Part shown: piece by piece, positions 1-54,144 of the stretch
How positions within the stretch are numbered: position 1 is the stretch's first letter
Layout of the letters: each line of letters starts with the position of its first letter
Origin: an uncultured Spirochaetota bacterium
GTDB lineage: Bacteria; Spirochaetota; Brevinematia; Brevinematales; JAOACQ01
Direction: 5' to 3'
Length of the DNA: 54,144 nt
Assembly (NCBI GenBank): GCA_963783575.1
Contig: CAWAOD010000008.1
Location: 1-54,144 of the forward strand
Notes under the pieces: generated by a model
Told to the model about the DNA's origin: nothing
Databases searched by the model: none
Seen by the model: only the letters and a program-made list of their open reading frames with translations
Made by a program: the position numbers and the translations under genes

Positions 1-120
1 GAATAATTAGGATCTATACATCGCAATAATATTTTGCATTTTTTTCTTTCCTTAATTACAATGCTTTCAGCTAAGAATTAAAAAAAATTCTATCAATTAG
101 AGACAAAAAGAGGATTAACT

Positions 121-312
121 ATGAAATTAATACCTCTTATTATTTTAGGGCATATCCTCATAATTGGAGGATGTTATCTAGTATCTTGGGGAATATACTT
201 ACTCCCCATAAGCGTTCCCACTCCTATAGGAATTCTATCCAAACCCTTTTTTGGGGGTCTAATTTCAATTTTTGGCGGGGTTTGCACTATTAAAAATTCG
301 AGAGGTTCTTAA
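121..312 (+). CDS. small hypothetical membrane protein (63 aa)
   Basis: AGAGGA RBS just upstream of the ATG; two hydrophobic stretches. Confidence 0.55.
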   Translation: MKLIPLIILGHILIIGGCYLVSWGIYLLPISVPTPIGILSKPFFGGLISIFGGVCTIKNSRGS

Positions 313-484
313 CAACCTATCGTACGAACTCCATATTTACATCGAGCATCAGCTGCCCCTCACGAAATCAATTGTCATACTTGAAATATGATAAAAAGAG
401 GCCTTATAATGAAATCATCACTTGCAGCCGGTTCTGTTAAGTGGGAGTTGGTAGGCATTAAACAAGTCCGGCATGAAGCAAAAA

Positions 485-504
485 GGGCTGCCGAAAGGCA
501 GCCC
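485..504 (-). terminator. intrinsic terminator of the NCS2 gene (possibly bidirectional)
   Basis: GGGCTGCC-GAAA-GGCAGCCC hairpin; A-run at 480-484 gives a U-tract on the minus strand just after the NCS2 stop. Confidence 0.85.
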
Positions 505-511
505 CTTAAGA

Positions 512-1900
512 TTATTTCTTGAATGCTGCAATGATAAAATTAAGCAGGAAAAGAGCTGTTACTATATACATCAGCGGATGTACTTCTTTCCACTTCCCTT
601 TCACGATTTTAGTCAGCACATAGAAAATAAACCCGGCGGCCAACCCATTCGCAATGCTGTAAGTGAATGGCATTACTACAACCGTGAAAAAGGCGGAAGC
701 AGATTCATCAAAATTATCCCAATGAACCTTGGATACCGATCCCATCATCAGAATACCGACTACAATCAATGCCGGTGCGGTTGCTGCGCCTGGAATCATT
801 AGAGCAAAAGGAGCTAAAAAAAGAGAAGCCAGGAAAAAAATTCCGATAAAGAATGAAGTCAGGCCGGTTTTGCCGCCTACTGCTATGCCGGAAGCGCTTT
901 CAATATAGGTAGTTACACTGCTTGTTCCGAGAAATCCGCCGATTGAAGTCGCGATAGCGTCGGAAAAGAGCGCTTTATCCAGCTTGGAAGAAAATCCCTT
1001 TCCTGTACGAAGTGAATTTTCGTCTTTCTGGTCGAAAATACCGGTTTTTCTTCCTGTCCCCAGAAATGTTCCAATGCAGTCGAACATATCCGCAAGACAA
1101 AAAGCTAAAACAACGGTCAGCGATGTCATCGCTTTGGCCGGTGTATTGAAAAGTCCCACGATATCCAGCTTGAAAAAAGTCGGTAAAATTGAAGGCGGAA
1201 CAAAATCCTTCGCACTAATGGAAGGTATAGCGGTAACTTTCATAAAGATGCCGATAATAGTTGTAAGCAGAATGCCCCAGAGAATTGCTCCCTGAACCTT
1301 TAAAATAAGCAGGATTAACATCAGCGCTAAGCCTATAATAGCCAGAAGCGATACAGGATCGGAAAAATTCACAAGAGAAGGAATAACATCCTTTGCCATA
1401 CCGTTTGTAACATTTTCAACGGTAAAATTAAGAAAATGGGCATTCTTAACACCTATGTAGGCGATAAAAAGACCGATACCTCCGGAAATTGCATACTGCA
1501 AAGATTCCGGAATAGCCAGAATCAGAGTTTTCCTGAGCCGTGTTGCTGTAACGATAATGTTGATACAACCGCTGATCAGAACAAATCCCAATGCCTGTTG
1601 CCAGGGATATCCCATAACCAGCACGACAGTGAAAGTAAAAAATGCGTTCATGCCCATCCCGGGAGCCTGAGCAAAAGGAACGTTGGCAAAAAGGCCCATT
1701 ATCAGGGTTCCTATTGCCGCCGCAATGATAGTCGCAACAAAAACAGCGCCTTTGTCCATACCGGTGTTGGATAGAATCGCGGGATTCACAAAAATGATGT
1801 AAGCCATGGTGAGAAAAGTGGTAAGACCCGCAATGAATTCGATCCGGACATTAGTTCCATGCTCTTTGAGACCGAAATACTTTTCGATCGGATTTGCCAT
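512..1900 (-). CDS. NCS2 family (AzgA/PbuG-like) purine permease
   Basis: Motifs EFIAGLTTFLTMAYIIFVNP, APGMGMNAFF, TTYIESASGIAVGGKTGLT; ATG at 1900 with GGAGGT RBS. Confidence 0.93.
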   Translation of the reverse strand: MANPIEKYFGLKEHGTNVRIEFIAGLTTFLTMAYIIFVNPAILSNTGMDKGAVFVATIIAAAIGTLIMGLFANVPFAQAPGMGMNAFFTFTVVLVMGYPWQQALGFVLISGCINIIVTATRLRKTLILAIPESLQYAISGGIGLFIAYIGVKNAHFLNFTVENVTNGMAKDVIPSLVNFSDPVSLLAIIGLALMLILLILKVQGAILWGILLTTIIGIFMKVTAIPSISAKDFVPPSILPTFFKLDIVGLFNTPAKAMTSLTVVLAFCLADMFDCIGTFLGTGRKTGIFDQKDENSLRTGKGFSSKLDKALFSDAIATSIGGFLGTSSVTTYIESASGIAVGGKTGLTSFFIGIFFLASLFLAPFALMIPGAATAPALIVVGILMMGSVSKVHWDNFDESASAFFTVVVMPFTYSIANGLAAGFIFYVLTKIVKGKWKEVHPLMYIVTALFLLNFIIAAFKK

Positions 1901-2168
1901 TTTATAACCTCCTCTGAAACATTTCACTTTGAAATATTATCTATTTTTTACCATAAGATAATCTCCAACTTGTTGCTTCAAAAGAACGTAATCATATATA
2001 AGCAGCCATATCGCTATATCAATATATATCCACTTATTGATTGGAAAATTATAATTTAGCAACCCAAAAATTAATGGAATTACGATAATTAACAACCCAA
2101 AATAATGCAAGAAAGTAACCAAAAAAATACGCTGCCGCTTAAATAAATCAATAATACTATAGATTAGT

Positions 2169-3777
2169 TTAACTGGAACGTTTTTCCAGGTCTTCATACC
2201 TTTTAAGTAGTTTTTCATATACAGGTACGTTTTCCGCTTTCGGTACGGAAGAAGGCCCTTCAGCGCGCTGGACGAAAAATTCCGCCGCCTTTTCATAATT
2301 GGTTTTAAGCAGTGTTTTTGCCCCGGATATCGCGCAGCCCAATGGAGCGGCGAAATCGGAATTTTTTATGCTGAAAACCTCCGCTTTAAATATATCGGCA
2401 ATGGCTTGCCGCAGGATATGATTTTTAGAACCTCCGCCTACCACGCATATTGACTTTACATCGCTTAAATGATTTGAGTGAAGTTTCAGCGACAGTACCT
2501 GGGAGATGTGGAGTGACCGGATATTTGCCTCCGCATCATCCTCTGAAAATCCATCCCGGATTATACCGGCTTTTTTTACCGGCACGGATTCATCAAGCAG
2601 ATATGGAAGCATGAGCTTTTCATTTTCTCTGATTTTATGATCCCCGAATTTTTCCATATAGTTGTCGAATGCTTCTTTTGTAAGACTGCCTGTCTCGGAT
2701 TTTAGTATATATTTACGGACGAAAGTGTCGTGGAGTTTTGACCCGTTTGTGTAACAGGTCAGCGCCATCGCCGTGCCTTTTGTATAGCCGAATACATTAT
2801 ATTCGCCGTTTATGGAAGGCTTTATGAGTTTCATAAGTCCGTTAACGGTGTAGCTTGATCCCAGCGATATCACAATATGCCCGCCGCAGCCCAGAAGCGT
2901 AGCGGGATTGTCTCCTGTCCCGGCTAAAATGACCGCATCTCTGCTGACGCCATATTTATTAATAAAATATGAGTTTATCTTTCCGACCGGTTCATCGTAA
3001 TGGCTGATCATGCCGATTTTCCCGCCCACGGATTCTTTTATACCCTCTTTTGAAAGAAGCACATCTATCGCCTTAACGGCCTCCTTACTCCAGCCTGGAT
3101 TTTTGATATTAAGGTTGTTGAGATTTGAACCCCACCCGTCACCGGTATCTACCGGGACAATCTTTCCCGCAAGTATTGATGTAAGGAAAGCGCTTAGCAA
3201 TTGTATATTTTCTGTGTTTTTGTATTCCAGCGGACTTTCTTTAGCCCACCTGAGAATTTGCGAAGCCGGGAAACGCAGCTCTGCCTTATTGCCTGTAATA
3301 TTGGAAATTCCTCCGTTAGCTTCAAGTTCTTTTGTGATTGCATCAGCCTCTGTTTCTGTAGTGCGGTCTTCCCATATCGGGGATGTTTTTCTGGAGATAG
3401 AATCTTTTAAGGCATCAAGAAGATTTTTAGTATTGTCCAGGGATTTTAAACGGCTGGAAAATGCGGCATCAGTATAAACGGTACAATGCTGCATAGCGTC
3501 AAGTTTTATTGCCCCAACAGCTGCAAGATCGACTCCTTCATTTTTAAGTTTGCCGAAAACGAAATCAAGGGCTTCGAGCATAAGATAAGGTGAAGTATGA
3601 CGCAGTCCCGGCCTGTCCGATTCCAGAACTCCGCCTTTAGTTCCATATCCGGGAAAGTTTTCATCAAATTCAAACTTGCCGGTATAAACGACCGATTTTT
3701 CGTTCATGTCTAGGAACGATCATTTTCGCGGACTGTGTGCTGAATTCCAGTCCCAATGAATATAAATTCTTTTTCAT
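2169..3777 (-). CDS. FGGY carbohydrate kinase, eukaryote-type xylulokinase-like; +1 frameshift near 3713
   Basis: N-terminus MKKNLYSLGLEFSTQSAK (in ORF 3670..3915) joins ORF 2169..3707 with SPIWED, GTGDNPA, ISLGSS, VGGGSKN motifs. Confidence 0.85.
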
Positions 3778-4155
3778 ACAAACCCCTTTAGTTAGATTTC
3801 TGTTCTTTAATTGATAGGAATTTTTAAAATTCCAGCCAAGGATAGGATATTGGAAAGTCATAAAAACCGCAAAAAAAAGTTGATTTTTTTCTGGATGATA
3901 ACATGTTGACAACAAAATTCCAGGAAAAAAGACAAAGTCAGTATAAAAGCGCGGTCAGTTATGGGGTATATGCGCTCTATTCCGGGGGTGAATTAACCTT
4001 CGCAGACCTAATAGAGATAAGCTTTTCTTCTCTAAATATCATAATACATAAAACGGCGAGCTATTGCATTCCTTCCTCTCAGCTTTTGCCGTTTCCGGGT
4101 CTATTTCTAATTCCTGAAAATTGTGAAATAAATTATTTTGTTTTATGATTATTGT

Positions 4156-5256
4156 ATGCAGCGGATTATGGATTTTATTATTGGTGCCGGGATTTTACAG
4201 GGATTGTTTCAGGCTTTTTATTTATGGTTTAGAGTAAAGAAAAAAAAATCTTCAAACCGTATCCTCGCATTATTGGTCTTTGCTTTTTCCTTAAATTTGC
4301 TCCACTCTCTTTTCAGGACAGGTATTATGCCGGTACTGGGCTGGAAGATAACAGGAACATTTGAGCCGTTTCAGTTTCTATTAGGGCCGCTTCTCTACTT
4401 TTTTGTCCGCGCCAGGACTGATGGGAAAAATATCAGTGTCAAAGAGTGGCCTCATTTTTTGCCTGTTACTGTAATATTTCTCTTTCTTGTTTTGTGCCAG
4501 TATACCTCATTTTTATGGGTCGAGACCGTATCCCGGACCGGTTATTTTTTAGGTCTATTATTCTGGGGATTAGTGCTCATGCAGATTAGCGTATACCTCA
4601 TTTTTTGTATTATTCTGATACGAAATTATCATAAAAGAATTACCGATTTTTATTCAGAAATCGCTAAAAGGAATATGAATTGGTTCCATATTTTTATGTT
4701 AAATCTCCTGTTTCTGTATACCGGATATTTTGTTCTCTTTATCATTCTATTTCACCATGGCACAATGCAGCACTTTGAAAGGCTCCTTTCAGTTCTCCAG
4801 AGTCTTGTTGTTTTTGGTATCGGTTATGCGGCTTTTTTTCATGACAGCAGTGAACCGGATACGGCTCGTAAGGAAAACCAATCCTCTTACGAAAAACCCC
4901 TTTTTTCTGATGAGGAACTGCCCTGTCTTTGTGAGAAGCTTCTTAAGCTGATAGACGAGAAGAAACCCTATCTGGACCCGGAACTTTCCCTTCCCCAGCT
5001 GGCTGAAATGACCGGGATGCCAAGAAATACACTATCAAGGCTTATTAATGAAGGATTCGATAAAAATTTCTACGATTTTATCAACAACTACAGGGTTCTG
5101 GAAGTGATTGATTTGATGCAGCAGCCGGCAAAAAGCCATTATAAGATCTTAGCACTTGCTTTTGAGGCGGGATTCAATTCAAAACCCGCCTTCAACGCTG
5201 TTTTCAAAAAGATAACCGGTAAGACCCCATCCGAATACAAAAAAAATCCAAATTAG
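4156..5256 (+). CDS. membrane-anchored AraC family transcriptional regulator
   Basis: N-terminal TM helices; C-terminal YLDPELSLPQLA...NFYDFINNYR...GFNSKPAFNAVFKKITGKTPSEY; start codon uncertain (4138/4156/4168). Confidence 0.9.
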   Translation: MQRIMDFIIGAGILQGLFQAFYLWFRVKKKKSSNRILALLVFAFSLNLLHSLFRTGIMPVLGWKITGTFEPFQFLLGPLLYFFVRARTDGKNISVKEWPHFLPVTVIFLFLVLCQYTSFLWVETVSRTGYFLGLLFWGLVLMQISVYLIFCIILIRNYHKRITDFYSEIAKRNMNWFHIFMLNLLFLYTGYFVLFIILFHHGTMQHFERLLSVLQSLVVFGIGYAAFFHDSSEPDTARKENQSSYEKPLFSDEELPCLCEKLLKLIDEKKPYLDPELSLPQLAEMTGMPRNTLSRLINEGFDKNFYDFINNYRVLEVIDLMQQPAKSHYKILALAFEAGFNSKPAFNAVFKKITGKTPSEYKKNPN

Positions 5257-5339
5257 TAGTCTTAAGTTATCCCTTGAGACGATTTTATTATTTTCCCTCC
5301 TTATCATAATGTATCAATTGAAAACTTAAGGAGGAAAAA

Positions 5340-6056
5340 ATGATCCGTGTTCAAAATGTCATCAAGACATTCTATTCACCAAATTCATTTACGGCGCTTA
5401 ATGATGTCAGCTTTGAGGTCCAAAAGGGGGAATTTATCGCTGTTGTTGGAAAATCAGGCAGCGGGAAATCAACCCTAATGAACATTATTACCGGGATTGA
5501 CAAACCGACCGCGGGTGAGGTTTTTGTAGCCGGGACACCGGTGCATTCCCTGAACCAGAAATTGCTCTCATTATGGAGAGGGAAAACTATCGGCGTTGTC
5601 TTTCAGTTCTTTCAACTGCTGCCAACACTTACCATAGCTGAAAATGTGATGCTGCCGATGGATTTCTGTAACACCTATCCGGCTCGTGACAGGCGTAAAA
5701 TAGCCTTAAGCCTGCTGAAGCGTGTCGGTATATCCAATCAAGCGGATAAACTCCCGTCTTCGCTATCCGGGGGCGAGCAGCAGAGGGCGGCTATCGCGCG
5801 TGCCCTTGCTAATGACCCGCCTGTTATTGTTGCCGATGAACCTACCGGGAACCTGGATACTCACACCTCGGATGCAATACTGGATGTTTTTTCGGAATTA
5901 AAAAATGAAGGAAAAACAATTCTTATGGTAACCCATGAAAGAGATATTGCCAGCCGCGTTACAAGGGAGATTACTCTTGCCGACGGTATTCTTCATCCGG
6001 AGTATGACAGAACGAAATCCTCCGGTTTAAGACAGAAGGAGGTTGTTTATGCTTAG
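5340..6056 (+). CDS. ABC transporter ATP-binding protein (LolD/MacB type)
   Basis: Walker [36 protein letters not shown]. Confidence 0.95.
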
Positions 6057-8459
6057 GCCGAGATGGATAAAACTCCTTCGGGATATCTGGACGGCACGGG
6101 GGCGGATGGCCTTAATGACAGCCGCTATCGCGACAAGCCTGTTCGCGGTCGGGGCGATATTAAGCACATATACGATTCTGACCCGGGAAATCAGCCGTAA
6201 TTATTTGGGAACCATCCCAGCGTCCGCGACACTGGAATTGGACAAAACAGCCGAATCCGTAGTGGAATTAATCCGGGCACAGCCGGGCATCGAAAGGGCG
6301 GAAGCGCGCGCCTCTATCCTGTCGAGAATCCAGATACAGCCCGGTGTGTGGCAGCCCCTTCTTCTTTTTGTAATAAAAGATTTTAACGCGATGAACCTTG
6401 CCACATTCAGGCCGGAAGCCGGGGCATGGCCTCCTCCGGAAGGGACAATTCTACTGGAGCGGACCGTACCGTCGGTTTTCGGGATAAAACAGGGGGATTC
6501 AGTTAGTAATTAAAACACCAAACGGCCCTCGCCGCAGCGCGGTTATTTCCGGCCTGGTGCACGATCCGGGTCTTGCGCCGGCCTGGCAGGAAAGGATGGG
6601 GATCCGGATACATTACGCCCGAAACTATGGAATGGCTTGGAGAAAAAGGAGGCCTTAATGAGCTGAAAATAGTGGTTTCACCGGATCAATGGACAATGGC
6701 CTCGGTAAAACAAAAGTCCCTGGAAATAGCGGTTTTGCTGAAAAACCAGGGATTCCGGGTGAAAGAAATCCAGATACCGCCTCTGGGAAAACATCCCCAT
6801 CAAAGCCAGATGCAGGCAGTGCTGACATTACTGTTGATCTTCAGTATCCTTGCCCTCGTTTTGAGCGGTATTCTGGCGGCCGCGATCATATCCGGAATAA
6901 TGGCCAGGGAAGTCCGTCAGATCGGCGTGATGAAGGTGATCGGCGCGAATAACCGCCAGATCGGGATATTCTATATAGTTTTGATCCTACTAATCAGTTC
7001 CCTTGCGGTAATGGCTGGAATGCCGCTTGGCTTCCTGGCGGGAGAGGGACTGGCCGGGACAATGGCGAATCTGCTGAACTTCACGCTTTACAGCAGGCAA
7101 ATTCCTCCGGCCGCTTATGCTATAGTAGCGGCGGCAGGGCTGATGATGCCCCTTATTATTGCGCTGGTACCCATCACCCTTATCAGCAGAAAGACTGTCC
7201 GCGAGGCGATCAGCGATTACGGCGTAAGGCAGGAATCTTTTAAAATCCGTGAACCCAACCGGATTATGGTTCTGCTCGGAAAATTCGACCGCACCCTGAT
7301 GCTGGCAATCCGCAATACTTTCCGCCGCTGGAGCCGGCTGATTTTAACACTGACGCTGCTTGCAGCGGGCGGAGGAATGTTTATGGCTGCTTTAAATGTT
7401 CAAACAGCCTGGGACAGTAACCTGGACAAATCATTTAAGACCCGAAGGTATGATTTCGAGCTCCGGTTGAACCGCCCGGAATCTATTGAGACTGTCCTGA
7501 AAAAGATTAAAAGCATACTGGAAGTAAAGGAAGCCGAAGCATGGGGATACAGCCCGGTTTCATTAACCCAGCCCGGCGGTATTGAAATCATACATACCTA
7601 TCCGGACGGCGGGCATGAAAGCTTAACCCTGAAGGGTGTTCCTGACGGTTCGGAGCTGGTTAAATTCCCTGTACTGAAGGGGCGATGGCTCCAGACCGGG
7701 GACAGCAATGCGGTTGTTCTAAACCAGCTGGCGCAGTTTCAGTTATCCAATATTTCACCCGGCGCTGATATATCCCTGACGGTCAATAACCGTTCTACCG
7801 TCTGGCATGTTGTTGGGATAATTCAGGAAATAGGGCCGGCTTCCGCTTATGTCGCAGAAAACGCGTTTGAAAGCGTCCTTAATCATCCCGGTAACGCAGA
7901 GTCTTTTCGTATAGTTATAGAAAACCGGTCACTAGAAGCCAGGGGAAAGGCCATCAGGCAGATCGAGCAAGCGCTTTCTGAAGCAAATATTGGTGTTTCG
8001 GTAGTAGTAGCCGATGCGGAATTCAGGAACGCTATAACCGAACACATTTTCATCCTGATCTTTTCACTGATCGCGATGGCTGTTCTGCTGGCAATTGTCG
8101 GACTGCTTGGTCTTGCTTCCGCCATCGGCACCAATATTGTCGAAAGAACACGCGAGTTCGGTGTTATGCGCACCATTGGGGGTACACCCGGAGTCCTGAT
8201 GCGTAATATCGTCAGCGAAGCGGTCTTTACCGGCTGCCTGAGTTTAATTTTCGCGTTCGTTATTTCCCTGCCCCTGTCCCATATTGTCGGGGGAATCCTG
8301 GGCAATATGTCCTTTAAGGTGCCTCTGGCTCTGGCAGTATCCTCCCGGGGCATCTGGATATGGCTCTTAATTATCATCCTGGGCTCAGCTGCAACCAGTG
8401 CTTATCCGGCATTGCGGGTTTCGAAAATGTCAATCCGTGATACTCTTGTTTATGAATAA
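6049..8459 (+). CDS. FtsX/MacB-type ABC permease; frameshift near 6502
   Basis: ORF 6043..6513 and ORF 6573..8459 join into one permease with two FtsX repeats (REVRQIGVMKVIG, ERTREFGVMRTIG). Confidence 0.88.
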
Positions 8460-8473
8460 AATAAGGAGATTTT

Positions 8474-8608
8474 ATGCGTAAGATGATTTTCCGTATAATT
8501 ATAATACTGGTTATATTATTTGTGGCCGCAATTGCTCTGCACTTGATAGTTAATGGATTAAATAATGGAAATATTCTGGAGGCCATAAGAAAGATACACG
8601 GGGGTTAA
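8474..8608 (+). CDS. 44-aa single-TM peptide MRKMIFRIIIILVILFVAAIALHLIVNGLNNGNILEAIRKIHGG
   Basis: TAAGGAG RBS; starts 14 nt after the permease stop; translated by hand (below the ORF-track cutoff). Confidence 0.75.
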   Translation: MRKMIFRIIIILVILFVAAIALHLIVNGLNNGNILEAIRKIHGG

Positions 8609-8683
8609 CCCCTTTACTTTGATATGTAACCGGCCGAAAATGTAATTCTTAGTTATATTGCAGAATATGACAAAATCCTCCCA

Positions 8684-8704
8684 TCCCCCTTTAAAAAAGG
8701 GGGA
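8684..8704. repeat. palindrome, REP-like or terminator-like
   Basis: TCCCCCTTT-AAA-AAAGGGGGA, 9-bp stem. Confidence 0.5.
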
Positions 8705-8805
8705 GATAGACTGAAAGATAGATAATTATAGATAAAATATAGAAATAAAACTTTTCGGTTAGAAAACTTTTGACGATACCGCAAAAATATCCATGGAGGT
8801 TTGAA

Positions 8806-9243
8806 ATGAAAGAAACACTTAAAATAATACCGATAGTACTTTATTTTATTGTAGGAATAATTAGTTTAATAATGGCATTTAAAAGTTTATTTTCAGCCAG
8901 ATTTTTACCTTTCCAGGAAAATGCCGCCGGTAAACAATGGGATGAACTTGAAAAACCGCTTAAACTTGTTATTCTGTCATTCCTGAGATTATCCGGTTTA
9001 GGCTTTCTGATTATGTCTATCTTATTAATAATTTTTCCTATTATAAATTATTTTATCCCAAATATATTTTACAAATTTTCAATTCCTTTTGCAGCTTTAA
9101 TATATTGCACAGGACTTTTTATTATCAATTATTCTTTATACAGGAATACAAAAGCAGATACTCCCTGGAAAGGGTCTCTTTTAGCAATATTCATCATCAT
9201 AACCGGAATTATTATTTCTATTTTTAACAAGCGTGCCCCTTAA
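8806..9243 (+). CDS. hypothetical 4-TM membrane protein, paralog of 27602..28027
   Basis: GGAGGT RBS; about 77% identical to the second copy by hand alignment. Confidence 0.85.
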   Translation: MKETLKIIPIVLYFIVGIISLIMAFKSLFSARFLPFQENAAGKQWDELEKPLKLVILSFLRLSGLGFLIMSILLIIFPIINYFIPNIFYKFSIPFAALIYCTGLFIINYSLYRNTKADTPWKGSLLAIFIIITGIIISIFNKRAP

Positions 9244-9480
9244 CCAGGGCAAGCTGCTTGACCCAGGCGATGCAGTGAGCCTGTCGAACTGTGTAATACC
9301 TCGCAGCTCTGCGGAGTTTATCCCGAGCAGAGCCTGCCCTGAGTTTATCGAAGGGTCGAGGGGTTTCTACTCGAAAATGCTTTCAGTTGCGATGCACTGA
9401 GCGATGCATTGAGATTGTCGAAATGTTTATCGAAGTGTTCTGACTTTAATACCTCGAGGCTCTGCCTCGAGGATGCTTTA
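9229..9480. repeat. cluster of nested short palindromic repeats
   Basis: Five stem-GAG-N-TCGA-stem units (two pairs nested) and two TAATACCTCG-led hairpins, the second perfect (CCTCGAGGC-TCT-GCCTCGAGG, 9452-9472). Confidence 0.8.
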
Positions 9481-9818
9481 TTTTATGACTTAGAGGAATT
9501 ATAATATCCGTTTCCTATCCGCATCAATTCGCGACTTCTTATTGCTCACCGAATTTTACAACATCTTGTTGTTCGCCGAGCTGATGCGCGATATATTGCT
9601 TTAGCGACGAACATATTGTTCGCTATCTAACTAATAGGAAAATTTTTAATCCTCACAGTGAGATATTGTTTATTAGGGCAAATAAAACCGAAAAAAATCG
9701 ACTTTAATTTAGCAAGGGATAGTTTATGTTCAGTGTAAATCCACAGACGGCAGGGCTTCTTTTCGAGATACCGATCCTTTTGAATCAATTTTGAATACCT
9801 TTTCTCAACGCTTAGTTA

Positions 9819-10844
9819 CTATTTCTTAAAACTGAACGGCCGAGGCGGAAAACCATGCATTTTTTGTTTCACCTTCCTGATCACAGGGCATTTCCCATTG
9901 CTGGAAGATTTTTCAAGCCCTCTTATTTCGTCGTTTTTAACGACAAAACCGAGAACATAGGTATTCCCGTATCTGGGATATCCTGTATCTCCGTTGGCTA
10001 TGTTCCAGACGGTAATATTCTTGAATGCCTGAATGTCCCAAAGCAGTTCAATCCCTGTTTTTTTCCGCTGATTTCTGATGCTGATCCTGCCTTCCTTCAG
10101 GTCGAATAAATCTATTTCCTCGCAAATTCCTGAATATTTCCTTTGAACCAGACCGGCGTTTATTTCATTTCCATTCTTATCCTTAAAGAACGGCCATATA
10201 CCTTTCGTTCCCGGAATAAACCTTGATTCCGGCCCGGAATAACTGACGGTTCCTTCCGCTCCCGGCATATCGATGACGCAGTTCTCGTCTATAAACGGAG
10301 CGCCGAAATTCGGATGGTGTCCCCATTGAAAAGCCAAGTCCTCTCTGCCGGTATTTGTTATTTTTTCTTCTATATATAAGGTAGCAATCCCCGACTTTAC
10401 GGTAAAAATTTTTTCCACAACAAACGGGGTTTTGGTTGTCTGAACAAAACACTTCAGCGATACAGCCTCCGGATCATCTTTTAAAACCGTATATTCCCAG
10501 GGAAGATAGCAAATCTCTCCATAGTGGGGGATTTCCGCGCCTTTATATGTACAGGCTTCCCCGACATTAGGAAAACACTCAAACCATCCCCCGGTATAGC
10601 CGTCCGTCAGTATCTGTGAGTCTTTTTTCGCAAACTTTATTTTTTCAAGACAGCTTAATCCCTGCGGCGACCTCCAAATAAAATCCGTGTCGGTTTCTTT
10701 ATGGTTGAATTCTATGATTTCAGTTCCCTTATCCAGCAGTATAGTTATTCTGATTTTTTCATTTTCAAGGATGACTGCCCTGTATCCGAAAATCGATATC
10801 TCCAGAAACCTGCAGCCGTAATTCCTTTCGCCGGAATACAACAC
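9819..10844 (-). CDS. aldose 1-epimerase / galactose mutarotase-like (DUF4432-like) protein
   Basis: YTGGWFECFPN, HYGEICYLPW, FQWGHHPNFG motifs; the C-terminus may be frameshifted. Confidence 0.75.
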   Translation of the reverse strand: MLYSGERNYGCRFLEISIFGYRAVILENEKIRITILLDKGTEIIEFNHKETDTDFIWRSPQGLSCLEKIKFAKKDSQILTDGYTGGWFECFPNVGEACTYKGAEIPHYGEICYLPWEYTVLKDDPEAVSLKCFVQTTKTPFVVEKIFTVKSGIATLYIEEKITNTGREDLAFQWGHHPNFGAPFIDENCVIDMPGAEGTVSYSGPESRFIPGTKGIWPFFKDKNGNEINAGLVQRKYSGICEEIDLFDLKEGRISIRNQRKKTGIELLWDIQAFKNITVWNIANGDTGYPRYGNTYVLGFVVKNDEIRGLEKSSSNGKCPVIRKVKQKMHGFPPRPFSFKK

Positions 10845-10884
10845 AATATCTTCTCCGCTGATTGAAATATTATTTCAAAATATT

Positions 10885-12434
10885 TTATTTTTCCACTATT
10901 TCCAGTACCACGCCGCCGACCAGACGTCTTGCTTCCACCAACAGCTCAGCCCTGATCCTGTATTCTTCAGAAAATAGGACATGACTGCCTGATTGTTCTA
11001 TGGAAGTCAGATCCCTTGATTTTATTAATAAGTTCTTTTGCAAGCCGCGCAGCGGTTTTCTCATCTTCAGAACCGCTCTGCAGCAGGCTTTCCGCTTTTT
11101 CAGCAACCAGATTCTGCTGAATCGACAATATCTCCTTCATCGTATCAACAGGATTGGCGTTCAGTTTCGACCTGTCTACTCCTCCGACCAGCAATTCAGC
11201 TTTCAAAAGGTTTTCAAAACAGTAACCGTAATTAAACGGGTGAATAATATGCGGCGCATTGGGTAATGTGGGCGGCCATTGTCCGTCCGAGTTGTAGGAA
11301 TTGGTCAGATGATACCATGCTTTCTGTAAAATCTCCTGATCCATCAGCAGAAGCCAGGGTATGAAGCTTTTCTCTTACGAGATCCTGCCAGGGACGCAGA
11401 AGCCTTGCCATCGGAGTATTTGCCCAGGTGGATGCCTTCGCGCCATGCCATGCGGCGTCATCGTCAAATGTTATTGTTTCCGGTAAAGCCGGTATTTTAT
11501 TGCATGCATCGTCAAAGGTGATAAACTCACCCAGTTTTTTTACTTCCTTAATCAGGTTGATCAGATTTTCCTTCGATTTAGGCGTTTCTTCAAACACATT
11601 ATCCGGTTTATTCTGAAATTTCAGCCGGAACCATCCGTTTGTTCCGATATATTCCGCATCATCCGCAAAAATAATCAGAGCGCCTTCCGGTTCGCCGGCT
11701 TTTTGTTCGGAGTACTGCTTGATCAGACCCATATATTTCTCAAATGAATAACCTTCCATTCCCATGAAAAACCTGACGGCAAATTGCGCCACACGGTCTG
11801 TGCGTAGAAACATGCGGAGTTTTCCGTCAGGTATGCCGGCTATATGCTGAAAAGGAAAATGAATTGCTTTTTCATTTCCGGGCAGGTCGTATTTAAACGT
11901 AAAACTGTAAAATGCCGGATCTTTGCTGAATTCCTTCTCGTATATTTCCGGCCTTTGCGGTTTGCCGTCCACTCCAAGCGAACGGCTGTATGCTTCAAAA
12001 TCTCCGATTATATTTTTATAGCCCTCTTCGGCAGCCTGTTCCGGCACATAACTTCTCCATCCGCATTCGGGATTCCAGAAACTATCCGGAACGATGCCAA
12101 GATACTTTTTGTAAATTTCATTCGAAAACCGGATGGACCATTTCCCGTCTTCTTTTGGAAAATTCGGCAGCATCGGATGGGCATACGGCGAACCCATAAA
12201 TTCGCACTGTCCCGATTTGATTGCAGCTTTTAATTTTTCCAGCACATCCGGGGCAAGCAAGGCTATCTGCTCGAGAGTATAACCCGATGCCTCAAACACA
12301 TATTTTGTACCGGGAAATTCTTCTCTCATCGTATCGAAAATGAGTTCATAGCTCTTACGGATAACAAATTCATATTTATCAGGGGTAAGGTATGCATAAT
12401 TTAAATTTCCGTGAAAAATCGCAACATATTTCAT
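10885..12434 (-). CDS. GH57-family glycoside hydrolase, split by two frameshifts
   Basis: IFHGNLNYA, GSPYAHPMLP, FWNPECGW (nucleophile region), ADDAEYIG, NSYNSDGQW; ORFs 11232..12488, 10967..11344 and 10885..11106 are consecutive pieces. Confidence 0.75.
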
Positions 12435-12616
12435 TTTAACCTTTCTTTGAGTTATATTATTTTTTTTATAAACCCACTTTATCAGCAATTTCCGGCAGAT
12501 CTAAATGCCGCTAGGAATTTATATTTATTACTGAATCATCATTTTTCTTTTCGCATCAATCCCGGAGGGAGATGGACAAAAGAAAATTATGCTTTACAGA
12601 ATTATCTATATTAGAT

Positions 12617-14964
12617 TTAGTGTGCCGCCAACTTTAAAGAGATCCCTTTATCGGTTATTTCTTCCAATTTGCCGAAAATCTCTATTTTAACCGGCGAGCC
12701 GCTCTCCAGCTTGAAATCCGCATTTTTCCTGAGAAACGGAAACCGACAGTAAAGCTCCCTGATAAGCAATTTTAAAACTGTAAGACTTCCATTGCTTTGG
12801 AATCGACGGGTTAAATATCAAGCGTATCGGAATCGGTCCTGAGTCCGCCGAACCCTGAAACCACACTTGCCCAGACGCCAAAGGCTGAGGAAGAATGGAT
12901 TCCCTGCTCCGTGTTGCGGTTATAATTGTCCAGATCAAGTCTCGATGCATAGGCCAGGAATTGATACGCTTCTTCCATTTTTCCAAGTTCTGCGGCTAAA
13001 ACAGCATGTAAGGACGGTGATAAAGACGACTCGTGGCTTGTTCTGGCCTCGTAGAATTCATAATTTATCCTTTTTTCCTCCATAGTGAAATCCGGCTGAA
13101 AAAGAAAGGCAAATTCAGAAAATCCGGCTGTTTAATCATATTAACCGGAATATTTTAATATATGCCCAGTGTGAGTAGATCGGAACCTGCGACATTGGAA
13201 TGCTTTTCACATCTACATGAGGAAGATCGAAATACCCATCATGTTGTTCATAAATCCCTGTCTTTTCATCCTTTAATATCCTCATTTTGTCGGCCATCCG
13301 GCGCCATTCTATTGGTTCTTCAGAACGCAGCCGACTTTGTCCAGGGCTTTTTTATAAAGAGCGGGCTCTTTTTTCTTCATTTCATCCAGGACATCCAGAG
13401 TATAAAGAAACATCTTTTTGCCCATATAGTTGGTATAACAGTTGTTGTTTACCATCATATGGAACTCATCCGGGCCCATAACCCCATAAAAGCCGAAATC
13501 GCCGTTTTTCGGGCTCCATCCGCCCCAGCTTGCCATACAGCGGCACATTTGAAGAAGCATTTCTATCCCTTCGTTGTAAAGGAACTGTTTATCACCGCAG
13601 ACTTTGTCATAATGCCAGATCGCATAATAAATGGCCTCATTCTGGTGAATTTCCAGATCGACATGCTGCCAGGTACCCATTTCCTCAGCGCCGGTTATTG
13701 TGGAAAAAGCGTAACGAGCCCCGTCCAGTCCACCCTTTTCGCGTTTTCCAGGGCTTTAGGCAGGTGGTGATAACGGTACATAAGCAGTTTTCTCGCAATT
13801 TCAGGGTTCAGAAACAAAAACATCCTGTGACAGTATATTTCCGTATCCCAGAAATTGACGCCGTTGTATACCTCTCCTCCAAGTTTGCAGATGACGTTCC
13901 GGTGTTCGCTTTCCCCATGGTAATTGATAAACATCACATAAAGGGAATATCTGATGCCCTGTAATAGTTCGGGATCACCGTCGATTTCAACATCCATCCG
14001 ATACCAAAAATCAGACCAGGCATTGATGTGTTTTTCCAGTGCGCTATTATAATTCAAAGCAGAATATTTGTCCATAAGCTTAAGGCCGTTTTTCCAGACC
14101 TGTTCCATATCCTCAGATTGTTCCCAATGATTTACGGCAATCTTATCGAAGGATGCGGTTAGGTTCTGATGAAGCTTCAAATTAAATTCCGTACCGATGA
14201 ATTTTTCCCTTTCCAGTGTTTTCAGATCGAGTTTCTGGTCGGATGAAAGCCTGAAACTTGAAAAGAGACTGATCCCGCTTTTTCTGGTGTGTGCCTGAAT
14301 TGCGAAAATATCTGCTGTTTTTTGCTTTCTTTCACAGGTCCAGAAATTCAAGTCATTTTTTATTTCACTGCTGGATCCCGTTCCCCTGGTCTGGTCCCAA
14401 CCGGCAGCCAGTTCGTATATGGTATCAAAATCCAGTCCTGCGGTGATTTTTACTTCGCCGGAAAAATTCAGTGGCTCAAACGACACGCGCTGAAAGCCTG
14501 CGGAAGTGTTCACAAAATCGGTAAAGCGCTTAAAGGTTATCTTGAGCTTTTTACCGCTTGCTGTCGTCCAGATGAATTCTCTGGAAAGAACGGCATTGCG
14601 CATGTCAAGCGTCCTCTTGAAATCAGAAAACTTTGCTTTGAGCCAGGTCCAGTTCTTCTCCATCCAGGCTGATAAGGGTATAAAGCCAATCTACCGAGTT
14701 TATCATCGTTGCGCCTTCGGTAATAAATCCTTTGAAGATCTGCGGATAGTTGATATCCATCATATCATACAATTGGCTGAAGTAGCTTCCCAGCAAATGA
14801 TCGCCGGAATAACCTTCCTCAAAATAACCTCGGACGCACATAAATTCATTGGCCAGTGAGAAAATGGATTCCGAGAGCCTTTGCTTTTCGGGATTGAAGC
14901 CTTCCTCCACTACCAGCCAGGGATCGACTTTAAAATATTTTTCCGAAGTTTTAAATAAATGCAT
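12617..14964 (-). CDS. GH65 family glycoside phosphorylase (maltose/kojibiose/trehalose phosphorylase-like), several frameshifts
   Basis: ESIFSLANEFMCVRGYFEEG, FWDTEIY, GVMGPDEFH (catalytic Glu), MIKQPD, YEARTSHESSLS across consecutive ORFs; AGGAGA RBS. Confidence 0.88.
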
Positions 14965-15018
14965 AAAACTATTCTCCTGTTTATTTTTTCCGGACCTATT
15001 TTTTTCCAATATGATTTA

Positions 15019-16860
15019 TCAATATGCAATTTCCCCAACCAAAGCATTTTGTGATATACTATTTATTTTCTTTCTACCGCTTAAATCCATATATACGCAA
15101 TAAGATTGTTCTTCGACCTCATATAATGGAACTAACGTCAATGCTTTGTTGTTTGAAATTGTAAATTCAAGACTTTTTGGGTTATTTCTTTTAATCATGG
15201 CCCCGAGGTTCTGCTCATCAAGATTGATATCAGGCTCATGAGCGGTTAATACTGCTAAAACAACCGGACCGAACATGATTGCGCCGATATCATTGTTATC
15301 AGGCATTCGATGGATGTGGAAATCCATCGGCATTTCTATTTCTATTCTGTCATTATTGTTCCATAAACGGTTAATTGCCGCGAACGCCGGCGCTTTACAT
15401 TCAATTGGAACAGATTCCCCATTAATTCTTACTTTTATTCCCTGACGCATCCAGTAACCTATTCTTAGTTTAATGGTAAAGTTTGCCTGTTTTTCCAGCT
15501 TTAATATTATTATGCTTTGTTCAGATACCGGAAAATCTGTTTTCTGTTCCAGCAGTAGACCTTTTTCAGGCCAGCGAACACTGGAAGGAATGTATAGGTT
15601 AATAAAAAGGGTATCTTCGTTATGATAGTATACATCCTTTGAAAGCTTGCTCATCGCTTCTACGCCTGTACCGGTACAACACCAGAAATCGTTATATTTT
15701 GACCCGAAATTCTTGCGAGCGCCTATCCCAAGAGGCTGATGGTACTGAGTCATACCGCTTTTTCTGCTTGTCGCATTCAGGACTGAACTATACATAAGCC
15801 TTTCAATATGATCCCCATACCCGGCATCTCCCGTCCATTCTAAAAGATGCTCAAGCACTTTTTGAGTATTATGTCCGCAGCAGGATTCACATTCGCCGCC
15901 AGCCAGAGCCCCAGATAATTTTCCATATTCGCCCCAATGTTCCGATTTATCGGAAGTTCCCCCATCCGGCCGGGCGGCAGGGCCGCTGGAGTTTCCATTG
16001 ACATAGGTTCTTCCAGCCAGATAATTATAAAAGTTTTCAATGGAAACTTTATAATTAATATCGCCGGTTGTTTCATAATGAACTGCAGCGCCTATAACAA
16101 TTGGTATATGTGTATTTGCGTGAAGATCGGTTAAAATGTCTTTCCCATTTTTAAGATTTTCTAAAAAATACGGGCGGTCAAACAGATGAGAAATTTCCAG
16201 GTGTTTATCTTCTCCGGTCACTAAATAAAGTTTATGCAGAACATCGCTCATTCCGCCGAATTCGTTTTTAGGATTGACCCTGGTACACCGTAAAATACCG
16301 TCAATCTTCCAGAAAGACAGCTTTGAAAAACGGACGATTATATAGTCAGCCATTTTTTTAACTATTTCAAGGGCTTTGAGGCTATCGCATAACAGATAGC
16401 AGTCAAGCAAGCCCTGCATGATTTTATGAATAGTATAGTACGGCGCCCAGACATCATGATCTTCATTTTTTTCCAATAAATCAAGCTCCGATGCAGGAAA
16501 AGCGCTTAAATAACTTCCTCCAAGCTTTTCCTGGCAATGAGCCAGGGAATCTATAATCCTGTCCGCTTTTTCTTTTAATACTGTATCATTTTCAATCGCG
16601 AAATACCGGGCGCATGCTGAAAGAAAATGCCCCAAAAAATGGCCTCTTATCTTACAGTCCGGCTTTTCCCAACCGCCTAAAGGCTCCGCATTTGTTTCAA
16701 TCCCGGCATTTACCATAAATGAATACAGCAGCCTATCTTCGGGTATTTCATATAGATATTCCCGATTCAGTTCCATAGCCGAATGAAAAACGCTTTTATT
16801 GAGCTTGACCTGCTGAAATGGATAAGGTATTATTTTAAATACAGATTTCCCTTTATCCAT
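15019..16860 (-). CDS. GH127/GH146 beta-L-arabinofuranosidase-like protein
   Basis: RGHFLGHFLSA, WAPYYTIHKI, EFGGM, HANTHIP, ECESCC, FWCCTGTG; GGAGG RBS before ATG 16860. Confidence 0.9.
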   Translation of the reverse strand: MDKGKSVFKIIPYPFQQVKLNKSVFHSAMELNREYLYEIPEDRLLYSFMVNAGIETNAEPLGGWEKPDCKIRGHFLGHFLSACARYFAIENDTVLKEKADRIIDSLAHCQEKLGGSYLSAFPASELDLLEKNEDHDVWAPYYTIHKIMQGLLDCYLLCDSLKALEIVKKMADYIIVRFSKLSFWKIDGILRCTRVNPKNEFGGMSDVLHKLYLVTGEDKHLEISHLFDRPYFLENLKNGKDILTDLHANTHIPIVIGAAVHYETTGDINYKVSIENFYNYLAGRTYVNGNSSGPAARPDGGTSDKSEHWGEYGKLSGALAGGECESCCGHNTQKVLEHLLEWTGDAGYGDHIERLMYSSVLNATSRKSGMTQYHQPLGIGARKNFGSKYNDFWCCTGTGVEAMSKLSKDVYYHNEDTLFINLYIPSSVRWPEKGLLLEQKTDFPVSEQSIIILKLEKQANFTIKLRIGYWMRQGIKVRINGESVPIECKAPAFAAINRLWNNNDRIEIEMPMDFHIHRMPDNNDIGAIMFGPVVLAVLTAHEPDINLDEQNLGAMIKRNNPKSLEFTISNNKALTLVPLYEVEEQSYCVYMDLSGRKKINSISQNALVGEIAY

Positions 16861-17100
16861 TAATGTTATCCTCCAGTTCTTATTAATAGTTATTGCAGTT
16901 CCAAACAATAAAACAAAAATTATTCAATACATTAGCATTCAAAATGAATAAAGAAAATCAAAATATAATTTGAAGCCGAAGGCTACCCTGCCGCCGTTGA
17001 TCATATTAAATTTTCTTACAGACAGGATTACATCAAGATGTCTTATCTGTTCCTGGCTATCAAGATGCCAAACTGAATGACAGATTTTTAATATATGTAT

Positions 17101-17931
17101 TTATCCTTTCACAGCGCCGGTATAAGCGCCCATGGTGATGTATTTCTGAAAGAATAAAAACAAAAGAATTGGAACCGACGCGGTCGCCATAATCCCAGCC
17201 GTTAAAATCGTATCATCCAGGCCGAACTCACCCTTCATCATTACGATTCCCTGTGTGATCGTCCGAAGCCCATCTTTCTGCAGCAAAAGGAGGGAAAACG
17301 GAAGCTCGTTCCACATGGATTGAAAACCTATAATAATGATTATGACAATCATAGGTTTAGCCAGTGGTACCATAATATTGAAAAGGACCTGCCAGGTACC
17401 CGCCCCGTCCATTCTGGCGGATTCGATCAATTCCATCGGAACAGTCGAATAATAAGTTGTCATGATATAGGTCCCAAAAGGAGCGAAATAGGCCACCCAG
17501 ACAATGATCAGTCCGATATAATTATTAATCAGATGCAGATTGTGGCAAACCTGAAATATCTGAATAGAGAGAAGCATCTGGGGAAAGATCATAAGAAAAA
17601 GTACTGTCAGAAAAATTGGAAGCCGGAAAGGAAAGCGGAGCCTTCCGAAGGCAAATGCGGCCGATAAACAGACAAACAGATATACCAAAAGAGCCGCAGG
17701 CATCAATATACAGCTGTTGATAAAATATTTAATCATATTTGCCTTGAAAAGAACATAATTATAATTTTCAAGTGTAAAATTCTCCGGCCAGTAGATTTTA
17801 TTATTTACATATTCACTTGCCGATTTAAAGCTGGTTATTAGGGTATGATAGATAGGATATAGCGCTATTAATACACAAAATATCAGGATCGCATAAACAA
17901 ATATCTTATATGATAATTTATACATTTGCAT
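17101..17931 (-). CDS. carbohydrate ABC transporter permease (MalG-like)
   Basis: EAA loop ELIESARMDGA; C-terminal GAVKG. Confidence 0.93.
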   Translation of the reverse strand: MQMYKLSYKIFVYAILIFCVLIALYPIYHTLITSFKSASEYVNNKIYWPENFTLENYNYVLFKANMIKYFINSCILMPAALLVYLFVCLSAAFAFGRLRFPFRLPIFLTVLFLMIFPQMLLSIQIFQVCHNLHLINNYIGLIIVWVAYFAPFGTYIMTTYYSTVPMELIESARMDGAGTWQVLFNIMVPLAKPMIVIIIIIGFQSMWNELPFSLLLLQKDGLRTITQGIVMMKGEFGLDDTILTAGIMATASVPILLFLFFQKYITMGAYTGAVKG

Positions 17932-18808
17932 TTCTCCTCATTAACCGGACTTGAAAAACAGCCAGAACGGCGCAGAAAATAAACAGAATACTTGCCCATG
18001 TACAGGCATAGCCCATATTGAATGCCAGGAAACCGGCATCATAAATCCCATATTCCAGAGTAAAGGTTCCGAATCCGGGACCTCCGCGGGTAAAGGCATA
18101 GATAAAGGGAAAAGCTCTCGCCAGGGTTTCTATAAATAAAAAGACGATCCAGAATTCAATAGAAAAACGGATGGATGGTATGGTAACATTCAAGAAAGAC
18201 TGCAGCCAGTTGGCACCGTCGATTTGAGCAGCGTCATAAAGATTTTCATCAATTCCGCTCATCGCCGCAAGAAAATAAATACAACCGAAACCAAGTTTTA
18301 CCCATACTCCATAGACAATTCCGACGGCATTAATAGCCAGTACGGATTTACTAAGCCAATCCAGGGCATAATTTCCCAGATGAATATAGTTTAATAAGGT
18401 GTTTAACGGGCCGATCTTTCTTAAAATAATGCTGAATATCAGACCAATGATTACATAACCCAGAATATTCGGCAGGTATATCAATGCCCTGAAAATGGGC
18501 CAGCCTTTAATTCCTTCACGCAAAAAGGCAGAAAGAAACAATGGAACAATTAAGCCAAGCGGAATATACAATAATAAAAAGGATGTATTCTTCAGAGAAA
18601 CCCAGAATCTTTCATCTTTAATAAGAGTTTTATAATTGTCCCATCCGATATAGGCAGCGGTTCCCATTCCTTTCCATTTAAAAAAACTGAGATAAATATT
18701 GGCTAATACGGGATATAGGATAAAAACAGCTAAAAGCAGTAATAGCGGCAATATTAAAGAATAAGAATCCAGTGTTTCCCTCTTTATCAGAACTTTTTTG
18801 GTTTTCAA
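17918..18808 (-). CDS. carbohydrate ABC transporter permease (MalF-like)
   Basis: EAA loop LYDAAQIDGA; TTG start with GGAGG RBS. Confidence 0.93.
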   Translation of the reverse strand: MKTKKVLIKRETLDSYSLILPLLLLLAVFILYPVLANIYLSFFKWKGMGTAAYIGWDNYKTLIKDERFWVSLKNTSFLLLYIPLGLIVPLFLSAFLREGIKGWPIFRALIYLPNILGYVIIGLIFSIILRKIGPLNTLLNYIHLGNYALDWLSKSVLAINAVGIVYGVWVKLGFGCIYFLAAMSGIDENLYDAAQIDGANWLQSFLNVTIPSIRFSIEFWIVFLFIETLARAFPFIYAFTRGGPGFGTFTLEYGIYDAGFLAFNMGYACTWASILFIFCAVLAVFQVRLMRRNANV

Positions 18809-18847
18809 AGGAACCTCCTCAAATTAACGAAGATTGAATATAAAAAA

Positions 18848-18875
18848 CCGTACGGAAATTTCAATTTCCGTACGG
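18848..18875 (-). terminator. intra-operon stem-loop after the binding-protein gene
   Basis: CCGTACGGAAATT-TC-AATTTCCGTACGG, 13-bp stem with a minus-strand U-tract. Confidence 0.8.
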
Positions 18876-18891
18876 CTAATCAAACTATCTT

Positions 18892-20175
18892 TTATTTTGC
18901 ATTCTTTTTGTTGTCCAGCATACCCTGTGCAGAATCAATGAATTTGTCCAGATTGATTTCTTCGGAAACATAAGCCTGTGATAAATATCTTTCGAAATTG
19001 ACATTAGCATCATCGTTTAATAAAAGTGTGTTATAATCGAGAATAAAAGGTCTCTTCAAGATTTCAGCAACTAGAGGATAGCCAAGTTTTTTGATATCAA
19101 CCATCTTATTCGGTGATAAAGCGCCGGTCATGCCCATCCATATAGCATTGCCTTCGCCTCTTGCATAACCTTCAACAACTTTAGCGGCTTCATCAGGGTT
19201 TTTCGTCCATTTCATGATTTCCCAGCCGATACCTGCGGGCTGTCCGACCTGCTGGTTTTTGTATTTAGCTTCAGGGAAATTGATTGTAGGGAAGTAGCCG
19301 ACATTTTCATTTCCCAGAGCATCGCCAAATCTTTTCCAATGTTGCACATCGGATAAAAGGCCGACAAACATAGCACCTTTTCCTGCTGCAAAATTATTTC
19401 CGGCATCCATAAAATAAGGGGTAGATGTGCCTGCAGGATCCATATAACCTTTTTTAAACAATTCCTGTACTATCTGAGCGGCTCTCTTGAAAGCGGCGTT
19501 TCCTTTAAAATTCTGTCCTCCGGTGACGAGGGCTTTTGTATCCGGGCCATAAATGTTAGCTATTAAGCAGCGGAAGAGAAAATCAAGTGTGTAGGGATTG
19601 CCCTGTAAACCGGCCACAATTGGAGTAATACCGGCATTTTTCAGCTTTTCGCAGGCTGCCATAAACGAAGCGTAGTCGGAAGGAGCTTTGTTCGGGTCCA
19701 ACCCTGCTTTTTTAAATAAAGCTTTGTTGTAATAAATTCCGAAACCCTGGGTCGTCAAAGGTACCATATGTACCGGTTTTTTGACATCGCCGCCTTCAGA
19801 ACAGAATGCCCAGCTGAATTCAGAAATCTCTTTTCTCCATGGGCTTACATACTTGTCCAACGGTAAAGTATAAGGATCAAATTCATAAGCCTGTACGCCT
19901 GCATGCATCATAACAACATCCGGACCTTCACCTGCCTGAACGGCTGCACGTACTACCTGATAATAAGTATCATTGGGCTGAGCGACATGCACGATTTTGA
20001 TGCCGGGGTTATTCTGCATGATCAGATTATCAATCTTAATCATGGCGGGCTGAACGCCTTTTACATCGCCGTACTTGAAGTCCCAGACTGTAATCGTTAC
20101 GGGGTCCTTTGCAAACGCTGCAACAGTTAAGATCAGAATGGCTGCCAGCGTCAGCAAGCTGAGAGTTTTCTTCAT
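18892..20175 (-). CDS. sugar ABC transporter substrate-binding protein
   Basis: Signal peptide, GEGPDVV, GIYYNKALFKKAG; AGGAGG RBS. Confidence 0.93.
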   Translation of the reverse strand: MKKTLSLLTLAAILILTVAAFAKDPVTITVWDFKYGDVKGVQPAMIKIDNLIMQNNPGIKIVHVAQPNDTYYQVVRAAVQAGEGPDVVMMHAGVQAYEFDPYTLPLDKYVSPWRKEISEFSWAFCSEGGDVKKPVHMVPLTTQGFGIYYNKALFKKAGLDPNKAPSDYASFMAACEKLKNAGITPIVAGLQGNPYTLDFLFRCLIANIYGPDTKALVTGGQNFKGNAAFKRAAQIVQELFKKGYMDPAGTSTPYFMDAGNNFAAGKGAMFVGLLSDVQHWKRFGDALGNENVGYFPTINFPEAKYKNQQVGQPAGIGWEIMKWTKNPDEAAKVVEGYARGEGNAIWMGMTGALSPNKMVDIKKLGYPLVAEILKRPFILDYNTLLLNDDANVNFERYLSQAYVSEEINLDKFIDSAQGMLDNKKNAK

Positions 20176-20200
20176 AAACTATCCTCCTATAAAATTTTGA

Positions 20201-20321
20201 TTTAATCGTTTCCAGATATTGAAAAGCAACAGGTAAATCCTCTATCCAAGATTTACCATCCTTATTGAATTTGATTATCGTTTAAACTTTCTATTTAATA
20301 TTATTTGTTTAATCGCTTAAA
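20201..20321. promoter_or_regulatory. three candidate LacI operators
   Basis: TTTAATCGCTTAAA (20308-20321), GATTATCGTTTAAA (20273-20286), TTTAATCGTTTCCA (20201-20214); variants of the palindrome at 21412. Confidence 0.65.
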
Positions 20322-20349
20322 TTATAATTGATTTCAATCCCTCTGTCAA
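20321..20349 (-). promoter_or_regulatory. sigma70 promoter of the sugar operon
   Basis: Perfect TTGACA-N17-TATAAT on the minus strand. Confidence 0.85.
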
Positions 20350-20390
20350 TAGAAAAAAACATTCTTTTTAAAAATAATTTATCTTTGCTT

Positions 20391-21396
20391 TTAAGCCGAA
20401 TCCCGTTCGATCAGTTTGACCGGTATAATTGTATGAGAAGGCTGAATTCTCCTCTTTTCGATTACATCAATCAGCATTTCAGCGGCCTGATAACCCATCT
20501 CATAAGGCGCCATATCTATAGACGTCAATGCAGGTGAATGAATGCGGCAAAACAGAGAATTCCCTATAGAAATATAAGCAATATCATCCGGTACAAAAAT
20601 TTTCTTTTCTTTTAGATACCGCATAATTCCTATACTGAAAACATCATGATAAGCCAGGATCGCAGTATAATTATTCACAAGGGTTCCTTTTGATGCAAGA
20701 ATATTATAAGCATCTTCTTCCGTCATATTGATATGTATAACATTATTTAAATCCCATTCGAGCCTGTTTTCCTCAAAAGCCATCCTGCTTCCCTGTAAAT
20801 GCTGAATACTATGCATATATTCGGACAGGCTGTCAATAAAAAGTATCTTTCGATGCCCTTTTGAAATCAGATATTTAGTAGCCGAATAAGCCCCTGCCGT
20901 TGTTTCAACATCAATATAAAATATTTTTCCCGGATCGGCAGGAGTTCCGATGACGACAAAAGGAATACCCTGTTTTTTGATATAATCCAGATAAACATCG
21001 CTGACACGAGGGTTCATAATCAGTGCGCCGTCAATAGGCTGAGTCATACTTAAATCAGGGTGTTCTTCATGATTTTCATTTAGATAATCCGCATAGAGAT
21101 GCAATTGATATTTTTTTTGATGAAGCTCGTCCAGAATTCCAGCCAAAAAAGTATTGAAAAAATAATCTTCCTTAATATTTTTGGTTGGAGAAGTATATAA
21201 GCCGACTGTCCAGGTTTTACTGCTGGCTGAGATTTCTGGCGACAATACTCGGTTTATAACCCAGTTCTTCAATAGCCTTTTTGATCTTTTTTGTTACCGC
21301 AGGACTGATTTTTCTTTTTCCGGATAACGAATAAGAAACAGCAGCCGTGGACACTCCCGCTTTTTCTGCAACGGTTTCGATTGTTACTTTCGGCAT
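20391..21396 (-). CDS. LacI family transcriptional regulator; frameshift near 21228
   Basis: HTH MPKVTIETVAEKAGVSTAAVS from ATG 21396 joins the sugar-binding domain ORF 20391..21272 (PALTSI, LIERDS). Confidence 0.9.
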
Positions 21397-21411
21397 AATA
21401 ATTCCAAAATG

Positions 21412-21456
21412 TTTAAACGTTTAAATAATTTTAAGGTCATTTTGATAGTTTGTCAA
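21412..21456 (-). promoter_or_regulatory. lacI promoter with autoregulatory operator
   Basis: TTGACA-N17-TAAAAT (21456-21428) followed by the perfect palindrome TTTAAACGTTTAAA (21412-21425). Confidence 0.8.
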
Positions 21457-22105
21457 ACAATATTATTATTTTTAATTAAGAAAAGAAGAAGTTCATTTGT
21501 GATGACCGGTTTCAGTTTAATGGTAGATGCTGAGTTTTCTTTATCATTCCTTTGTAATATCCCTTTGTTTACTGCGGTGTAGTTTATTAAATATTACAAA
21601 TTGAATATCTCTTATATATATAAATATTATTGCAAGAAAGAATGCCAGCCAGATTGGGGATAAATGGATACTTTGTAAGTAGCTGATTTCTTTACCAAAT
21701 ACTAAAGATACCAGATCAAACATGGGATTATTATTATCCATTTTTTTTGCGGAATCGTACATAACCGCAATTATAAATCTTAAGTTGTTTTCTAAACCCA
21801 TACTATATTACCATTATTTTAACAAGTGTGACCATTTTCCATATAATAATTTATTATTTTATCAAGGCTTAAATTTACAAAAAAGATGCAATTTCAAAAA
21901 TTAAACATTTCAAACTTTATATTTGGGATTTAAAGTAAGTTACATAGTATTTCAGAAGAAATTGAAATGATTGTTGTTTACTATTAGAATTATTAATGGC
22001 GGAGCCTTATTATTTATATATATTCTTTTTAAGACTTAACAAATTACAAGTGTCAAGATTCACATTTAATTTCTCAGTCAGTAAATTGACGAAATAACTC
22101 GGTTA

Positions 22106-22291
22106 TCATTTACGCTCAGATAATGGTATCCCTCCAATTCCTATACTTTCGGCGTCATATTCGTTAATAAATACGGTAAATGCCTGAGCAGGAATATTAG
22201 TAATTTCAACCATCGTCTGTGTTAATTTCTCAATTATTTCTTTTTTCTTTTCCTTCGATTGATGAGTCATCTCAACTTTAATAACCGGCAT
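22106..22291 (-). CDS. 4-oxalocrotonate tautomerase family protein (DmpI-like)
   Basis: N-terminal catalytic Pro (MPVIKVE), C-terminal IGIGG, 61 aa; AAGGAG RBS. Confidence 0.9.
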   Translation of the reverse strand: MPVIKVEMTHQSKEKKKEIIEKLTQTMVEITNIPAQAFTVFINEYDAESIGIGGIPLSERK

Positions 22292-22455
22292 AAATTTAAC
22301 TCCTTAGTTTTATTGGAAATATTATATAATAAAATAACTCTGTATTCAATAAAAAACCAGGCAAATTTATAAAGTCAGAAATATTTATTAAAATATTGAA
22401 TCTAAACTGGCTGTATTTGACTTATGTTATTACAAAATTATGGAGGAAGGTTTGT

Positions 22456-22923
22456 ATGAAAAGAAAATCTATCAAATTTGTATTCGCGGGTTTAATTATT
22501 GCCGCTGTATTTTGTATTACATTATTTTCATTTGCGGATGAAGGTAAAAAGGGAGAGAAAGAAGGCGGAAGATTAGCAAAAATGCAGGAAACGCTTGGTT
22601 TAAGCGATGCTCAGGTTTCAAGTATTAAAGATGTTTTTACCGATACCTGGAAGAATATTGAACCATTGATGAAACAGAGAAAAGCAGATTTTGAATCTCT
22701 CAAGGAAAAAGTTAATGCCGGGGCTTCCGATAATGATTTAACAGCCTTAATAGAAACATTGAAATCAGACCAGCAAAAGATTATGGATGTCAGAAAGAAT
22801 GAAATGGAACAGATTAAGGCTATTTTAACCCCTGCACAACAGGCAAAAGCAATTATTGCGATGGGCGAAAGAATGGGTAAATGGAGACATAATAGAGGTG
22901 AAAAAGAACAGGATAGCAAATAA
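22456..22923 (+). CDS. Spy/CpxP family periplasmic protein
   Basis: Signal peptide, LGLSDAQ and ILTPAQ (LTXXQ) motifs; GGAGG RBS. Confidence 0.85.
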   Translation: MKRKSIKFVFAGLIIAAVFCITLFSFADEGKKGEKEGGRLAKMQETLGLSDAQVSSIKDVFTDTWKNIEPLMKQRKADFESLKEKVNAGASDNDLTALIETLKSDQQKIMDVRKNEMEQIKAILTPAQQAKAIIAMGERMGKWRHNRGEKEQDSK

Positions 22924-22967
22924 ATTCTTTTTATAATTTACCTCCTAAAAAAGAGTTTTTTCCCATG

Positions 22968-22997
22968 GGGCGTGTGTGTACACGCCCATTTTTTTTT
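22968..22997 (+). terminator. intrinsic terminator
   Basis: GGGCGTGT-GTGT-ACACGCCC followed by a long T-run. Confidence 0.85.
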
Positions 22998-23096
22998 AGA
23001 ATTTTACTGTAAGAAATGAGATGGAAAAAATAACAGTTAATACTGAGTTGCAAATCCAATTTGTTATAAGGTAAAGTTGCAGGACAAATACTGATA

Positions 23097-23639
23097 TTAT
23101 CTTAGCAAATTATTATATATTAATATATTGTCAATAAATATCAATACTTCAAATAATACAAAAAAATAGTAAATTATATTTTGAAATACGGTTGATTTAT
23201 TTTCTTTATTTATTTTATATTGTTTAATTAATTCTCTAATGCTCAGATATATACAGAATAAACCGATTAATATTGTCAATACCGACATCAAATGACCGCT
23301 AAATTTACCGTAATAGGTTTGTTTTAAAAAGATTTGTTTATTTATTAAACTGACAACTCCTTTTTTTATTATTAAAATACTTCCTAAAAATAAAAATATG
23401 CAGCACAAGTTTATAATGTGATGCCAATTAATAATTTCTAAGTTCTTAAAAAATAAAGTTATGCCAATTAAACTAAAAAAGAATAAAAATAAGTAAATAT
23501 TATTCGATATGAAAAATAACAATAACAGATTTGGTGTAATATGTTTAAATAAATAATAATATTTTATAAAACATAGATAAATTGTAAGTAAAAATATTAT
23601 CAATGATAACAAAAAAAATATAATATGCTTTTTCTTCAT
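23097..23639 (-). CDS. hypothetical membrane protein
   Basis: Several hydrophobic segments; GAAGGA RBS before MKKKHII; very AT-rich. Confidence 0.6.
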   Translation of the reverse strand: MKKKHIIFFLLSLIIFLLTIYLCFIKYYYLFKHITPNLLLLFFISNNIYLFLFFFSLIGITLFFKNLEIINWHHIINLCCIFLFLGSILIIKKGVVSLINKQIFLKQTYYGKFSGHLMSVLTILIGLFCIYLSIRELIKQYKINKENKSTVFQNIIYYFFVLFEVLIFIDNILIYNNLLR

Positions 23640-23664
23640 TATTTTAAATTCCTTCTCCATTGAA

Positions 23665-24537
23665 TTAATTAATAAAATTATTTTTCCAGAATTTATCATC
23701 GGTTCTGAATCTATATTCTTTTATTTGTTCACCCGGATTTACCAATTTTATATATATAACAGGATAATCTTTTTTTTGCAGTTCAACAACCCAGGATGTA
23801 AGTGTTCTTACAGATTTTTCATTACTTCCGGTTCTGCAGATACTGTTGTCGGGCCCATCATTTTTATCATTACTGAATGTTATAAAATCATCAATAGTAA
23901 ATTTGGAGGTATTTTTTGATAAAAGCGAACCGATTCTTTCATATCTTAATTGGCTGCTTTTCCTGATTTTTATATTGGAATATAAAAGCTTTTTATCGAT
24001 ATAATGATTTGTATGAAATAAAATTCCATTATTTTCGGTTTTAATGGAATATTTACCGTCAATCGCGACTTCAACATACATAATATTTTCTTTATCGGCT
24101 ATCAAATACGTTTCAGGCATAGAAGTTTTGAAAATATCCCCATTCTTTATAATAGATGGAATATCCGCATAATTAGATAGTAAATATACTAATAATTTTT
24201 TTCTATCCTTAATCGCATCTATTATTTTATAAGGAATACTGCTTGCATCCGCCGTCACGATAACAAGGCCTTTTTCATTTATACCGGCTACGAATCCACG
24301 GTTAGCAGGCTTTACGTGTTCGGCATATACTCCAAAATAAGCAAAAGTGTTTGTTGATGCCGGTATTTGTTTTAGAAAAGTTTTATGATCCGAGAACCAG
24401 TCATAATTTTTTGCGATCAAAGTGATATTATCTTTAGTCGAATTTCCATTTGCGCTCCAAAGCGTGCATAAAAAAATATTGTTTCTCGCAATAGTTATGA
24501 ATCCGGCAATCAATAGAACAATCTTAATTGTATTCAA
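23665..24537 (-). CDS. Ntn-hydrolase, C45 peptidase / isopenicillin-N acyltransferase-like
   Basis: Signal peptide then CTLW nucleophile; AKNYDW, GINEKGL, HTNHY. Confidence 0.8.
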   Translation of the reverse strand: MNTIKIVLLIAGFITIARNNIFLCTLWSANGNSTKDNITLIAKNYDWFSDHKTFLKQIPASTNTFAYFGVYAEHVKPANRGFVAGINEKGLVIVTADASSIPYKIIDAIKDRKKLLVYLLSNYADIPSIIKNGDIFKTSMPETYLIADKENIMYVEVAIDGKYSIKTENNGILFHTNHYIDKKLLYSNIKIRKSSQLRYERIGSLLSKNTSKFTIDDFITFSNDKNDGPDNSICRTGSNEKSVRTLTSWVVELQKKDYPVIYIKLVNPGEQIKEYRFRTDDKFWKNNFIN

Positions 24538-24614
24538 TATTTACTCCTTCTTATTAATCGCATCAAAAAAACTTTACAATATTGTTGATAAAGGCCTATC
24601 TGTTCTTTAATAGT

Positions 24615-25058
24615 TTAAAGTATGTCATTTAATATCTTAACAGAATCTCTTACATATGATGTGCATATTTTTTCAGTAAGCGATTCTTTTTTAAATCTTT
24701 TCTTACCTTCTTCCGTTAATAAATCGCAACCATTTAATAATATCTTACAATTTGTTGTTTTATATTTCTCTTTAAAAACTTTTGTAAATTCACGAATTTT
24801 TGAATACGTTTTTTCTTTTAGATGCTCTTCATCTTTACTGGATTTGCCATATTTTAAGCCAATTACCATATATGCACCTGTCACTGCGCCGCAAGTTTCT
24901 TGATGCCTTCCCATACCAGCCCCAAACCCGCAGGAAATTTTTAAAGCTGTTTTTTCATCCAAATTAAACGTATTAGCAAACGCAAATAAAACTGACTGAG
25001 AACAATTAAAGCCTTCTTTAAATTTATTAACAGCAATTTCTTCATAATTGTTAATCAT
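24615..25058 (-). CDS. C_GCAxxG_C_C family redox protein
   Basis: FNCSQSV, GFGAGMG, CGAVTG and later Cys residues. Confidence 0.9.
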   Translation of the reverse strand: MINNYEEIAVNKFKEGFNCSQSVLFAFANTFNLDEKTALKISCGFGAGMGRHQETCGAVTGAYMVIGLKYGKSSKDEEHLKEKTYSKIREFTKVFKEKYKTTNCKILLNGCDLLTEEGKKRFKKESLTEKICTSYVRDSVKILNDIL

Positions 25059-25129
25059 TTTTATACTCCTTAAATTATTAGCTATATCAAATGAATCATC
25101 TCATTAAACTTCTTGGTTTGTATTTTACA

Positions 25130-25444
25130 CTAAAATTTCTCAAGATATCTTACCATTTTGTTTGTTGAAACTGCATATTCTATTTCGCTTTTAGTAGAAG
25201 CCCCAATATATCCATTATAATTAATTACAAATATTTCATCAGATAAATCTATTTTTCGTTTATGCATATCGTCCAGCATTTCTTTTGTATCCTCTGTCCA
25301 AACTTTGTTATCGCCCGAATGGCCAAACAATCCTACGCTGATAACTATGTTGCCTTCCAGTGTCAATCTCTTTTGTTCAGAAATAAATTGTTCCTTGAAT
25401 TTTGTACTGCCGCAGAGTGTGATGATTTTATATTTCCCAATCAT
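25130..25444 (-). CDS. conserved hypothetical protein (nucleoside deoxyribosyltransferase-like fold, tentative)
   Basis: IITLCGSTKF...HKRKIDLSDEIFVIN..GYIGASTKSEIEYA; GAGG RBS. Confidence 0.7.
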   Translation of the reverse strand: MIGKYKIITLCGSTKFKEQFISEQKRLTLEGNIVISVGLFGHSGDNKVWTEDTKEMLDDMHKRKIDLSDEIFVINYNGYIGASTKSEIEYAVSTNKMVRYLEKF

Positions 25445-25538
25445 AAATAAATCCTCATTATCTCTATTAAATATTATAAATCAATGTAAATGGAGTGTTT
25501 ACCTCTATAAACTGATTCCAGGTTGTATTAATATTTTC

Positions 25539-27389
25539 TTATTCATTATCGCCATCTATTAAAGGGAGTCTTATTGAAAATTTAGTTCCCTTATTTATTT
25601 CGCTTGAGACTTCAATTTCTCCATTATGTTTTTTGATAATTTCATAACATAAGCTCAATCCCAATCCTGTTCCTTTGCCTGCTTCCTTTGTGGTGAAAAA
25701 AGGTTCAAATATATGCTTCTTTACTTCTTCACTCATTCCTGTGCCATTATCGGATATATCAATTTCAATCAGCTTTCCTTCTCGTTTAGTATCGATAGTG
25801 ATTCTGCCGCCATCCTGCATAGCGTCGATGGCATTATTGAATAAATTTACTACAACCTGCTGTATCTGATTCTTATTTGCCAAAGTATTGGGCAAATCTT
25901 TATTATATGCTTTTATTATTTCTATATTCTTTATTTTTGCCTGTGCTTCTATTAAAGACAATGTTTCATCTATGGCCTGGTTTATATTTATTAATTCAAC
26001 CTCAGTCTTTCCAGTCCTGGAAAATGTTAATAAATCCACAATCATTTTCCTGCACCTCACAGCCTCTCGCTCTATCGATTTTAAAGGCTTATAAAGCGGG
26101 TCATCTTCTTTAATTCTTTTGACGATGCTTTGTGCAAAACCCAGGATAACACCCATTGGATTGTTTATCTCATGAGCTACGCCCCCTGCTAATTGTCCAA
26201 CAGCCGCAATCTTCTCAGACTGAAACAGCATAGTCTGAGCAGCCTTTAATTTATCATAGGCTTCCTTTAATTCATTCTCTCTTTCCTGCAAAGCTTCGGT
26301 ACGGACTTTTTCAGTCGCAAGCTCCTTCTCTCTATTCTGAAGCATTAAAATCTTCCTCATATCCCTTGCTATTCCGACAAAGCCTAATATATTACCTTCT
26401 TTATCTCTCATTTCCGAGATTGAAAAACTTACAGGAATGTCTTCACCATTTTTTGTGCGGAGGAAATCCTGGCAGTTTCTGAACGAATTTTCTTTAAAAA
26501 ACTTTTCACTTTCATTTTCAATAAATGTTTTATAACTTTCTGGAAAAAGTATCTCTACGGAATTGCCGGTAATCTCATTGCTTTTGTAACCCAGCATTTT
26601 GAGAGCAGCGTTATTCATCTCGATAATAGTATTCTCCGGACTTATTAGAATCAATGAATCGCTCATTGTAGCAAGAATATCTGAAGCTGCATAAGCAGGG
26701 GTCAGTACCATTAACCCGTATTTGGTTATAGCATATACAATTCCACCTGCCCAGATAAGAGTAAAAATACCACCTAACTGAGGAAGGAAATTTATATTTA
26801 AAATTGGAAGCAGTATATCTGTAATTGAACCCAAAACAATAGGTGTGATACCGGTAATAACAATTATTCTTGCCTGTTTTTTTTCAAAGCTGTTTTTAGC
26901 TTTTAAAATAAAAAAGTAACACAAAGAAATAGAAATTAACATAAATGAAAAGTAATAAACATAAAAAATATTGTTCCAGATTGAATTTGACCAGATGTCA
27001 GTCCATCCGTAATATTCTTTAATATTATGGTTGTACAGATACCCTGTCCATTGTTTATAAATAAAAAATGCCGGAATTATCAAAATAAAGAAATAAAAAT
27101 ACCATTTCCTCAATAATTTTTCTTTCCCGGTAAAAACAAGCGCAAACCATAAAGCGAAAGAAGGGAAGCTGCACCAGCCGATAGAAGAGATGTTTAACAA
27201 TAACATGGCTATTTCTTCAGTTTTGGCAGTATAATGATATGCTGTAAAGAAATTCCATATAACAAAACAGCCTAAAAGTAATGCGCAAGTTCTATTCAGT
27301 ACTGCCTTTGGATTTTTATACAGCACAAAAAAAATCAGCCATAAAAAAAGCAGGGAAGCTGTATATTGAATTACAAATATAATATTCAT
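25539..27389 (-). CDS. 7TM-PAS sensor histidine kinase
   Basis: N-terminal TM region, PAS domain, H-box GVAHEINNP, DNGTG, FFTTK, GTGLGL. Confidence 0.93.
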   Translation of the reverse strand: MNIIFVIQYTASLLFLWLIFFVLYKNPKAVLNRTCALLLGCFVIWNFFTAYHYTAKTEEIAMLLLNISSIGWCSFPSFALWFALVFTGKEKLLRKWYFYFFILIIPAFFIYKQWTGYLYNHNIKEYYGWTDIWSNSIWNNIFYVYYFSFMLISISLCYFFILKAKNSFEKKQARIIVITGITPIVLGSITDILLPILNINFLPQLGGIFTLIWAGGIVYAITKYGLMVLTPAYAASDILATMSDSLILISPENTIIEMNNAALKMLGYKSNEITGNSVEILFPESYKTFIENESEKFFKENSFRNCQDFLRTKNGEDIPVSFSISEMRDKEGNILGFVGIARDMRKILMLQNREKELATEKVRTEALQERENELKEAYDKLKAAQTMLFQSEKIAAVGQLAGGVAHEINNPMGVILGFAQSIVKRIKEDDPLYKPLKSIEREAVRCRKMIVDLLTFSRTGKTEVELININQAIDETLSLIEAQAKIKNIEIIKAYNKDLPNTLANKNQIQQVVVNLFNNAIDAMQDGGRITIDTKREGKLIEIDISDNGTGMSEEVKKHIFEPFFTTKEAGKGTGLGLSLCYEIIKKHNGEIEVSSEINKGTKFSIRLPLIDGDNE

Positions 27390-27601
27390 AATTTTCCTGA
27401 ATTTAAGATTTTAAAATGCTTTCTCTAAAACAGAATCAAACAGTTTATTACTGAACAAATTAGTTTTTAAGCTAAAGAGTATTTGATTTTATCATACTTT
27501 TCATATCAAAACAATCTTTTTATTATTTGGCGCCGAAGAAACTCCTAGCCTTAACACTGAATTTATAGGATTATTGAAAACCATTAACATTAGAAGAACA
27601 T

Positions 27602-28027
27602 TTAATTAAAAATAGAAATGATAATTCCAGCTATGATTATTAAAACAGCGTAAAGTGATCCTTTCCAGGGTGTATCTGCTTTTGTATTCTTATATAATAT
27701 GAAATTATTTATAAAAAGTCCTGTACAATATATTATTGCTATAACTGGAATTGAATATTTGTAAATTAAATCTGGTATAAAATAATTAACTATCGGAAAA
27801 ATTATTAATAAAATCGATAATATAAGAAAACCCAATCCAGACAGCCGCATTAATGATAGGATTACAAGCTTAAGTGGATTTTCAATTTCATCCCATGGTT
27901 TACCGGCGGCTTTTTCTTGAAAAGGTAAGTATGTATTAGAAAACAGACTTTTAATTGCCATAACCAAGCTGATGACACCAACAATGAAATATAAAACGAT
28001 TGTAATTAATTTAAGTATTTCTTTCAT
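27602..28027 (-). CDS. hypothetical 4-TM membrane protein, paralog of 8806..9243
   Basis: GGAGGT RBS; collinear with the first copy. Confidence 0.85.
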   Translation of the reverse strand: MKEILKLITIVLYFIVGVISLVMAIKSLFSNTYLPFQEKAAGKPWDEIENPLKLVILSLMRLSGLGFLILSILLIIFPIVNYFIPDLIYKYSIPVIAIIYCTGLFINNFILYKNTKADTPWKGSLYAVLIIIAGIIISIFN

Positions 28028-28056
28028 CTCAAACCTCCACGGTCCGAAAGATTTTT

Positions 28057-28674
28057 TCACCGTATAAAATTCGTTCTGACTTTTTGACTTTGTACCGGTT
28101 CATTTATTTCTTTTTTTCCGGAATGAATCGTTTTTAAAAGCCACCCCATGTTTTTACCCAGAGTCTGCATAATTTGGACACCCTCTTCATCTTTCATCAC
28201 TTCTTCGGAATTTGTACCATGAATAACATTCCAATATTGTGACGGCGCTATTATCATTTGAGATAAATTGAAATAATTGTTTATTTGCTGAAAAGTGGAA
28301 ACTCCGCCCGAACGCCGTAATGAAACTACAGCGGCGCCGACTTTATACCGCATATCAGGCCCAATAAAAAATAATCTATCAAGAAAACATTTCAATGTTC
28401 CTGCTATCCCGGAATAATAAACAGGCGAACCAATAATTAATCCATCAACCTTTTGAATTTCTTCAAGATATTCATTTACAATATCATTATTAAAAACACA
28501 CTTTTTAAGTTCCCTGCATTTGTAGCAGCCGTTACAACCCCTGATATTCTTATTACCGACCTGAACAATTTCAACATCAATATCAAATTTCTTTATTTCT
28601 TCAGAAACAATATTTAAACTTGTGAATATACTGCCGTCTTTATGCGGACTTCCATTAAAAGCTAATACTTTCAT
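28057..28674 (-). CDS. flavodoxin family / iron-sulfur flavoprotein
   Basis: NGSP, CxxCxxCx5C, GSPVYY, RRSGG. Confidence 0.9.
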   Translation of the reverse strand: MKVLAFNGSPHKDGSIFTSLNIVSEEIKKFDIDVEIVQVGNKNIRGCNGCYKCRELKKCVFNNDIVNEYLEEIQKVDGLIIGSPVYYSGIAGTLKCFLDRLFFIGPDMRYKVGAAVVSLRRSGGVSTFQQINNYFNLSQMIIAPSQYWNVIHGTNSEEVMKDEEGVQIMQTLGKNMGWLLKTIHSGKKEINEPVQSQKVRTNFIR

Positions 28675-28963
28675 TTAAAAAACCTCCTAAAGTTTTAGAT
28701 ATTATATTAATTCTTAAAGCCAGTAAATAATCTATGGCTTTGGCTCTATGCCGCAAATCCAGCCTTTTTTAACCCTTCTCTTCTTGTATCCGGGTTTATT
28801 TTAATTCCAATTATTAAAATTCTCAAATCATACAATAAATCAATTGATCCGGACTTATATTTAAAGATAAACTATTTTATTTAAAAAGTAGGGAGGGTTT
28901 TACCTGCTTGCTTATCAATTGCCGAATGAGAAAAAGAATAAGCCTTCATCAAAATAACGTAAT

Positions 28964-29593
28964 TCAGTGCAGATTCCTCAAACCGGTCTGGATTAAACCG
29001 TAAATCAATAAAATTATACCTGCGCTTGATATATAATATCGGAATGGTTTTATTAATATACCCAATGAATATATTACAGCCCCGGCAATAAAGGATAACA
29101 ATGCCGTAGCCGCAAAAACCCCTAAATCCCAAAATGCAAAACCAAAGAGAATAAAATTTAAAGTAAAGAGTAATAATGGAATAGAAATTCCTATTATAAA
29201 TAAATAATTTGTATAAATCGGGCCTTTTGCTAAATTTAAAATCTGCGGATCGATTTTAGCTAATATGGGCCAGATAAAAGTTTCATAAAAACCAATTCCA
29301 CCCATTAGTATAGTTCCGGTTATTAATAAACTAAATAAAAATAAACCAAAATTTTTCAATTTATCCATAAACGCAAAGTAGGTTGTTCCGAATGAAATTG
29401 CGATTAAAATGATGGCCAGCAATTGAAAAATATTACTGATAATTGAACCATAAGATAAATAATAATTTCCGAAATGCTTGTTTAATTTTTTTTCAAAGAA
29501 GAAAAAAAGAAACATGGCTGAAAACCACCAGATTGCCAGTGTTATTGCGGCTAAAATATAAGTGTAACCTGAAAATTTCATTAATGAAATCAT
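28964..29593 (-). CDS. hypothetical membrane protein
   Basis: About six hydrophobic segments. Confidence 0.7.
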   Translation of the reverse strand: MISLMKFSGYTYILAAITLAIWWFSAMFLFFFFEKKLNKHFGNYYLSYGSIISNIFQLLAIILIAISFGTTYFAFMDKLKNFGLFLFSLLITGTILMGGIGFYETFIWPILAKIDPQILNLAKGPIYTNYLFIIGISIPLLLFTLNFILFGFAFWDLGVFAATALLSFIAGAVIYSLGILIKPFRYYISSAGIILLIYGLIQTGLRNLH

Positions 29594-29675
29594 AGAATAT
29601 ACTTCCTATAAAAATTTATTTTGTATTAATTATTGTATCGTATAAATATAAGCTAAATAAATTTATAAATATTAT

Positions 29676-30059
29676 CTATTTTTTTTTATCAGGGCTGATA
29701 TGATTTAAATCAACAATTAACTTTTTGACTTCATTAATATCAAATTCATCATTCTTATCGTCTTTAGAATAATTTTCCAAAATTGAATTTATTTTATGAA
29801 TTATAAGTATATCTTCCTGGGATAAGTATTTGCCATTTTGAGTTTCAACCTGAATATTATTACAGATCATTTGTAATTCGATAATTGATAAGTTAATTTC
29901 ACTACTGCTATTTTTCAATTTATTTACTAAAATTTTATCCTCAAAAGTAGTTACTTCACCGTCTCCCCAATGTCCCTGCTGAATATCTTTTTCGGCATAA
30001 TTTAATAATATATTTTTTTCATAATCAGAAAAATCGAATTTAATCACTTTTTCCCCCAA
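29676..30059 (-). CDS. hypothetical protein
   Basis: 127-aa ORF co-oriented with its neighbours; start uncertain. Confidence 0.6.
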   Translation of the reverse strand: MGEKVIKFDFSDYEKNILLNYAEKDIQQGHWGDGEVTTFEDKILVNKLKNSSSEINLSIIELQMICNNIQVETQNGKYLSQEDILIIHKINSILENYSKDDKNDEFDINEVKKLIVDLNHISPDKKK

Positions 30060-30175
30060 TTTAATTTCGCTGCGGATGCTTAAATTGAATATTTAAGAAT
30101 TAAAATTCTTTTATTGATCTATAGTATTACCAATATAATAATATTAATCATGTAAGTCAAGATATCGGTTATAAT

Positions 30176-30333
30176 GGGCAGTTCTAAAAACCCAAACTTT
30201 GATGGTCCCTGAGTGATTTTTGCGTTAGCAAAAATTTTATCGAAGGGACGTATTGTATTGTCGTCTCGATACATTTTCGGCTGTGCCGAAAATGTATCGA
30301 GACGACCGGTAGGCTTGGTTTTTAGAACTGCCC
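30176..30333. mobile_element. 158-bp MITE
   Basis: 17-bp perfect TIR GGGCAGTTCTAAAAACC; TAAT on both flanks (4-bp TSD); internal 22-bp perfect hairpin at 30260-30306; no ORF. Confidence 0.88.
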
Positions 30334-30368
30334 TAATATCATCATTTCCATTTTAACCAAATCCATCT

Positions 30369-31352
30369 TTATGCTATTTTTATATTCGACAAGTACTCCC
30401 CAATCAAATCATCGGCAATTCTTATTATTGAAAGATGTTTCTGCCCCGGGATTATCCGGACTAAACTTTCCTGCCGGATATTTTCCCTGACATATTGAAA
30501 ATAATTGGTGGTATTTTCTGGAATAAATAGTTCATCATCCTGACCGATAAATAAACAAAATGGTTTATCAATAGCCGAAAAATGTTTTTTTAAATCGGTT
30601 GGAGTTGTAGCGTTAATCATATTACATGTATAAGTATCGACGAATAATGGCATATTTTCTTTTATTTCTTTTGGATAATTCAGCTTAACCGCGGTACAAT
30701 TCCCGCAAAGAGCACCGAAACTTATTTTATTGATTATAATTGGTAATAAATTAGGTTTTGCAAAAGGGTCTCTATCAAATGGATATCTGTCAGCATTTGA
30801 AAAATATCCCAATTTCGGCGATAAAAAAATATATCCTGAAACCGGACACCTTTTTTTCCAGGTTGCATAGTTTATAACTAAACCTCCACCAGAAGAATGT
30901 CCTCCCAAATAAACGGGCAAATTTCTATTCTGTATTGTAACAAAAGTTACAAATTCTGTTAAATCCTGCCAAATTCTTTCTGTTGTTGGTGAATCACCGC
31001 GATTCCCCCCGGATAATCCATGCCCTCTAATATCTAATAAATATGTTGTAATATTATATTTCTTTGGTAACCCTTCAGCTATATATTGATAACCTGCGCC
31101 GCTATATGCTCCTCCGCCATGAATAAAAACAACAATTTTATTTTCATTTGAAACCGGTTTATATTTATAAAATGCCAATTTAATACCATCTGTTGTCTTG
31201 AAATAATCAGGTTCTATTATGTTCAGATAAGGCTCACTCATCAGCTCTTTAAAAGAAAAAGGCTCATTACTCTTTACACCTGCCGGCTCACAACCTGTTA
31301 ATAAAGCTAAAAAAATAAGTGATGCAGAAATTTTCATTTCGAAATGTTTCAT
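30369..31352 (-). CDS. alpha/beta hydrolase, probable lipoprotein
   Basis: Lipobox LTGC, HGGG, DIRGHG, GHSSGG nucleophile elbow. Confidence 0.88.
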   Translation of the reverse strand: MKHFEMKISASLIFLALLTGCEPAGVKSNEPFSFKELMSEPYLNIIEPDYFKTTDGIKLAFYKYKPVSNENKIVVFIHGGGAYSGAGYQYIAEGLPKKYNITTYLLDIRGHGLSGGNRGDSPTTERIWQDLTEFVTFVTIQNRNLPVYLGGHSSGGGLVINYATWKKRCPVSGYIFLSPKLGYFSNADRYPFDRDPFAKPNLLPIIINKISFGALCGNCTAVKLNYPKEIKENMPLFVDTYTCNMINATTPTDLKKHFSAIDKPFCLFIGQDDELFIPENTTNYFQYVRENIRQESLVRIIPGQKHLSIIRIADDLIGEYLSNIKIA

Positions 31353-31486
31353 AAAGTTACCTTTTAGATACTTTTAATTCAAAATATGTTTTTATTATAC
31401 TATTCATTATTAAAAATGATAACCACTTTATCAAAAATTTCGGCTAAATGTTAAGATATTATACAAAGTTTGTACAGTGCATTTTA

Positions 31487-31885
31487 TCAAGAACTCTTAT
31501 AAATTCTTTTAAAAGTAATGATAAAAAATAATAGGAATACCATCTGCATGAGCAAAGCCGGTTGGTAAATCAGAAAAACTTTCCAATAGAAAGTATTAGA
31601 AAATAGGTTAATCGCCACATCCGATATCATTATTAATAAATAGAACCATAAACCAGTTCTTATATTTAGAAATAATATTCCAATTGAAAGAGGATCCAGT
31701 AAAGTCAATGATGTCCAGTAAAGATTTAATATAAAAGGGACATTACCTCTGGTATAAGGGAATAATCCGCCTTTTATTAAGTCGATTATATGATTACAAG
31801 CAGCTCCGGTAAATGAAAAGATGTAAATGATTAAAATGATTTTATTAGGAAGATTTGATTTCAGGAAAAATTTTTTAATTGTCAT
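31487..31885 (-). CDS. hypothetical membrane protein
   Basis: Four hydrophobic segments, YWTSLTLLDP motif. Confidence 0.7.
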   Translation of the reverse strand: MTIKKFFLKSNLPNKIILIIYIFSFTGAACNHIIDLIKGGLFPYTRGNVPFILNLYWTSLTLLDPLSIGILFLNIRTGLWFYLLIMISDVAINLFSNTFYWKVFLIYQPALLMQMVFLLFFIITFKRIYKSS

Positions 31886-31919
31886 AAAACCTTCGGGTCT
31901 TCGAATTACTTGTTTTATT

Positions 31920-32441
31920 TTAACTCAATTTCAATAATTTCAGGATTATTTCATTACTAAATTTAGTTGATGCTATCGGTCCATTCGCAGTTATGATATT
32001 TCCATTAATACAAACATCATTATCGTTATAAATATTATCGCTTTCTTTTATAATCTTCAATGTCTCTTCAGTTTTATATGCGGTAATATATGAGTTTTTT
32101 ATTATTCCGGAATATATAAAACAAATTGGAGCTAAACAAATCGCCGCTAATATTTTATTGTTTTTATAAGCGGCTTTAATTTTTTCGTGAAGAATATCAT
32201 TTTTCCATAAATATTTCTTACTTCCCGAACCGCCAATAATTATAAAACAATCATAATCAGTTACAATTAATTCCTGAATAGAAATATCCGGTATAATTGA
32301 AAAAGACTTATAACCGAATGCTTTTGATTTTGAAACCGATGCCGTTTCATATAATATTTTATTTCCCTGCAAAGTATTAATAACTGCAGTAAATTCGGTA
32401 TTATTGAATTTCTCTTGTGCAATAATAATAACTACTTTCAT
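31920..32441 (-). CDS. DJ-1/PfpI family protein
   Basis: IIGGSG, AAICLAP (catalytic Cys), ITANGP. Confidence 0.9.
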   Translation of the reverse strand: MKVVIIIAQEKFNNTEFTAVINTLQGNKILYETASVSKSKAFGYKSFSIIPDISIQELIVTDYDCFIIIGGSGSKKYLWKNDILHEKIKAAYKNNKILAAICLAPICFIYSGIIKNSYITAYKTEETLKIIKESDNIYNDNDVCINGNIITANGPIASTKFSNEIILKLLKLS

Positions 32442-32468
32442 ATTTTTCCTTATATTAATGCAGAAACC

Positions 32469-32891
32469 TCATATTATTTTTACAAAGTATTTAGGTTCTT
32501 CAACAAAACCTTGTCTTAGATAAAATCTGTGAGCATCATTCCTTCTTGAATGGCAATGAACCTCAATACTGTAACATTTTCTTTCCGACGCAATTAATGC
32601 GCACTGTTTTTCTAAAAGATTTCCGATACCTTTACTCCTGCTATTTTTATCAACACAAAAATAGCTTATTCTTGCAATATCACCCTCCAGAGCTAATTGA
32701 GGGACAAAGTGAACAGATATGAAACCGTAAATAATTTCATTTTCTTCGGCAACAAGCAACATCTCATTCTCATCATAGGAAAATTGTTTAATTTTGCGTT
32801 TAATAAACTCTTCTGTATTTTTATAATCAAGTTGGACAAGCAATTTTACAATCGCAGAAGAATCGTTTTCATTAGCTTTTCTTATGGTCAT
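32469..32891 (-). CDS. GNAT N-acetyltransferase
   Basis: RSKGIG motif A, AHRFYLRQGF; GAGGT RBS. Confidence 0.9.
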   Translation of the reverse strand: MTIRKANENDSSAIVKLLVQLDYKNTEEFIKRKIKQFSYDENEMLLVAEENEIIYGFISVHFVPQLALEGDIARISYFCVDKNSRSKGIGNLLEKQCALIASERKCYSIEVHCHSRRNDAHRFYLRQGFVEEPKYFVKII

Positions 32892-32984
32892 TTTAACCTC
32901 TTTTAAAATATGCAACTGTTAAAATTTATATTATCATATTCAACATGTTACTTTTTGTTTGGACTCATTTTACTGTGTGTTATG

Positions 32985-34286
32985 TCAAATATTTCTGCTG
33001 ATAAATATTCCAGAATTTGATGGAATAATAATATTCCCATTGCTTTCCATTTTAATTTTTACAAATTCTAAAAATAATTCTTTCTCATTTTCATCTAAAA
33101 TCACTCTTTCTTGGTTAATGCCATTACATGAATAAACATAATTAATGAAGGGTTCAGCTTCATTGATTATTAATGAATTTTCATATATTTTTAATATTAC
33201 TTCATTAAAAAAATGTTTTAATTGTTCTTCACCATTTTCAATTGAAAAATTATTTATAAGAGCATTTGTTTTATTTCCTTTAGAAGGCTTAGATTTATAC
33301 TCAAAAATTAATTCCTTCATTTCCTTCATGTAATCTTTACTGAGTGTTGTTGCATAAAATATTCCATCTTTCTTCAGAACTCTATGTATTTCCGATATTG
33401 CTTTATCTCTATCTGGAACATGGTACAACATATGATTTGCTATTATTATATCATAGCTATTTTTTTCATGCGGAATGCTTTCAATATCAATAACTTCATA
33501 TCTGATATTCCTTAATCTATTTCCTATTTCATTCTTTGCTTCATCAAGCATACCTTTAGAAAAGTCAGATAATGTAATATTCCAATTTTTTGGAATTCTA
33601 TCTGCATTTAATTTCCATAACAATCCATTACCGCAACCTATTTCTAATACTTTTAAATTATCCCCTTTCCTGATATTATCAAAAACCCATAAAAGCCATT
33701 GATATTTATTTGTGCTGAATTTATGATGCAAATTAATACGGGCATTAAATTTTGCCGAATCTTTATATTGATTTTCTTTTAGATGAGATATTTCATGGCT
33801 CCTATGTAAATTAAAACTAAAACCAACTCCGTTGTATTTTTTATTTCCATAATCTAATTCTTTATATTCTTTTTCAATTCCGCCGAGTTTTTGATAAAAT
33901 TTATTGTTTTTTGCGTTTTTCAAAGTCCATATAATTAATTTATTATGATTATTATCTTTAAAGTATGAAATCATTGCGTTGAATAATTTTGTTCCAATGC
34001 CTTTATTATGGAAATCAGGGTCAACATAAAAACCGATTATTTCAGAATCATATTCATCATTTCTTAATTTGCCTGAGATAAAACCTAATATATTTCCATC
34101 CTCTTCATAAATAAAAATCTTTTCCAAATTATTATTGATATTGTTAGTGAAATTTTTTACATACTTTTCCTCTTTCATTTCTCTTATATAAGTTATATCA
34201 ATTATTCCATCCCAGGCTGTTTTCCATGCTTTTACTATTATTTTTGCTATTGAATTAACATCGTTTGATACAGCTTCCCTGATCAT
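32985..34286 (-). CDS. GNAT acetyltransferase / class I SAM methyltransferase fusion
   Basis: N-terminal HNKGIG..FYQKLGG; C-terminal VLEIGCGNG, ANHMLYHVP. Confidence 0.85.
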   Translation of the reverse strand: MIREAVSNDVNSIAKIIVKAWKTAWDGIIDITYIREMKEEKYVKNFTNNINNNLEKIFIYEEDGNILGFISGKLRNDEYDSEIIGFYVDPDFHNKGIGTKLFNAMISYFKDNNHNKLIIWTLKNAKNNKFYQKLGGIEKEYKELDYGNKKYNGVGFSFNLHRSHEISHLKENQYKDSAKFNARINLHHKFSTNKYQWLLWVFDNIRKGDNLKVLEIGCGNGLLWKLNADRIPKNWNITLSDFSKGMLDEAKNEIGNRLRNIRYEVIDIESIPHEKNSYDIIIANHMLYHVPDRDKAISEIHRVLKKDGIFYATTLSKDYMKEMKELIFEYKSKPSKGNKTNALINNFSIENGEEQLKHFFNEVILKIYENSLIINEAEPFINYVYSCNGINQERVILDENEKELFLEFVKIKMESNGNIIIPSNSGIFISRNI

Positions 34287-34388
34287 ACTTTCTCCAAATT
34301 TGGATAGCTCATATTCTAAAAATAACTCAAGAATTTATCAAAAATTCAATATTTACCAGGCAAAGCAGAGTAGGGGAAGGTAATGAAC

Positions 34389-35075
34389 TCAATCTGAATT
34401 AACGTATTTTATTGTATATGGACACACCGAAAAACAAATTCCGCACATTCCCTCGGTTAGATTAAATATCTTTCCTCTGTCAGCAACTGTTTTTTTGCAT
34501 ATTTTAGCATCCACAAGCACATCTCTGTCAATCCCGGCGTGCCATAAATTGCCTTTAATAGCTTTACCGGGACAATTAAACGTACAAACATTGCAATTCC
34601 CGCATGATGATTCGGTAATTGGATTCCCTGTCTTGAAAGGCATATTCGTTAAAACCGATGTTATTCTGACGGCAGAACCGTAATCTTTATTAACCATAAC
34701 TGCCGATTTACCGATCCAGCCGGTTCCGGCTAAAGTGGCGATAGTCTTATGGGGAAGCAAAGTTCTATAATTTTCATCCTGCTTAACAAATTTTCTTGAT
34801 TGAGGAAATGCGTCAAAGCCTTTTTGTTTGATGACTTCAGCGGAATACTCGCATATTTCATCCAATTTATCGGTGACATTCTTATATTCATTATAATAAT
34901 CCATATGAGGACCGGTTGGAATTCCGGAGACTATCTTCTTGTCTAAAGCTATAGCGATTATAATTCCATATAGAAATGAATGCCTGATATCCTCGGGAAT
35001 TACGGTTAAATCGGCAAAACCAACCAGAGTCGCTCCATTTTCTTTTAATTTTATTGTTATATAATCATTGTACAA
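34389..35075 (-). CDS. epoxyqueuosine reductase-like 4Fe-4S protein
   Basis: PHKTIATLAGTGWIGKS, CGNCNVCTFNCP, CGICFSVCP. Confidence 0.8.
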   Translation of the reverse strand: MYNDYITIKLKENGATLVGFADLTVIPEDIRHSFLYGIIIAIALDKKIVSGIPTGPHMDYYNEYKNVTDKLDEICEYSAEVIKQKGFDAFPQSRKFVKQDENYRTLLPHKTIATLAGTGWIGKSAVMVNKDYGSAVRITSVLTNMPFKTGNPITESSCGNCNVCTFNCPGKAIKGNLWHAGIDRDVLVDAKICKKTVADRGKIFNLTEGMCGICFSVCPYTIKYVNSD

Positions 35076-35160
35076 CCTGCCGCCTCCTTAAATGCTTTAT
35101 AAATCTATTTTAATTCTACTCTGTAGATTAATCAAAAATTCAATACCGGCAAGCAAAGCT

Positions 35161-35790
35161 TTACTTTTCCCCGATATGAACTTTCTGATGAAAATTTATT
35201 ATTTGACAACCTGCATATTTTAATCCTGACTCTATTATCATACTTTTAAACTCTTTTGTGCTGTAAATTTTCACATGCCCTGGTTCAAGCAATTTTATCA
35301 GTTTATCGGCAGCCTTTATATACCAAAAATCGGCAGTTGGGTCAAGTATATATAATTTTCCGCCTATTTTGAGAAGACGTCGCATTTCCTTCAATGCCTT
35401 GCCGGGATTTAGATAATGATGAAACGAATTTGTACAAATTATTATATCGAATAAATTATCATCAATCGGAATAGATTCTGAGTTTGCAACAATAAAATAA
35501 AAATTATTCCTGTCTCTAAAGTTTTCTTTTGCTTTTTCAATCATTTTAGGGGATAAATCAACTCCGTAAAATGAACCTTTGTTATCGGCTGATTTTGCCG
35601 CCTGGCCTATTGCCCAGCCTGTTCCGCAGCCTATATCAAGAAATTTAATATTTTCTTTAATATCCAGCATGGAAATCAAGCTCTTTTGAGCCTTTCTTAA
35701 ATAATCATATCTAAAGCCTTTTCCATCCATTGATTCTGACCATTTATCCCATTTTGCCTGATTCAATTGTAAGTGTTTTGATTCTTTCAT
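35161..35790 (-). CDS. class I SAM-dependent methyltransferase
   Basis: FLDIGCGTG, GVDLS, SFHHY. Confidence 0.9.
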   Translation of the reverse strand: MKESKHLQLNQAKWDKWSESMDGKGFRYDYLRKAQKSLISMLDIKENIKFLDIGCGTGWAIGQAAKSADNKGSFYGVDLSPKMIEKAKENFRDRNNFYFIVANSESIPIDDNLFDIIICTNSFHHYLNPGKALKEMRRLLKIGGKLYILDPTADFWYIKAADKLIKLLEPGHVKIYSTKEFKSMIIESGLKYAGCQIINFHQKVHIGEK

Positions 35791-36113
35791 TATTAAACTC
35801 CTTCACTTATAATGACGTCAAAACAATTATATTATTGCAGTGCCTGAAAAGAATAATTTATCCTGTCAATAAGATTATTCCAATAATGATCACAAAAACA
35901 CCCATTATATTAATCAAATTGATTTTCTTCAATACATATGTTAGGATTTCAGGGGTTTCGTATGACCAGAAGTGGAAGGCGCATCCAGTATAAGGACGGA
36001 GCCGATAATTTGTCTATTAGCTGGCTTTTTTCGGATATTTTCTTTCTATTAAAGACAAACAATTCATATTCTTTCTTTACAATAAAGAAACTATTATTTA
36101 TAATATCTTCGTT

Positions 36114-37415
36114 ATGAAGAAAGAAACCATAAAAGAAATAATACGTGACTTTCAGACCCGTGATCTGCCTATTGTCCATAAGAGGATTGTTTCACTTCCC
36201 CTGGAGGCCGGGAAAATAGTGTCCATTACCGGAGTCAGAAGATGCGGAAAGACTTATCTTATGTACGAGACGGTTCAACGGCTCATAGACAAAGGTACTG
36301 ATCGGAATAAAATAGTTTACGTCAATTTCGAGGACGAACGACTGGACCTTAAAACGGATGAGCTGGATATGCTCCTCCAGGCTTACCGTGAGCTATACCC
36401 GGATATCCATTTAAATGATGTTTATTTCTTTTTTGACGAAGTTCAAAATATCCCCGACTGGGAAAAATTCATCCGCAGAATAGTTGATACCATATCCAGT
36501 AATGTTTACATAACCGGTTCGAACGCGCACCTTCTCAGTTCTGAAATTGCCACAACCCTGCGAGGCCGATCGATAAATTATGAAGTTTATCCCTTAGCTT
36601 TCGTAGAGTACCTGGCTTTTAATGAAATGAAGGGCGATCTTTACAGTCCCGCAGCAAAAGCAAAAATTGTTCGTCATTTTGAAAACTTCCTATGGCATGG
36701 CGGTTTTCCAGAAATTCTTAACCTCTCGCAAGAACTGCAGGACAAAACTCTCCAAGAATATTTCAACGTAATGATTTACCGGGACATTGTGGAGAGGTTC
36801 AAAATCACTAATTTGGCGACTTTAAAATACTTCCTGAAGCGCGTTTTCGAATCGGTAACAAAGCCTTTGTCCGTCAACAAGGTTTACAACGAACTCAAAT
36901 CCCAGGGTTATAAAATCGGGAAAAATATGCTCTATGAATTTCTGGAAGCAGCCGAAGCGGTTTATCTGGTCCTGCTCCTTAAGAAATTCGCTCCATCAGT
37001 GTTAAAACAGGAATTGTCGGAGAAGAAAGCCTATTGCATCGATAACGGCCTTCTCTGCGCGACATCCTATGACTACAGGAACGACTACGGAAAATTGCTG
37101 GAAAACCTAGTCTTTTTGGAACTCCGGAAATCCGGAAAGAATATCGCATTTATCAAGAACGGTAAAGAATGCGATTTTGTCCTGACGGAGAACAATGTGC
37201 CCGTCCGTCTGATCCAGGTTTGCTATACATTGTCCGACAACGATACCAAAAAGCGGGAAATTATCGGCCTGGCCGCCTTCTGTAAAGCTCTAGATATCCG
37301 GGAAGGATTCATATTGACCTTTGATGAGGAAATGGAGATGGTGGAAGACGGGGTAAAAATTTACATTATGCCGGTTTACCGGTATTTATTGAGTCAAGAT
37401 AAAATCTCAAAATAG
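36114..37415 (+). CDS. AAA+ ATPase (AAA_14 + DUF4143)
   Basis: GVRRCGKT, FFDEVQ, ITGSN, YCIDNGL, ECDFV..IQVC. Confidence 0.9.
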   Translation: MKKETIKEIIRDFQTRDLPIVHKRIVSLPLEAGKIVSITGVRRCGKTYLMYETVQRLIDKGTDRNKIVYVNFEDERLDLKTDELDMLLQAYRELYPDIHLNDVYFFFDEVQNIPDWEKFIRRIVDTISSNVYITGSNAHLLSSEIATTLRGRSINYEVYPLAFVEYLAFNEMKGDLYSPAAKAKIVRHFENFLWHGGFPEILNLSQELQDKTLQEYFNVMIYRDIVERFKITNLATLKYFLKRVFESVTKPLSVNKVYNELKSQGYKIGKNMLYEFLEAAEAVYLVLLLKKFAPSVLKQELSEKKAYCIDNGLLCATSYDYRNDYGKLLENLVFLELRKSGKNIAFIKNGKECDFVLTENNVPVRLIQVCYTLSDNDTKKREIIGLAAFCKALDIREGFILTFDEEMEMVEDGVKIYIMPVYRYLLSQDKISK

Positions 37416-37606
37416 ACTATTGTATGTAAAAAATATTGGTAGAAAAAAGGCTGAAAATGTTCAGTTGTTTTTGTTGAGAATATTAAAAAAATGATGAAGG
37501 ATTATATTCACCTTTATCATCATTTCCCTGGTTATCCTTTATTGATAGCCCGTTTTATTTGCCATTTAAACCTCAAAACATTCTTATTTTATTTATATCC
37601 ATTAAT

Positions 37607-37692
37607 TTCCGAAGGAAATTGTATCGAGGTGGAAGGCCTCTTCCGGTCATCTCGATAATTGGATAAAGTATTTGGCAGATACTCGATGACAG
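37607..37692. repeat. degenerate relative of the MITE interior
   Basis: AATTGTATCGAG ... GTCATCTCGATA ... ACTCGATGAC resembles 30235-30306. Confidence 0.45.
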
Positions 37693-37730
37693 TTTTCTTC
37701 TTCCTGATTTATCTTAACAGACATAATTTT

Positions 37731-38168
37731 TTATTCAATATCAATCATCAAATTTCTTTGTAATGTACGATAGTCATAATTCAGTATTTTCCAGCCATTC
37801 ACCTGCCAGAATTTCAATGCAGATTTATTATCATCCTGAACAAATAAGTTGCATTTTTTTATTCCCTGATTTTTAAGAGAGTTGATGCATTTAAGATATA
37901 ATGCCTTTCCTATTCCCTGATTTCTAAATTCTTTTTTTGCAGATAAATGATGTAAATATCCTCTTCTTCCATCCTGCCCGCATTTGACTGCGCCGATTAT
38001 TTTATCATCGGATAATGCTATAAAACATAAATCCGGATTTCTTTTTAAATATATCTCAAAGTTCTCATAATCATCTGATTCATCTAAATTTAGCCCTTCT
38101 GAATTTTTCCAGAAGTTAATCAGATCAGTATGATCATTCATTGTAATTTCTCTTATTTTATATTCCAT
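37731..38168 (-). CDS. GNAT N-acetyltransferase
   Basis: GQDGRRGYLHHL, RNQGIG, ALKFWQVNGW; GGAG RBS before ATG 38168. Confidence 0.9.
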   Translation of the reverse strand: MEYKIREITMNDHTDLINFWKNSEGLNLDESDDYENFEIYLKRNPDLCFIALSDDKIIGAVKCGQDGRRGYLHHLSAKKEFRNQGIGKALYLKCINSLKNQGIKKCNLFVQDDNKSALKFWQVNGWKILNYDYRTLQRNLMIDIE

Positions 38169-38187
38169 ATATTCTCCCGATAAATAA

Positions 38188-38730
38188 TCAGCATTTGTTT
38201 TTCTTCCAAATAGAGTAATACTTGTTCTTATTAATAATTTCATCCGGCCATTTTTCTTGAACCTTATCTTCACCCTTATAATAATCAACACTGTCAATGG
38301 TTTCATAAATTTCATGATATGGTTCAATATTTATCTTACCGGAGTCGGGATATTCACAGACATCGATATCCGATGTTGTTCTAATATCAAGATAGCAGCA
38401 GGGATTATCTGAATTATTGAATAATTGATGTGCTCCCGTTGGTCCCATTTCCATAAAAATAATATCCCCTTCCTTCACTTCCTGGAATCCTTCAGGTGTT
38501 CGTAAAATTGCATGACCTGATAGAAATACAAATATTTCTTCAGCATTTCTATGAAAATGATAAGGGTATGAAAACTTACCCGGATCAAGCGACCGGATAT
38601 CAAATTTCAGATGCTTTGATTTAAGCTTTTCTGACAGTCCTTTGGTAGTGTGCCAAACAAATTCAGGAATTGGCGATTTATGAATTTCAAACTTTTCCCT
38701 TTTATGATTAAATATAGTTGGCATTTTCAT
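38188..38730 (-). CDS. cupin domain protein
   Basis: YHFHRNAEE, AHQLFN, DVCEYPDSGK. Confidence 0.9.
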   Translation of the reverse strand: MKMPTIFNHKREKFEIHKSPIPEFVWHTTKGLSEKLKSKHLKFDIRSLDPGKFSYPYHFHRNAEEIFVFLSGHAILRTPEGFQEVKEGDIIFMEMGPTGAHQLFNNSDNPCCYLDIRTTSDIDVCEYPDSGKINIEPYHEIYETIDSVDYYKGEDKVQEKWPDEIINKNKYYSIWKKNKC

Positions 38731-38916
38731 CCTCCAATCATCTTTTCTTTATTATTCAATCATTTTTATTGTTTTATTATAGACCGAAAAATTAAAATAT
38801 TCAATTACAAAACTTCCGATGTGTCTGATGAATTGGATTATTTATATTAGTTTGCATTTTTTTATTCGGTACGATAAAATATTTTTTAGAAGCAAGTTTA
38901 AAATCCTGGAGAAAAT

Positions 38917-39693
38917 ATGCTGCTTAAAACCAAACTGTCCTTAGGCCTGGGCTTTTTATTCGTTATTATTTTTGCTCTGGCGATCTTTTTTTCATACAGT
39001 ATCGGAAAATTATCTCAGGAATCAGATAATATATTAAAGGATAATTACAATTCTATAATCTATTCAAAAAACATGATTTCTGCCATGGATGACATAAGAG
39101 ATTCTGTAATAAGCGGCATATTAAATCCTAAGGATAATAAATTAACAGAATATTATACCCGGCTTTTTAATTCGGGAAAAAACGATTTTGAAATTAATTT
39201 AAAAGCTGAAAATAATAATATAACGGAGATACATGAAAATGAATATGTTGATACACTTAATAAAAATTACGAAATATTTTTGAATCTCTGCGTTCTGATA
39301 AAAAAAGAATCAAATATCAATCCGCAGTACTTTAATGAATTTCAGTCGGTTTATGAAGAGCTGAGGCATTCTATTAATGACATCAATGATGTCAATATGC
39401 AGGCCGTTGTCAGAAAAAATCAAACGGTAAAAAATGAATCAAATAAAATTATTATGATTATGGCTGTAGTCGGATCATTTTGTGTTATTTTAGCGTTCGG
39501 ATATTTCTGGTATTTTCCTTTTTATATTTCTAATTCAATATCCTATTTATCGGATAAAATGAAAGAATTACTGGCAAAAATGGGAATCGTATTTGATATA
39601 AAAACAAATGATGAAACTTTTGTAATTTTACACTCCATAAATTTGCTTGATAATAAATTTTCATTAAAAGGCGATGATGAAAAACAAAAATGA
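38917..39693 (+). CDS. membrane sensor-like protein (TM, helical periplasmic domain, TM), no kinase domain
   Basis: KTKLSLGLG TM, ILKDNYNSI, second TM, then a short tail. Confidence 0.7.
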   Translation: MLLKTKLSLGLGFLFVIIFALAIFFSYSIGKLSQESDNILKDNYNSIIYSKNMISAMDDIRDSVISGILNPKDNKLTEYYTRLFNSGKNDFEINLKAENNNITEIHENEYVDTLNKNYEIFLNLCVLIKKESNINPQYFNEFQSVYEELRHSINDINDVNMQAVVRKNQTVKNESNKIIMIMAVVGSFCVILAFGYFWYFPFYISNSISYLSDKMKELLAKMGIVFDIKTNDETFVILHSINLLDNKFSLKGDDEKQK

Positions 39694-39852
39694 AATATTC
39701 CGGCTATTTCATGTTAAAGATTTTTAAATCATACCCCCCTTCAAATTTTATAAATCAAAAACAGCCTTTCGACCGCCGTTTGGTGACGATATAATTTTTG
39801 ATAAAAAATCACTTTTATGTTATATTAACCCTTGTTTTTTAAGAGGACAATT

Positions 39853-40494
39853 ATGAAAAAGGGGCTCATTGTTTTTTTAACCTGCTTAATTCTGTCGGGT
39901 TGTTCTCAAACATTAATGAAATTCGTCAAGCCTGTTCCTTTTGAGAAGAGGCTTCTGGTAGCAGTCGGCGATATTCAAAATCAATCGGGCAATCCAGACT
40001 ATAATCCATTAATGGAGAGAATGACCGGTAATTTTATTTACGAGCTTCATGAAACTGAATGCTTCAGGTTAATTGAAAGGCAGAGATTAAAGTCCCTTCT
40101 TGAGGAATATAAACTTGGCATGGCCGGCCTTGTGGACCCGGCAAAATCTAAAGAAATTGGAAAAATTCTTGGAGTGGATGCAATACTTTTTATAAATCTC
40201 GCGTCTGTAAATTACTCTACCGATAAAAAAGAGGTTGGAGCCATTAAGACTGAAACTGAGACTTTTGAAATATTGATGGATTCAAGACTCGTAACTGTTG
40301 AGACCGGAGAAATACTTGCGGCATCAAAATCTTCCATATCAACAACAAATGTGTTTTCATCCGTCGGCAGTATAAAGAGCGGTGAAAAAGCCGATCAATT
40401 GGCTGTTGTTCAAAATGGACTTGAGGCTTCCGTAAAAACCCTTGCCAGGGAAATAGCCTGGCAGATATCAAGAAGCCGGCAACAAACCATTTAA
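39853..40494 (+). CDS. CsgG/HfaB family lipoprotein
   Basis: Lipobox LSGC, FRLIERQRL..LLEE, IGKILGVDAIL, RLVTVETGEI. Confidence 0.8.
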   Translation: MKKGLIVFLTCLILSGCSQTLMKFVKPVPFEKRLLVAVGDIQNQSGNPDYNPLMERMTGNFIYELHETECFRLIERQRLKSLLEEYKLGMAGLVDPAKSKEIGKILGVDAILFINLASVNYSTDKKEVGAIKTETETFEILMDSRLVTVETGEILAASKSSISTTNVFSSVGSIKSGEKADQLAVVQNGLEASVKTLAREIAWQISRSRQQTI

Positions 40495-40517
40495 CAGGCT
40501 TTAATCAGGATATATCT

Positions 40518-41201
40518 ATGTTTCTTGGAACAGTTGTGAATGCTTTGGCTGTTGCCTGCGGAAGCCTTGCCGGGATTTTTTTAAAAAAGAGTTTTCCGGA
40601 AAATATTAAAGAAATCATTTTTCAGGGGCTGGGTCTTTCGACTTTAACTATTGGGATATTAATGGTAATCAAGACTGAAAATGTTCTGATACTTGTTTTC
40701 AGTGTACTGATCGGCGGTATTGCCGGCGAGTTAATTCGTTTGCAGACACATTTTGATAATCTGGGAGCACTTTTAAAAAAAAGACTGAAATCGGGTAATG
40801 ACCGTTTTACAGAAGGTTTGATTACGGCGTTTCTCGTGTTTTGTGTCGGGTCAATGACAATAATGGGCTGCATCGAAGAGGGAATCAGGAACGACCACAC
40901 TCTCCTGTTCGCAAAATCCATATTGGACGGCTTTGCCTCAATAGCGCTTGCGGCTACTTATGGAAGCGGCGTTTTCTTTTCGGTTTTTGGAATCCTGATT
41001 TATCAGGGACTTTTGACTTTATTATCTGCCTGGGCGCAGTCATTTTTTTCGCAAACTGTCATTTCACAGTTAACGGCTATGGGAGGGATTTTAATAATAG
41101 GAATCGGGTTTAATTTATTGCAGATAAAAAAAATAAATACCGGGAATTTAATGCCGGGTCTGGTAGTTGTTGTCATTTTGACAAAGATATTTATGAAGTG
41201 A
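40518..41201 (+). CDS. DUF554 family membrane protein
   Basis: GTVVNALAV, FCVGSMTIMG, KSILDG. Confidence 0.9.
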   Translation: MFLGTVVNALAVACGSLAGIFLKKSFPENIKEIIFQGLGLSTLTIGILMVIKTENVLILVFSVLIGGIAGELIRLQTHFDNLGALLKKRLKSGNDRFTEGLITAFLVFCVGSMTIMGCIEEGIRNDHTLLFAKSILDGFASIALAATYGSGVFFSVFGILIYQGLLTLLSAWAQSFFSQTVISQLTAMGGILIIGIGFNLLQIKKINTGNLMPGLVVVVILTKIFMK

Positions 41202-41220
41202 ATTAAATTGGAAGGTTGAT

Positions 41221-41898
41221 GTGGATATACTTGTCAGGAAATCAAATCAGAGTCAAGGTCAAGCTGAACTTTTATTGAATATTTACAGGGATATTAAGGA
41301 TAGAATCGACAGCCGACTGCTTGATTTTAAAAGGATATTCAACGAGGGCAGTGAAGAGGATTTTTTTTCAGAGCTTGTATTCTGCATTTTAACGCCGCAG
41401 TCAAAAGCCAGGCAGGCGGAAAAGGTTATGAATGCTCTCTATTGTAAAGATTTATTATTCAAAGCCGGTAAGCAGGAGATTTCAAATGAGCTTAATCTTG
41501 TGAGATTTAAAAATCATAAGGCCGGATATATCGTTCTTGCAAGAAATTTGTGTTTGAGTAATGAAAAATTATCATTAAGGAAATTATTAAAAGAAGCCGG
41601 AGGAGTGGAAGAGAAGAGAGCCTGGCTTGTTGAAAATGTTAAGGGAATTGGATTCAAAGAAGCCAGTCATTTTTTAAGAAATACAGGTCTTGGTGAAGGA
41701 ATAGCTATTTTAGACAGACATATTCTCAGGAATCTTCATGGTTTTGGAATTATAAACGAACTTCCGGGCAGTTTATCTGAGAAGAAATACCTTGATATTG
41801 AGAAAAGAATGAACTCTTTTGCTCTTGAAATAGATATACCGATAGAATCCCTGGATTTCGTTCTCTGGTATAAAGAGACAGGGGATATTTTCAAATAG
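41221..41898 (+). CDS. ogg: 8-oxoguanine N-glycosylase/DNA lyase (OGG2 type)
   Basis: ELVFCILTPQS, GIGFKEASHFLRN (HhH Lys), ILDRHILR, terminal Lys. Confidence 0.85.
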   Translation: MDILVRKSNQSQGQAELLLNIYRDIKDRIDSRLLDFKRIFNEGSEEDFFSELVFCILTPQSKARQAEKVMNALYCKDLLFKAGKQEISNELNLVRFKNHKAGYIVLARNLCLSNEKLSLRKLLKEAGGVEEKRAWLVENVKGIGFKEASHFLRNTGLGEGIAILDRHILRNLHGFGIINELPGSLSEKKYLDIEKRMNSFALEIDIPIESLDFVLWYKETGDIFK

Positions 41899-41957
41899 AT
41901 AATATCTGAATGACTTTAATAAAATTAGTTACATAATCAGGATTTTTGGACGATCGA

Positions 41958-43302
41958 ATGAAAAAAAATTTACTGAAATGCTGTTTGTTTATTTTTATTT
42001 TTATACCGGTCTGTTCGGGTTTTTCTGCAGACACGAATCAAGCCCAGGAATCGCCTCAATACTTGAAAACGCTTTTAATATCAGAATTCCGGGATTCCGG
42101 TAAAACAGGGGAAACAATCTATTGGAACCCTCAATTTCCTCTTATTGTGGAAATAAAGGGAATTACAAATACGAAAATAATTGAATGCACGCTTGAGGAT
42201 GGAGTAAATAAAATTCCTCTTGATATAAAATCCATAGAACAGGAAACCGGATCAAAGGAAAATGCTATTCGTCTTACCTTCTTTCCTGTAACGGGTATTT
42301 CTCCTTTTTCAAAACCCTTAGTAAAAATTATAAACGGAGATAATGAAATCATTACTTTTCCTATGGTAATCGATTCAAATCCTCCGGAGATTGAGGTGAT
42401 CGCTTCTTCCCCGAATATAAAAAAGGGCGGAAGCGCAATTGTTTTTTTCAGAATCATTGATGATAATTTAAAGACAATTATCATCCGGGATAACGAAAAA
42501 GGGATTTTTTATCCGCAGCCTGTTGATGGTAAGAATGAATATGTGTGTTTTCTTGCCTGGCCTGTCTATCTCAATAATTTTGTGGCTGAAATTATAGCAC
42601 TTGACAAAGCGGGAAATTCGGCAACAAATAAAATCCCGATAAAAACTGAAAATGCTTCCTTCACTGTATCGAGACTCAGTTTAGGAAACAGTTTTTCTTA
42701 TGAAAAGGTTAATGAATTGTCAAAAGGCGGAAAAAATGTTCCGGAAAATCCATTGGAGCGTTATGCTTTTGTAATGGAAGGTTTTAATCAAAAGAGGGAA
42801 ATAAATATAGTTGAATTGACTTCGGGAATTTTAGCAAATTCAGTAAAACCTGTTCGTTTTAAACCGTTTAACCCCTTACCCGGCGCCAGAATAACATCAC
42901 CTTACGGCGATCACCGTTATTTCATATTGAATAAGAAAGTAGTTCGCGATTCCTATCATCTTGGGGTAGATTCTTGCGAAAAAAAAAGAATCTGATATTT
43001 ATGTTTCAAACGACGGAATTGTTGTTTATTCCGGTTATAACGGCGCGGATGGAAATATGCTTCTTATAAGTCATGGCCTTGGTATTTATTCTCTCTATGC
43101 GCATTGTTCCCATTTATTGGTTAAAAAAGGGGAATTTGTAAATAGCGGCAGTAGAATAGCAAAAACAGGAGAGACGGGATACGCATTAGGAGATCATCTT
43201 CATTTCAGTATAATCATACAGGGCAGGTATGTAAATCCTTCCTCCTGGATGAGCGCAGGCTGGCTGAAAGAAAATATAAACAAGCTTATCGATTTCAGAT
43301 AA
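41958..43302 (+). CDS. M23 family metallopeptidase; frameshift near 42971-42988
   Basis: ITSPYG, HLGVD (HxxxD), then SLYAH and HLHF in ORF 43057..43302. Confidence 0.85.
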
Positions 43303-43308
43303 GCCAGA

Positions 43309-46134
43309 TCATTTCCGTAACTCATTTATTTTTTGTATGGTTTCGCCTAATTTCATATAAGTGTATGGTTTAAATAAAGTGCCTGAAAATCCGTATAGTT
43401 TTGGATTGGACATAACGGGGTCATCGGAGTAACCGCTTGTTGCTATCGCCCTGATGCCGGGGTTTATTTCCAATAATCTTGACAGAGCTTCCACGCCGCT
43501 CATTCCGCCCTGTATTGTGAGGTCCAGGATCACCAAATCATAAGGGAATCCGTCTGTTAGAGCTTTTTTATAGAGTTCAATGGCTTCCTTTCCGTCAGAA
43601 GCAGTGTCAGCCGTATATCCCATATTTGTCAGCATTTTTATAGTCAGATTTCGTAAAAAATCCATATCATCCATAACGAGTATCTTTCCATGTCCGCTGA
43701 ATACTACCGATGTTGATTTTTCAATACCCGGCTTTGATTTCTTAACTGCCGGCAGATAAATATAAAAGGTGGTTCCCTTTCCCACTTCAGAATCCAGATC
43801 TATAAAACCCTCATGCTTCTTAATAATGGAATATGTAGATGTAAGGCCAAGTCCGCTTCCATTTTGCTTTGTAGTAAAGAACGGGTCGTATATTTTTTTT
43901 TGATTTTCTAATGAAATACCAAAACCATTATCCTTAATTGATATTTTGACATAATTACCGGATTCGAGAGGTATATTTATTCCTGAAGTTATCACTACAT
44001 TTTCTACCTTGATATTAATAGTTCCTCCGTCAGGCATGGCCTGTTTTGCATTGATTACAATGTTGTCAATAACCTGTCCGATCTGATTCTCATCGATATC
44101 GCATGACCAGAGGTCTTCAGGAACATCAAATTCGCATTTGATATTTGTTCCGCTTAAGACAAAGAAGACATTGTCTTTGATAAATTTTGTTATGGTTAAA
44201 ATCCTTTTAACCGGCATTCCACCCTTGGAAAAAGTCAAAAGCTGATGAGTAAGGTCTTTTGCCATATTCCACACATTTAATGCATGAGAAAGCATTTCCG
44301 ATGCCTCGTCATTCGAAGTAAGATATTCCCGTGCCATTTCTATGTAACCGAAAATCCCTGTTAAAAGATTGTTGAAATCATGAGCGATGCCTCCGGCAAG
44401 CATTCCAATGGACTCGAGTTTCTGAGCATTAAAAATTTTTTCTTCAAGTCTCTTTTTATCCGTAATATCACGGAAAACAAGTACAACACCGATAATATTG
44501 TTTTTACTATCCCGGATAGGGGCTCCGCTATCTGAAATACTCATTTCCCTGCCTTCTTTGGAAATAAGAAGGGTATGGCTGGAAAGGCCGACTATTTCTC
44601 CCGTATATATAACTTTTTCAATTGGGTTCTCACTTTTTTTCCGGGTTTTTTCATTAATTATTTTGAAAACCTCAGTCAGTTGTTTTCCTTCGGATTCTGC
44701 AAGGCTCCAGCCCGTTAAATCTTCGGCCACATTGTTCATCAAAACAATTCTTCCGTTTATATCTGTGGCAATAACTCCGTCGCCTATACTTTTAAGAGTT
44801 ACAGATAACCGCTCTTTTTCAGTAGCCAGATTCTGTTCGGCAATCTTTCTCGGTTCTATATTCTCTACCATAATAATCATAAATTTCGGGTTGTTGAAAA
44901 CATCCCTGGCAAATGATCCGGTAATATGAACCCATAAAGGTTTTCCATCTTTACGGATATATCTTTTCTCAAAACGGATTATCTCAGTTCTTCCTTCAAT
45001 GATCTCTTTATATATTTTTAAATTTTCCTCTACATCATCGGGATGGGTCATTTCATCAAATGTTAATTCCATCAGTTCATTTTCAGAATAAGCTACCAGA
45101 TCCTGGAAAGTCCGGTTTGCCCGGATAAAACGCCTGGTGCCCGGATCTGTAAGCGCTATTCCCAAAGCCGAACATTCAAATATAGCCCGGAAGAGATTTT
45201 CACTCTCACGCAGAGCATTTTCAGTGAGTTTGCGCTTGGCAATATCTTCCGTAAGCTCTATATTTGTTGTTATTAACTGTTCCGTTCTTTCCCGGACGCT
45301 TTTTTCAAGCTCCAGGTTCAGCTTCTGGATTTTATTTTCACTCTGCTTTCTCTCAGAAATATCAGAAAAAACTACAACTATAAACTTTTCACCAATACTA
45401 TTGGTATAAAGATTTTTTTTAGTGAGAATGATATGTGTTTTACCGCCCGCATCGGTAAATTCCTCTTCATTGATATTTTCCTTTCCTGTATCAAAAACTA
45501 TTTCATCCTTTTCCCAGAAAATATCGGCCTGGTATTTTGGAAAGAAGTCATAATCCGATTTTCCGAGCAGCTCTTCCCTGCTGTAACCGATGAAAGTACA
45601 ATGCGCGTCGTTTGACAGCACCCATTGATGCTGACTGTCCTTAACGCAGACCGGATCAGCTATAGTATTGATTATCTTATTTAGATATTCCTTTGAATCG
45701 AAAAGGGCTTTTTCAGTTTTTACCAGCTCATTAATCTTGCTTATGGAAACTTCCTTTTCATATATCAATTCTTCCGATTGCCGCTTTATCTTATCGAGGA
45801 GTTCTTTTATTAAACCGGCAGTGTATCCAATGATAACCTGAACGATACCGAAAGGGATGCTTTTTATAAACTGATCCCAATTGAATTCTCTATTTGTGAT
45901 AAGTAAAAAAATCGTGATTATATAGAATAAAAAACCGGTAAAAGCGCCGGTTATTAAGCCGAAAAACAGGCCGGAAACCGCGATTGGTATTAAGGCAAAT
46001 AATGCCGTGAGATATCCGGCCGTTGTAAAAAACAATTGAAAAAATCCGATAAAGCAGGCCGCGATCAATAAAATAATAATAATCTTGAAGGGAATAAACG
46101 TGAAAAGTTTAAACAAGAATTGCCGGAAATTCAT
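43309..46134 (-). CDS. hybrid multi-PAS sensor kinase / response regulator
   Basis: TM region, three PAS domains, GIAHDFNNLL, FFTTK, receiver domain ILVMDD..ILDLTI. Confidence 0.93.
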   Translation of the reverse strand: MNFRQFLFKLFTFIPFKIIIILLIAACFIGFFQLFFTTAGYLTALFALIPIAVSGLFFGLITGAFTGFLFYIITIFLLITNREFNWDQFIKSIPFGIVQVIIGYTAGLIKELLDKIKRQSEELIYEKEVSISKINELVKTEKALFDSKEYLNKIINTIADPVCVKDSQHQWVLSNDAHCTFIGYSREELLGKSDYDFFPKYQADIFWEKDEIVFDTGKENINEEEFTDAGGKTHIILTKKNLYTNSIGEKFIVVVFSDISERKQSENKIQKLNLELEKSVRERTEQLITTNIELTEDIAKRKLTENALRESENLFRAIFECSALGIALTDPGTRRFIRANRTFQDLVAYSENELMELTFDEMTHPDDVEENLKIYKEIIEGRTEIIRFEKRYIRKDGKPLWVHITGSFARDVFNNPKFMIIMVENIEPRKIAEQNLATEKERLSVTLKSIGDGVIATDINGRIVLMNNVAEDLTGWSLAESEGKQLTEVFKIINEKTRKKSENPIEKVIYTGEIVGLSSHTLLISKEGREMSISDSGAPIRDSKNNIIGVVLVFRDITDKKRLEEKIFNAQKLESIGMLAGGIAHDFNNLLTGIFGYIEMAREYLTSNDEASEMLSHALNVWNMAKDLTHQLLTFSKGGMPVKRILTITKFIKDNVFFVLSGTNIKCEFDVPEDLWSCDIDENQIGQVIDNIVINAKQAMPDGGTINIKVENVVITSGINIPLESGNYVKISIKDNGFGISLENQKKIYDPFFTTKQNGSGLGLTSTYSIIKKHEGFIDLDSEVGKGTTFYIYLPAVKKSKPGIEKSTSVVFSGHGKILVMDDMDFLRNLTIKMLTNMGYTADTASDGKEAIELYKKALTDGFPYDLVILDLTIQGGMSGVEALSRLLEINPGIRAIATSGYSDDPVMSNPKLYGFSGTLFKPYTYMKLGETIQKINELRK

Positions 46135-46351
46135 AGAATTTTGTCCTCAATATTATCATTGGCAAATTCTCATGGGAAATATACTTTTCTTATACTAGGC
46201 CGCATTTAAAACGAGAGTTAACGAACTATTAAATACTTATACTGAGTTATTTATTAGTATTATTTTGATTACAACTCAGTATCAGGATTGATTTTTATGA
46301 TAAGATTCCTTTACTTTATTAATTAAAGAATATAAGGAGCTTTTAATTTTG

Positions 46352-47851
46352 TCAAATATTTTTATCTATCAGAAAACTGCAAAATATTCCTGCTATTTTA
46401 TTCAAATAATAATTTCGGGCCGTTTCAGGGTTTATATCTGAAATATTTTCCCTTGTGAAAACCTTTCGGCAAATATCAGAATCCGGGTTCTTAATTTCTC
46501 CTTCAATTGATTTCAATAACCGCGCGATCTTTGATTTTAATCCATCGATTTTTATAAAGCTATTTTTTATCATATCAGTGGATTTAATTTTATCTCTTCC
46601 TGAAAAAAGAAATTCAGGATGATCAAAAGTTAACCTTTTTATATTTTTGAAAGACCCGTCATTTCCTATGTAATAATTTCCCCCAAACATATTTTCAGCC
46701 GTTTCCTTAACCATTAAGAATTGTTTATTTGTAAAAAGACCTTCATCAAGCGGCATGATGTCTCTTCTTTTAAGAAATGAGGATAAATGGTTTAAAAGCG
46801 GGTTTAACCTGTTAATAATATTCTCCCTATAGTAGATAAGGGCATTTCCGGAGCTGTGAGAGCCATGTTTTATAGAATAGGAGAGATCAAATCCGCAGAA
46901 TATTACGGGTCCTGTTGAAAATCTATTTGCCAGTAAACCTGCGTCAATAGTCACCGAAGGAAATTTTAACTGTAAAGCAGGTCTATCAATTTCATCATTA
47001 AGGTCGTAAAATATTACAGGATTTCTAATTGAAGAAAGAAAAGCGCTGCTTGAATAAACGCTTGCAAAAACCGGAATATCAGCCGGCAAACAAAAGCCAT
47101 GAAGCTTATTGGCGGCGCCGGCATCGCTTATTACTATAAAATCAGGCTTGATACCGTAGTTAATAAGTGTTTGCGTCGCAGAAAGGACGCTGAATATTAT
47201 CATCCTGCCTTGATTCTTTTTAATGTCCGCAGCAGCGCTGTTTAATGAAGGGCCTGACGCGGCTATTACAACCGGCAGATTCAAATCTTTATTACCTAAA
47301 TAGTTTTCAATTTTATTGTCAAGAAAAAATCTATTACTTTGGTCTGAAGAAGAGGATAGATTTCTTATGAAATTAATAAACCAGACCTTTGAAAAATAGG
47401 CGCTGACCTTGAGATTTTCAACTGATGCCGCAAGCTCACTTTTGATGCGTTCAATAAAGTTCTGATAAATATCCGGATATGCTCTTTTAAAGGATTCCAG
47501 GGCAATAATAATGGGCTTTTTCCTTGAGAAAAGCTTCTTTTCGAATGCTTCGGATATGCTTGAACTTAAATGAAAAATCTTAACATCGGAATAGTTCTTT
47601 AACAAATATTCTTCTAGAATTTTATCAGGCTCAAATATAAATATATCTTCCTGAGCAACTCCCTTATTTTTCAAGGCTTCGATCTGATAGCCGAGACAGG
47701 CGCTGAATAAAATAAAGAAATGATTTTCCGGGGCAATATTATTCCTTTCAAGATTTTTATTAACATCCTCAGGATGAGAGGGGCTCAGCAGGAAGACGCC
47801 GTCTTTTTTTATGGTCTTTCCACCGTTTTTTGCCGTTATAATTTCCGTCAC
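46352..47851 (-). CDS. DUF115 / Maf (MptE-like) protein
   Basis: VVIAASGPSL, GIKPDFIVISD, FCGFDLS. Confidence 0.8.
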   Translation of the reverse strand: MTEIITAKNGGKTIKKDGVFLLSPSHPEDVNKNLERNNIAPENHFFILFSACLGYQIEALKNKGVAQEDIFIFEPDKILEEYLLKNYSDVKIFHLSSSISEAFEKKLFSRKKPIIIALESFKRAYPDIYQNFIERIKSELAASVENLKVSAYFSKVWFINFIRNLSSSSDQSNRFFLDNKIENYLGNKDLNLPVVIAASGPSLNSAAADIKKNQGRMIIFSVLSATQTLINYGIKPDFIVISDAGAANKLHGFCLPADIPVFASVYSSSAFLSSIRNPVIFYDLNDEIDRPALQLKFPSVTIDAGLLANRFSTGPVIFCGFDLSYSIKHGSHSSGNALIYYRENIINRLNPLLNHLSSFLKRRDIMPLDEGLFTNKQFLMVKETAENMFGGNYYIGNDGSFKNIKRLTFDHPEFLFSGRDKIKSTDMIKNSFIKIDGLKSKIARLLKSIEGEIKNPDSDICRKVFTRENISDINPETARNYYLNKIAGIFCSFLIDKNI

Positions 47852-47930
47852 AAAAACCTCTATAATCTTTTTTACAGGAAAAAGAAATCAAAGCCTCTTT
47901 TTGCCGCAGAGCCGCGGCAATAGTGGCTTT

Positions 47931-47966
47931 CCTACCTTCTTTCTGGACGATCAGAAAGAAGGTAGG
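47931..47966. repeat. 15-bp-stem palindrome
   Basis: CCTACCTTCTTTCTG-GACGAT-CAGAAAGAAGGTAGG. Confidence 0.7.
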
Positions 47967-48388
47967 CGAAGAAAGAATCGCCCTACGCGGTTTCCATATC
48001 GTAGATATAATATTGTAAGATGTTGCATTATCCGATTTATTGATAAATCCTCTTTTATTATTACAATAGCGTCTCACCAAAACATCCTGTTTTGATTCGG
48101 CGCTGACGCACATCCTGTGCTAACTTAATTTACAACCTCTTATTTTTAAAAAGCAGATAATGCGCTTTATTATTTAAGTATATTTGTTTCCTTTATACAA
48201 AATCACAGGAAACCGCTGCGGGGCAGGGAACGGAGCTGAAAAAGCAACAGCGCAACCTTCGCGGCTTGGTTCCTGAGCGGAGTCGAAGGGCCAGGCCGCT
48301 TTGTAACCTGTGGTGTACAAAATTTGCATCCTGGTTCAGCACCTGCCTTTTTTCATCCGCCGGGAAATTCGGCCTTCGTAAACTCGCT

Positions 48389-48423
48389 CCCCCGCTTTCT
48401 AACACAAACCAAACCACATCTAT
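48389..48423. repeat. conserved inter-gene spacer, copy A (core only)
   Basis: CCCCCGCTTTCTAACACAAACCAAACCACATCTAT matches copies B and C. Confidence 0.8.
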
Positions 48424-48487
48424 TATGCTAACCCCCTCGGGCTATTTTATGACAGACTTGACTGTTATGCGATGCGGACGGCCAAAT

Positions 48488-48790
48488 TTAAGCCAGTTCT
48501 AATTCTTTAATGTTATGAATTGACTCAAGAATCTTCTTGATTTCAATTTTTTCTTCTCTTAAATCATATTCCATTTGTAATCCAAGCCAGAATTCAGCAG
48601 AATTACCAAAAAATTTTGATAATCTTAAAGCTGTATCCGGTGATATTCTTCTTCTAAACTTGAGAATTTCTGCAATTCTAGTGACAGGCATATGAGTCTC
48701 TTTTGCAAGTCTATATGCAGTAATATGAAAAGGTTTTAAAAACTCTTCGTCTAAGATTTCACCAGGGTGGATATTCGGTAATTTATTCAT
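48488..48790 (-). CDS. higA: HigA family antitoxin
   Basis: IHPGEILDEEFL, TALRLSKFFGNSAEFWLGLQ. Confidence 0.93.
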   Translation of the reverse strand: MNKLPNIHPGEILDEEFLKPFHITAYRLAKETHMPVTRIAEILKFRRRISPDTALRLSKFFGNSAEFWLGLQMEYDLREEKIEIKKILESIHNIKELELA

Positions 48791-48802
48791 AATAAACCTC
48801 TT

Positions 48803-48946
48803 TTAATGATAATCTGCTATTTCAACATCATGAGCATTGTTTTCTATCCAACGAAAACAAATTCTCCATTGGTCATTTATTCTAATGCTAAATTGTCCTT
48901 GTTTATTCTTTTTTAATTTTTCAAGTTTATTCGCCCGGCTACTCAT
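48803..48946 (-). pseudogene. higB: 5'-truncated HigB/RelE toxin (C-terminal 47 aa)
   Basis: Hand translation MSSRANKLEKLKKNKQGQFSIRINDQWRICFRW..DVEIADYH; N-terminal half absent. Confidence 0.85.
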
Positions 48947-49063
48947 ATCCAATCTTCGTTAAACATTTAATTTTGTCATTTAAAGCAAAGCAATCGATTT
49001 CATCCACCTTGCTCCATCCATCCTTCCACCCCCGCTTTCTCATTCAAACCAAACCACGTCTAT
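48945..49063. repeat. conserved inter-gene spacer, copy B
   Basis: ATATCCAA..TCGTTAAACATT..TCATT..AAGCAA..CGATTTC plus CTTTCTCATTCAAACCAAACCAC, collinear with copy C. Confidence 0.85.
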
Positions 49064-49085
49064 CCTGCCAATTACAGAAAAAGAA

Positions 49086-49101
49086 CCGCCCGGAAGGGCG
49101 G
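49086..49101 (-). terminator. possible intrinsic terminator
   Basis: CCGCCC-GGAA-GGGCGG with a minus-strand U-rich tail. Confidence 0.5.
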
Positions 49102-49327
49102 GTTACTTATTAAAGTAATGTTCGGATACACATTCCGGTGTTCTCTCAATCGGGCAAAACTCGGCCTCCTGCCTTCGGTAGCAAGAATTGGAAACGTTAA
49201 ACTAATTTCCCAGGGTAGTTACAAACAGAATTCCCATGGCCGCCACAAATAGAAATCCCATACCTGTCACAAGAGTATTTCCCATAGTGGGAAATAAGGT
49301 TTACCTTTAATGAAAATACATTAAAGG

Positions 49328-50875
49328 ATGGCAGGAATGGTGAACAATATTATGTACCAGGAAATAAAAAAGTTGAAACTTTTGGGACGAAGTAAGAATC
49401 AGGTATCCCGGGAACTAATGATTGACATTAAAACGGTGCGGAAGTATTGGGGAATGAACGATCAGGAATACCAGAAAAGCCTGAATGAGTTTTCATACCG
49501 GGAAAAAGAATTTGACAGGTTAAAGAAAGATATTTTGGAAGTGTATGAAAAGAATGATTTCATCCACTTGAATGTATCATCGGTTCATGATTATCTTCTG
49601 GAAATAAAAGGAGAACTACCGGCGAACGAGAACACATTGAGAAATTTCGTGAACTATCTGATCGAAACCAGACAGCTCATACTCAATGGGAGGCAGCGGT
49701 ATTACACAAAAGTATCGGAACTGCCTTACGGAAGGCAGCTGCAGCTTGATTTCGGGCAATATACCGACCGATATGGAAGGAAATATTACATTTTTGCCGC
49801 GGTACTGTCAGCCAGCCGGTATAAATACGCGGCGCTACAAGAAGGGCCGTTCCGGACAGAAGATTTGATCGGCCATCTTCTGGATTGTTTCGGATATCTG
49901 GGAGGAATACCGGAGGAACTCGTCATCGACCAGGATTGTACGATGGTGGTAAGCGAGAACTCCGGGGATATAATTTACACGAAAGACTTTCAGTATTTCA
50001 TCGAAGAGATGGATTTAAAGATGTATGTTTGTCGCGGTGCAGACCCGGAAAGCAAAGGTAAAATTGAGAATGTAGTTAAATTCATCAAGTATAGTTTCTT
50101 TCCGGTAAGGGAATTTAACAGCATAGTGGAAGCAAGTGAAAGCCTGATGAAATGGCTGAAAAGGAAAGCCAATGGGAAGATTTCCCAGGCAACGATGAAA
50201 ATCCCGCTGATCGAGATAGAAACGGAAAGATTATCCTTGAGACCGCTCCGGAATTCGATATTTCGTAAAGACAGGATCGGCGCCAGGGAAGAACGAAGTG
50301 TAAGCGATAAATGCCGGATAGCGGTGGATACAAGCCAATATGATGTGCCGGAGATATACCGGAACGGTTCGGTGGATATTTACAAAACGGGAGATAAACT
50401 CTTTGTCTTTGACCGTCACAGCGGCCTGGAAATCGCAAAATACCCATTATCAGCGATTCCGGGACAGATCATCAGCAACCGGACAATGATCCGGGAAATG
50501 GGAACGACGGTTCAGAAGCTGAAGGATGAAGTAAGTGAATACTTTGAAATACCGGATTGGAAAGTATTTCTGGAAATAAATTTCAAACAGTTTCCACGAT
50601 ATGTCCGGGACCAGTGTCTTGCCGGGAGGAAATATTTTAAAGGGCAGGAAATCGATAGGGAAAAACTGGTTCAAGCTCTGAAAACGTGCATAGAAATTGG
50701 AAGTTATTCGATGAAGGATTTATGGGATAATTACCGGAATCAATTAAATATGGACCGGGATGAAATTCCATTAAAGATAGAGAAAATCATTAACCCGAGG
50801 CACGTTCTGGAAGTAGAAAAACCGGATATGGGAATGTACCGGAGCCTCTTTAAAACAATGGGGGGCCGGCAATGA
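49328..50875 (+). CDS. istA: IS21 transposase
   Basis: N-terminal HTH, QLDFG, VIDQD, ESKGKIENVV. Confidence 0.95.
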   Translation: MAGMVNNIMYQEIKKLKLLGRSKNQVSRELMIDIKTVRKYWGMNDQEYQKSLNEFSYREKEFDRLKKDILEVYEKNDFIHLNVSSVHDYLLEIKGELPANENTLRNFVNYLIETRQLILNGRQRYYTKVSELPYGRQLQLDFGQYTDRYGRKYYIFAAVLSASRYKYAALQEGPFRTEDLIGHLLDCFGYLGGIPEELVIDQDCTMVVSENSGDIIYTKDFQYFIEEMDLKMYVCRGADPESKGKIENVVKFIKYSFFPVREFNSIVEASESLMKWLKRKANGKISQATMKIPLIEIETERLSLRPLRNSIFRKDRIGAREERSVSDKCRIAVDTSQYDVPEIYRNGSVDIYKTGDKLFVFDRHSGLEIAKYPLSAIPGQIISNRTMIREMGTTVQKLKDEVSEYFEIPDWKVFLEINFKQFPRYVRDQCLAGRKYFKGQEIDREKLVQALKTCIEIGSYSMKDLWDNYRNQLNMDRDEIPLKIEKIINPRHVLEVEKPDMGMYRSLFKTMGGRQ

Positions 50876-51609
50876 TTAAAATTGTTTCACAACTGACGAC
50901 TCTTGGTCTCAAAGGGATGATTAAACGCCTTGATGAGGAACTCAGTGAAGCGGAAAAGTCGAAAGAATCCTATACCGGGTTTTTGGAAAGGCTGCTTGCA
51001 TCGGAATTGAATTATCGGGTGGATAAACGGTTCCAGAGGAATATGGCAGGAGCGCATTTCCCAGTCCGTAAGAATATCGATGCTTTTGAGTTCGGGAAAG
51101 TGAAAGGAATTTCTAAAAAGGAGATATCGGAGCTTCTGGATTTCCGGTGGTTGGATAATCATCATAATGTTTTGTTATTTGGCCCTCCAGGCCTTGGAAA
51201 AACGCATCTGGCGATAGGAATCGGAGTTAAAGCTGTCGAAAAGGGTTATATTGTGTGTTTTGAGCGGATGACTACACTGATAAAACTCTTGAAGACAGCA
51301 GATATCCAGAGAAGTTCTGTTTTCCGCCTGAATCGGATGATGAAAGCCGATCTTATCATCATCGATGAAATCGGTTATACACCGATTGAAAAGAAGGAGG
51401 CAAACCTGTTCTTTAACCTGGTGAGTGAAATGTATGAAAAGACATCGATATTGATTACATCGAATAAAGGATTTCAGGACTGGGCTGAAATGATGGGAGA
51501 TCCGATTATGACAACCGCTCTTCTCGACAGGCTATTACATCATTCCAGTATATTCAATCTGATTGGAGAATCTTACAGAATACAAAATTTAAAGAAGGAG
51601 GTTCAGTAG
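50872..51609 (+). CDS. istB: IS21 helper ATPase
   Basis: GPPGLGKTHLA, IIDEIGY, ALLDRLLHH, GESYR; overlaps the istA stop. Confidence 0.96.
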   Translation: MIKIVSQLTTLGLKGMIKRLDEELSEAEKSKESYTGFLERLLASELNYRVDKRFQRNMAGAHFPVRKNIDAFEFGKVKGISKKEISELLDFRWLDNHHNVLLFGPPGLGKTHLAIGIGVKAVEKGYIVCFERMTTLIKLLKTADIQRSSVFRLNRMMKADLIIIDEIGYTPIEKKEANLFFNLVSEMYEKTSILITSNKGFQDWAEMMGDPIMTTALLDRLLHHSSIFNLIGESYRIQNLKKEVQ

Positions 51610-52276
51610 CCAATTTCTGCCTACCCCCTGGGAAATACTACCGGTATGGGTATGGGAAAAACTCTTGTGATGGATATGGGAATTACCCTTGTGACAGGGG
51701 TGGGAAATTACCTTGTGACGGCTATGGGAAAAATCCTTGATTTTTCCAAGAATCGAACATTGATTTTTTCCGACCCTCAAGCGGGCACCCCGTCAAAAAT
51801 CAATGTTCTCAATGGTAAAAGCAACACTTTGCCCTCTGCGCCTGCCCTCGTAGCAGGCTTAGCGTAGCGGGGAGGAAACACCGGAATGTGTATCATAGCT
51901 TAATATTTTAATAAGTCTTGTTAAAAAGAACAGCCGGAAGAAAAATATTTGAATATTATTATTTATTATTTGTTTCTTTATACCAAATAGTTTTTCTTAA
52001 GTTATTTGTAGCGCCAATCATTTTATAATTATGAATATAGATAATTTTATTTGTTAGATAAATTATTTTATCCAAATAATTTACATTTGTTGTTTGATTT
52101 TTATCCTCATTTATAAAATTTTCATTTTCATTAATATAAACAAATTTATAAAAATAAGTTGTTATATTTCCACCTGGGAAAGGACCATCGATAATTTTAT
52201 TATTATCAATTTTTAAAATCCATAATTCATTATTAAATTGTAAATACCAATCAGAATAAATCTTTTCAAGTAATTC

Positions 52277-53839
52277 GGGTTTGCTGAAAAACTCCCAATT
52301 GGTTGAAATATAATGAAATATTTTAGATTTTACCTTAAAATAATGCAAGGAAAAAGTGGGAAAGCCAATAAAAACCTTGCATTTTGAGGTGAAAAATGTA
52401 CGACAGAGAAAATAAGGAAGAATGTAAGTTCGTAAACTTTTATCAGCCATTTGGCGGTAAGATGAATACCGGCAACCGATGGATAAAAATGGCGGATTTG
52501 ATACCCTGGGATATACTTGAAGAAAAATATGCGAGTCAATTCAAAGCCATCGGGCGAGGTGCAAAGAAAGTAAGGATGGCGGTTGGAGCGTTAATCATCC
52601 AGCAGCGGTTTGGCTTTACCGATGAGGAGACCGTAGCGCAGATTATTGAAAACCCGTATTATCAATATTTCATTGGCTTGAATGAATATCAGGGAAAGCA
52701 GCCGTTTGATTCTACAATGATGGTATATTTTAGGAAACGAGTAAAACCTGAAATGCTGGAAGAAGTGAATAATGCCCTGTTTGCTGAAAAGAAAGAAAAA
52801 AAGAAAAAGAAAAAAGGCAACGACGATGATGATGACCATGAACCGAAAAACAAAGGGAAGCTGTTGATGGACGCGACCTGTGTCCCCGCAGACATCAAGT
52901 TTCCGACAGACTTGAATTTATTGAATGACGCGCGGATGAAACTGGAACAGATGATTGACGAAGGTTATGCAAAGGGGAAATTTTGGCCAGTCAAACCAAG
53001 GACATATCCCCGAAAGGCCCGGAAAGATTATTTATTGGCAGCAAAGAACAAGAAATTAAGCGAGCAGAAGCTGAGGCAAGCGCTACGGAAACAGTTGAAT
53101 TATGTAAGCCGAGACCTAAGATATCTGGAAAAGATACATCCTACGGAATTGTCGGTAACACAATACGCAAGGTTGATTATCATCAAAAGACTTTACGAAC
53201 AGCAGAAAGAGATGTTTGAAACGGGAAAACACAGTATTTCAGGAAGAATAGTGAGCATATCACAGCCGCATGTCAGGCCGATAGTGAGAGGTAAAGCTGG
53301 AGCCAAAGTGGAGTTTGGAGCGAAAGTATCAATCAGTCTGGTGAATGGATATGCGTTTACAGATAAAATCAGTTGGGAAAACTTCAACGAAGGAACGATA
53401 TTGCAGGAACAGGTGGAAAAATACCGGAAACGGTTTGGATATTATCCAAAAGCGGTTATAGTGGATAAGATATACCGGACAAGGGCAAATCAGAAATATT
53501 GCAGGGGAAAAGGAATCAGATTAAGCGGGCCGCCATTGGGAAGGCCGAAGATTGACCTGAAGGAAAGGGAAAAAGTAAAAGCTCAGGAACGGAAAGATAT
53601 ATCGATCCGGAACGCGGTGGAAGGAGAATTTGGTACCGGGAAAAGGAAATACGGTTTAAGCCTGATAATGACAAAGCTTACAAACACGAGTGAATCGGTG
53701 ATAGCTGTGAATTTCTTTTTGTTAAACATCGAAAAGAAGCTTCGGCTTCTTTTGCGCCAAATTTTTATCCAGATATTTTTTTGGAGAAAAAGCAGCTTTG
53801 CCTGTGCGTAGAGTTGAACTTGCGTTTTTCAGCAAACCC
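52277..53839 (+). mobile_element. complete IS5-family insertion sequence (1563 bp)
   Basis: 16-bp perfect TIR GGGTTTGCTGAAAAAC; TAATTC on both flanks. Confidence 0.93.
52396..53811 (+). CDS. IS5 family DDE transposase
   Basis: ENPYYQYFIG, LLMDATCVPADIKFPTD, VEFGAK, VDKIY, RNAVEGEFG. Confidence 0.95.
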   Translation: MYDRENKEECKFVNFYQPFGGKMNTGNRWIKMADLIPWDILEEKYASQFKAIGRGAKKVRMAVGALIIQQRFGFTDEETVAQIIENPYYQYFIGLNEYQGKQPFDSTMMVYFRKRVKPEMLEEVNNALFAEKKEKKKKKKGNDDDDDHEPKNKGKLLMDATCVPADIKFPTDLNLLNDARMKLEQMIDEGYAKGKFWPVKPRTYPRKARKDYLLAAKNKKLSEQKLRQALRKQLNYVSRDLRYLEKIHPTELSVTQYARLIIIKRLYEQQKEMFETGKHSISGRIVSISQPHVRPIVRGKAGAKVEFGAKVSISLVNGYAFTDKISWENFNEGTILQEQVEKYRKRFGYYPKAVIVDKIYRTRANQKYCRGKGIRLSGPPLGRPKIDLKEREKVKAQERKDISIRNAVEGEFGTGKRKYGLSLIMTKLTNTSESVIAVNFFLLNIEKKLRLLLRQIFIQIFFWRKSSFACA

Positions 53840-54004
53840 TAATTCGTTTTTTTGCATTGAAATACATATATTAATAATGAAAAAACAGATACAAAAAGAT
53901 ATTAAGCCTAATTTCATTTTAACTTCCCTTTTAAAATTGGATTGGCCACCAGTTTTGTAATCTTGTAATATACGAACTTCGTCAACCACCCTAAATTTCA
54001 GGTA

Positions 54005-54100
54005 ATATCCAAACCTCGTTAAACATTCCATTTTTTCATTAAAAGCAAGACGAGCGATTTCCCCTACCCTACTTTCTCATTCAAACCAAACCACCACGTC
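54005..54100. repeat. conserved inter-gene spacer, copy C
   Basis: Collinear with 48945-49063 apart from a shorter central C-rich tract. Confidence 0.85.
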
Positions 54101-54144
54101 AATAAATGGCTTTTTCTACATTCTCGGTTGTACGATGTGGACTC

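Follow-up and report, generated by a model that had tools for sequence, protein, structure and literature searches.

Between positions 9229 and 9480 of the window (the whole stretch of DNA that was analysed, 54,144 nucleotides), short palindromic units occur, two of which lie inside another unit of the same kind. This raises the question of whether a hairpin of this size is able to move and, if so, by which means. The explanation that we favour, with a probability of roughly one half, is a non-coding hairpin of 23-24 nt which has been inserted into repeats, genes and its own copies and which likely travels as single-stranded DNA through the action of a candidate small GIY-YIG nuclease and of host repair. 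That the unit is real and mobile we hold with high confidence.

Anatomy of the unit and its copies in the genome

The first-pass annotation had described five units in 9229..9480, and all of them can be read there in the sequence, although their true starts lie 1-2 nt earlier (9267, 9331, 9389 and 9401), with a register ambiguity of 1 nt. The recurrences that it had seen at 30205-30249 and 48271-48290 exist as well; the former, which it had called a MITE, is part of a hairpin doublet of the REP type, and members of this doublet's family flank the GIY-YIG gene at C11:87583. The features are as follows.

9223..9480, plus strand: host repeat, modular and dispersed, 60-260 nt, built as a hairpin doublet plus optional modules; 33 genome copies identified
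9236..9255 (approximate), minus strand: degenerate unit with deleted core at the 5' site of the host, read from the sequence
9267..9290, plus strand: unit 1, leader GCGATG, stem CAGT/ACTG, loop CCTG; G9291 closes the stem (stem span 9273-9291)
9315..9363, plus strand: outer unit 2, leader GTTTA, stem TCCC/GGGG (9321-9363), a CGAG..TCGAG variant; 19 module copies listed
9331..9354, plus strand: inner unit 2, leader AGCCTG, stem CCCT/AGGG (9337-9355), loop TTTA; alternative register 9333-9355
9389..9436, plus strand: outer unit 3, leader GCGATG, stem CACT/AGTG (9395-9437), loop TTTA; this unit was in turn inserted into the host repeat
9401..9424, plus strand: inner unit 3, leader GCGATG, stem CATT/AATG (9407-9425), loop ATTG; inserted between GA and G of the GAG of outer unit 3
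30205..30249, plus strand: long-loop family member, 6-bp stem, 26-nt loop containing a further hairpin; forms the first half of a doublet of the REP type; 7 genome relatives, two of which lie either side of the GIY-YIG gene C11:87583
30260..30306, no strand: partner palindrome of the doublet (self-inverted match)
48265..48290, plus strand: unit with a CGGAG loop inside a host hairpin

The host repeat overlaps the last codons of the ORF 8770-9243. These codons and the stop come from the host repeat, and the 3' ends of paralogues of this ORF (window 27602-28060; G000 C4:231359-231435) match up to 9227 and continue without it. Where this copy of the host has the degenerate unit, an intact, reversely oriented unit is found in other copies, and the same remnant is present at locus L255 of G001, a genome of the same genus. 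Most of the 19 listed copies of the outer unit 2 module have an uninterrupted loop of 4-5 nt, and the filled state with inner unit 2 recurs at C6:123390. Host copies such as G000 C11:112594-112828 and C3:88468-88700 contain other optional modules of ~21-30 nt with two different small hairpins, present or absent by copy, which are perhaps further families of micro-inserts. The window also contains an IS21-family element at 49328-51609 (transposase match NF033546, below cut-off), and the stretch near 52271-52799 has a 99.8% identical copy in G001. The GC content of G000 C7 and C17 is 52% and 49% compared with ~37% elsewhere, for which binning contamination or islands are possible reasons.

Each unit consists of a leader of 5-6 nt, a 4-bp stem, GAG, a loop of 4 or 5 nt, TCGA and the second stem arm, 23-24 nt in total; it begins ~9-10 nt ahead of GAG and stops 3-4 nt beyond TCGA. 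The core was defined as Y-GAG, a loop of 4 or 5 bases and (T/C/A)CGA-R, enclosed by a 4-bp stem. In the genome (4.9 Mb, 18 contigs), the canonical-loop core has 101 matches, 66 of them with a stem of at least 3 bp, compared with 11-14 matches and 0-2 with a stem in five local shuffles. A genome search with TGAGYYTRTCGAA gave 40 matches, against 0 for the reversed control. The looser descriptor that had been proposed initially (GAG-N3-6-TCGA, with the loop and T/A unconstrained) is only weakly enriched, with 35 copies bearing a stem of at least 4 bp compared with 7-10.

The compensatory nature of the stems, as first suggested, was confirmed by pairing above that of shuffled stem partners. Among 77 strict-core matches in the genome, taken with no stem filter, stem pairs 2, 3 and 4 are Watson-Crick in 54/77, 56/77 and 45/77, and the 45 distinct stem triplets of these matches hold 67 pairs, a value that 0/10,000 shuffles reach, compared with 39 after shuffling. 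A 12-row alignment, whose rows were hand-picked from stem-bearing copies and are illustrative, has three of five stem pairs changed on both sides. In viral contigs, a full stem is carried by 29 of 55 contexts that were taken without stem selection; scans of viral contigs with the CGATG leader gave mostly chance matches (full stem in 4/101 contexts). Of the 59 genome copies, 48 lie outside ORFs of at least 150 aa; such ORFs make up 82% of the genome.

Tandem sheared G.A pairs and GNA triloops are known stabilisers of DNA hairpins. Judging from the sequence, TGAG opposite CGAA can form such tandem pairs, and C-GNA-G is found in 53 of 92 five-base loops. The folded form would comprise a 4-bp stem, the tandem sheared G.A pairs (TGAG/CGAA), one G-C pair and a small loop, often a DNA-type C-GNA-G triloop. 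With ViennaRNA, the model of which is without sheared pairs, the nested structure is not unusually stable (z -0.4 to -0.5). A covariance-model search of Rfam returned no family for the unit, Flavo-1 included, and its identity with Flavo-1 or another Rfam RNA was rejected. Overall, movement as single-stranded DNA, which had been suggested from the window, appears probable.

Insertion, targets and spread

The nesting of two units inside other units was confirmed in the window sequence, and the genome provides a series of three states for one of these sites. Site 9389 is empty at C9:163702 and C9:587474, holds one 24-nt unit at C9:261242, C11:112769 and C11:537353, and holds a unit in a unit only in the window. 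Because the same site is found empty, singly and doubly filled in one genome, it reflects insertion and not tandem duplication. Deletion of the inner unit 9401-9424 gives the allele at C11:112769 (match start C11:112757) with 0 mismatches over 28 flanking bases; the first reading of the window had noted that such a deletion restores an intact outer unit. For 9321-9363, an exact empty allele is absent from the genome; the nearest empty loops are CAAG and CGAG, and the loop that the first reading reconstructed is one of two options. An empty allele exists in the genome for 11 of 41 units tested, every insert being 23 or 24 nt, and for none of the other 30. For unit 1, an empty site is present at C11:112649-112690 and the homologue in G001 bears two extra units, nested and in reverse orientation; for the unit at 48265..48290, no empty allele was found in the genome. 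Among 10 loci compared with G001, none was orthologous for empty or filled sites. No target duplication beyond a 1-nt overlap is seen, in line with the first impression. The stem covariation and the allele series support the view of an ultra-short, structure-defined and mobile unit.

A single 24-nt variant occurs at no fewer than 115 metagenome loci, with 101 distinct flank pairs among the matches listed. It splits a reverse transcriptase gene (group II intron-type) and a Y2 transposase gene, and in both its removal restores an open frame; the gene halves match consecutive parts of the profiles (PF00078 99-142 and 149-205; PF04986 2-35 and 84-128). Immobility, i.e. local duplication, slippage, gene conversion among repeats or misassembly, is the least probable of the explanations considered here and is largely refuted by the allele series and the gene inserts. 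It draws on the location of most copies in assembly-breaking repeats and on the existence of tandem arrays. Against it stand the exact empty alleles, the 101 unrelated flanks among the matches listed, the inserts in unique genes and the nests in isolate genomes. Moreover, the nests are arranged as A A' B' B, and their inner stem differs from the outer one and co-varies independently of it; this excludes a simple tandem duplication.

The insertion point is in front of G (or A). Among the matches listed, the base after the 24-nt variant is G in 96/101 contexts, followed by T in 74. Self-nests were expected to be the main form of insertion and to occur at a fixed point right after GAG, and neither expectation held. 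Nesting does recur, but it makes up only 14/101 metagenome contexts among the matches listed and ~10/59 copies in this genome. These 14 self-insertions use three positions, eight before the last loop G, five before GAG and one between GA and G, so there is no single fixed point, yet every one lies just before G. Other repeats are thus the first target, own copies the second, and genes are hit occasionally. A preference for hairpin loops, suggested by eye at several sites of this genome, was not supported, as 41/101 metagenome cut points lie in a predicted loop compared with 151/392 controls. A test based on repeated flanks was unusable, since 96 of 200 random intergenic 30-mers pass its control.

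The base preceding the leader equals the last, stem-closing base of the unit in 50 of 76 pooled contexts and fails to do so in 26/76; this equality creates the 1-nt ambiguity at the junction. The A/G table of the junction is 13,2;11,36 (A with A, G with G; p=2e-5), with kin that are not independent. As to the source of the closing base, two sites of this genome favour the target and three Anaerolineae-type nests favour the unit. There is no bias for the transcribed strand (13 co, 17 anti) and likewise none with GC skew (15, 20), and both orientations occur within one host-repeat strand.

The self-nesting pattern has at least 141 matches in at least 127 loci of the species collection, with both stems as long as 4 bp in 85 of those listed. 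Most of the listed rows are one Sphingomonadales form, which probably represents one inherited event; the remaining ones are from Bacteroidota, Chloroflexota, Patescibacteria, Brocadia and others, some rows being chance. On plasmids of Nostoc, Halotia and Gloeothece, the unit interrupts heptamer arrays and is once self-nested. Two stem-bearing units are present on pNPUN02 of N. punctiforme, and on its pNPUN01 the unit is not enriched (20 compared with 29 in the control). Inserts sit in Ssn-type CGTC repeats in G083 and in C/G-rich hairpins in G100, where two positions of one host family have received clean inserts. Head-to-tail arrays of units with a period of 23-24 nt and differing loops are seen at G108 C17:603-730 and C75:403-556 and at G083 C3:24631-24690. 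The 35-40 matches of G018 were excluded from the counts, since one coding stretch is copied with near-identical flanks (10/10 loci inspected). In G018 C1 (e.g. L235, L238), a core with a 4-bp stem is fixed in a multi-copy coding stretch of ~35 copies, probably an IS gene; it is either a captured unit or chance.

The candidate nuclease and rival explanations

The enzyme first thought of was an HUH protein of the RAYT/IS200-like type or another nuclease. The latter option is the better supported one, with a small GIY-YIG protein as putative enzyme. Family hairpins lie within 400 nt of 29 of 36 homologous GIY-YIG loci, on both sides in 23, and reach a density of 5.0 per kb near these loci compared with 0.29 farther out. 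At the Y1 loci, they are found near 2/13 and at none on both sides, with a background-level density of 0.19 per kb. Since hairpins flank the GIY-YIG but not the Y1 genes, an HUH enzyme is disfavoured.

In this genome, two small GIY-YIG genes are adjoined by long-stem or long-loop family hairpins; a third similar gene (L180) has flanks that fail the hairpin descriptor. The hairpins beside GIY-YIG genes are mostly such long-stem or long-loop REP forms rather than the 24-nt insert. The protein has 96 aa, matches PF01541 and has UPF0213 structures as its best PDB matches. The nuclease would be classed as a small single-domain GIY-YIG protein of a UPF0213-like sister group of Ssn. In G045 (Sphingomonas), the gene of this subgroup is flanked by GAG..TCGA hairpins, and two Ssn-like genes have other hairpins; the Ssn-like genes of G045, G011 and G083 look different and likewise have other hairpins. 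At G000 C3:144592-144852 (L171), a small GIY-YIG gene and its flanking hairpins lie, by eye, between cas4-like and cas1-like genes; compared with its paralogue, this gene contains 21 additional nucleotides, inserted in frame, and a hairpin doublet is also present at C3:142740-142810.

Among 151 genomes of the phylum (G018 dropped), the gene is present in 10/14 with at least 8 cores and in 14/136 with fewer, the genomes including kin that are not independent. Four of the 151 had fed the GIY-YIG profile, and the unit-rich count without them is 7/11. Eight unit-rich genomes belong to the class, with GIY-YIG in 7/8 and Y1 in 3/8. No intact gene of the subgroup was found in unit-rich G083, G100, G108, G114 and G046, and in unit-rich G011 it is present only as a broken copy.

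In the micro-unit, the leader lies where the long form has its CGTCA tag. SsnA has been reported to cut single-stranded DNA upstream of its hairpin, at a distance of a few bases (PMC11893778), which is where the 5' end of the unit lies. These two points lead us to propose that the micro-unit is a nuclease-site hairpin, clipped just 5' of the tag and with a shortened 3' arm. The clipped hairpin would then be re-joined elsewhere by repair, the nuclease making the nick and a ligase or polymerase finishing the join. The stem-closing base may select the target, C pairing with a target G and T with a target A. This proposal leaves the 3' end of the unit unexplained. In the accessible text of the same paper (PMC11893778), SsnA is known as a nuclease and strand transfer is not described for it.

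It is somewhat unlikely, but conceivable, that no dedicated enzyme exists. Nucleases that belong to the host repeats (Ssn-type and other small ones) would then make breaks, and the unit would be copied into these as a patch, using 1-base microhomology and template switching. The inserts in many kinds of unrelated repeat (heptamer arrays, the Ssn-type CGTC repeats of G083 and the C/G-rich hairpins of G100), the unit-rich genomes without a cognate gene, the failures of the junction rule and the head-to-tail arrays in G108 and G083 would fit such a process. It accounts poorly for fixed ends of 23-24 nt, for a leader that is conserved across phyla, for precise inserts into unique coding DNA and for the pairing of cognate hairpin and gene.

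To our knowledge, GIY-YIG chemistry is unable to join strands. HUH chemistry is able to do so, and a 5' tag with a bulged hairpin resembles the REP/IS200 logic. An HUH enzyme (RAYT/IS200-like Y1 or other) could peel off and paste the unit as a single-stranded circle, with the leader as guide and the shared junction base as cut site; the lack of target duplication, this shared base and the two Y1 genes of this genome agree with it. We nevertheless find it doubtful, given the Y1 loci and the distribution of Y1 among the unit-rich genomes of the class described above, and covariation of leader and target is not evident in the metagenome contexts among the matches listed. Even less probable is an RNA intermediate, a transcribed hairpin that returns to DNA through a reverse transcriptase or by reverse splicing. 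G.T pairs are slightly more frequent than A.C mismatches (20, 14), and tandem GA pairs are found in RNA motifs too. The C-GNA-G loops, the missing orientation bias relative to genes, the presence of both orientations inside a single host strand, the association with a DNA nuclease and the lack of an Rfam match all argue against RNA.

Relation to known repeats and significance

Small dispersed repeats of Nostoc, SDR1-8, are said to measure 21-27 nt (reportedly Elhai et al. 2008, Genome Res 18:1484). That paper and work on 'Nostoc iterated sequences' are also said to describe 24-nt inserts in heptamer arrays. As we found the unit in heptamer arrays of N. punctiforme, its cyanobacterial form has, on balance, likely been named already. 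According to descriptions in citing papers, through which SDRs are known here, they insert precisely and are possibly mobile, and SDR5, the function of which is called unknown (PMC13756078), measures 21 nt and interrupts HIP1 after its third base, ahead of the fourth (PMC4390886, PMC13756078, PMC5861425). The unit resembles SDRs in being dispersed, 23-24 nt long, precisely inserted and without target duplication, and among the plasmids searched it is present in Nostoc punctiforme (two on pNPUN02). It differs in spanning many phyla, whereas SDR-like repeats were, in the accessible text, not found outside Nostocaceae among HIP1-rich cyanobacteria (PMC5861425).

The unit is not SDR5, since the 21-nt inserts that interrupt HIP1 on pNPUN01 differ from it in sequence and lack the GAG/TCGA core. 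Five related 21-nt HIP1 inserts at NC_010631.1 163323, 179599, 299508, 319038 and 325292 are probable SDR5; on the other strand, the first six bases of these inserts are those of one leader class of the unit.

The long-stem members share CGTCA/TGTCA tags, stems of 8-9 bp, loops of 4-5 nt and doublets with CGTC-tagged REPs of families 3/4, as far as these are described in the accessible text of Di Nocera et al. 2013 (PMC3733652). The micro-unit differs by its stem of only 4 bp, its other leaders and its behaviour as an insert inside REPs, and no motif matching it was found in the supplements accessible for that paper. Ssn GIY-YIG proteins (cd10448) with their NTS/SRM hairpins are alike in having a ~95-aa single-domain gene with hairpins on both sides, an architecture that the authors liken to an insertion sequence (Chenal et al. 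2025, PMC11893778, accessible text). However, the SRM motif is present in 0/36 GIY-YIG flanks and 0 times in window 9200-9500, and in the accessible text of PMC11893778 hairpin mobility is not shown and nesting is not mentioned. REP/REPIN-RAYT and IS200/IS605 systems are also non-autonomous palindromic DNA without target duplication and with a tag at the hairpin foot; REPINs move as doublets and adjoin Y1 genes (PMC3116915), whereas the unit consists of one 24-nt hairpin and is not associated with Y1 (2/13). This kind of element is already known from the SDRs, and the long forms fall under CGTC REPs and Ssn/SRM.

Our literature searches, which covered SDRs through citing papers, returned no description of a cross-phylum unit, its nesting, junction tendency, gene insertions or enzyme link, and motif searches gave no match. 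No comparable sequence was present in the accessible parts of PMC4476775, PMC3184786, PMC3126725, PMC2703918, PMC2864571, PMC2884548 and bioRxiv 10.64898/2026.09.22.753630.

The broadest reading, which we offer tentatively and consider distinctly less likely than our favoured one, is a pan-bacterial class of 23-24-nt mobile DNA with a candidate 95-aa GIY-YIG nuclease as transposase, where one stem base picks the target (C for G, T for A), giving rise to Russian-doll repeats and gene knock-outs. If true, this would be a minimal, re-targetable system for single-stranded DNA insertion, with a chemistry new for GIY-YIG enzymes.

Ever since the cyanobacterial SDRs, it has been asked how repeats of less than 30 bases spread. 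For the unit, the ends are exactly defined, the junctions show a tendency, alleles exist in both empty and filled form, genes carry inserts and there is a candidate 95-aa enzyme, so that the question can be put to a direct assay. The unit also explains the growth of modular bacterial repeats, and it cautions that gene calls and assemblies are inflated or broken by repeats of this sort. If the nuclease completes the insertion, it would be a very small tool for writing single-stranded DNA, and if a small hairpin-cutting enzyme is what moves the unit as single-stranded DNA, the unit would be among the smallest mobile DNA elements.

Follow-up and report, generated by a model that had tools for sequence, protein, structure and literature searches.

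The window, by which we mean the whole stretch of 54,144 nt analysed here, ends in about 5.8 kb that a sequence-only reading had described as the end of a gene-capture array. The cargo genes of this region lie on the minus strand. An intact higA antitoxin gene of 100 aa (48488-48790; TIGR02607 over cut-off) adjoins the 3' half of higB (48803-48940), which covers positions 46-91 of 91 of PF05015 and whose 5' half is replaced by a repeat copy (copy B below). A gene of 129 aa is split by an IS5-family element into a hydrophobic 5' piece of 26 codons (53840-53917) and a 3' piece of 103 codons (51959-52270) at which no cassette end is recognisable; it had no Pfam match, and its ESM Atlas matches were all under 0.9. 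The repeats had been said to bracket higBA and the 129-aa gene, which does not hold for either as a whole gene, since only the second half of higB is present and the 129-aa gene is broken.

Of the 5.8-kb "array", some 4.1 kb consists of two insertion sequences on the plus strand. The IS21-family element (49189-51748; istA 49328-50875, istB 50872-51609) is flanked by a 5-bp target duplication, and the IS5-family element (52277-53839; transposase 52396-53811, NF033578 over cut-off) is bounded by 16-bp inverted ends and has duplicated 6 bp of its target. Apart from an MptE-like gene, the large ORFs here belong to IS21 and IS5. The IS21 element interrupts a palindromic non-coding element of about 205 nt in all (left part 49125-49188, right part 51749-51894, no strand assigned), which is not an attC, folds with a z of -6.8 when IS21 is left out, and has an uninterrupted relative in a sister genome (G001). 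A terminator-like hairpin (49086-49101, likewise unstranded) belongs to a scattered mosaic of non-coding sequence that the sister genome shares, and further non-coding modules of the window recur in both genomes. A group IIC-attC intron was considered and rejected, as neither intron RNA domains nor any other Rfam family matched positions 46000-54144 at E <= 1 and the large ORFs are those named above. A promoter scan returned 15 sites against 16.7 expected, none of which marks a repeat.

Three copies of a 23-nt core do occur in one common orientation, as previously noted (48395-48417, 49035-49057 and 54072-54094). At <=4 mismatches the window holds three matches, against one in total across 20 shuffled windows. 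Copy A (48350-48431, minus strand) combines the G-rich core with a degenerate attI-like tail without GTT, copy B (48940-49082, minus) carries the second core, and copy C (54005-54094, minus) the third. The further likeness of about 55 nt described for B and C was confirmed as 57 nt at 82% identity (48945-49001 vs 54005-54061). In copy B, this piece resembles the leader/attI end of an array head on contig C13 of the same genome (pairwise z 6.3 for copy B to the C13 head and 10 to a C13 spacer), and the stretch common to B and C is similar to the attI end of a C13 spacer at z 8.8-10.5. C13 also carries the core, and all four core copies of the genome lie at cassette junctions.

Beyond this genome, the core is present in one of 60 others, and a DNA search with copy B across 61 genomes gave one real match outside its own genome, in the sister genome, plus three short matches at chance level. 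The sister genome (57% complete) has a single B-left/core/A-right copy, 87% identical to copy A over 84 nt, with IS3 on one side, a hairpin repeat on the other and no adjoining cassette; the genes around it differ, and the MptE-like gene that neighbours the repeats in the window was not found there. Such a copy away from cassettes is compatible, too, with a scattered repeat that has no link to integrons. A metagenome scan for the core pattern gave no matches. The window stops where its contig stops, no other contig of the genome carries the flank of copy C, and contigs assembled from the sequencing runs (best share 0.14) stop short of the repeats and of the contig edge. We dropped the possibility that the core is a protein remnant (transposase, integrase or HigB), as its frames hold stops and disagree between copies.

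Two of the copies stand beside 16-nt flanks on the minus strand that had been compared with attC R'' sites. Both flanks are present, at 48464-48479 (the earlier figure was off by one) and 54127-54142, and each includes a likely R'' box ending in AAC (48464-48470 by copy A, 54127-54133 by copy C); copy B has none. The first box follows the higA stop by about 17 nt, as proposed, and likely marks the 3' end of the higBA cassette, although neither a hairpin nor a partner R' follows it. The second likely marks the 3' end of a cassette beyond the contig edge, and the same R''-type ends occur on contigs C4, C5 and C9. We consider both flanks likely true cassette ends, an assignment supported by an integron-like locus in the genome and by attC sites behind higBA homologues of other spirochaetes: judged by eye in nine of the loci listed, a complete attC stands 3' of higA homologues in five, and an R''-like box with a partial arm in the other four. 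The closest higA homologue (G006, 79% DNA identity) lies outside any cassette.

One base after the AAC of the R'' box at copy C, positions 54101-54125 (minus strand) match the right end of an IS1182-family element of the sister genome at 22 of 25 nt, and only this right end survives. The IS1182 end pattern has three matches in the genome at <=5 mismatches, all adjoining AAC/GTT, and the segment is likely the scar of such an element. The sequence-only reading had counted a match to a known IS against itself, and this match is there in part, copy C beginning with an IS end. The IS end is visible at copy C only; what links A and B to the family is their pairwise similarity and the one C13 copy.

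The repeats had been interpreted as novel, non-canonical recombination sites, which our results do not support. None of the window copies forms a hairpin (z -1.1 to +1.4), as compared with z of -3.2 to -7.1 for five attC of the genome and -1.6 to +0.5 for seven spacers on contigs C12 and C13. Within about 300 nt, no R' box (GTT) that could serve as partner through a complementary outer stem was found, the best arm scores (4.0 for A, 4.5 for C) being at the level of the controls (median 4.0), against 6.5-8.5 for four attC on C5. The crossover triplet at the attI-like ends is GAT in C and GTA in B, with none in A, and is GTT in none of the three. With an attI matrix that includes four identical sites, and a contrasting attC matrix built from only three sequences, the end of copy C (53960-53983, minus) scored 14.5 (p about 5e-4), with GAT as its triplet, and copies A and B gave p of about 0.25-0.3. 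The absence of a clear partner R' and of an integrase from the window was confirmed, and the tyrosine recombinase that might have stood nearby is lacking from the whole contig (C8), which holds none of the genome's 15 PF00589 matches and no TIGR02249 match.

Elsewhere, the genome has an integron-like locus on C5, with an integrase gene, an attI, cassettes with complementary ends (18-19 of 20 nt) and long, folding attC. At least nine further array heads carry the same kind of attI with no integrase adjoining. No integrase-like gene adjoins an attI except the one on C5, which is broken into three pieces. This gene matches TIGR02249 under the cut-off, and profile positions 175-232 are spanned by only 17 codons, so that the IntI-specific insertion of about 35 residues is missing, with the same gap in a second genome (G011), where integrases of this family are intact. 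As in the "reverse" integrons of Treponema (PMC3607928), transcription of this gene runs in the direction of attI and the cassettes. The gene differs from them in lacking about 41 IntI-profile positions where the IntI-specific insertion lies, and the attC here measure 160-250 nt, with attI at about ten array heads rather than one.

On C12 and C13, cassettes are often separated by hairpin-less spacers made of an R'' box, about 60 nt of an IS1182 end, a G-rich piece and an attI-like site. This layout recurs about nine times behind different genes, and the copies diverge freely in sequence and in length (125 to 289 nt). The window core matches one spacer of this type, and copy C has the same layout. 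The attI matrix was significant at six of eight spacer ends and scored 18.6 at a held-out C13 array head; two C13 spacers that keep GTT scored 18.6 and 20.7. In all, GTT is retained at three of 11 spacer ends and lost at eight. Behind hairpin-less C13 spacers, two cassettes have complementary ends (17/20 and 16/20) and a third matched at 5/20 without gaps. When six C12/C13 spacers were made into a profile, its matches at E <= 10 did not include A, B or C. A search of 35 genomes of the order with the middle of a C12 spacer matched its own genome only and thus yielded no intact attC from which this part could derive.

The IS1182 ends in these spacers are those of an element that stands at many attC of this genome. 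A full element on C16 (NF033551, 278.6 bits against a cut-off of 270) has 17-nt terminal inverted ends with AAC on both sides and encodes what we take to be a DDE transposase. Throughout the genome, ends of this element adjoin AAC/GTT at 21 of 23 right and nine of nine left ends, as compared with a background of 0.015 per site and none of 10 IS5 ends, and at many of the genome's attC an IS1182-family element stands immediately after the R'' AAC with the triplet duplicated. Among metagenome relatives with both ends found, 49 of 56 have GTT on both sides, and these sites are enriched for attC stems in a test that allows wobble pairs and uses matched controls (without wobble, only 13 of 41 sites passed). 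It is highly probable that this clade of IS1182 elements targets the attC core triplets. A rapidly made tree, whose labels were assigned automatically and are wrong in at least three cases (L110, L117 and L137 show AAC/GTT ends), is no test of the clade.

Taken together, this region is probably the defunct tail of an integron-like array of cassettes, whose repeats are eroded junctions of known parts that do not fold as attC. The proposal that a gene-cassette array ends here is supported by the integron-like locus and the attC behind spirochaete higBA homologues. We propose that an IS1182 element landed on an R'' box and that the body of the IS, as well as the attC hairpin, was then lost through deletions, with the remainder joined to a copy of the array-head leader/attI. 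Cassettes would have integrated at the attI-like ends, which then may have lost GTT and become fixed, and copies A and B would be further worn versions of such junctions. A deletion beside B presumably took the first half of higB, with IS21 and IS5 arriving later. No deletion intermediate for the window locus was found.

This arrangement resembles a CALIN (cluster of attC sites lacking an integrase; Cury et al. 2016, PMC4889954) in having cassette-type genes and cassette ends far from an integrase, an integron-like locus elsewhere in the genome and breakage by IS. It differs in that fold and partner tests found no intact attC and the junctions end in attI-like sites; the window fails the two-attC definition of a CALIN because no intact attC is left. 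By eye, pdif/Xer modules seem to differ as well: their 28-bp XerC-spacer-XerD sites alternate in orientation, whereas the window repeats are direct.

A bolder version, which we think unlikely, is that attC-targeting IS1182 elements made the arrays of this lineage hairpin-free by landing on R'' and collapsing onto array-head copies. Cassettes would then be bounded by attI and be excised and re-inserted as double-stranded DNA by the insertion-less integrase, with the window showing what is left after decay and the C13 spacers that retain GTT as live examples. In a rival reading, the spacers might still be working, or recently working, attI-type sites between which cassettes without a hairpin of their own move by attI x attC or attI x attI. 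The recurrence of the spacer layout behind different genes, the complementary ends kept by two such cassettes and the attI scores of the two GTT-bearing spacers speak for this, and attI x attI recombination is documented, at a frequency three to four orders of magnitude lower (PMC4792948). However, GTT is gone at most spacer ends and from A, B and C alike, the copies have drifted apart without constraint, the sole integrase-like gene beside an attI is in pieces and the cargo of the window is broken, and we regard such activity as decidedly unlikely.

We give little credence to the core being a module of a genus-wide dispersed non-coding mosaic with no tie to integrons, gathered as junk in the same places as cassette ends. 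The sister-genome copy between IS3 and a hairpin repeat, the recurrence of other window modules across both genomes and the failure of A and B in the attI test are consistent with it, but the cassette-junction position of every core copy in the own genome, the likeness of the B/C piece to the attI end of a C13 spacer and to the C13 array head, and the significant attI score with which copy C ends argue against it. Finally, a new family of attC-type sites served by an unseen recombinase would accommodate three like-oriented copies separated by small genes, with R''-like boxes next to two of them, and is not absurd in a genome whose integrase lacks the IntI-specific insertion, but it is highly improbable with no fold, no R' partner, ordinary long hairpins at the intact sites of the genome, and a core that was found in one of 60 other genomes and not in the metagenome scan.

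Our preferred reading of an eroded cassette array makes the locus itself a case of ordinary decay, not a new recombination site. The IS1182 clade on GTT/AAC at either attC end is widespread, from spirochaetes to Gammaproteobacteria. In the literature covered, we found no description of IS1182 at attC; most subscription papers, ISfinder, TnCentral and supplements lay outside this scope and could name such elements. The element resembles IS1111-attC, insertion sequences found at attC of many bacteria, and was rejected as a member of that group, as an IS110/IS1111-type transposase is absent and only NF033551 matched. It differs from IS1111-attC in family, in occupying AAC/GTT at either R box and in duplicating this triplet, and IS1111 has an RNA-guided DEDD transposase, according to PMC11187229. 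Group IIC-attC introns (PMC8876359, PMC7923331) likewise insert at the attC edge and part the cassette gene from its hairpin, whereas the present element is a DNA transposon with terminal inverted repeats, a 3-bp duplication and no reverse transcriptase. With IS1272 and the other IS1182 members that target hairpins, it shares the transposase family and a target beside an inverted-repeat structure; however, IS1272 replaces inverted repeats with no target duplication (PMC5678879), in contrast to the constant duplication of GTT that the present clade leaves at the foot of attC stems.

To the attC-targeting elements named in the literature covered, IS1111-attC and group II introns, this clade would add a classical DDE transposase as a further, independent solution with no obvious guide RNA, and raises the question of whether it reads the triplet, the folded single strand or the bound integrase. 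Insertion may leave the attC usable, because the duplication and the IS end rebuild an R box, and the IS may then travel inside the cassette. IS1182 insertion also offers a way for arrays to shed their hairpins and evade annotation that relies on attC.

The three same-orientation repeats that the sequence-only reading had described around higBA and a 129-aa gene were confirmed, with cores at 48395-48417 (copy A), 49035-49057 (copy B) and 54072-54094 (copy C), a piece common to B and C, and two 16-nt flanks, one coordinate being off by 1 base. At up to four mismatches, the core had three matches in the window versus one in 20 shuffled windows. The window spans the entire contig C8 of genome G000 (4.9 Mb in 18 contigs), and this contig is without any recombinase, in agreement with the integrase absence noted earlier. 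Going inward from the contig edge along the minus strand, the locus opens with an R''-type cassette end (54127-54142), followed by copy C and the 129-aa gene; IS5, flanked by a 6-bp duplication, interrupts this gene. Next comes a palindromic non-coding element of ∼205 nt (fold z −6.8), split by IS21 with a 5-bp duplication (49125-49188 and 51754-51894); it has relatives in the sister genome G001 (L039:5904-6223), one of them uninterrupted. Copy B, the second half only of higB, an intact higA, a second R''-type end (48464-48479, minus strand) and copy A follow, and then dispersed non-coding repeats with many genome copies. Window positions 47898-48330 carry a dispersed ∼320-nt non-coding repeat; its long copies lie on contigs C3, C10, C16 and C9, and shorter copies occur at other places. 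A close higBA homologue in another genome (L171; G006:C1:956430) has higB truncated at nearly the same point and lies outside any cassette.

The proposed likeness of the flanks to attC R'' boxes held up: the boxes look real, going by higA homologues in other spirochaetes. Among nine such loci, inspected by eye, a complete attC followed the gene in five and an R''-like box with a partial arm in four; the closest higA homologue (G006) lies outside any cassette.

On contig C5 of the same genome, an integrase-like gene is directed toward attI and a cassette array, the same gene, attI and cassette layout as described for Treponema integrons (PMC3607928). The three C5 cassettes tested have complementary ends (18–19 of 20 nt), and of six attC sites, which are 160–250 nt long, five have fold z values of −3.2 to −7.1; a MITE relic lies in the sixth (z −1.4). 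The integrase-like gene (G000:C5:457153-458175) is in three pieces, is of a reverse-oriented type and is without ∼41 IntI profile positions. These positions are likewise missing from whole integrases of another genome (G011:C6:427159-427956 and two near-identical copies), which encodes four integrase genes of this reverse-oriented, insertion-less type. Given the layout, complementary cassette ends, folding attC sites and missing positions, the C5 locus works like an integron yet fails the IntI signature as defined by Cury et al. (PMC4889954). Of the ten attI-type array heads that the analysis assembled, nine are without an adjoining integrase (C5:114986, C9:382277, C4:7100, C4:26899, C16:120165, C5:358991, C9:129782, C13:218533, and C13:202546), and several of these nine are preceded by strong, near-consensus sigma-70 promoter-like sequence.

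One further copy of the repeat core occurs in G000 (C13:208408-208448, 88% over 41 nt), within a spacer between two cassettes. The arrays concerned hold about nine related spacers (C13:202500-216250, C12:23300-25200), successive hairpin-less hybrids that combine IS end, G-rich piece and attI-like site and are preserved better than the window copies. In seven of them the order is R'', ∼60 nt from an IS end, then a G-rich piece and finally a short end; all seven fail to fold. A profile built from six C12/C13 spacers did not recover copies A, B and C; in pairwise comparison, B and C are similar to the end of a C13 spacer and to the C13 array head. With an attI matrix from array heads, six of eight C12/C13 spacer ends score as attI-like, as does that of copy C, whereas those of A and B do not. 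Of 11 ends, 3 keep GTT, the crossover triplet, which all three window copies have lost. Given that two cassettes behind hairpin-less spacers keep complementary ends (17/20 and 16/20; a third, 5/20 ungapped), we infer that these two were integrated there.

Based on these observations, the locus is probably a decayed integron-like array. Less probably, the repeat core is a dispersed module, a reading supported by G001, where a single copy joins the left flank of B to the right flank of A with no cassette nearby. The proposal that copies A, B and C are themselves non-canonical, attC-like recombination sites is not supported, as none folds on either strand and the best GTT partners sought for each window R'' score at control level; the cassette array with R''-type ends is the part of that interpretation that stands.

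Immediately next to its R'', copy C shares 22 of 25 nt with the right end of a G001 IS1182 element. Positions 53994-54007 also match the subterminal IS1182 right end exactly over 14 nt, in the orientation opposite to this relic (54101-54125). G000 carries an intact full IS1182 element (G000:C16:116046-117527; 494-aa transposase, NF033551 above cut-off) and ∼20 further ends on C4, C5, C9, C10, C12, and C13. In this genome, 21 of the 23 right ends lie next to AAC, as do all 9 left ends, against a background of 0.015 per site and 0 of 10 IS5 ends. A 109-bp MITE with the same ends (G000:C16:118829-118937) has AAC on both sides and is inserted at R'' in the attC that comes first in its array; a relic of it lies at C9:534235.

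In five other spirochaete genomes (13 loci, 45–88% identity), AAC/GTT was found at a junction in 12 and, by eye, an adjoining attC hairpin in 7; one copy lies at an AAC inside a gene, and another locus is incomplete. In Pseudoalteromonas piscicida (NZ_CP074588), a 36%-identical copy occupies the R' triplet of an attC; two further copies from Alteromonadales have GTT at the only visible end. Scanning metagenomes yielded 574 confirmed relatives in 12 of the 64 collection parts. Among the best 80 of these, both ends were found in 56, with GTT on both sides in 49, AAC on both sides in 1 and other sequence in 6. An attC outer stem (score of at least 7) lay beside the insertion at 19 of 35 testable sites, compared with 48 among the 296 remaining GTT sites of these loci (p = 3e-7, with related elements non-independent). 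By neighboring ORF direction (n = 25), 8 sites were R', 9 R'' and 8 undecided. An IS1182-family clade (G000; L067-L086 and L090-L169) sits on the AAC/GTT of the attC R' or R'', with a 3-bp duplication, across phyla. One branch of a quick tree holds 7 of 11 non-GTT rows, which suggests a sister group with other targets. At L125 (metagenome) and L080 (G011), an attC-targeting IS1182 has inserted right next to the end of another such element, so that the two form a stack on the regenerated triplet.

The components observed in the window are cassette ends, an IS end, an attI-like end at C, loss of fold and GTT, and later IS21 and IS5 insertions. The hybrid units probably arose by IS1182 insertion onto R'', followed by a deletion that would have taken the IS body and hairpin and joined the remaining stub to a duplicated array-head leader/attI; they would then have decayed. 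In the C12/C13 spacers, the IS-stub/attI join lies within a short T-rich stretch common to both. One hybrid spacer type may have multiplied behind many different genes by IS-stub recombination or by attI-mediated copying; attI × attI recombination has been documented as an infrequent event (PMC4792948).

The locus itself is probably an eroded relic of an already familiar type of system. Named attC invaders include IS1111-attC elements and group II introns (PMC3971601, PMC12444791, PMC9229058, PMC8876359, PMC7923331). IS1272, an IS1182 member, replaces hairpins without target duplication (PMC5678879), in contrast to the 3-bp duplication of the attC-targeting clade. Excerpts of PMC9137128, PMC13656550, PMC11389934, and PMC8618304 contain nothing on IS1182 at attC, and we found no description of attC-targeting IS1182 in the main texts of the literature searched, which did not take in the first publications on IS1111-attC or ISfinder. 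The weight of the finding rests on the attC-targeting IS1182 clade, not on the window repeat.
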